Source: Peptostreptococcaceae bacterium
Lineage (GTDB): Bacteria > Bacillota > Clostridia > Peptostreptococcales > Peptostreptococcaceae
NCBI GenBank assembly: GCA_025210335.1
Contig: JAOARY010000051.1
Location: 144,643-168,642, forward strand
Direction: 5' to 3'
Length of the DNA stretch: 24,000 bases
The translations under genes were made by a program, and so were the position numbers. How positions within the stretch are numbered: position 1 is the first letter of the stretch; every line of letters starts with the position of its first letter. This document shows positions 1 to 24,000 of this stretch, in pieces. The notes beneath the pieces were generated by a model. The model saw nothing but the letters and a program-made list of their open reading frames with translations, was not told the DNA's origin and searched no databases.

Positions 1-1
1 A

Positions 2-499
2 CTTGAAGGTCTTATGATGGGAACTAGATCAGGAGATTTAGATCCAGCAATAGTTACATTCATAATGGAAAAAGAAAACTTATCATTATCACAAGTAAAC
101 AATATATTAAATAAAGAATCAGGAGTTTATGGAGTTTCAGGCGTAAGTTCTGATTTTAGAGATGTTGAAGATGCTGCTAAATCTGGAAATGAAAGAGCTG
201 TAATAGCATTAAAAGGATATGCTAATAGAGTTAAGAAATACATCGGTGCTTACATGGCAGAAATGAATGGAGCAGACGCTATAGTATTTACAGCTGGTCT
301 TGGAGAAAATGGTATTGAAACAAGAGAAGATATCTGTAAAGGTTTAGAAGGATTAGGAATTGAAATGGATTTTGAAAAGAATAAAGTAAGAGGAAAAGAA
401 ACTTTAGTAAGTAAAGATGGTTCTAAAGTTAAAATATTTGTTATACCAACAAATGAAGAACTTATGATTGCTAGAGATACTGTTGCTTTAGTTAAATAA
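2..499 (+). CDS. ackA: Acetate kinase, C-terminal part (5' end lies upstream of the window)
   Basis: The frame is open from the window edge to TAA 497-499. Translation [18 protein letters not shown]...[14 protein letters not shown]...[13 protein letters not shown] matches the conserved C-terminal core of acetate/propionate kinases. Confidence 0.9.
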
Positions 500-529
500 T
501 AAATTGTAGTTTAATATAATTAATATGAT

Positions 530-567
530 AAATCTATAGTTTTTTTGCTATAGATTTATTATATTTT
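530..567 (+). terminator. Intrinsic terminator after ackA
   Basis: Perfect 10-bp stem AAATCTATAG (530-539) / CTATAGATTT (548-557) with an 8-nt loop, followed by a T-rich tail. Confidence 0.6.
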
Positions 568-586
568 AACTATCAAGTAAAAATAC

Positions 587-615
587 TTGACAAAAGATTT
601 ACCCCTTTGTATAAT
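587..615 (+). promoter_or_regulatory. Consensus sigma-A type promoter for yceD-rpmF
   Basis: TTGACA (587-592), a 17-nt spacer, then TATAAT (610-615). Both hexamers match consensus perfectly, about 30 nt upstream of the yceD start. Confidence 0.75.
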
Positions 616-642
616 AAACAAGGTGAAGGTCAAGGTGATTTT

Positions 643-1161
643 ATGAAATTAGATATTGGCAGAATTTTAAGAAAAGAAGTTTCAAGGTTTAGAGTCAATA
701 TGAAAGAAACTTTGGATTACATAGACACAACTGAAGGAAGAATTCATTTTTGTGAAGATGTATTAATTCAAGGTGAGGTAAATTCTATTAAAGATAAACT
801 TTATTTAGAATTAAATGTGAAGACTGCTGTTAAAGAGTCTTGTGGTAGATGTCTAAAAGATGTTATCATCAATATAGATGTAGACTTACAAGGATTTTTA
901 ACAGATGACTATAAAGAGTCTGTAGATGAATTGGAAGATTCATTTATTTATGACGGGGATGAAGTTAATATGGAAGAAGTTTTAAAAACGGCTGTCCTAT
1001 TAAATTTACCTTCAAAGATTGTTTGTAAAGATGATTGCAAAGGTATTTGTCCAAACTGTGGAAATAATCTAAATGAAGAAGGTTGCGAATGCAATCAAGA
1101 TGAAATAGATGAATTGAACATAGATCCCCGATTATCTAAATTGAAAGATTTTTTTAAATAA
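643..1161 (+). CDS. yceD: YceD/DUF177 family protein (large ribosomal RNA/L32-associated, Cys-rich C-terminus)
   Basis: The ORF track starts at 607, but that start overlaps the promoter -10. The ATG at 643 follows AAGGTGA. The C-terminus has CxxC-type clusters ([16 protein letters not shown]), and the gene sits immediately upstream of rpmF, as is typical for DUF177. Confidence 0.75.
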
Positions 1162-1175
1162 AAGGAGGAATAAAA

Positions 1176-1352
1176 ATGGCAGTACCTAAGCGTAGAACAG
1201 CTAAAAGTGCGAGTCGTTCAAGAAGAGCAGCTAACAATAAAGTAACTTTTGCTGGATTTGTTAAGTGCCCTAATTGTAATGAGCCTAAATTAGCTCACAG
1301 AGTTTGTCCTGATTGTGGACACTACAACGGAAAAGAAGTTGTATCTAAGTAA
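1176..1352 (+). CDS. rpmF: 50S ribosomal protein L32 (zinc-ribbon form)
   Basis: Not in the ORF track (58 aa). AAGGAGG RBS at 1162-1168, ATG 1176, TAA 1350-1352. Translation [58 protein letters not shown] has the L32 N-terminal MAVPKRR signature and CxxC...CxxC. Confidence 0.95.
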
Positions 1353-1362
1353 TTAAAAAAAT

Positions 1363-1391
1363 CCACTTGTTTAATAACAAGTGGTTTTTTT
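1363..1391 (+). terminator. Intrinsic terminator after rpmF
   Basis: CCACTTGTT (1363-1371) / AACAAGTGG (1376-1384), a 4-nt loop, then a T7 run (1385-1391). Confidence 0.85.
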
Positions 1392-1411
1392 ATGCTATTT
1401 TTTAAAAATAT

Positions 1412-1441
1412 TTGATTAAGATAAGTAATATATTATATACT
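1412..1441 (+). promoter_or_regulatory. Candidate promoter of fapR-plsX
   Basis: TTGATT (1412-1417), an 18-nt spacer, then TATACT (1436-1441). The fabH promoter uses the same hexamer pair. There is no clean FapR box here, only a degenerate AGTA-N10-TACT. Confidence 0.35.
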
Positions 1442-1540
1442 CTTATTATTGGAATAAAACTGATTTGTCTGAATTTATTATATAGATAGAAATAAAAAAT
1501 AAATTAAAAAAAGCTTGTTTTGATAAAGGGAGGAAATGTG

Positions 1541-2107
1541 ATGAAGAGGAATAAAAAACAAAGGCAAAGCGAATTAAAGGAGATGCTTGAAAAAGACCCT
1601 TTTTATACAGATGATGAATTAGCTGAATATTTTAGTGTAAGTATACAAACTATACGTTTAGATAGATTAGCACTCAATATACCAGAATTAAGACAAAGAA
1701 TGAAATCTATGGCAGAAAAAAATGTTACAAAGGTAAAAACAATATCAGGAAAAGAAATTATTGGGGAAGTAATTGATTTGGATGTTGGAAAATTAGGAAT
1801 TTCTATATTAGAAACAACAGCAGAAATGGCTTATAGAAAAACAAATATAGTAAAAGGTCATTTTGTATTCTCTCAAGCAGAATCATTAGCTATGGCTGTA
1901 GTCGATGCACCGCTTGTTATAATGGCAGTTGCGAATATAAAGAACATAGAACCGATAAAATTAAAAGAAAGACTTATAGCTAAGGCTGAGGTCGTTAGAA
2001 TAAGAAATAAAAAACATTATGTACATGTAAAAGTTTATAACAAACAACATGAAGAAGTATTTAGAGGTAAATTTATATTTAATGAAATAGAAAAAGGGGA
2101 GATATAA
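1541..2107 (+). CDS. fapR: Transcription factor FapR (fatty acid and phospholipid biosynthesis regulator)
   Basis: The ATG at 1541 follows GGGAGGA; the track start at 1520 is probably an over-extension. MKRNKKQRQSEL...DDELAEYFSVSIQTIRLDRLALNIPELR closely parallels the Bacillus FapR HTH region, followed by a hotdog-fold-like C-terminal half. The gene is directly upstream of plsX. Confidence 0.9.
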   Translation: MKRNKKQRQSELKEMLEKDPFYTDDELAEYFSVSIQTIRLDRLALNIPELRQRMKSMAEKNVTKVKTISGKEIIGEVIDLDVGKLGISILETTAEMAYRKTNIVKGHFVFSQAESLAMAVVDAPLVIMAVANIKNIEPIKLKERLIAKAEVVRIRNKKHYVHVKVYNKQHEEVFRGKFIFNEIEKGEI

Positions 2108-3088
2108 ATGAAAATTGCTATAGATGCAATGGGTGGAGATAATGCTCCAAAGGAGATAATAAAAGGTGCTGTAGATGCAGTAAATGAATATGAATCTAAT
2201 ATAATTCTTGTTGGTGATGAAACTATAATAAAGGAAGAATTAAAAAATTATAATTATAATGAAGAAAAAATCGAAGTAATACATACAACACAAATAATAG
2301 AAAATGAAGACAAACCATCTATGGCTATAAGAAAGAAAAAAGATTCATCTATGGTAGTTGCAACAACTTTAGTGGCAGAAAAAAAAGCAGATGCTATAGT
2401 TTCTGCGGGTAATACAGGAGCTCTTTTAGCAAGTGGTTTATTTATATTAAAAAGAATAAAAGGAATAGATCGACCTGCACTATGTACATTTATACCTACT
2501 AAAAAAGGAATATCAATATTATTAGATGCTGGAGCTAATGCGGAATGTAAAAGTAAGAATTTAGAGCAGTTTGGAATAATGGGTTATATTTATGCTAAAA
2601 AAATTCTTAAGATTAACAATCCAAAGGTGGGAATTGTAAATGTTGGTTCAGAAGAAGGAAAAGGAAATGAACTTACTAAAGCTTCATATGAATTATTAAA
2701 AGAACAAGATATAAATTTTGTTGGTAATATAGAAGCTAGATATATTAATGAAGGAGATATAAATGTAATCGTAGCAGATGGCTTTACAGGTAATGTTGTG
2801 TTAAAGCTTATGGAAGGTGTAGCTATGACTATATTCGATATGTTAAAAGATGTATACAAAAAAAACTTAAAAACAAAAATATCTGCACTTATGATTAAAG
2901 ATGACTTAAAAAATTTAAAAGCAAATTTAGATTACGCAGAATATGGTGGAGCTCCTTTGGTTGGAGTTAATGGAAACCTTATAAAGGCTCATGGTAGTTC
3001 TGATTCTAAAGCCATAAAGAATGCTATAAAACAAGCTATGGAATGTAGTAAAGAAAACATAATAGAAGATATCAAATCTTATTTATAA
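2108..3088 (+). CDS. plsX: Phosphate acyltransferase PlsX
   Basis: [15 protein letters not shown]-terminus and full-length PlsX-like sequence. The start abuts the fapR stop (TAAATG). Confidence 0.95.
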
Positions 3089-3133
3089 TACGAATCTAGA
3101 AAATTTTTCCTCAAAATATAATAAAAATAAATC

Positions 3134-3162
3134 TTGATTTATATATTCTTATAATATATACT
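3134..3162 (+). promoter_or_regulatory. Candidate sigma-A promoter of the fabH-fabF operon
   Basis: TTGATT (3134-3139), a 17-nt spacer, then TATACT (3157-3162). It lies immediately upstream of the FapR operator. Confidence 0.55.
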
Positions 3163-3166
3163 AGTT

Positions 3167-3183
3167 TTAGTACCAGGTACTAA
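3167..3183 (+). promoter_or_regulatory. FapR operator (17-bp inverted repeat)
   Basis: TTAGTACCAGGTACTAA is a palindrome with TTAGTA/TACTAA half-sites, as in the FapR boxes described in Bacillus and Staphylococcus fap regulon promoters. It sits at the predicted transcription start of fabH, and fapR is encoded about 1.6 kb upstream. Confidence 0.8.
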
Positions 3184-3277
3184 GACTGGTTTATTTTTAT
3201 GAATTAATTGTGATATTGAATATAGATTGATTTTTTATTATATAGATGTTTACCTAAACATTTCGAGGAGTGAAAAT

Positions 3278-4270
3278 ATGAAACTTAAAAGTGCAGGAAT
3301 TATAGGTATCGGAAGTTATTTGCCAGAAAAAATAATGACAAATAAAGATTTAGAACAAATAGTAGATACAAATGATGAATGGATAAGAACAAGAACAGGT
3401 ATTGAAAAAAGAAGAATAGCAACTACGCAAGAAGCTACTTCGGATTTATCATTAGAAGCTTCAAAAAAAGCTTTAGAAAGTGCTAATATTCAAGCTGAGG
3501 ATTTAGACCTTGTAATAGTAGCTACTATTACACCTGATATGTCATTTCCATCAACTGCTTGTATAGTACAAGATAAATTAGGTGCTAAAAATGCAGGTGC
3601 ATTTGATTTAACAGCAGCTTGTTCTGGTTTTATATATGGAATATCAATAGCTAAGCAATTTGTTGAAGCTGGAGTATATAAAAATATACTTGTTGTTGGA
3701 GCAGAAACAATGACTAAGATACTTGATTGGAAAGATAGAAATACATGTGTTTTATTTGGAGATGGAGCAGGTGCGGTTGTAATATCAACTGTAGAAGAAG
3801 ATGAAGGAATCAAAAATGTTACATTAGGATCTGATGGTAGTGGTGGAAGTGTATTAAATAAACCAGCAGGTGGAAGTAGAATGCCTGTAACACATGAAGC
3901 ATTAGAAAATAGAATGAATTACCTAAAGATGGACGGTTCTGAAGTATTTAAATTTGCAGTTAGAAAAATGGCTGCTGAAACTAAAAAAGTATTAGAAGAA
4001 GCAAACGTTGATATAGAAGATATAGATATGATTATACCTCATCAAGCAAATATAAGAATTATAGAGGGTGCAGCAAAGAGACTTAAAGTAGGTTTAGACA
4101 AAATGCATATAAACTTAAATGAGTATGGGAATATGTCAGCAGCGTCAATTCCAGTGGCATTAGATGAAGCATATAGAAAAGGGAAAATAAAAAAGAAGGA
4201 TAAAATTGTCCTAGTTGGCTTTGGTGCTGGATTAACTTGGGGAGCTAGCTATATTAAATGGTCAATTTAG
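3278..4270 (+). CDS. fabH: 3-oxoacyl-ACP synthase III (FabH)
   Basis: The ATG at 3278 follows GAGGAG; the track start at 3227 is an over-extension. It has the active-site context AACSGF, plus HQANIRI and GFGAGLTWG motifs. Confidence 0.93.
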   Translation: MKLKSAGIIGIGSYLPEKIMTNKDLEQIVDTNDEWIRTRTGIEKRRIATTQEATSDLSLEASKKALESANIQAEDLDLVIVATITPDMSFPSTACIVQDKLGAKNAGAFDLTAACSGFIYGISIAKQFVEAGVYKNILVVGAETMTKILDWKDRNTCVLFGDGAGAVVISTVEEDEGIKNVTLGSDGSGGSVLNKPAGGSRMPVTHEALENRMNYLKMDGSEVFKFAVRKMAAETKKVLEEANVDIEDIDMIIPHQANIRIIEGAAKRLKVGLDKMHINLNEYGNMSAASIPVALDEAYRKGKIKKKDKIVLVGFGAGLTWGASYIKWSI

Positions 4271-4301
4271 TTTATCTTTCTTAAGTTTTGGAGGATGAAA
4301 T

Positions 4302-5231
4302 ATGAATAGATTATGTGAGATACTAAATATAAAATATCCAATAATACAAGGTGGTATGGCTTGGATTGCAACAGCTGAACTTGCAGCAGCAGTGTCAAAT
4401 GCAGGTGGACTTGGAATAATAGGAGCGGGAAATGCCCCAGCTGATATAGTTGAAAAGGAAATAATAAAAGCAAAAGAACTTACAAATAAACCTTTTGGGG
4501 TTAATGTAATGCTTATATCTCCTTTTGTTGATGATATTATGGAACTTATAATAAAACATGATATAAAAGTTATAACAACTGGAGCTGGAAATCCAGGTAA
4601 ATATATGCCTATGTTAAAAGAAAAGGATATAAAAGTAATACCAGTTGTACCATCAGTAGCATTAGCAAAAAGAATGCAAAAAAATGGAGCCGATGCAATT
4701 ATAGTTGAAGGAACAGAAGCAGGTGGACATATAGGTGAATTAAGTACTATGGTATTAGTTCCGCAAATATGTGATGTTGTAGATATTCCTGTAGTAGCAG
4801 CAGGTGGAATAGTTGATGGTAGAGGAATAGCGGCGAGTTTTGCACTTGGAGCACAAGCTGTTCAAATAGGTACTAGATTTGTATGCTCAACAGAATCTAT
4901 TGCTCATGATAATTATAAAGAAGCTATAATAAATGCAAAAGATAGAGATGCGATAGTAACAGGAAGATCAACAGGACATCCTGTAAGACTTCTTAAAAAT
5001 AAATTAGCAAAAGATATGATTAAATTAGAAAAACAAAATGAAGATCCTAAAAAGATTGAAGAATTAGGAGTAGGTTCATTAAGAAAAGCTGTTATTGAAG
5101 GAGACGTAAAAGATGGTTCTATTATGTCGGGTCAAGTAGCAGGTATGATAAATGATATAAAATCATGTGAAGAAATAATAACTGATATGATGAATATGAC
5201 TAAAGAAGTTATAAGTAATTTGAAATTTTAA
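4302..5231 (+). CDS. fabK: Enoyl-ACP reductase II (FabK, FMN-dependent, nitronate monooxygenase fold)
   Basis: YPIIQGGMAWIA...GGLGIIGAGNAP...TTGAGNP...VPSVALAKRM...EAGGHIG...AAGGI.DGRG is collinear with Streptococcus FabK. It occupies the enoyl reductase slot of the fab operon. Confidence 0.88.
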   Translation: MNRLCEILNIKYPIIQGGMAWIATAELAAAVSNAGGLGIIGAGNAPADIVEKEIIKAKELTNKPFGVNVMLISPFVDDIMELIIKHDIKVITTGAGNPGKYMPMLKEKDIKVIPVVPSVALAKRMQKNGADAIIVEGTEAGGHIGELSTMVLVPQICDVVDIPVVAAGGIVDGRGIAASFALGAQAVQIGTRFVCSTESIAHDNYKEAIINAKDRDAIVTGRSTGHPVRLLKNKLAKDMIKLEKQNEDPKKIEELGVGSLRKAVIEGDVKDGSIMSGQVAGMINDIKSCEEIITDMMNMTKEVISNLKF

Positions 5232-5242
5232 AGGAGGCAATT

Positions 5243-6178
5243 ATGTCTAAAATAGCATTAGTATTTCCTGGACAGGGAGCTCAGTATGTAGGGATGGCAA
5301 AAGATTTATATGAAAACTATGAAGAAGCAAAAAATATAATGGATTTAGCTAGCAAAACATTGGAAGATGTTGATATAAAAGATATAATGTTTAATGGTCC
5401 AGATGAGGAACTTAAAAAAACAAGAAACACTCAACCTGCGATATTAACACATTGTATAGCTGCTCTTGAGGTATTAAAATCTAAAAAAGATATGGAATTT
5501 GCATATACAGCAGGTTTATCTTTAGGAGAGTATGCATCTTTAGTTGCAAGTAAAACTATTAAATTTGAAGATGCTTTAAGATTAGTTCAAAAAAGAGGTC
5601 AATATATGCAAGAAGCAGTTCCTATGGGCAAAGGAACTATGGCTGCTATATTAGGTTTAGAAAGAGCTGTTATAAAAGAAGCATTAGATCAAGTTTCTGG
5701 AATAGCTGAATTTGCAAACTTTAATAGTCCTGGTCAAATAGTTATATCAGGAGAAGTAAAAGCGATAGAAGAGGCTGTAGAACTTTGTAAAGAAAAAGGA
5801 GCTAAAAAAGCAGTTATACTTAACGTAAGTGCACCTTTCCATTGTTCAATGCTTAATAAAGCTGGGCAAGATTTATCAAAAGAATTAGAAAATATAGTAT
5901 TTGAAGATACTAATATAGATATAATAGCAAATGTAAATGCTAAAGTAGTTACTAAAGATCAAATCAAAGATTCTTTAATCAAGCAAGTTAGTTCTTCTGT
6001 TATGTGGGAAGATTCAGTAGAATTTATGCTTAATCAAGGAGTTACTACTTTTGTTGAAGTAGGTCCTGGAAAAACTCTTAAATCATTTATAAATAGAAAA
6101 GCAAAAACTATGGATATGAAAGTTCAAATCATAAACATAAATGATGTAAAAACTATGAATGATTTTTTAGAAAATTAA
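5243..6178 (+). CDS. fabD: Malonyl CoA-ACP transacylase
   Basis: FPGQGAQYVGM, GLSLGEYASL (GxSxG nucleophile) and SAPFH motifs. Confidence 0.95.
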   Translation: MSKIALVFPGQGAQYVGMAKDLYENYEEAKNIMDLASKTLEDVDIKDIMFNGPDEELKKTRNTQPAILTHCIAALEVLKSKKDMEFAYTAGLSLGEYASLVASKTIKFEDALRLVQKRGQYMQEAVPMGKGTMAAILGLERAVIKEALDQVSGIAEFANFNSPGQIVISGEVKAIEEAVELCKEKGAKKAVILNVSAPFHCSMLNKAGQDLSKELENIVFEDTNIDIIANVNAKVVTKDQIKDSLIKQVSSSVMWEDSVEFMLNQGVTTFVEVGPGKTLKSFINRKAKTMDMKVQIININDVKTMNDFLEN

Positions 6179-6191
6179 AGGAGGAATCATA

Positions 6192-6938
6192 ATGCAATTA
6201 AAAGGAAAAAACATCCTTATAACTGGTGCATCAAGAGGTATAGGTAAAGCTATAGCTTTAGTACTAGCTAAATTAGGTGCAAATATAGCAATAAACTATA
6301 CTTCAAATGAAGCAAAAGCTTTAGAAGTTAAAGAAGAAGTAGAAAAAAATGATGTAAAAGCAATTATATTAAAAGCAGATGTTTCTAAAATGGAAGAAGC
6401 AGATGCTATGGTAAAAGAAACAATAAAAGAATTAGGAAGTGTTGATGTACTTATAAATAATGCAGGTATAACAAGAGATACACTTCTTATGAGAATGAAA
6501 GAAGAAGATTTTTCTAGAGTTTTAGAAATCAATTTAACAGGTGCATTTAACTGTACTAAAGCAGTTACAAGACCTATGATGAAGCAAAAAGCTGGAAAGA
6601 TTATAAATATGTCATCTGTAGTTGGACTTACTGGTAATGCAGGACAAGCAAACTATGCAGCTTCTAAAGCTGGACTTATTGGTTTTTCTAAATCAGTAGC
6701 TAGAGAATTAGCAACAAGAAATATATGTGTTAATGTTGTAGCACCTGGATTTATCGATACTGATATGACAGATGTTTTAAAAGATGATGTAAAAGAAAGT
6801 ATATTAAGTAATATCCCTATGAATAAGATGGGACAAGCACAAGATGTCGCTAACTTAGTAGCATTTTTAGCTTCTGATATGTCAAATTATATAACTGGAC
6901 AAGTTATTAATGTTGACGGCGGATTTGTAATGCAATAA
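6192..6938 (+). CDS. fabG: 3-oxoacyl-ACP reductase
   Basis: SDR signatures TGASRGIGKA, NNAG and YAASKAG, and its position in the fab operon. Confidence 0.95.
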   Translation: MQLKGKNILITGASRGIGKAIALVLAKLGANIAINYTSNEAKALEVKEEVEKNDVKAIILKADVSKMEEADAMVKETIKELGSVDVLINNAGITRDTLLMRMKEEDFSRVLEINLTGAFNCTKAVTRPMMKQKAGKIINMSSVVGLTGNAGQANYAASKAGLIGFSKSVARELATRNICVNVVAPGFIDTDMTDVLKDDVKESILSNIPMNKMGQAQDVANLVAFLASDMSNYITGQVINVDGGFVMQ

Positions 6939-7074
6939 AATAGTTTTAGAAATCAATTAGTATTTGATTTTAAAAAGTTAAGAAGAATATTCTTAGCTTA
7001 CATAAATTTTAGATTTAATCTAAACATTTTTACTAAAATAAATTAATTTTAAGAATTTTAAGGAGGATACAAAT

Positions 7075-7302
7075 ATGTTTGAAAAGGTAAGAGATATAAT
7101 AGTAGATCAATTAGGATTAGATAATGGAGATGAAGTTACACCAACAACTTCTTTAATAAATGATTTAGAAGCAGATTCACTAGATGCTGTTGAAATAATG
7201 ATGGCTGTTGAAGATGAATTCGATATAGAAGTTCCAGATGAAGAAGCTGAAAAGTTCCAAAACATTGGTGATATAGTTAAATTTATAGAAGCTAATAAGT
7301 AG
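7075..7302 (+). CDS. acpP: Acyl carrier protein
   Basis: 75 aa, with the LEADSLD phosphopantetheine attachment motif and a strong AAGGAGG RBS. Confidence 0.95.
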
Positions 7303-7330
7303 GCAAAAAAGCCCTTTGGAGGTATTTAGT

Positions 7331-8572
7331 ATGAAAAAAAGAGTCGTAATTACAGGTCTTGGCTGTGTAACTCCTATTGGAACAGGTAAAGACGAAGTAG
7401 AAAAGTCATTAAAAGAACAAGTATGTGGAATTGATAAAATAACTAAATTTGATGCTTCAGAAATGAATACTCAAATAGCAGCAGAACTTAAAGACTTCAA
7501 TGTTGAAGACTTTATATCTAAAAAAGAAGCTAAAAGAATGGATAAATTCGTTCAATATGCAGTTGCTGCTTCAAAATTAGCTGTTGAAGATTCTAAATTA
7601 GATTTAGAAAATATAGATAATAATAGATTTGGAGTTATATTAGGATCTGGTATAGGTGGAATGGAAACTTTAGAAGAACAACATAAAAAACTTATGGACA
7701 AAGGTCCAAGAAGAGTTAGTCCATTTTTAATACCAATGATGATTGCTAATATGGCATCAGGACAAGTTTCTATAGCTTTTGGAGCTAAAGGAATTAATAC
7801 AACAGTTGTAACTGCTTGTGCTTCATCAACTCATGCAATTGGAGATGCTTTTAAAGCAATCCAAAGAGGAGATGCAGATTTAATGTTAACAGGAGGAACA
7901 GAAGCTCCTATAACACCACTTGCAGTAGCAGGTTTTTGCACTATGAAAGCTATGTCTACTAGAAATGATAATCCTAAAACTGCATCAAGACCTTTTGATA
8001 AGGATAGAGATGGATTTGTAATGGGTGAAGGTTCTGGTATACTTTTAATAGAAGAATTAGAACATGCGAAAAAGAGAAATGCCACTATATATGCTGAAAT
8101 AGTTGGATATGGAGCAACAGCTGATGCTTACCATATAACAGCTCCAGCAGAAGGTGGAGAAGGTGGAGCAAGAGCTATTAAGATGGCTATTGAAGATGGA
8201 AATATTCCTCTTGAAGAAGTAGACTATATAAATGCTCATGGAACAAGTACTCCATACAATGATAAATTTGAAACTATGGCTATAAAATCTGTGTTCAAAG
8301 ATCACGCAAAGAATTTAGCTGTATCTTCAACAAAGTCTATGACAGGACATTTATTAGGTGCTGCTGGTGGAGTTGAAGCATTAATATGTGCTTTAGCTAT
8401 AAAGAATAACTTTGTACCACCAACTGCAAATGTACAAAATATAGATCCAGAATTAGATTTAAATTATGTGACAAATGGCTATGAAGAAAAAACTATAAGA
8501 TATGCACTTTCAAACTCTTTAGGTTTTGGTGGTCATAATGGAACATTAGCATTCAAAAGATATGAAGACTAA
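7331..8572 (+). CDS. fabF: 3-oxoacyl-ACP synthase II
   Basis: The ATG at 7331 follows GGAGG; the track start at 7316 is an over-extension. It has ACASS (catalytic Cys), HGTSTP and GHLLGAAG motifs. Confidence 0.95.
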
Positions 8573-8594
8573 TAGAATAAATACTATTAAATAC

Positions 8595-8627
8595 AAAAGA
8601 ACTTGCTTTATGCAAGTTCTTTTTTTA
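8595..8627 (+). terminator. Intrinsic terminator ending the fab operon
   Basis: GAACTTGC (8599-8606) / GCAAGTTC (8612-8619), extended by A/T pairs, with a 5-nt loop and a T run at 8620-8627. Confidence 0.85.
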
Positions 8628-8683
8628 TATATAATAAAAATAAAGATAAAAATTCGTATAAGAAAATTTGAGGAGGTTTTTTG

Positions 8684-9100
8684 ATGGAAACTAAGTATGT
8701 AATTATAATTCAATGTGAAATAGCACACAGAAGATGTAGTGGCTTTGCATGTACACAATCTTTTTATGAAAAAGAAGATACATTTAAAAATTATAAGGAT
8801 GATGTAAAATATATATCATTTACTTGTGGAGGATGTTGTGGAAAAGGAATAGCTGCCAAATTAGAGCATTTTTCTAAAAGGAATAGAAAAGATAATAATA
8901 TATCAAAAGATGAAGTAGTAGTACATTTGGCATCTTGTGTGACAACGGACAATCACCATTATGATAGATGTCCACATGCAGAATATATAAAGAGTTTGGT
9001 ATTAAAAAAGGGCTATAAAAATATAATTGAAGGTTCTTATTTTAGCAAAAATGCAAGTAAAAAAAGAGAAAAGGGTATATATAATAGCTATGAAGATTAA
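8684..9100 (+). CDS. CGGC domain-containing protein (Cys/His-rich, function unknown)
   Basis: The ATG at 8684 follows GAGGAGG. It has a central FTCGGCCGKG motif plus further conserved Cys/His (CSGFAC, ASC, HHYDRCPH), typical of the Pfam CGGC domain. Confidence 0.7.
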   Translation: METKYVIIIQCEIAHRRCSGFACTQSFYEKEDTFKNYKDDVKYISFTCGGCCGKGIAAKLEHFSKRNRKDNNISKDEVVVHLASCVTTDNHHYDRCPHAEYIKSLVLKKGYKNIIEGSYFSKNASKKREKGIYNSYED

Positions 9101-9151
9101 ATTTTGATATATGAAAAATAATAGTAAAAATAGATTGTGGGGAGATGTACA

Positions 9152-9511
9152 TTGAAGATAGAGGAAGCTATAAAATATTGTCTAAATAAGAAGGGTGCAA
9201 AAGAAACTTATCCTTTTGACGAAGAAACATTAGTATTTAAGGTCGGAAATAAGATGTTTGGTCTTGTGTATGATAGAAATGATGAAATAGGCTTAAATTT
9301 AAAATGTGATGTTGATTTGAGTTTAGCATTAAGGCATCAATATAAAGGCATAATCTCTGGTTATCATATGAATAAGAAACATTGGAATACCATAATATTT
9401 GATAAGGATGTTCCTGATGAAGAAATAATAAGACTAATAGATATTTCTTATGAGTTGGTATTTAAATCTTTAACGAAGAAGGTTCAAAAGGAGATAAAGG
9501 AAAATATTTGA
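9152..9511 (+). CDS. MmcQ/YjbR family protein
   Basis: ...ETYPFDEETLVFKVGNKMFGL...GYHMNKKHWNTIIFD... matches the YjbR-family pattern. I chose the TTG start at 9152 because it lies 6 nt after GGGGAGA; the track alternative is GTG at 9137. Confidence 0.65.
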   Translation: MKIEEAIKYCLNKKGAKETYPFDEETLVFKVGNKMFGLVYDRNDEIGLNLKCDVDLSLALRHQYKGIISGYHMNKKHWNTIIFDKDVPDEEIIRLIDISYELVFKSLTKKVQKEIKENI

Positions 9512-9544
9512 TATTAAAAAAATTATTTTATAAGGAGTTGTATT

Positions 9545-9886
9545 ATGATTAATTATTTTGAAATTAAATGTCATACGTTAGAAACTTTTTGTGATTATTT
9601 TGTAGTTGAAGAAAAAGGACTAGATGATGCGAAAACCTCAACCATTCTTCATAATCAAGCTATAATAGAGAAAGAAGATGTGAAATCTTTAATAATTTTA
9701 ACTACAGTCATTTATAATTATTTAAAGTTTAATAAAAAAAATAGTGATGAAAATTTAAGTGAATTAGAGAGAATAGAAAAAATTTATGAAAAAATAGAAT
9801 TAAAAAAATTTTTAAATGAGGAAGATATACATTATTTAGAAGAGGATATTAAATATATAAGAAATTATTGCGATAACTCAAAATAA
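9545..9886 (+). CDS. Hypothetical protein (113 aa, acidic/Lys-rich, no family recognised)
   Basis: ATG preceded by TAAGGAG, and an uninterrupted ORF. I could recognise no motif. Confidence 0.5.
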   Translation: MINYFEIKCHTLETFCDYFVVEEKGLDDAKTSTILHNQAIIEKEDVKSLIILTTVIYNYLKFNKKNSDENLSELERIEKIYEKIELKKFLNEEDIHYLEEDIKYIRNYCDNSK

Positions 9887-9921
9887 AGTAAAAAACTAAC
9901 AAACTATATTCCTTTAAAATC

Positions 9922-9950
9922 TTGTTTAGATAGTTATTATCTGATATAAT
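9922..9950 (+). promoter_or_regulatory. Promoter of the asp23-nusB-...-recN/spo0A gene string
   Basis: TTGTTT (9922-9927), a 17-nt spacer, then an extended -10 TGATATAAT (9942-9950). Confidence 0.6.
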
Positions 9951-9983
9951 TAAAAATTATAAGCTATCTTTGGAGGTGCTTTT

Positions 9984-10337
9984 ATGGAAGAAAAAGATTA
10001 TGGTCAAATTAAAATTTCTGAGGATGTTATAGGTACAATTGCTAACCTTGCAGCTTTAGAAATCACAGGAGTTTCTCAAATGCACGGAGGACTTACTGGA
10101 AACATAACAGAGATGCTAGGTAAGAAGAGTTTTACAAAAGGTGTTAGAGTAGAACTTGAAGAAGAAAAAGTAACTATAGATTTATATCTATTTATAGATT
10201 ATGGTGTTGTAATACCAGATGTATCTTGGAAGATACAAGAGAACGTAAAGAGTACGGTTGAGAACATGACTGGACTTAATGTTGAACTAGTAAATGTTCA
10301 CATTGAAGGAATTACATTTCAAAAGGAAGAAGAATAA
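9984..10337 (+). CDS. asp23: Asp23/Gls24 family envelope stress protein (alkaline shock protein)
   Basis: GQIKISEDVIGTIANLAALEITGV...VNVHIEGI matches the Asp23/DUF322 pattern. The gene is conserved upstream of nusB. Confidence 0.88.
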   Translation: MEEKDYGQIKISEDVIGTIANLAALEITGVSQMHGGLTGNITEMLGKKSFTKGVRVELEEEKVTIDLYLFIDYGVVIPDVSWKIQENVKSTVENMTGLNVELVNVHIEGITFQKEEE

Positions 10338-10340
10338 AAC

Positions 10341-10360
10341 CCTCTGATTCTTTTCAGAGG
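10341..10360 (+). other. Short hairpin between asp23 and nusB (weak terminator or attenuator candidate)
   Basis: CCTCTGA (10341-10347) / TCAGAGG (10354-10360), followed by TTTCCTTTTG, which is only a broken T tract. Confidence 0.3.
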
Positions 10361-10396
10361 TTTCCTTTTGCCCAAAAACGATTTTAGGAGGAAGTT

Positions 10397-10774
10397 ATGT
10401 CAAGAAAGCAAAAAAGAGAAAATTTGATGACTTTATTTTATCAAATGGAATTTATGGATGAGTTTAATGTAGATAAATTAAATTCATTTATGGAAGAAAA
10501 TAATATTAGTGATGAGTATTTTATGAGTGTTGCTAATAATTTTTTAAACAATAAAGAAGAAATAGACAAAAAAATTGATGAAAATATCAAGTGGAATATA
10601 TCAAGATTAGCTAAGGTTGATTTAAGTATATTAAGACTTGCTATAACGGAAATAACTTATATAGATGATGTTCCTAATAAGGTTGCGATAAACGAAGCGG
10701 TAGAACTTGCTAAGAAATTCTGTGACGAAAAATCATTTGCATTTATAAATGGTGTATTAGGAAGTGTTCTTTAA
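10397..10774 (+). CDS. nusB: Transcription antitermination factor NusB
   Basis: AGGAGG RBS. It has R-K-rich N-terminal residues followed by [11 protein letters not shown]...[11 protein letters not shown]...FINGVLG, the typical NusB core. Confidence 0.9.
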
Positions 10775-11717
10775 TTTGCAAAAGATAATAATAGGTTTAG
10801 ATACAAGCTGCTATACAACTTCGATAGCAGCTATAAATTTAAAGGGCGATATTATCCTTGATGAAAGGATAATGCTTGATGTCCAAAAATCTAAAAAAGG
10901 TTTAAGGCAATCACAGGCAGTGTTTATGCATCTTATGAATATCGAAAAATTAATAGACAAAATAGATTCAAATAAATATGAAATAGTAGCTATTTGTGGA
11001 TCTAAAAGCCCCAGGGATATAAAGGATTCTTATATGCCTGTTTTTAATGTCTCAAAAATCTTTGCTAAATCAATAGCTTTGTTTAGAGATGTGAAACTAT
11101 ATCATTGTTCACATCAACAAAATCATATAAGAGCAGGTCTTTATAATAATAAAGAACTAAAAGAACCATATATGGCTATTCAAATTTCTGGTGGAACATT
11201 AGAAATTCTTAGAGTTGATAAAGATATATCGATTAGCGGAAAGACATTAGATATTAGCTATGGTCAACTTATTGATAGGCTGGGTGTATTGATGGGATTT
11301 GATTTTCCTAGTGGCAAGTATTTAGATAATTTAGCATATGATTATTTTTTAGATTCTAATAATAAAAACAGAGTATTAAGAAATAAGGAAAAAATATCTA
11401 TAAAAGATGTAGATATTAATTTGTCAGGAATTGAAACAAAATTGAAAAAAGAGTATGATGAGTGTAAAGACAAAGAGTATATATCTGCAAAAGTAATGAA
11501 TTATATCAAAGAATCTTTATCAAAACTTATTGAAAAATCTTATGAAAAGGAAAAATTAAATGATTTTTTAATTGTTGGTGGAGTGTCTAGTAGTAAATTT
11601 TTAAGAAATGAAATTAAACTTGATTCAAATATAAATCTATATTTTGCAAAACAAGAATTCTCAAGTGATAATGCTCTTGGTTGTGCACTTATAGGTTTGG
11701 ATAAGTATTTGGGGTGA
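10764..11717 (+). CDS. Divergent TsaD/Kae1 (glycoprotease, peptidase M22) family ASKHA protein
   Basis: It is collinear with the TsaD motifs: GLDTSCYTT (cf. GIETSCDET), SHQQNH (HxxxH metal site), [25 protein letters not shown] and SSDNALG. The start is uncertain: GTG at 10764 overlaps the nusB end, or TTG at 10776. Confidence 0.6.
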
Positions 11718-12928
11718 ATCTATTGAAACTAAAAGCACTTAGTGTAAGTAAAGTCAATTCTTATATCAAAAGAATAATATTAAATGATCCTATTTTATAT
11801 AATATCAATATAGAAGGTGAGATATCGAATTTCAAAATCCATTCTAGTAACAATATATACTTTTCTTTAAAAGACGAAAAATCCAAAATCAATTGTATAA
11901 TGTTTAAGGATAAAGCTAGATTAAATGAGGATGTTATAAAGGATATAAAAGATGGAGATAAGGTATTAATAAGTGGGAATGTATCTATTTATGAAAAAGA
12001 AGGTAGTTATCAAGTTTATACTGATAAGATAACTAAAATAGGAATGGGGGATTTATATAAGGAATATTTAAGAATCAAAAATTCTTTGGAGCTTAAAGGT
12101 TATTTTGATAAATCAACTAAGAAAAAAATAAATAGAAGACCAAAAAAAATTGGTATTATAACTTCTGATACAGGTGCGGCTATTAGAGACATTATAGATG
12201 TAATATCAAGAAGATATAAATTTGCACAGCTTATCTTATATCCTTCCTTGGTTCAAGGAGACAAAGCTTATAGAAGTATTATAAATGGAATTGAATATTT
12301 TAATAATAAAAATAAAGTAGATACTATAATCCTTGGTAGAGGAGGGGGCTCAATAGAAGAACTATGGGCTTTTAATAGTGAAGAACTTGCATATAAGATA
12401 TATGAATCCAAAATTCCTATAATATCTGCTGTTGGACATGAAACCGACTTTACAATAGCTGATTTTGTGGCTGATTTAAGAGCTGCAACACCTTCAGTTG
12501 CTGGGGAACTTTGTGTTGAAGATTTTTTAGATATTGAATATGATATTTTGGATATGAAAAATAGACTTAAAAGTTCTATTACTAATAAGTTGGACAAATC
12601 ACTATCTTCTATGGAAAAGTTCAAGGCTAAGTTATTTACAAAGGATGTACTTAATTTAAATTATAAGTCTTTAGAAATAGATGCTTTATATGATAAATTA
12701 AATACTAGTATGGATAGAAGTTTAAAAAATAAAGAAACAAATTTAGCTAAATTATCAATTGTTTTAAATAATACAAATCCTTTTACACTTATGAATAAGG
12801 GATACTCTATTGTTAAAAAAAATGGTAAAATAATTAATGATATAGATAATATCAAAAAAGATGATAAAATAGATTTGGTATTAAAAAATGGTAGTGCAAA
12901 ACTTAAAGTTATAGATATTAATAAATAA
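11714..12928 (+). CDS. xseA: Exodeoxyribonuclease VII large subunit
   Basis: An N-terminal OB-fold region, IGIITSDTGAAIRD and LGRGGGSIEELWAFN motifs, and a coiled-coil C-terminal part. The start is GTG at 11714 or TTG at 11723. Confidence 0.92.
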   Translation: MNLLKLKALSVSKVNSYIKRIILNDPILYNINIEGEISNFKIHSSNNIYFSLKDEKSKINCIMFKDKARLNEDVIKDIKDGDKVLISGNVSIYEKEGSYQVYTDKITKIGMGDLYKEYLRIKNSLELKGYFDKSTKKKINRRPKKIGIITSDTGAAIRDIIDVISRRYKFAQLILYPSLVQGDKAYRSIINGIEYFNNKNKVDTIILGRGGGSIEELWAFNSEELAYKIYESKIPIISAVGHETDFTIADFVADLRAATPSVAGELCVEDFLDIEYDILDMKNRLKSSITNKLDKSLSSMEKFKAKLFTKDVLNLNYKSLEIDALYDKLNTSMDRSLKNKETNLAKLSIVLNNTNPFTLMNKGYSIVKKNGKIINDIDNIKKDDKIDLVLKNGSAKLKVIDINK

Positions 12929-12942
12929 AAGAGGCGATTTTT

Positions 12943-13155
12943 TTGGAAGAAAAAATTACATTTGAACAAGCGTATAAAAGGCTTGAAGAAGTTAGCGAAC
13001 TTTTAGAACAAGATATGAAAGACTTAAATGAATCTTTAAAATTATATGAAGAAGGAATTTCTCTTTATAGGATATGTAATGAATATTTAAATGATGCGAA
13101 GGTAAGAATCAAAAAAGTCAATGAAGATGAATCTTTAGAGGAATTTAAATTTTAA
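12943..13155 (+). CDS. xseB: Exodeoxyribonuclease VII small subunit
   Basis: 70 aa, with ITFEQAYKRLEEVSELLE...LEESLKLYEEG, typical of XseB. The start is TTG, after AAGAGG. Confidence 0.9.
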   Translation: MEEKITFEQAYKRLEEVSELLEQDMKDLNESLKLYEEGISLYRICNEYLNDAKVRIKKVNEDESLEEFKF

Positions 13156-13174
13156 TTGATGAGGGGATTTTAAA

Positions 13175-14065
13175 ATGGATTTTAAAAAAAGTTTAAAAGA
13201 AAGAAAAATATTATTTGAACAAAATTTAAAGAGTTTTATGCCAGATGAGGAAGGACTTTGTAAGACTTTATATGAATCAATGAATTATAGTCTAAAAGCT
13301 GGTGGAAAAAGATTAAGACCTATACTTCTTTTAGAAACATATAAATTATTTGGTGGTAAAGAAAGTGAACGTATAATGCCTTTTGCTGCTGCAATTGAGA
13401 TGATTCATACATATTCACTTATACATGATGATTTACCTTCTATGGATGATGATGACTTAAGAAGAGGAAAGCCAACAAACCACAAGATTTATGGGGAAGG
13501 TATTGCTGTTTTGGCTGGAGATGGACTTTTAAATGAAGCTTTTGAAATTATGGTAAAAGCCTCATTAAACTTAGATGACAAGGAAAGTGCATTAATGGCA
13601 ATGAATCATATTTGTGAAGGTAGTGGAACAAAAGGTATGATTGCAGGACAGGTTGTAGATTTAGAAAGTGAAAATAAGGATATAAACATAGATGTATTAA
13701 AATATATACATGAAAATAAAACAGGAAAGCTTATATTAAAACCTATGCTTGCTGGTGCGGTTCTTGCAGGAGCTAGTAAAGGGGAAATTGATAATGTAAA
13801 AACTTATGCAAAAAATATAGGTCAAGCTTTTCAAGTTATGGATGATATATTAGATATAGTTGGAGATCAAGATAAATTAGGCAAGAATATCGGTAGTGAT
13901 GAGGAAAATAATAAAGCAACTTATCCTAGTTTATTTGGTCTTGAAAAATCAAAAGAGATAGCAAATGAACTAATAGAAGATGCTAAACTTAGTTTAAAGA
14001 AACTAAATAAAGAAGATGAATTTTTGCTAAACCTTGCTGATTATATAGTAAATAGAGATTATTAG
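13175..14065 (+). CDS. ispA: Farnesyl diphosphate synthase (polyprenyl synthetase family)
   Basis: First Asp-rich motif IHDDLPSMDDDDLRRGKPT and second motif FQVMDDILD. Confidence 0.92.
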   Translation: MDFKKSLKERKILFEQNLKSFMPDEEGLCKTLYESMNYSLKAGGKRLRPILLLETYKLFGGKESERIMPFAAAIEMIHTYSLIHDDLPSMDDDDLRRGKPTNHKIYGEGIAVLAGDGLLNEAFEIMVKASLNLDDKESALMAMNHICEGSGTKGMIAGQVVDLESENKDINIDVLKYIHENKTGKLILKPMLAGAVLAGASKGEIDNVKTYAKNIGQAFQVMDDILDIVGDQDKLGKNIGSDEENNKATYPSLFGLEKSKEIANELIEDAKLSLKKLNKEDEFLLNLADYIVNRDY

Positions 14066-14077
14066 GGAGGAATACGA

Positions 14078-14527
14078 GTGCTGTTTTTTTCAAAATTACA
14101 ACAAAACGAACTTTTTTGGACTTGTGTTTTAGCTTGGTTTTTGGCACAATTAATAAAGGTTATTTTGACTTTTTTCTTTAAAAAGACTTTGGATTTATCA
14201 AGATTTGTTGGGTCAGGAGGAATGCCAAGTTCTCATTCTTCTTTTGTTACTAGTTTGGCAACTGGAATGGGAATTATAAAAGGTTATGATTCTCCTATGT
14301 TTGCAATGTGTTTGATTTTTGCTCTTATTGTTATGTATGATGCAGCTGGTGTAAGAAGGGCTGTTGGAAAACAAGCTAAGATAATAAATCAAATGGTTGA
14401 GGATTTACAAGAACATAAGTCAAATGTTTTTAATGAAAAACGCCTAAAAGAATTAGTGGGACATACTCCTGTTGAGGTGTTTTTTGGAGCATTACTAGGA
14501 ATAATAGTTGCAAATATAATGATTTAA
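14078..14527 (+). CDS. Divergent PAP2 family membrane protein (DUF212, acid phosphatase/vanadium haloperoxidase-related, YuiD-like)
   Basis: GTG start after GGGAGG. It has several hydrophobic helices and the diagnostic GGMPSSHS and YDAAGVRR motifs. Confidence 0.75.
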   Translation: MLFFSKLQQNELFWTCVLAWFLAQLIKVILTFFFKKTLDLSRFVGSGGMPSSHSSFVTSLATGMGIIKGYDSPMFAMCLIFALIVMYDAAGVRRAVGKQAKIINQMVEDLQEHKSNVFNEKRLKELVGHTPVEVFFGALLGIIVANIMI

Positions 14528-14533
14528 AAAAAC

Positions 14534-14552
14534 TTATAGCGTATGCTATAAT
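14534..14552 (+). promoter_or_regulatory. Ambiguous element at the 5' edge of the large RNA: a 7-bp hairpin and/or an extended -10 promoter
   Basis: TTATAGC (14534-14540) GTAT GCTATAA (14545-14551), flanked by an A run and a T-rich tail, looks like a terminator. The same bases read TGCTATAAT (14544-14552), a perfect extended -10, placing a start at about 14559, where the RNA closing helix begins. Confidence 0.4.
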
Positions 14553-14558
14553 TTAATT

Positions 14559-15154
14559 ATTAGGTGATACAGTATTCTAGTCATATTTTTTATTCTTGAA
14601 GGCGGGGCTAAAAATCCGTCAAAGGGCATATCGATGAAGTTTCTTGTTGAGGCTTGTGACGCCCAGTTATGGGTCTTTTCAGGGAGTAAAGAAATAGGGG
14701 GCGATCTGCAACGGCATGCGGGCGATGACCCTCGTTTCGTGGAGACTAGTTTGTAATATAACTAGAGAAACCTAAGCCGCTTTTATAAATTGATCATATT
14801 TTAAGGAGCCATACGACGATTTGTGGAATGCTTAGAGTAGCCTGCCTTGAGGTGGAATTTGGGGAAAGAAAGATCAGGTTTGATTTTTTTGGCGCTAAAA
14901 AATCAAATCATTGCTTTCAAAAACTTCTTCTGCAAAAGAGGCTAGGGAATAAAAAGGATGTTAAGGAAAACTTCTAGACTGAAAGTAAGGTAGGGATTGA
15001 AGTGTGGTCTAAGTGGTAGTCCAGTCTTATATGTGGTAACAGTATAAAAATGATTTTAAAAGGAAACTGCTTTCTTGGCGACATCAAAGTAATCTTTTGG
15101 GAAATCCTACTGGACCTAAAGCCGCAGAATTTATCTATCTTACCATCACCTAAT
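14559..15154 (+). ncRNA. ole: Large (about 600 nt) structured non-coding RNA, OLE (ornate large extremophilic) RNA class by size, structure and synteny
   Basis: No ORF of 60 aa or more on either strand across 14528-15226. Hand-counted G+C is 216/530 over 14601-15130, against 17/60 in the adjacent CDS. A 10-bp closing helix joins 14559-14568 and 15145-15154, and there are several internal helices, some needing G-U pairs valid only on the + strand. The element sits between ispA and a 4-TM protein followed by dxs, as described for ole-oapA. Ends are approximate (about +/-30 nt). Confidence 0.78.
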
Positions 15155-15161
15155 CTTATAT

Positions 15162-15215
15162 ATTTAATTTATATGAAAATAATTTTTTAAAAGATTTTTT
15201 TCATATAAATTAAAT
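15162..15215 (+). other. Perfect 18-bp A/U-only hairpin between the RNA and the oapA RBS
   Basis: ATTTAATTTATATGAAAA (15162-15179) is the exact reverse complement of TTTTCATATAAATTAAAT (15198-15215), with an 18-nt loop. The 3' arm ends 1 nt before GAGGTGG (15216-15222). No U tract follows. Confidence 0.6.
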
Positions 15216-15226
15216 GAGGTGGTTAT

Positions 15227-15814
15227 TTGGACAGGAAGAATTCAAATATTAAATGGGTTATATTGGTTACAATAACGAGTTTTTTTCTTGGAATATTGAT
15301 AAGTATTGGTTCGGATTTATTGCTTAGAAAATCGAATATAGTGATTGCTTTTATAATACTTTTTATAATTGTTTTAATTGGTATTGTTTTTGATGCACTT
15401 GGGATTGCAGCAACTTCATGTGAGGAAAAAAGTTTTCATTCTATGGCTTCGTGTGGGATATTAGAAGCAAAAGCGGCTATTAGAGTTGTTAGAAATGCTA
15501 GTGTTGTATCTAGTGTTTGTAGTGATGTTGTTGGAGATATATGTGGAGTTATAAGTGGAGCTGCTGCTGCTACTATTGTTATCAAGATTGTTCAGATTTA
15601 TGGATTCTCCACTGTTTCTGTGCTTAGTATATTAAGTAGTGCATTTATTGCAGCTATAACCATAGGTGGTAAAGCGTTAGGTAAAGAGATTGCTATAAAT
15701 AATTCAAAAAAAATTGTATATAAACTCGGGATTATTCTTTTTAAAATAGAGAATATACTTGGGTTTAAGCTTTTGAAGTTAAACAGCAAGAAGAAGAGGG
15801 TGAAAAGATGCTAG
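15227..15814 (+). CDS. oapA: Small 4-TM membrane protein, OLE-associated protein A (OapA) candidate
   Basis: TTG start 4 nt after GAGGTGG. 195 aa with four hydrophobic segments (WVILVTITSFFLGILISIG, IVIAFIILFIIVLIGIVFDALGIAA, VVGDICGVISGAAAATIVIKIV, VSVLSILSSAFIAAITIGG) and a basic tail, KLNSKKKRVKRC. It lies immediately 3' of the RNA and overlaps the dxs start by 7 nt. Confidence 0.7.
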   Translation: MDRKNSNIKWVILVTITSFFLGILISIGSDLLLRKSNIVIAFIILFIIVLIGIVFDALGIAATSCEEKSFHSMASCGILEAKAAIRVVRNASVVSSVCSDVVGDICGVISGAAAATIVIKIVQIYGFSTVSVLSILSSAFIAAITIGGKALGKEIAINNSKKIVYKLGIILFKIENILGFKLLKLNSKKKRVKRC

Positions 15815-17676
15815 AACAAATAAATTCTCAAAGGGATATTAAAAAATTAAATATAAATCAGTTAAATGTATTATCAAAAGATATTAGAGAGTTTTTAATA
15901 GAAAAGGTTTCTAAAACCGGAGGTCATTTAGCTTCAAATTTGGGTGTTGTAGAACTTACACTGGCAATGCACTATGTTTTTGATAGTCCAAAAGATAAAT
16001 TTATATTTGATGTAGGGCATCAATCTTATGTTCATAAGATTTTAACTGGTAGAAAAGAGAGATTTGATACATTAAGACAATTTGAAGGACTTAGTGGTTT
16101 TCCAAAGAGGAAAGAAAGTGAACATGATATTTTTGAAACTGGTCATAGTTCAACATCTATTTCGGCTGGGCTTGGTATAGCAAAGGCTAGAGATGTAAAA
16201 AATGAAGATTTTAATGTAATATCATTAATTGGAGACGGTGCTTTAACTGGAGGAATGGCTCTTGAAGCTTTAAATCACTTAGGTCATGACAAGACAAAGA
16301 TGATAGTTATACTAAATGATAATGAGATGTCTATTTCAAAAAATGTTGGAGGGATGTCAAATTATTTATCTACTCTTAGAGTTACCAAAACATACAAGAA
16401 ATTAAAAGAAGAAGTAGAAAATATATTTCATATGATACCTAAAATTGGTAAGAATATGTATAAGACAGCTACTAAGGTTAAGGGTAGCGTTAAGAATTTT
16501 GTATTTGAAAATAATATGTTTGAAGATATGGGTGTTAATTATATAGGCCCTATAGATGGTCATGATTTAAAAAGTCTTATTTATATTTTGGATAAAGTAA
16601 AGAAGAATATAGACGGACCTGTTTTAATTCACGTGCTTACAAAGAAGGGAAAAGGTTATAAGTTTTCTGAAGATAGACCAGAAAAATATCATGGAGTTTC
16701 AAAATTTAATACAAAAGAAGGCTTAAAAACAAGTAATAAAGAAACTTACTCGTCGGTAGTAGGAGAGACTTTATGTGGCTTAGCAAAGGAAGATAAAAAT
16801 GTTGTTGCAATAACAGCAGCTATGCCTGATGGTTGTGGCCTTTGTAATTTTAAAGAAGAGTTTAAAGATCGTTTTTTTGATGTAGGTATAGCAGAGGGGC
16901 ATGGAGTATCATTTTGTGCTGGACTTGCAAGTAATGGAATCAAACCTTATTTTCCAGTGTATTCAACATTTTTACAAAGAGGTTTTGATCAAATATTGCA
17001 TGATGTTGGAATTCAAAATTTACCGGTTAAATTTTTATTAGATAGAGCTGGACTTGTTGGAAATGATGGAGAAACACATCATGGAGTTTTTGACCTTAGT
17101 TATTTATCAATGATTCCTAATATGTGTGTTATGTCTCCTATGGATAAATTTGATCTTATAAATATGTTAAAAATAGCAAAAGATTTAAATGGACCATGTT
17201 CAATTAGATACCCTCGTGGTGCTATATTTGAATATAAAAAAGAAGATAGAACTTTTGATTTTGCTAAATGGGAAGTGTTAAAAGAAGGTAAGCAAATAGT
17301 TCTTTTAGGGATAGGAAAAGGTGCTATAAAGGCATTAAATATTGGTATTAGATTGAAACAATTTGGTATAGATGCTATGATAATAAATGCTAGATTTTTA
17401 AAACCACATGATGAAATTTTATTAAAAGATATAACAAATAATTATGATTTAATATATACTATAGAGGATAATGTGATTATAGGTGGATTTGGTTCTTATA
17501 TAGGAATGAAGTTGGAAGAACTAAATTATGCAGGTAAATTAAAAGCATTTGGTATAGAGGATGAGTTTATTGAGCATGGAGATGTTGATTTATTAGAAAA
17601 ATCGATAAATTTAGATGAAGATTCTATACTTGAATTTATATTAGATGAAATAAAAGAAGTAAGAGAGGTTATATAA
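15808..17676 (+). CDS. dxs: 1-deoxy-D-xylulose-5-phosphate synthase
   Basis: 622 aa with GGHLASNLGVVELT, GHSSTSISAGLG and GDGALTGGMA (ThDP binding) motifs and transketolase-like C-terminal domains. Confidence 0.95.
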   Translation: MLEQINSQRDIKKLNINQLNVLSKDIREFLIEKVSKTGGHLASNLGVVELTLAMHYVFDSPKDKFIFDVGHQSYVHKILTGRKERFDTLRQFEGLSGFPKRKESEHDIFETGHSSTSISAGLGIAKARDVKNEDFNVISLIGDGALTGGMALEALNHLGHDKTKMIVILNDNEMSISKNVGGMSNYLSTLRVTKTYKKLKEEVENIFHMIPKIGKNMYKTATKVKGSVKNFVFENNMFEDMGVNYIGPIDGHDLKSLIYILDKVKKNIDGPVLIHVLTKKGKGYKFSEDRPEKYHGVSKFNTKEGLKTSNKETYSSVVGETLCGLAKEDKNVVAITAAMPDGCGLCNFKEEFKDRFFDVGIAEGHGVSFCAGLASNGIKPYFPVYSTFLQRGFDQILHDVGIQNLPVKFLLDRAGLVGNDGETHHGVFDLSYLSMIPNMCVMSPMDKFDLINMLKIAKDLNGPCSIRYPRGAIFEYKKEDRTFDFAKWEVLKEGKQIVLLGIGKGAIKALNIGIRLKQFGIDAMIINARFLKPHDEILLKDITNNYDLIYTIEDNVIIGGFGSYIGMKLEELNYAGKLKAFGIEDEFIEHGDVDLLEKSINLDEDSILEFILDEIKEVREVI

Positions 17677-18476
17677 TGAAAAAAAGAATAGATACTATTC
17701 TTGTTGAAAAAGGGTTAATAGACTCAAGAGAAAAGGCAAAAAGAACTATTATGGCAGGTCTTGTACTTGTAGATAATCAAAGAGTCGATAAAGCAGGAAC
17801 TCAAGTAGATGAAGATGCAGAGATTAGAATAAAGGGTGTACAAAATCCATATGTAAGTAGAGGTGGTTTTAAGCTAGAAAAAGCAATGAAATCATTTGAC
17901 ATAAAATTAGATGATTATGTTTGTATGGACATAGGTGCTTCTACTGGTGGTTTTACAGATTGCATGTTACAAAATAATGCGAAGAAAGTATATTCTATTG
18001 ATGTTGGTTATGGTCAATTTGCATGGAAATTAAGACAAGATGAGAGAGTAGTTTGTTTAGAAAGAACAAATTTTAGACATTTAGAACAAGAAAAAGTATT
18101 AGAGGAAATTGATTTTGCATCTATTGATGTATCCTTTATATCTTTAAGACTGATAATACCAAAGTTAAAAGAGTTTTTAAGAGTTTCTGGGGAGTGTGTT
18201 GCACTTATTAAGCCTCAGTTTGAAGCTGGAAGAGAAAAAGTTGGCAAAAAAGGTGTTGTTAGGGATATAAATGTACACAAAGATGTAATAAAAAGGATTG
18301 TAGATTTTGTAATAGAAGAAGAATTTGAAATTTTAGGACTTGATTATTCACCAATTAAAGGGCCTAATGGAAATATAGAATACCTTATATATATAAAAAA
18401 AGACATAAAAAAACATCTAGATTTTGATTATGAAAAGATAGAAGATGTGGTTGATAGATCACATACTACTTTATAA
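17676..18476 (+). CDS. tlyA: TlyA family rRNA (cytidine-2'-O)-methyltransferase
   Basis: An N-terminal S4 domain (RIDTILVEKGLIDSREKAKRTIMAG) and an FtsJ-type SAM site, DIGASTGGFTD. The ATG overlaps the dxs stop (TAATG). Confidence 0.9.
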   Translation: MKKRIDTILVEKGLIDSREKAKRTIMAGLVLVDNQRVDKAGTQVDEDAEIRIKGVQNPYVSRGGFKLEKAMKSFDIKLDDYVCMDIGASTGGFTDCMLQNNAKKVYSIDVGYGQFAWKLRQDERVVCLERTNFRHLEQEKVLEEIDFASIDVSFISLRLIIPKLKEFLRVSGECVALIKPQFEAGREKVGKKGVVRDINVHKDVIKRIVDFVIEEEFEILGLDYSPIKGPNGNIEYLIYIKKDIKKHLDFDYEKIEDVVDRSHTTL

Positions 18477-18500
18477 TTTATTTTTGTGGGAGGGGTTTTT

Positions 18501-18947
18501 TTGAAAATAACGAGGCACACTAAAATTTTAGAGTTAATAAATGAAAAGGAAGTTGAAACTCAAGAAGATTTATCTAAAGAACTTAGAAGTATGGGAATAA
18601 ATGTTACTCAAGCAACAGTTTCAAGAGATATAAAAGAATTGAAATTGGTGAAAGTACTAAGTCCTACTGGAAAATATAAATATACTTATTTTGAAAAGGA
18701 AGATAAGACTTCTCCAGATAAATTAATAAGATTTACTAAAGATGTTTTGATATCTATGGATTATGCTGGCAACACTATTTGTTTAAGAACTGTTGAAGGT
18801 TCTGCTCAAATTGTATCTCGTGCAATAGATTCACTAGAATTGAAAGAAATAGTTGGTTCTGTTGGTGGGCTTGATACTGTTTTTGTACTGGTAAGATATG
18901 AAGAAGATGTACAAAAAATATTAGAAAGATTTAGAAAGCTTTTGTAG
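18501..18947 (+). CDS. argR: Arginine repressor
   Basis: TTG at 18501 follows GGGAGGGG; the track start at 18486 is an over-extension. It has a winged helix, TQEDLSKELRSMGINVTQATVSRDIKEL, and a C-terminal oligomerisation region, VGSVGGLDTVFVL. Confidence 0.88.
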   Translation: MKITRHTKILELINEKEVETQEDLSKELRSMGINVTQATVSRDIKELKLVKVLSPTGKYKYTYFEKEDKTSPDKLIRFTKDVLISMDYAGNTICLRTVEGSAQIVSRAIDSLELKEIVGSVGGLDTVFVLVRYEEDVQKILERFRKLL

Positions 18948-18966
18948 AAGTTGGAGGCTTAGAAGG

Positions 18967-20652
18967 ATGCTTTTAGAATTATATATTAAAAATTTTGCTC
19001 TAATTGATGAAGAAAATGTAGTGTTTAAAGATGGTTTAAATATAATAACTGGAGAAACAGGATCAGGGAAATCCATTATAATAGATGCTCTAAATCAAAC
19101 TCTTGGAGCAAGGTCAGATAAAGCATTTATAAGAAAAAATAAGGAAAAAACTATAATTGAAGCAACCTATTTTATTGACAATAAAAACATAGTCGATTTA
19201 CTTTTAGATATGGGAATTGATTTTGAAATTGGTGAGAATTTAGTTATAACAAGAGAAATCTTCATTGATGGAAAGAGCATATCAAGGGTAAATGGAAGAA
19301 GTGTAAGACTGAGCTTTTTAAAGGAAATATCAAAATATTTAATAGATATACATTCTCAACACGATACTCAAAGTATTATGAATAAGGATAATCATATAAA
19401 ATATTTAGATTTATATGGTTTTAAATACATAGATGAATGTGTGAGAAATTATAAAGATATTTACTATGAATATAGTAATTTGATAAAAAAGATAAATTCT
19501 CTTTTAGATAATAAAGATCAAACTCAAATAGAACGAGAGATAGATCTTATAAAATTTCAAATCAATGAAATTGAAGATGCAAATCTAAAAGAAGGTGAAA
19601 TAGAAAGTTTAGAAGAAGAAAAGGATTTTTATAGAAATAAAGAAAAGATATTTAAGAGCCTAGATAATGCTTATGAAAAATTAAATAGTGGGTCGATTAA
19701 TTCTATTGATTTATTAAATAATGCATTAAGGGATATGTCTTATATATCATCAATAAATGAAAATCTTGAAAATATTTATGATAAATTAAATAATTTATTT
19801 TATGAATTAGATGATGTATCAAAGGATATCAATTTATATAAAAATAATATGGAATTTGAGCAAAATTCTATAGATTCCATAGAATTAAGAATTGATACTA
19901 TAAATAAAATGAAAAGAAAATATGGAAAAACAATAGAAGAGATATTTGATTATAAAAATAAGATAGAGTCTAGGTTAGAAGAGATATTAAATAAAGATAA
20001 ATTTATAGAAGAATTGAATCTTAAAAAGATAAAATTACAAGAAGAACTATATAAAAGAGGACTTTTATTAGAAGAAGCAAGAAAAAAAGCATCAAATGAG
20101 TTAAAAGAGTTGGTGATTAAAGAATTAAAAGATTTAAATATTAAAAGTGCTAGCTTTGATGTAGTTTTTAAAAGAATAGAAATGCCTACAAAAGATGGTC
20201 TTAATAGAATTGAATTTAGAGCTTCTTTTAATAAGGGTGAAGATTTAAAAGAACTTTCAAAAATTGCTTCTGGTGGAGAACTTTCAAGATTCATGTTGGC
20301 TTTTAAAAATATTATTGCTAAATTAGATGATATAAAGACTTTGGTATTTGATGAAATAGATACAGGTATAAGTGGGATTACTGCACAAATAGTAGGTCAA
20401 AAAATGAAAGAAATCTCAAAAGAAAAGCAAATAATATGTATAACACATCTTCCTCAAATAGCAGTTGTTTCGGATACTCATTATCTTATTGAAAAATATG
20501 AATCAAAAGATTCAACACATACTAAGATTCAAAGACTTTCAATAGATGAAAAAGTAAAAGAAGTAGCTAGGCTTATGAGTGGTCTAAATATTACTAAAAA
20601 GACACTTGAAAATGCAAAGGAGATTATAGAGATTTCTAGTAATAATAATTAG
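18967..20652 (+). CDS. recN: DNA repair protein RecN
   Basis: Walker A GETGSGKS, a long coiled-coil middle, the SMC signature SGGELSR and Walker B LVFDEIDTGISG. Confidence 0.95.
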   Translation: MLLELYIKNFALIDEENVVFKDGLNIITGETGSGKSIIIDALNQTLGARSDKAFIRKNKEKTIIEATYFIDNKNIVDLLLDMGIDFEIGENLVITREIFIDGKSISRVNGRSVRLSFLKEISKYLIDIHSQHDTQSIMNKDNHIKYLDLYGFKYIDECVRNYKDIYYEYSNLIKKINSLLDNKDQTQIEREIDLIKFQINEIEDANLKEGEIESLEEEKDFYRNKEKIFKSLDNAYEKLNSGSINSIDLLNNALRDMSYISSINENLENIYDKLNNLFYELDDVSKDINLYKNNMEFEQNSIDSIELRIDTINKMKRKYGKTIEEIFDYKNKIESRLEEILNKDKFIEELNLKKIKLQEELYKRGLLLEEARKKASNELKELVIKELKDLNIKSASFDVVFKRIEMPTKDGLNRIEFRASFNKGEDLKELSKIASGGELSRFMLAFKNIIAKLDDIKTLVFDEIDTGISGITAQIVGQKMKEISKEKQIICITHLPQIAVVSDTHYLIEKYESKDSTHTKIQRLSIDEKVKEVARLMSGLNITKKTLENAKEIIEISSNNN

Positions 20653-20665
20653 CAGGGGGATAAAA

Positions 20666-21478
20666 ATGGATAAAATAAGAACTGTAATTGCTGATGATAA
20701 TATTGATTTTTGTAACATAATGAAAGAATATTTTGCGACAAGATCAAATATAGAAGTTGTTGGAGTAGCAAATGATGGAATAGAGACACTAAAGCTTTTA
20801 AAAGAACATGAACCTGATTTATTGGTACTAGATATTATAATGCCTCATTTAGATGGTATAGGAGTTTTGGAAAGAAAAAATCAAGAAGATATTTCACCTA
20901 CAACTAGAGTTGTTATATTATCAGCTGTGGGACAAGATAAGATAACACAAAGAGCAATAAATGAAGGTGCAGATTATTATATAATAAAACCTTTTGATTT
21001 TGATATTTTTACAAAGAGAATAGAAGATATATTTACTTTAGATTTATTTACATTAAATGAACTTTCTTCGTTGGAAAAGAGTAATTTAGAAAATGAAGAT
21101 GTAACAAAACTTTGGAAGATAGAAAAGGATGTAACTCAAATTTTAACGAGATTAGGAGTACCGCCTCATATAAAAGGTTTTGTATATTTAAGAAGAGCAA
21201 TAGAAATGAATATAGAAGATGCAGATATGATGAAGAAGGTGACTAAAAAATTATATCCACTTGTTGCTAAAGAGTTTGAAACTACTCCAAGTAGAGTAGA
21301 AAGAGCTATAAGACATGCTATTGAAGTGACATTTGAAAGAAGTGATAAAAAAACTTTAAACCATTTCTTTGGTAATATACTTGTAGGAAAGAAAAATAAA
21401 CCTACAAATAGTCAATTTATAGCAGTTGTGAGTGAGAGACTTAAATTTGATAATAAATTATTAGATAAACAAAAATAA
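20666..21478 (+). CDS. spo0A: Sporulation transcription factor Spo0A
   Basis: A receiver domain (IADDN..., DLLVLDIIMPHLDG, SAVGQD) and the Spo0A-specific C-terminal DNA-binding domain (GVPPHIKGFVYLRRAIE, SRVERAIRHAIE, KPTNSQFIA). Confidence 0.95.
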   Translation: MDKIRTVIADDNIDFCNIMKEYFATRSNIEVVGVANDGIETLKLLKEHEPDLLVLDIIMPHLDGIGVLERKNQEDISPTTRVVILSAVGQDKITQRAINEGADYYIIKPFDFDIFTKRIEDIFTLDLFTLNELSSLEKSNLENEDVTKLWKIEKDVTQILTRLGVPPHIKGFVYLRRAIEMNIEDADMMKKVTKKLYPLVAKEFETTPSRVERAIRHAIEVTFERSDKKTLNHFFGNILVGKKNKPTNSQFIAVVSERLKFDNKLLDKQK

Positions 21479-21522
21479 TATTTTGATATATTAGGTGTAA
21501 TGATATTAATTTAAATGAAAAT

Positions 21523-21584
21523 AAGGCTTTAAGCATATATTTGACTTTTTTGTTTAGAATATATGTTTAAGGCTTTATTTTTTG
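21523..21584 (+). terminator. Intrinsic terminator after spo0A
   Basis: An 18-bp stem AAGGCTTTAAGCATATAT (21523-21540) / ATATATGTTTAAGGCTTT (21559-21576) with three G-U pairs that form only in the + strand RNA, followed by ATTTTTTG. Confidence 0.7.
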
Positions 21585-21723
21585 TTAAGTGTTCATCATA
21601 TAAATATAATTATGTAAACTTTAATGAGATTTTACTCTGGTTATAAATACTTGACTATATCAGTGTATATTACAATTTATCAAATATTTAAAATTCATTG
21701 TAAACTTTAAATAAGATAAAAAT

Positions 21724-21732
21724 ATGATATAA
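21724..21732 (+). promoter_or_regulatory. Candidate extended -10 promoter for steA-like operon
   Basis: TGATATAAT at 21724-21732, about 50 nt upstream of the ATG at 21781. No good -35 is present. Confidence 0.35.
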
Positions 21733-21780
21733 TATCAATGTTTATGTTAAGTTTTAATAGTCCTTTTAAAGGAGGAAATT

Positions 21781-22896
21781 ATGAAATATATTATACAAAA
21801 AGATAAAAAGACTAAGGATTTGGCTAAGAGGATAGGGCAAGGAGAAGTTGCACTTATTAATCATAAGGATATAGATGAGGTTGCAGCATACTCGTTGGTA
21901 AACGCAAAGATAGCTGGAATTATAAATATAGATAGTTCGATGAGTGGAAAGTATCCAAATAAAGGGCCAAAAGTTCTTTTGGATAATGGAATATTTATAT
22001 TGGATGAAGTTGATAAAAATGCTTTTGATTCTATAGATGATTTTGATTCTATAGATATAAAAGGTGAAAGTATCTATAAAGGTGATACTCTTGTTGCAAA
22101 AGGAAATATATTAGACAAACAAATTTTAAAAATAAAAAAGAAAGAATGTAAAGAAAATTTATCTACTGAACTTGATAATTTCATAGATAATACTTTAGAT
22201 TATGCAAGAAAAGAAAAAGATTTTATTTTAAGTGATGCAAATATACCAGCTTTAAATATTGACTTTAAAAACAGACAAGCTTTAGTTGTAGTAAGAGGTC
22301 AAAATTATAAGGAAGATTTAAGTACTATAATTTCGTACATAAATGAAGTAAATCCAGTACTTATAGGTGTTGATGGTGGAGCTGATGCACTTTTAGAATT
22401 TGGTCTAACTCCAGATTTGATCGTTGGGGATATGGATAGTGTTAGTGATGAGGCTTTAAAAAAATCAAAAGAAATAATGGTTCATGCTTATCCAAATGGA
22501 AAAGCACCTGGTCTAAAAAGAATAGAAGATTTAAATTTGAATTGTAAGGTATACCCTTCACCTGGAACAAGTGAAGATATAGCTATGCTTGTTGCATATG
22601 AAAAAGGTGCAAAACTTATTGTTGCTTTAGGAACTCATTCTCATATGATAGATTTCTTAGAAAAAGGTAGAAAAGGTATGGCTTCGACGTTTTTAGTGAG
22701 ATTAAAAATAGGTGATAAGCTTGTAGATGCTAAAGGTGTTAGTCAACTATATCATAGTAATGTAAAGATTAAACATATAATAGGTCTTATAATTGCGGCA
22801 TTATTTCCAGTTGTGATAGTAGCATCTTTATCACCACCAATACAACAACTTATAAAGATTGTAAAAATAAAAATGAAATTATTGATGGATTTTTAA
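21781..22896 (+). CDS. steA: SteA-like protein (thiamin pyrophosphokinase-catalytic-like domain with C-terminal membrane anchor)
   Basis: GVDGGADALLEFGLTPDLIVGDMDSVSDEAL resembles the TPK catalytic-domain signature. The C-terminus has a hydrophobic helix, IIGLIIAALFPVVIVASL. It is followed by an MctB-like gene, as in actinobacterial steA loci. Confidence 0.55.
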   Translation: MKYIIQKDKKTKDLAKRIGQGEVALINHKDIDEVAAYSLVNAKIAGIINIDSSMSGKYPNKGPKVLLDNGIFILDEVDKNAFDSIDDFDSIDIKGESIYKGDTLVAKGNILDKQILKIKKKECKENLSTELDNFIDNTLDYARKEKDFILSDANIPALNIDFKNRQALVVVRGQNYKEDLSTIISYINEVNPVLIGVDGGADALLEFGLTPDLIVGDMDSVSDEALKKSKEIMVHAYPNGKAPGLKRIEDLNLNCKVYPSPGTSEDIAMLVAYEKGAKLIVALGTHSHMIDFLEKGRKGMASTFLVRLKIGDKLVDAKGVSQLYHSNVKIKHIIGLIIAALFPVVIVASLSPPIQQLIKIVKIKMKLLMDF

Positions 22897-22911
22897 TAAG
22901 AGGAGGATTTT

Positions 22912-23781
22912 ATGAATATTAATATAAAATATTATATTATAACCATAAGTTCTATATTCATAGCTTTAGGAATTGGAATATTAATTGGTTTTAATTTAAA
23001 TAATAAGGATGTATTTAAAAAAGAACAGATGAATATAATAAGTGACTTGGAAAAAAAGATTGTTTCATTGAAATCTGAAAAAGAAATTTTTGAATCTACA
23101 GTTGATAAATTAACACATGATAAAGAAAATTTAAATAAATATATACAAACAACATTTGCAAAATTAGTAGAAGATGAACTTTTAGAAAAAAATATAGGAA
23201 TACTTAGATTAAATGAGGATTATTTTTATAATGAGGTAGAGGAATTAATAGTAAGTGCTAATGGAAGTGTTGCTTTTGATATATCTTTAAAGGAAGAACT
23301 TAAAAATATTAATATAGAAGATTTAAATACTATGTTTAATTTGGTCGATGAAAATAAAATGAAAGATAAAAATGATTTTTATAAGTTTATTTTTGATAAT
23401 ATTTTTGTACAAAGAGATGAAGTTATAATTCAAAAATTAAAGGAATCAAATATACTTTCGTTAAATACTTTAAATGAGTTTGAAAACTTAGATGGTTTAT
23501 TTGTATGTGGTGGGTCTTTAGAATCAGATAAAAATGGTTTAGAAGAGTTTGATAAAATATTTTTAGATTACTTTAAAGAGAAAAAAACAAATATAGTTGG
23601 TGTGGAAAAGTCTATAGTTGATTATTCTTATATAGATTTCTTTAAGAAAAATAAAATATCTACGGTTGATAATATGGATGAATTTGTAGGAAGATATTCA
23701 GCATTGAAGGCTATTTTGGGAAATAAAGGTCATTATGGAACTAAAAAAACTGCACAATCATATATACCAGAGGTGAAATAA
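22912..23781 (+). CDS. MctB-like (Pfam 'copper transporter MctB' family) single-pass membrane protein
   Basis: The N-terminus NIKYYIITISSIFIALGIGILIGF matches the conserved RYHxxSLxAVFLALxxGxxLG start of the family, followed by a coiled-coil segment. Its position after steA fits. Confidence 0.5.
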   Translation: MNINIKYYIITISSIFIALGIGILIGFNLNNKDVFKKEQMNIISDLEKKIVSLKSEKEIFESTVDKLTHDKENLNKYIQTTFAKLVEDELLEKNIGILRLNEDYFYNEVEELIVSANGSVAFDISLKEELKNINIEDLNTMFNLVDENKMKDKNDFYKFIFDNIFVQRDEVIIQKLKESNILSLNTLNEFENLDGLFVCGGSLESDKNGLEEFDKIFLDYFKEKKTNIVGVEKSIVDYSYIDFFKKNKISTVDNMDEFVGRYSALKAILGNKGHYGTKKTAQSYIPEVK

Positions 23782-24000
23782 TGTTTGTTTCTATAATAAT
23801 GCCAGCATTTAATGAAGGAAGTAGAATATTAGATACAATTAATTATTTATCTGATATCAAACTAATAGATGAAATCATTGTTGTTGATGATGGTTCTAGT
23901 GATGATACGTATTTTAAGGTAAAAGACTTGGATAAAGTAAAGGCTATAAAATTAGATGTAAACAAAGGTAAGGGTAATGCTGTTAATATTGGGATTCAAA
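23781..24000 (+). CDS. Family 2 glycosyltransferase, N-terminal part (continues beyond the window)
   Basis: The ATG at 23781 overlaps the upstream stop (TAATG). MFVSIIMPAFNEG...IIVVDDGSSDDT...NKGKGNAV is the classic GT2 N-terminal pattern. Confidence 0.8.
   Translation, partial: MFVSIIMPAFNEGSRILDTINYLSDIKLIDEIIVVDDGSSDDTYFKVKDLDKVKAIKLDVNKGKGNAVNIGIQ

Follow-up and report, generated by a model that had tools for sequence, protein, structure and literature searches.

A full-length OLE RNA gene directly upstream of oapA in a Peptostreptococcaceae genome

OLE (ornate, large, extremophilic) RNA is a large structured bacterial RNA that has been known since 2006, and since its biochemical function is a prominent open question for bacterial non-coding RNA, correct annotation of its genes is of some value. 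The characterized references are Halalkalibacterium (Bacillus) halodurans, together with Clostridium acetobutylicum and C. botulinum, for which partial cryo-EM is available. Hallmarks of the family are high abundance and stability, membrane localization, formation of a ribonucleoprotein and stress phenotypes upon deletion; according to published work in other species, the OLE particle helps cells to withstand cold, alcohol, too much Mg2+ and growth on poor carbon sources. The B. halodurans operon has a gene order that we take to be asp23-nusB-folD-xseA-xseB-ispA-ole-oapA-dxs-tlyA-ahrC-recN. This order is not listed in PMC3413148, which describes in the same species a proximal ole promoter and RNA 5' ends that map to the beginning of stem P1.

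We analysed a stretch of 24,000 nucleotides from a Peptostreptococcaceae bacterium (hereafter the window, meaning the whole stretch), and scanned it with all 4227 Rfam families. OLE was the sole above-threshold match: the RF01071 covariance model matched 14548-15165 on the + strand with 427.9 bits (E 1e-122; gathering score 50 bits), spanning model positions 1-616 of 616 and thus not truncated. This bears out the first-pass annotation, which had called the element the ole orthologue of this genome and had proposed running the Rfam OLE model on the region. We put at about 97% the probability that 14559-15154 (+) encodes a full-length OLE RNA and that the gene after it codes for OapA, its obligate partner in the membrane. 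As such, it is one more instance of an already known, Rfam-curated family and no discovery. The locus comprises the following features.

13175-14065, + strand: ispA, upstream neighbour
14078-14527, + strand: DUF212/divergent PAP2 gene, between ispA and ole
14524-14552, + strand: predicted sigma-A promoter of ole, with -35 TTAAAA (14524-14529), 17-nt spacer and extended -10 TGCTATAAT (14544-14552)
14559-15154, + strand: OLE RNA, 596 nt from P1 5' arm to P1 3' arm
15161-15216, + strand: AT-rich hairpin, arms of ~27 nt, without U-tail, between the OLE end and the oapA ribosome-binding site
15227-15814, + strand: oapA, 195-aa membrane protein with TTG start; ribosome-binding site GAGGTGG at 15216-15222
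15808-20652, + strand: dxs, tlyA, argR and recN, downstream neighbours

Further OLE-typical neighbours are present in the window (asp23, nusB and xseAB upstream, spo0A downstream), and a TsaD-like gene presumably stands where folD stands in B. halodurans. Across 61 OLE loci, ispA lay upstream in 38 and DUF212 directly upstream in 13, while dxs, tlyA and argR were neighbours in 48, 56 and 45, respectively. We also examined 80 related loci, and in all 75 with enough upstream DNA, OLE immediately preceded oapA on the same strand; the 5 without an OLE match end ~160-240 bp before oapA. Hosts of OLE are Bacillota, as a rule anaerobes or extremophiles. As to the host here, which is known from metagenome contigs, the window encodes Spo0A, and the closest OLE and OapA relatives are Clostridia (e.g. 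Peptoclostridium, Alkaliphilus, Tissierellaceae).

Simple properties of the DNA that had first drawn attention to the region held on recomputation. No ORF of at least 60 aa exists on either strand of 14528-15226 (699 nt), the largest such gap of the window, the second-largest being 358 nt and containing the 58-aa rpmF. Earlier hand counts of G+C proved exact (78/150 for 14601-14750, 216/530 for 14601-15130 and 17/60 for 14081-14140), in a window with a mean G+C of 28.5%. Folding energy was clearly strand-asymmetric, with a minimum of -167.5 kcal/mol (z = -2.76) for the + strand of the element vs -112.6 kcal/mol (z = -0.44) for the - strand. The full model comprises 175 pairs without crossings, 161 of them canonical; its 25 G.U pairs would turn into C.A mismatches in a - strand transcript, which confirms a + strand transcript, as had been argued from the G-U pairs of two helices. 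The stems, loops and joiners of this copy are as follows.

14559-14568, + strand: P1 5' arm AUUAGGUGAU, pairing with 15145-15154 AUCACCUAAU
14570-14580, + strand: P2 5' strand CAG-UAU-UCUAG, pairing with 14974-14981 CUAGACUG (P number inferred from published text)
14582-14595, + strand: P3 5' strand CAUAUUUUUUAUUC, pairing with 14947-14960 GAAUAAAAAGGAUG; 14 bp, 13 canonical
14601-14620, + strand: P4 hairpin GGCGGG/UCCGUC, with conserved A-rich loop CUAAAAAU at 14608-14615
14630-14639, + strand: conserved joiner AUCGAUGAAG, flanking the P5/P6 region
14640-14686, + strand: P5/P5.1, loop GCCCA
14691-14738, + strand: P6/P6.1, loop ACGGCA (as dimer contact, loop GGCAUG)
14738-14746, + strand: conserved joiner CGUGGAGAC, flanking the P5/P6 region
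14746-14765, + strand: P7, ~20 nt vs ~44 in the Rfam consensus
14772-14835, + strand: P8, with a 45-nt variable insert
14844-14942, + strand: P9 arm, including P9.3
14877-14889 and 14897-14909, + strand: P9.3 hairpin, 13 bp, apical loop UGGCGCU at 14890-14896
14963-14973, + strand: P10 hairpin AAG-GAAAA-CUU (Rfam model, covariation)
14984-14994 and 15134-15144, + strand: P12, 3' domain
15003-15007 and 15122-15126, + strand: P12.1, 3' domain
15020-15025 and 15109-15114, + strand: P12.2, 3' domain
15027-15047, + strand: P13, GNRA loop GUAA at 15036-15039, bulged U15032
15048-15055 and 15091-15098, + strand: P14, 3' domain
15069-15090, + strand: P14.1, GNRA loop GCGA at 15078-15081

Conserved, covarying secondary structure covers P1-P10 and P12-P14.1, as assessed in an alignment of 66 OLE sequences with slid registers and 500 shuffles as controls. 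Covariation was 0.44-0.57 for P1, P3 and the Rfam helices vs 0.07-0.24 for slid registers, and none of the 500 shuffles reached the observed scores of P1, P2, P3 or the Rfam helices. The current published OLE model includes P1-P3, P4a and P15. The structure line of Rfam RF01071 has no P1; the perfect 10-nt pairing in the window, proposed earlier as a closing helix, nevertheless corresponds to the published P1 and covaries strongly in the 66 OLE loci, with 84% of cells paired vs 27-59% when slid and the inner 6 bp swapping GC/AU and UA/CG. P2 is nearly invariant (99.8% paired; covariation 0.148 vs at most 0.078 slid), with a U-A to C-G swap in 22 sequences, and P3 shows both-side changes at all 14 pairs (0.528 vs 0.09-0.19 slid). 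Pairing across the alignment reached 98% for P4 (helix 1), 84-99% for the P5/P6 region (helices 2-4) and 77-100% for the 3' domain (helices 14-20).

Of the seven helices drawn by hand in the first-pass annotation, four agreed with the Rfam structure in addition to the covarying P1, namely the 13-bp hairpin 14877-14889/14897-14909 (13/13 pairs), GGCGG/CCGTC (5/5), CTAGTT/AACTAG (5/6) and GTCCAGT/ACTGGAC (6/7), one was wrong and one was shifted. The wrong helix, GGGTC/GACCC, was rejected, as its arms belong to P5.1 and P6, two covarying Rfam helices with which it conflicts, and its own pairs lack covariation or any compensatory change. The shifted helix, TAGCCT/AGGCTA, had been placed one nucleotide off (TAGCCT is at 14838-14843, not 14837-14842), and its register differs by 6 nt from the Rfam helix GCCUU/GAGGC (14844-14848/14938-14942). 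It can pair in 96% of cells of the alignment because both strands are nearly invariant, and it is not preferred, since all 3 informative sequences covary for the Rfam register and 0 for the earlier one.

The sequences at which published OLE RNAs meet their partners and each other are retained. The determinants of OapB on OLE are a GNRA loop plus a one-nucleotide bulge in P13 and the GNRA loop of P14.1 (PMC7936274), the joiners flanking P5/P6 form the OapC k-turn (PMC9723947, PMC12286853), and the A-rich P4 loop is a dimer contact (PMC12265935). At the sequence level, the blocks matching published RNA-RNA dimer contacts and the OapB and OapC sites are conserved in the window: the predicted OapB determinants (P13 GUAA with the U15032 bulge, P14.1 GCGA) are intact, the predicted k-turn joiners AUCGAUGAAG and CGUGGAGAC are present by the criteria of PMC9723947, and so are all candidate dimer contacts, i.e. 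the CUAAAAAU P4 loop, the P5.1/P6.1 loops and the palindromic GCGC in P9.3.

The downstream gene, described earlier only as a small membrane protein, proved to be OapA from its DxxxD motif, basic C-terminal tail and CNNM-like predicted fold. It starts 72 nt past P1, on the same strand as ole. OapA homologues numbered 1868, the nearest among 185,579 reference species genomes being only 50-55% identical, while a 99%-identical OapA is encoded on a 260-kb contig; D100, V101, G103 and D104 were invariant in 24 diverse homologues (D100-x-x-x-D104, a DxxxD motif distinctive of OapA; PMC11332333). The protein has hydrophobic segments and 9 K/R among its last 25 aa, and the structure model (pLDDT 81) predicted long helices at 8-35, 38-64, 91-125 and 130-158; OapA would thus fit four predicted transmembrane helices plus a putatively cytoplasmic cluster of basic residues. 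The six best PDB matches of the model in Foldseek were MtCorB (7m1t, 7m1u) and CorC (7cfg, 7cff), with probabilities of 0.69-1.00, TM ~0.4-0.46 and marginal E-values of 8.7e-3 to 1.1, so that the modelled fold appears distantly like that of the CNNM/CorB Mg2+ transporters, at marginal E-values. Profile searches with OapA gave no Pfam match (E up to 1) and none in NCBIfam, and a 24-sequence profile gave no match to PDB sequences; PF01595 was found in some OapA homologues, not in that of the window. Fold comparison was the sole route linking OapA to known structures.

We then considered whether this copy could be a decaying, non-functional remnant. The window OLE agreed with 215 of the 230 columns conserved in at least 90% of 65 other OLE RNAs, ~5 of the 15 disagreements being MAFFT misalignments. 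This agreement (93.5%) is the seventh lowest of 66, the P11 hairpin is absent and P7 short, and, unlike in most OLE RNAs, there are substitutions at three near-invariant positions (G14920A, A15019G, A15127G), at each of which 97% or more of the other sequences agree. Rare defective ole genes are mentioned in PMC11332333; those copies, however, occur in genomes without oapA, whereas oapA of the window is intact with all invariant residues. Moreover, the great majority of modelled pairs are canonical, and several deviations are compensatory (G14567A with C15146U turns a P1 G-C into A-U, and the consensus G-C in P10 is swapped to A-U). In the closest relatives, e.g. Peptoclostridium litorale, P7 and P11 are likewise short or missing, and the same RNA was recovered from four independent metagenome assemblies with two SNPs only, one of them restoring an A-U pair. 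We therefore regard decay as very improbable.

A role as cis-acting leader of an oapA-dxs mRNA, be it riboswitch or attenuator, instead of a stand-alone RNA is more improbable still, although the position of the element just before oapA, in the same orientation, would suit it. A scan of 13900-15900 found no canonical intrinsic terminator after OLE, and the AT-rich hairpin (-18.7 to -21.2 kcal/mol, z = -4.56) adjoins the oapA ribosome-binding site. The size of the element and the full-length OLE match speak against a leader, as do the closure of the element by P1 well ahead of the oapA start and, in relatives, GC hairpins with U-runs (intrinsic terminators) at the corresponding site between ole and oapA. 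OLE of B. halodurans occurs as one discrete RNA of very high stability (PMC3413148), and co-transcription with oapA is compatible with a trans-acting ribonucleoprotein role.

There is scarcely any chance that the conservation is due to small translated ORFs, of which three were listed (14634-14756, 40 aa; 14828-14977, 49 aa; 15050-15190, 46 aa), the AUG at 14634 lying inside the universally conserved CGAUGAAG block. This reading was rejected, since the frame from the conserved AUG can be as short as 5 or as long as 92 codons in homologues (mode 18) with no conserved peptide, substitutions track base-pair covariation and not codon patterns, and indel lengths are not multiples of three. Finally, the chance of another large RNA class (group I/II intron, ROOL, GOLLD, raiA or RNase P), with which the element has large size and ornate structure in common, is negligible, as OLE alone reached threshold in the Rfam scan, and with full-length coverage.

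Returning to the OLE RNA itself, we predict its transcription start at ~14558-14561, the first bases of P1, downstream of the extended -10 promoter (10/12 match, with TG). Of 65 OLE loci, 55 carried TGnTAnnnT at a distance of 12-40 nt on the 5' side of the conserved CAGUAU, vs 3.8% expected. As judged from the DNA, ole would be transcribed from this promoter of its own, with a start at ~14559, and possibly also by read-through from the asp23...ispA genes, and its 3' end would lie near the hairpin 15161-15216. By analogy with other species, two OLE molecules may dimerize through the A-rich P4 loops, kissing loops of P5.1 and P6.1 and the self-complementary P9.3 loop, OapA may bind the RNA 2:1 and hold it at the membrane as a dimer, the 14-bp P3 being the proposed bilayer-spanning stem (published models have it cross the membrane; PMC12265935), and OapB, OapC and bS21 may join the particle. 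From published correlations, oapB and oapC would be expected in this genome and mpfA would not. Our best guess is that OLE RNA regulates or complements a CNNM-like ion-handling activity of OapA.

The core of the P9.3 loop departs from the known form: it is GCGC in the window, unlike the GGCC of characterized OLE RNAs, and among relatives GGCC was found in 62 of 64 and AGCU in 1. A metagenome scan with the exact 6-mer, from which other GCGC loops could escape, found no second GGCGCU apical loop; in the 16 OLE loci that it returned, GGCGCT always lay in the P9 stem beside a normal GGCC loop. The change from GGCC to GCGC keeps self-complementarity, and if OLE dimerizes there in cells it might, on a tentative and rather doubtful reading, be an extra, independent covariation event and a naturally occurring switch of dimer specificity. 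A separate and equally tentative idea is that the AT-rich hairpin next to the oapA ribosome-binding site links formation of the OLE 3' end with OapA synthesis. Overall, the window adds an OLE representative from an uncultured clostridial lineage, with an OapA distant from that of any reference species, and small comparative evidence, i.e. P1/P2/P3 covariation beyond the Rfam structure line, a conserved proximal promoter and a rare GCGC loop. It leaves knowledge of the family unchanged, and function is no more testable here than through existing examples.

Compared with the characterized OLE RNAs, that of the window has the same length of ~600 nt, a full-length model match, the conserved sequence blocks and stems P1-P10 and P12-P14.1, as well as the A-rich P4 loop, the P13/P14.1 GNRA loops, the P13 bulge, the k-turn joiners and a self-complementary P9.3 loop. 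As with those RNAs, the gene is predicted to have its own promoter close by, which would place the 5' end at P1, and it is followed directly by oapA in a neighbourhood of isoprenoid, DNA-repair and translation genes. OapA is likewise typical in its ~195 aa, its place directly after ole, its predicted transmembrane helices, DxxxD and basic C-terminal tail, and, as published for H. halodurans OapA, the solved structures that its model matches best are those of CNNM transporters (MtCorB 7M1U/7M1T, CorC 7CFG). In contrast to the characterized RNAs, P7 has only about half of its consensus length, P8 contains an insert of 45 nt, P11 (a small hairpin at Rfam model positions 424-436) is missing, P3 is nearly all A-U and the DUF212/PAP2 gene separates ispA and ole; unlike in relatives, an AT-rich hairpin without U-tail stands in for a GC-rich terminator.

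ROOL and GOLLD are cage-forming, phage-associated RNAs, and we know of no dedicated membrane-protein partner for them or for the raiA motif. The window OLE resembles all three in being large, highly structured and non-coding, with homo-oligomerization as a class feature, but has no sequence or model match to them. Closer to hand, P7 and P8 form a variable, dispensable region of OLE, and P7 is shortened in the variant 1/variant 2 OLE RNAs of the TANB77 and RF39 clades (PMC11332333), as it is here. Unlike those variants, the window copy has retained P8, a complete P9 arm including P9.3 and, on P13, the GNRA site for OapB, and therefore belongs to the full-length type and not to a reduced variant.

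The interval singled out in the first-pass annotation as an OLE orthologue was matched by RF01071 (OLE RNA) at 14548-15165 (+) with a score of 427.9 bits (gathering score 50; E 1e-122), untruncated and over model positions 1-616 of 616, and no other Rfam family exceeded threshold when the entire window was scanned against all 4227 families. This covariance-model check, which the annotation had itself proposed, decisively bears out its class call. The stretch 14528-15226 (699 nt) indeed contains no ORF of at least 60 aa on either strand, and no other ORF-free gap in the window is as long; the second largest, 1162-1519, is accounted for by rpmF (ribosomal protein L32, 58 aa, 1176-1352, +), which falls just below the cut-off. 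The G+C counts made by hand for the element (78/150 and 216/530) and for neighbouring coding sequence (17/60) were exact, with G+C at 28.5% across the window and a profile maximum of 45.5% near 14600-14799. When the element was folded alone and compared with dinucleotide shuffles, the + strand reached an MFE of -167.5 kcal/mol (z = -2.76) and the - strand -112.6 kcal/mol (z = -0.44). Moreover, 25 G.U pairs in the full structural model would be C.A mismatches on the opposite strand, so the earlier argument for + strand transcription holds. Small ORFs as the source of the conservation were rejected, since the frame opened by the conserved AUG in CGAUGAAG spans anything from 5 to 92 codons among homologues.

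Transferred to the window, the Rfam consensus structure gave 143 pairs, 130 of them canonical, and the full model with stems P1, P2 and P3 added comprises 175 nested pairs, 161 canonical (P numbers were deduced from the text of the cited papers). In a MAFFT alignment of this RNA with 65 full-length homologues, the Rfam structure had 78% paired cells versus 40-49% when slid, and a covariation score of 0.436 versus 0.10-0.16 slid, a value reached by 0/500 shuffles; the helices with low pairing (P7, P8 and parts of P9) fall in regions of variable length, which MAFFT aligns poorly. The closing pairing proposed from inspection, ATTAGGTGAT (14559-14568) with ATCACCTAAT (15145-15154), is perfectly complementary over 10 nt. 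In the Rfam structure line neither arm is paired; the helix nevertheless covaries clearly in the alignment, its inner six pairs swapping G-C/A-U and U-A/C-G (84% of cells paired versus 27-59% slid; score 0.571 versus at most 0.24 slid). We identify this helix as P1. Two more long-range stems missing from the Rfam structure were supported by the same alignment:

14570-14572 and 14576-14580, paired with 14974-14981 (+): putative P2, 99.8% paired; 22 sequences swap a U-A pair for C-G
14582-14595, paired with 14947-14960 (+): P3, 14 bp, 13 canonical here, with double changes at all 14 pairs

Among the internal helices suggested previously, the 13-bp hairpin and GGCGG/CCGTC recur pair for pair in the Rfam structure (13/13 and 5/5), and CTAGTT/AACTAG and GTCCAGT/ACTGGAC agree with it at 5/6 and 6/7 pairs, respectively. 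GGGTC/GACCC was wrong: both arms belong to other strongly covarying helices, and no compensatory change was seen at the pairs proposed. TAGCCT/AGGCTA can form, but its 5' arm had been placed one base off (it lies at 14838-14843) and its register, shifted by 6 nt from the Rfam helix GCCUU/GAGGC, is not favoured; the strands are nearly invariant, so both registers can form, and the three informative sequences back that of Rfam.

The sequence and structure model also placed the determinants of partner binding, with a P13 GUAA loop at 15036-15039 and bulged U15032, and a P14.1 GCGA loop at 15078-15081, matching the GNRA-loop and bulge features described for OapB (PMC7936274). The OapC k-turn is formed by joiner sequences (PMC9723947; PMC12286853), which here read AUCGAUGAAG (14630-14639) and CGUGGAGAC (14738-14746). 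Dimer contacts seen by cryo-EM involve the A-rich P4 loops, the P5.1/P6.1 loops and the symmetric P9.3 loop (PMC12286853; PMC12265935), and counterparts of all of them were found at the sequence level. The P9.3 apical loop (14890-14896, +) reads UGGCGCU with a self-complementary GCGC core; in relatives the loop is GGCC (62/64) or AGCU (1/64), likewise self-complementary. When metagenomes were scanned for GGCGCT in P9, 16 OLE loci came back and no second GGCGCU apical loop: in 16/16 the motif belonged to the stem, next to an ordinary GGCC loop. The GCGC loop thus appears confined to this lineage.

Of 230 columns with at least 90% conservation among the other 65 RNAs, this copy matches 215. Alignment artefacts near AACCUG and GAGUG account for about five of the 15 differences, and two pairs of differences are compensatory (G-C to A-U in both P1 and P10). 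Real deviations at near-invariant positions (at least 97% of the 65 other OLE RNAs), all present in independent assemblies too, were the following:

14920 (+): G14920A, in the UGAAAC block of P9
15019 (+): A15019G, within GGUAAUCC
15127 (+): A15127G, within CGCAAAAUUU

The same RNA was recovered from four independent metagenome assemblies with two SNPs only: 15051 T>A (4/4), which gives an A-U pair in P14 where the window has U.U, and 14819 A>G (2/4), within the variable P8 insert. P7 is short (~20 nt versus ~44), P8 carries a 45-nt insert, and the hairpin at Rfam model positions 424-436 (P11) is absent; the short P7 and the absent hairpin are common to the closest relatives, and P7 and P8 make up the part of OLE in which variation and loss have been described (PMC11332333). 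Since P8, a full P9 and the P13 loop are all kept, this OLE is of the full-length type.

Transcription signals flank the element, and the partner gene follows directly:

14544-14552 (+): predicted promoter of ole just upstream of the element, extended -10 TGCTATAAT, with a -35 TTAAAA at 17-nt spacing
15161-15216 (+): AT-rich hairpin, arms of ~27 nt, -18.7 to -21.2 kcal/mol, z = -4.56
15227-15814 (+): oapA, 195 aa

In 55/65 OLE loci of diverse Bacillota, versus 3.8% expected, a TGnTAnnnT precedes the conserved CAGUAU by 12-40 nt. The predicted start, ~14558-14561, falls on the first bases of P1, in agreement with Bacillus halodurans OLE, which is served by an active promoter of its own and whose 5' ends map to the start of P1 (PMC3413148). 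The AT-rich hairpin occupies the gap that separates the OLE 3' end from the oapA ribosome-binding site (GAGGTGG, 15216-15222). It has no U-tail and a terminator scan gave no call for it; many relatives carry at this place GC-rich terminator hairpins (GCTGATAGC...GCTATCAGC) followed by Ts/U-runs. The AT-rich hairpin might protect the 3' end, terminate transcription weakly or modulate how oapA is translated.

The OapA protein has long hydrophobic helices, nine K/R among its last 25 residues and an invariant D100-x-x-x-D104, the D-x-x-x-D motif that distinguishes OapA (PMC11332333). No match was found in Pfam, NCBIfam or PDB sequences, and the ORF has 1868 homologues. A profile from 24 of these homologues located 80 loci in reference genomes; with the window element as nhmmer query, OLE immediately preceded oapA, on the same strand, in 75/75 loci where the upstream sequence was long enough; the remaining five end ~160-240 bp before oapA. 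Among 185,579 reference species the nearest OapA is 50-55% identical, and the exact protein occurs on metagenome contigs only, so the host is a clostridial lineage that is so far unrepresented. The window encodes Spo0A, and its OLE is closest to those of Peptoclostridium, Alkaliphilus, Tissierellaceae and Marinisporobacter.

The + strand carries, in order, ackA, yceD, rpmF, fapR-like, plsX, fabH/K/D/G, acpP and fabF; a CGGC-domain gene, yjbR, an unknown gene, asp23, nusB, a TsaD-like paralogue, xseA and xseB; and then ispA, DUF212/PAP2, ole, oapA, dxs, tlyA, argR, recN, spo0A, steA and mctB-like, a neighbourhood that fits the published ole gene cluster (PMC12265935). In 4-kb flanks of 61 related loci, we counted tlyA in 56, dxs in 48, argR in 45, ispA in 38 and xseA in 37. 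The DUF212 gene (divergent PAP2 phosphatase-like, 14078-14527, +) is inserted between ispA and ole, and DUF212 stands immediately upstream of ole in 13/61 loci, an arrangement that hints at a possible connection with isoprenoid pyrophosphate metabolism. The TsaD/Kae1-like paralogue (317 aa, 10764-11717, +), between nusB and xseA, scores under every NCBIfam equivalog cut-off (TIGR00329: 130 bits versus 207.8) and has an SHQQNH stretch resembling an HxxxH metal site; a same-strand homologue occurs in 11/61 loci. The fabF-asp23 interval (8681-9886, +) encodes a CGGC-domain protein, a YjbR-family protein and a 113-aa ORF with no family match, and the MctB-like protein follows steA at 22912-23781 (+).

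Family membership, a conserved fold, linkage to oapA and conserved binding and dimerisation determinants are shown for this locus. The RNA would be transcribed from its own promoter with a start at P1, and its 3' end would lie at or before the AT-rich hairpin. By analogy with other species, OLE would dimerise and be bound by OapA dimers that hold it at the membrane, with P3 possibly spanning the bilayer and OapB, OapC and bS21 joining the particle. In such species the particle helps cells to grow when stressed by alcohol, cold, Mg2+ or carbon source (PMC11332333; PMC12286853; PMC12265935; PMC9723947). The six best solved-structure matches of the OapA AlphaFold model (pLDDT 81) were the CNNM transporters MtCorB and CorC, with marginal E-values, in accord with the matches published for H. 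halodurans OapA. Given this predicted CNNM-like fold and the Mg2+ phenotype, we speculate that OLE might regulate or complement OapA-mediated divalent-cation handling and tie it to other stress inputs. The peculiarities of this copy (GCGC loop, AT-rich hairpin, short P7, missing P11 and a handful of substitutions) are minor, and the element is a typical member of the well-known, curated OLE family, already known and correctly identified at first reading.

Follow-up and report, generated by a model that had tools for sequence, protein, structure and literature searches.

OapA is a protein of 21 kDa with four predicted transmembrane (TM) helices and is usually encoded as the immediate downstream neighbour of ole, the gene of the OLE RNA (PMC12265935, PMC11332333, PMC9723947). 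Papers from the Breaker laboratory describe a cluster of positive charges on its cytoplasmic face. The experimental knowledge comes from Halalkalibacterium (Bacillus) halodurans (Block et al., 2011, and subsequent studies as recounted in PMC12265935, PMC9723947, and PMC11332333). In this organism OapA dimerises and binds OLE RNA cooperatively, two or more copies of the protein being bound to each RNA close to P2 and P4a. Both the membrane localisation of the RNA and the ability of the cells to tolerate cold, ethanol, Mg2+, and poor carbon sources depend on OapA (PMC12265935, PMC9723947). According to recent cryo-EM-based models, part of OLE even spans the membrane (PMC12265935). OapA shows weak homology to the CNNM domain (DUF21, PF01595) of MpfA/CorB/CorC and possesses neither CBS nor CorC domains nor the proline conserved in CNNM domains, whereas its distinctive DxxxD motif has no counterpart in these domains (PMC11332333). 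The dominant-negative allele PM1 of B. halodurans combines D100A and D104A (PMC9723947). The literature reports a near-complete mutual inclusion of OLE and OapA. The original prediction for the locus described here had stated that OapA is always encoded next to ole; the adjacency is right, but the "always" needs softening to "almost always" (PMC9723947, PMC11332333).

The window, a stretch of 24,000 nucleotides from a low-G+C (28.5%) clostridial genome, holds a complete, canonical ole-oapA-dxs module. A 700-nt gap in the gene order contains a full-length OLE RNA gene (14548..15165, + strand), which matched the Rfam model RF01071 over positions 1-616 of 616 with 427.9 bits (E 1e-122; gathering score 50). 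The oapA coding sequence (15227..15814, + strand; TTG start, TAG stop) begins 61 nt past the end of the RNA on the same strand and encodes 195 amino acids (20.8 kDa, compared to the published 21 kDa; pI 9.9). Its Shine-Dalgarno sequence GAGGTGG (15216..15222), as read from the sequence, is separated from the TTG codon by the 4 nt TTAT. Thus, the 195-aa frame that had been described as starting with TTG 4 nt past GAGGTGG, directly 3′ of a structured RNA, was found as predicted. The product is very probably the OapA orthologue of this genome.

This assignment, which was the central claim of the original prediction, is supported by the DxxxD motif, the four TM helices, the linkage to OLE, and a full-length alignment to a named OapA. 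The window protein aligned with 34% identity (E 1e-28) to the OapA sequence that Kretsch et al. (2025; PMC12286853) give in their Supplementary Table 4. The alignment covers residues 1-184 of the window protein; the printed sequence carries no species name and, as read by machine, lacks single residues at positions that are invariant elsewhere, which looks like a loss of letters. A protein of Lederbergia lenta that occupies the slot between ole and dxs connects the two: it is 42% identical to the window protein (E 3e-45) and 53% identical to the printed OapA (E 5e-58). As L. lenta belongs to the Bacillaceae, the former value is also indirect evidence of similarity to the OapA of H. halodurans (WP_010898928.1). 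Like OapA of H. halodurans and other Bacillota, the window protein is encoded 3′ of ole and 5′ of dxs, has about 21 kDa and four TM helices, carries the DxxxD motif at residues 100/104 as in H. halodurans, and has a basic predicted cytoplasmic face; as in the OapA family in general, it lacks CBS and CorC domains and shows a weak likeness to CNNM. Scanning the window protein against Pfam and NCBIfam gave no match, even at E ≤ 10; the OapA family is without a curated public model. No evidence contradicting the assignment was found. The window protein differs from the published OapA by its 34% identity and from all species-representative genomes by an identity of at most 55%, and thereby adds one divergent orthologue to the family. 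It is a fairly divergent member of a known and named family in its canonical setting, with nothing in it that would surprise a specialist.

In order to assess the link between the family and the RNA, two conserved peptide patterns were run against 185,579 species-representative genomes. This yielded at least 594 relatives, of which the best 80 were fetched. With the OLE RNA of the window as nhmmer query, OLE was detected directly upstream and on the same strand in 78 of these best 80 of at least 594 relatives. The contigs of the two remaining loci (L007 and L018) have less than 200 nt upstream, and all 78 testable loci carried the RNA (78/78). A wide occurrence of the family in genomes lacking the RNA, which the original prediction had named as a counter-argument, was thus not seen in this sample. 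The 80 loci span Peptostreptococcales-like clostridia, Oscillospiraceae, Tissierellaceae, Thermoanaerobacter, Syntrophomonadaceae, and Bacillaceae, the latter represented by Lederbergia, Siminovitchia, and Fervidibacillus. The closest relatives of both OLE and OapA belong to Peptoclostridium, Geosporobacter, Alkaliphilus, and Marinisporobacter. Where the upstream gene was recognisable, it was ispA in 29 loci and a DUF212 gene in 14 loci. An OapA HMM matched the window once and detected a single gene in each of the 80 loci; a CNNM/CBS paralogue was found with this HMM in neither.

Hydropathy analysis of the window protein (Kyte-Doolittle, 19-residue window) revealed four peaks at residues 11-29 (2.28), 37-55 (3.29), 101-119 (2.02), and 130-148 (1.97). 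An AlphaFold2 (AF2) model built from an 18-sequence alignment (mean pLDDT 80.4, pTM 0.67) contained helices at residues 5-35, 38-64, 68-75, 79-89, 91-125, 127-158, and 160-178, of which the four long ones (5-35, 38-64, 91-125, and 127-158) agree with the hydropathy peaks. TM helix 1 (residues ~10-30; 15254..15316, + strand) starts at W10. TM helix 2 (residues ~38-60; 15338..15406, + strand) contains the conserved GIxFDxxG with the intramembrane residue D56. It is followed by a predicted cytoplasmic loop (residues 61-97; 15407..15517, + strand) with the two short AF2 helices 68-75 and 79-89. TM helix 3 (residues ~98-120; 15518..15586, + strand) is rich in small residues (VVGDICGVISGAAAATIV, residues 101-118), and TM helix 4 (residues ~127-148; 15605..15670, + strand) precedes a C-terminal region that ends in a basic tail (residues 176-195; 15752..15811, + strand) with eight K/R and no acidic residue. 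The N-terminus MDRKNSNIK contains three K/R and one D. The four long hydrophobic segments, one of them rich in small residues, as well as the short charged N-terminus and the basic tail were therefore correctly recognised in the original prediction. Counting charges by the positive-inside rule gave 19 K/R on the predicted inside (N-terminus, 61-97 loop, and C-terminal region) against three on the predicted outside, which consists of two short outer loops. This distribution suggests that both the N- and the C-terminus of the window OapA face the cytoplasm.

The window protein was aligned with the 80 best relatives from species-representative genomes. Over these 81 orthologues, 25 positions were at least 95% identical, including W10, D56, G59, F70, H71, M73, A91, V94, C98, D100, V101, G103, D104, I105, G107, S110, G111, T145, G147, G148, K149, G152, and K153. 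In TM helix 2, D56 and G59 are each present in 80/81 orthologues. The loop 61-97 contains the motifs E67-x-(P/S)-F-H-S-M-A and L-R-N-A-x-x-V-S; in the former, F-H-x-M-A is nearly invariant. The sequences DVxGD and TxGGKAxGK are invariant throughout the alignment. The first of these is the DxxxD signature of OapA (D100-V-V-G-D104; 15524..15538, + strand), with D100, V101, G103, D104, and I105 each found in 81/81 orthologues. The second, T145-x-G-G-K-A-x-G-K153 (15659..15685, + strand), lies at the predicted cytoplasmic end of TM helix 4; here T145, G148, K149, and K153 occur in 81/81, G147 in 80/81, and G152 in 79/81 orthologues. Moreover, position R89 is occupied by R or K in 80/81. Unlike other OapA proteins, the window protein has S69 and S99 at near-invariant positions (P in 75/81 and N in 76/81 orthologues, respectively) and a very short basic N-terminal extension, with nine residues before W10 compared to 20-35 in many orthologues. 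The C-terminal tail varies in sequence and length across the family, and its net charge is at least +3 in 72/81 orthologues. The comparison of 81 sequences thus singles out D56, D100, D104, the F-H-x-M-A loop, R89, and T145-x-G-G-K-A-x-G-K153 for mutation; these residues deserve preference over the variable basic tails.

By analogy with OapA of H. halodurans, the window OapA would be inserted in the membrane such that its two ends lie in the cytoplasm, dimerise, and bind OLE RNA cooperatively near P2 and P4a with a stoichiometry of at least 2:1. As in H. halodurans, this binding would bring the RNA to the membrane, and the resulting OLE RNP may protect the cells against cold and short-chain alcohols as well as against an excess of Mg2+ and a poor carbon supply. 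The original prediction had regarded the basic termini as RNA-contact surfaces, which is plausible. However, this idea is the weakest part of the finding, since the tails are variable, the N-terminus is short, and the codons of the tail double as the ribosome-binding site of dxs. Residues R89, K149, and K153, predicted to lie where helices end on the cytoplasmic side, are candidate RNA contacts that appear at least as likely as the termini. The locus has little importance of its own, and the RNA contacts, the stoichiometry, and the ion transport of OapA are not advanced by a single locus alone.

The acidic residues within the membrane (D56, D100, and D104) and the CNNM-like predicted fold hint that OapA might also handle a divalent cation; in a published hypothesis, the OLE RNA would take over from the CBS and CorC domains by which MpfA/CorB proteins are regulated. 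The window protein may accordingly be mainly a CNNM-type divalent-cation (Mg2+) transport module regulated by OLE RNA, with tethering of the RNA as a by-product. This alternative concerns the mechanism and not the identity of the protein and is compatible with the assignment as OapA; we regard it as possible, though somewhat doubtful. It is favoured by structure matches of the AF2 model that are restricted to CorB/CorC TM domains, by the weak matches of family members to PF01595 (16/18), and by three conserved acidic residues inside predicted membrane helices, and it fits the literature, in which ole and oapA knockouts are Mg2+-hypersensitive, MpfA is anticorrelated with OLE, and D100A/D104A is dominant-negative. 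On the other hand, the cited OLE literature contains no transport assay for any OapA, the likeness to CNNM is weak (TM-score about 0.4, best E 0.016, no match in a PDB sequence search), OapA differs from CNNM domains by a missing proline and an additional helix (PMC11332333), and ion flux is not readable from sequence. An extended form of this proposal would combine an RNA-regulated cation transporter, with D56/D100/D104 as metal site, with a variant locus that ties the RNP to polyprenyl-phosphate metabolism. The peculiarities of the locus that would belong to such a variant are S69 and S99, the PAP2-like DUF212 phosphatase gene between ispA and ole, and an A/U hairpin upstream of oapA. Taken jointly, transporter and variant locus are unlikely. 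The transporter part has been hypothesised in print before; if the proposal were true, only the lineage-specific part would be new.

The relation of the window OapA to CNNM proteins was analysed at the level of structure and sequence. The top five matches of the AF2 model in a Foldseek search of the PDB were all CNNM-type TM domains, namely those of archaeal CorB (7m1t, 7m1u) and bacterial CorC (7cff). These matches were weak (E 0.016-1.4, TM-scores 0.37-0.44), and those further down were noise. PF01595 was matched weakly by 16 of 18 family members (best E 7e-07); the window protein itself did not match it even at E ≤ 10 and reached no Pfam threshold. Searching the PDB by sequence with the single protein and with an 18-member profile revealed nothing relevant (a chance match to NccX, E 1.2). 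No CBS or CorC/HlyC domain was found in the window protein by Pfam, and the chain ends 47 residues past TM helix 4. Like OapA, the CNNM/CorB/CorC/MpfA proteins have acidic or polar residues inside membrane helices. However, the CNNM transporters (7M1T, 7M1U, 7CFF) have three TM helices and OapA four; OapA possesses DxxxD and lacks the conserved CNNM proline, has neither a CBS pair nor a CorC/HlyC domain, and shows a strict linkage to the gene of an RNA. Proline is absent from the window protein altogether. The window protein is probably a remote, CBS-less relative of the CNNM/CorB/CorC TM domain, and the AF2/Foldseek and PF01595 results reproduce the published picture of such a relative (PMC11332333).

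The remote likeness to CNNM explains why homologues are recorded as, for instance, "Mg2+ and Co2+ transporter CorB" or "CBS domain containing-hemolysin-like protein". These names are misleading, since no CBS domain is present, and are corrected by the assignment as OapA. Taken at face value, such records, along with the weak PF01595 matches of the relatives, would make the window protein an ordinary CorB or hemolysin-like transporter unrelated to the RNA and only by coincidence adjacent to ole. This is highly improbable: a protein of just 195 aa with no CBS/CorC domain and no Pfam match, which has the DxxxD motif and lacks the proline, the opposite of CNNM domains, is adjacent to OLE in all 78 testable loci, from Bacillaceae to Oscillospiraceae, Thermoanaerobacter, and Syntrophomonadaceae, so that domain content and strict OLE linkage practically rule it out.

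The start codon of oapA was examined from the sequence. An in-frame TGA at 15215-15217 lies 5′ of the TTG, which makes the TTG at 15227 the earliest possible start. Initiation at L13, the following in-frame candidate, would cost W10, a residue kept in 79/81 orthologues. The chosen start is further supported by the numbering of D100 and D104, which is the same as in the PM1 allele. A gene call in a JGI contig (P0001) shares the TTG start and gives a protein identical to that of the window. In a large protein collection, the window ORF as query retrieved 1868 homologues at E ≤ 1e-3; the 120 matches listed were 181-239 aa long, and the best non-identical homologue among the matches listed was 54% identical. 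That the ORF at 15227..15814 is no gene and merely a chance open frame in the A+T-rich DNA between ole and dxs, for which its non-ATG start and the missing match in curated family libraries could be cited, is practically ruled out by its conservation far above chance (1868 homologues, 25 positions at least 95% identical over 81 orthologues), its strong Shine-Dalgarno sequence, and the identical protein called as a gene in the JGI contig.

Downstream, dxs (1-deoxy-D-xylulose-5-phosphate synthase; 15808..17676, + strand) was identified by PF13292 (E 6.5e-126, from residue 2). Its ATG lies at 15808, and the alignment to the DXP_synthase_N profile begins with residue 2 at profile position 1. With the oapA ORF ending at 15814, the two genes share 15808-15814, an overlap of 7 nt with the stop codon counted, exactly as the original prediction had it. 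The ribosome-binding site of dxs (GAGGGTG) and its start codon sit in the last codons of the basic tail of oapA. The gene 3′ of oapA is dxs in 71/80 related loci and tlyA in 7/80; by longest-ORF calls, the oapA-dxs junction is at most 30 nt in 60/71 loci, and the exact overlap of 7 nt is not conserved among them. Between ispA and dxs, the search for intrinsic terminators gave no call. The single strand, the absence of a called terminator, and the overlap of the oapA stop with the dxs start make it likely that ole, oapA, and dxs are co-transcribed.

The spacer between ole and oapA contains an A/U-only hairpin of 25 bp (15161..15216, + strand) that reaches the Shine-Dalgarno sequence of oapA. 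Its minimum free energy as RNA is -18.7 kcal/mol (z = -5.6 against 200 shuffles). Strong folding (z < -3) was seen in just 9 of 76 related ole-oapA spacers, several of them in higher-ranked loci, which rules the hairpin out as a feature of the whole family. The hairpin is lineage-specific and may be a putative processing or stabilising element.

Regarding the other known Oap proteins, no Pfam match to KOW (OapB/YbzG) or L7Ae (OapC/YbxF) was obtained among window ORFs of at least 90 aa, in accordance with the original statement that OapB and OapC are not encoded in the window. According to the literature, OapB occurs in about 60% and OapC in about 45% of OLE-bearing species, and their absence from the window is thus without weight. 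An unannotated ORF of 113 aa (9545..9886) without Pfam match was considered as OapB and rejected; its weak match (E 0.0058) was to an unrelated PDB chain.

The gene run on the + strand, as annotated by Pfam, comprises the end of ackA, yceD, a 58-aa ORF, a fapR-like gene, plsX, fabH, fabK, fabD, fabG, a 75-aa ORF, fabF, a CGGC-domain gene, a YjbR gene, the 113-aa ORF, asp23, nusB, a TsaD-family gene, xseA, xseB, ispA, and the DUF212/PAP2-like gene, followed by the 700-nt gap with OLE and by oapA. Beyond oapA and dxs it continues with a tlyA-type FtsJ methyltransferase gene, argR, recN, spo0A, and a SteA-like gene, and a further ORF lies at 22912..23781. As a guess by size and position, the 58-aa ORF (1176..1352, + strand) is possibly rpmF and the 75-aa ORF (7075..7302, + strand) possibly acpP.

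The spacer between the OLE RNA gene (ole) and oapA is spanned by a hairpin of 25 bp on the forward strand (positions 15161-15216) that is built from A-U pairs only and whose 3' limit coincides with the nucleotide at which the Shine-Dalgarno sequence of oapA begins. RNA folding of this segment gave a minimum free energy of -18.7 kcal/mol with a z-score of -5.6. A U-tract is absent 3' of the hairpin and terminator prediction called no terminator there. The hairpin could represent the 3' end or a processing site of the OLE RNA, or could modulate translation of oapA. Comparably strong folding was found in just 9 of 76 spacers of the related loci.

At the other end of oapA, the ribosome-binding site (GAGGGTG) and the ATG of dxs lie on the forward strand within the codons of the basic OapA tail (KKKRVKRC), so that positions 15780-15810 serve both as coding sequence and as translation signal. 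Comparison of the OapA protein of the window with its relatives (the best 80 of at least 594 from species-representative genomes) revealed substitutions at two positions. Residue S69 (15431-15433) corresponds to the proline of an E-K-P-F-H motif in 75 of the 81 orthologues (a total that counts the window protein itself), and S99 (15521-15523) to the asparagine of a C-N-D-V motif in 76 of them. Because of these substitutions, the OapA protein of the window is entirely free of proline.

Upstream of ole, a forward-strand gene (14078-14527) encodes a DUF212/divergent PAP2 membrane protein of 149 aa (PF02681, E = 4e-53), which sits as an insert with ispA on one side and ole on the other. The same gene immediately precedes ole in 14 of the 80 related loci. 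The words PAP2, DUF212 and phosphatase are absent from the text of the 2025 OLE review. That this protein, encoded beside ispA and dxs, acts as a polyprenyl-diphosphate phosphatase is a guess only. A promoter-like site on the forward strand (14523-14552) follows right behind the DUF212 stop codon, where the OLE match to Rfam begins, and its extended -10 element (TGcTATAAT) ends at 14552. The number of promoter-like sites in the region did not exceed that in shuffled controls, and this site therefore constitutes weak evidence. Elsewhere in the window, an ORF of 113 aa (9545-9886, forward strand), flanked by a YjbR gene and asp23, encodes an acidic, helical-looking product that had no match in the Pfam scan and yielded only a weak match in the PDB comparison (E = 0.0058).

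The oapA frame was broken or shortened in two related genomes, both of which carry OLE upstream. In locus L060 (3965-4579) it is divided into two ORFs of 63 and 122 aa, each matching the OapA HMM, and in locus L070 (4133-4567) a single N-truncated ORF of 144 aa is present. These defects may be frameshifts, pseudogenes or assembly errors of the metagenome-assembled genomes. In two loci, L073 and L077, OLE does not immediately adjoin oapA, the OLE end lying 387 nt and 817 nt, respectively, from the oapA start. The OLE match was found in two separate pieces in L062 as well as in L077, which suggests an insertion inside the RNA gene.
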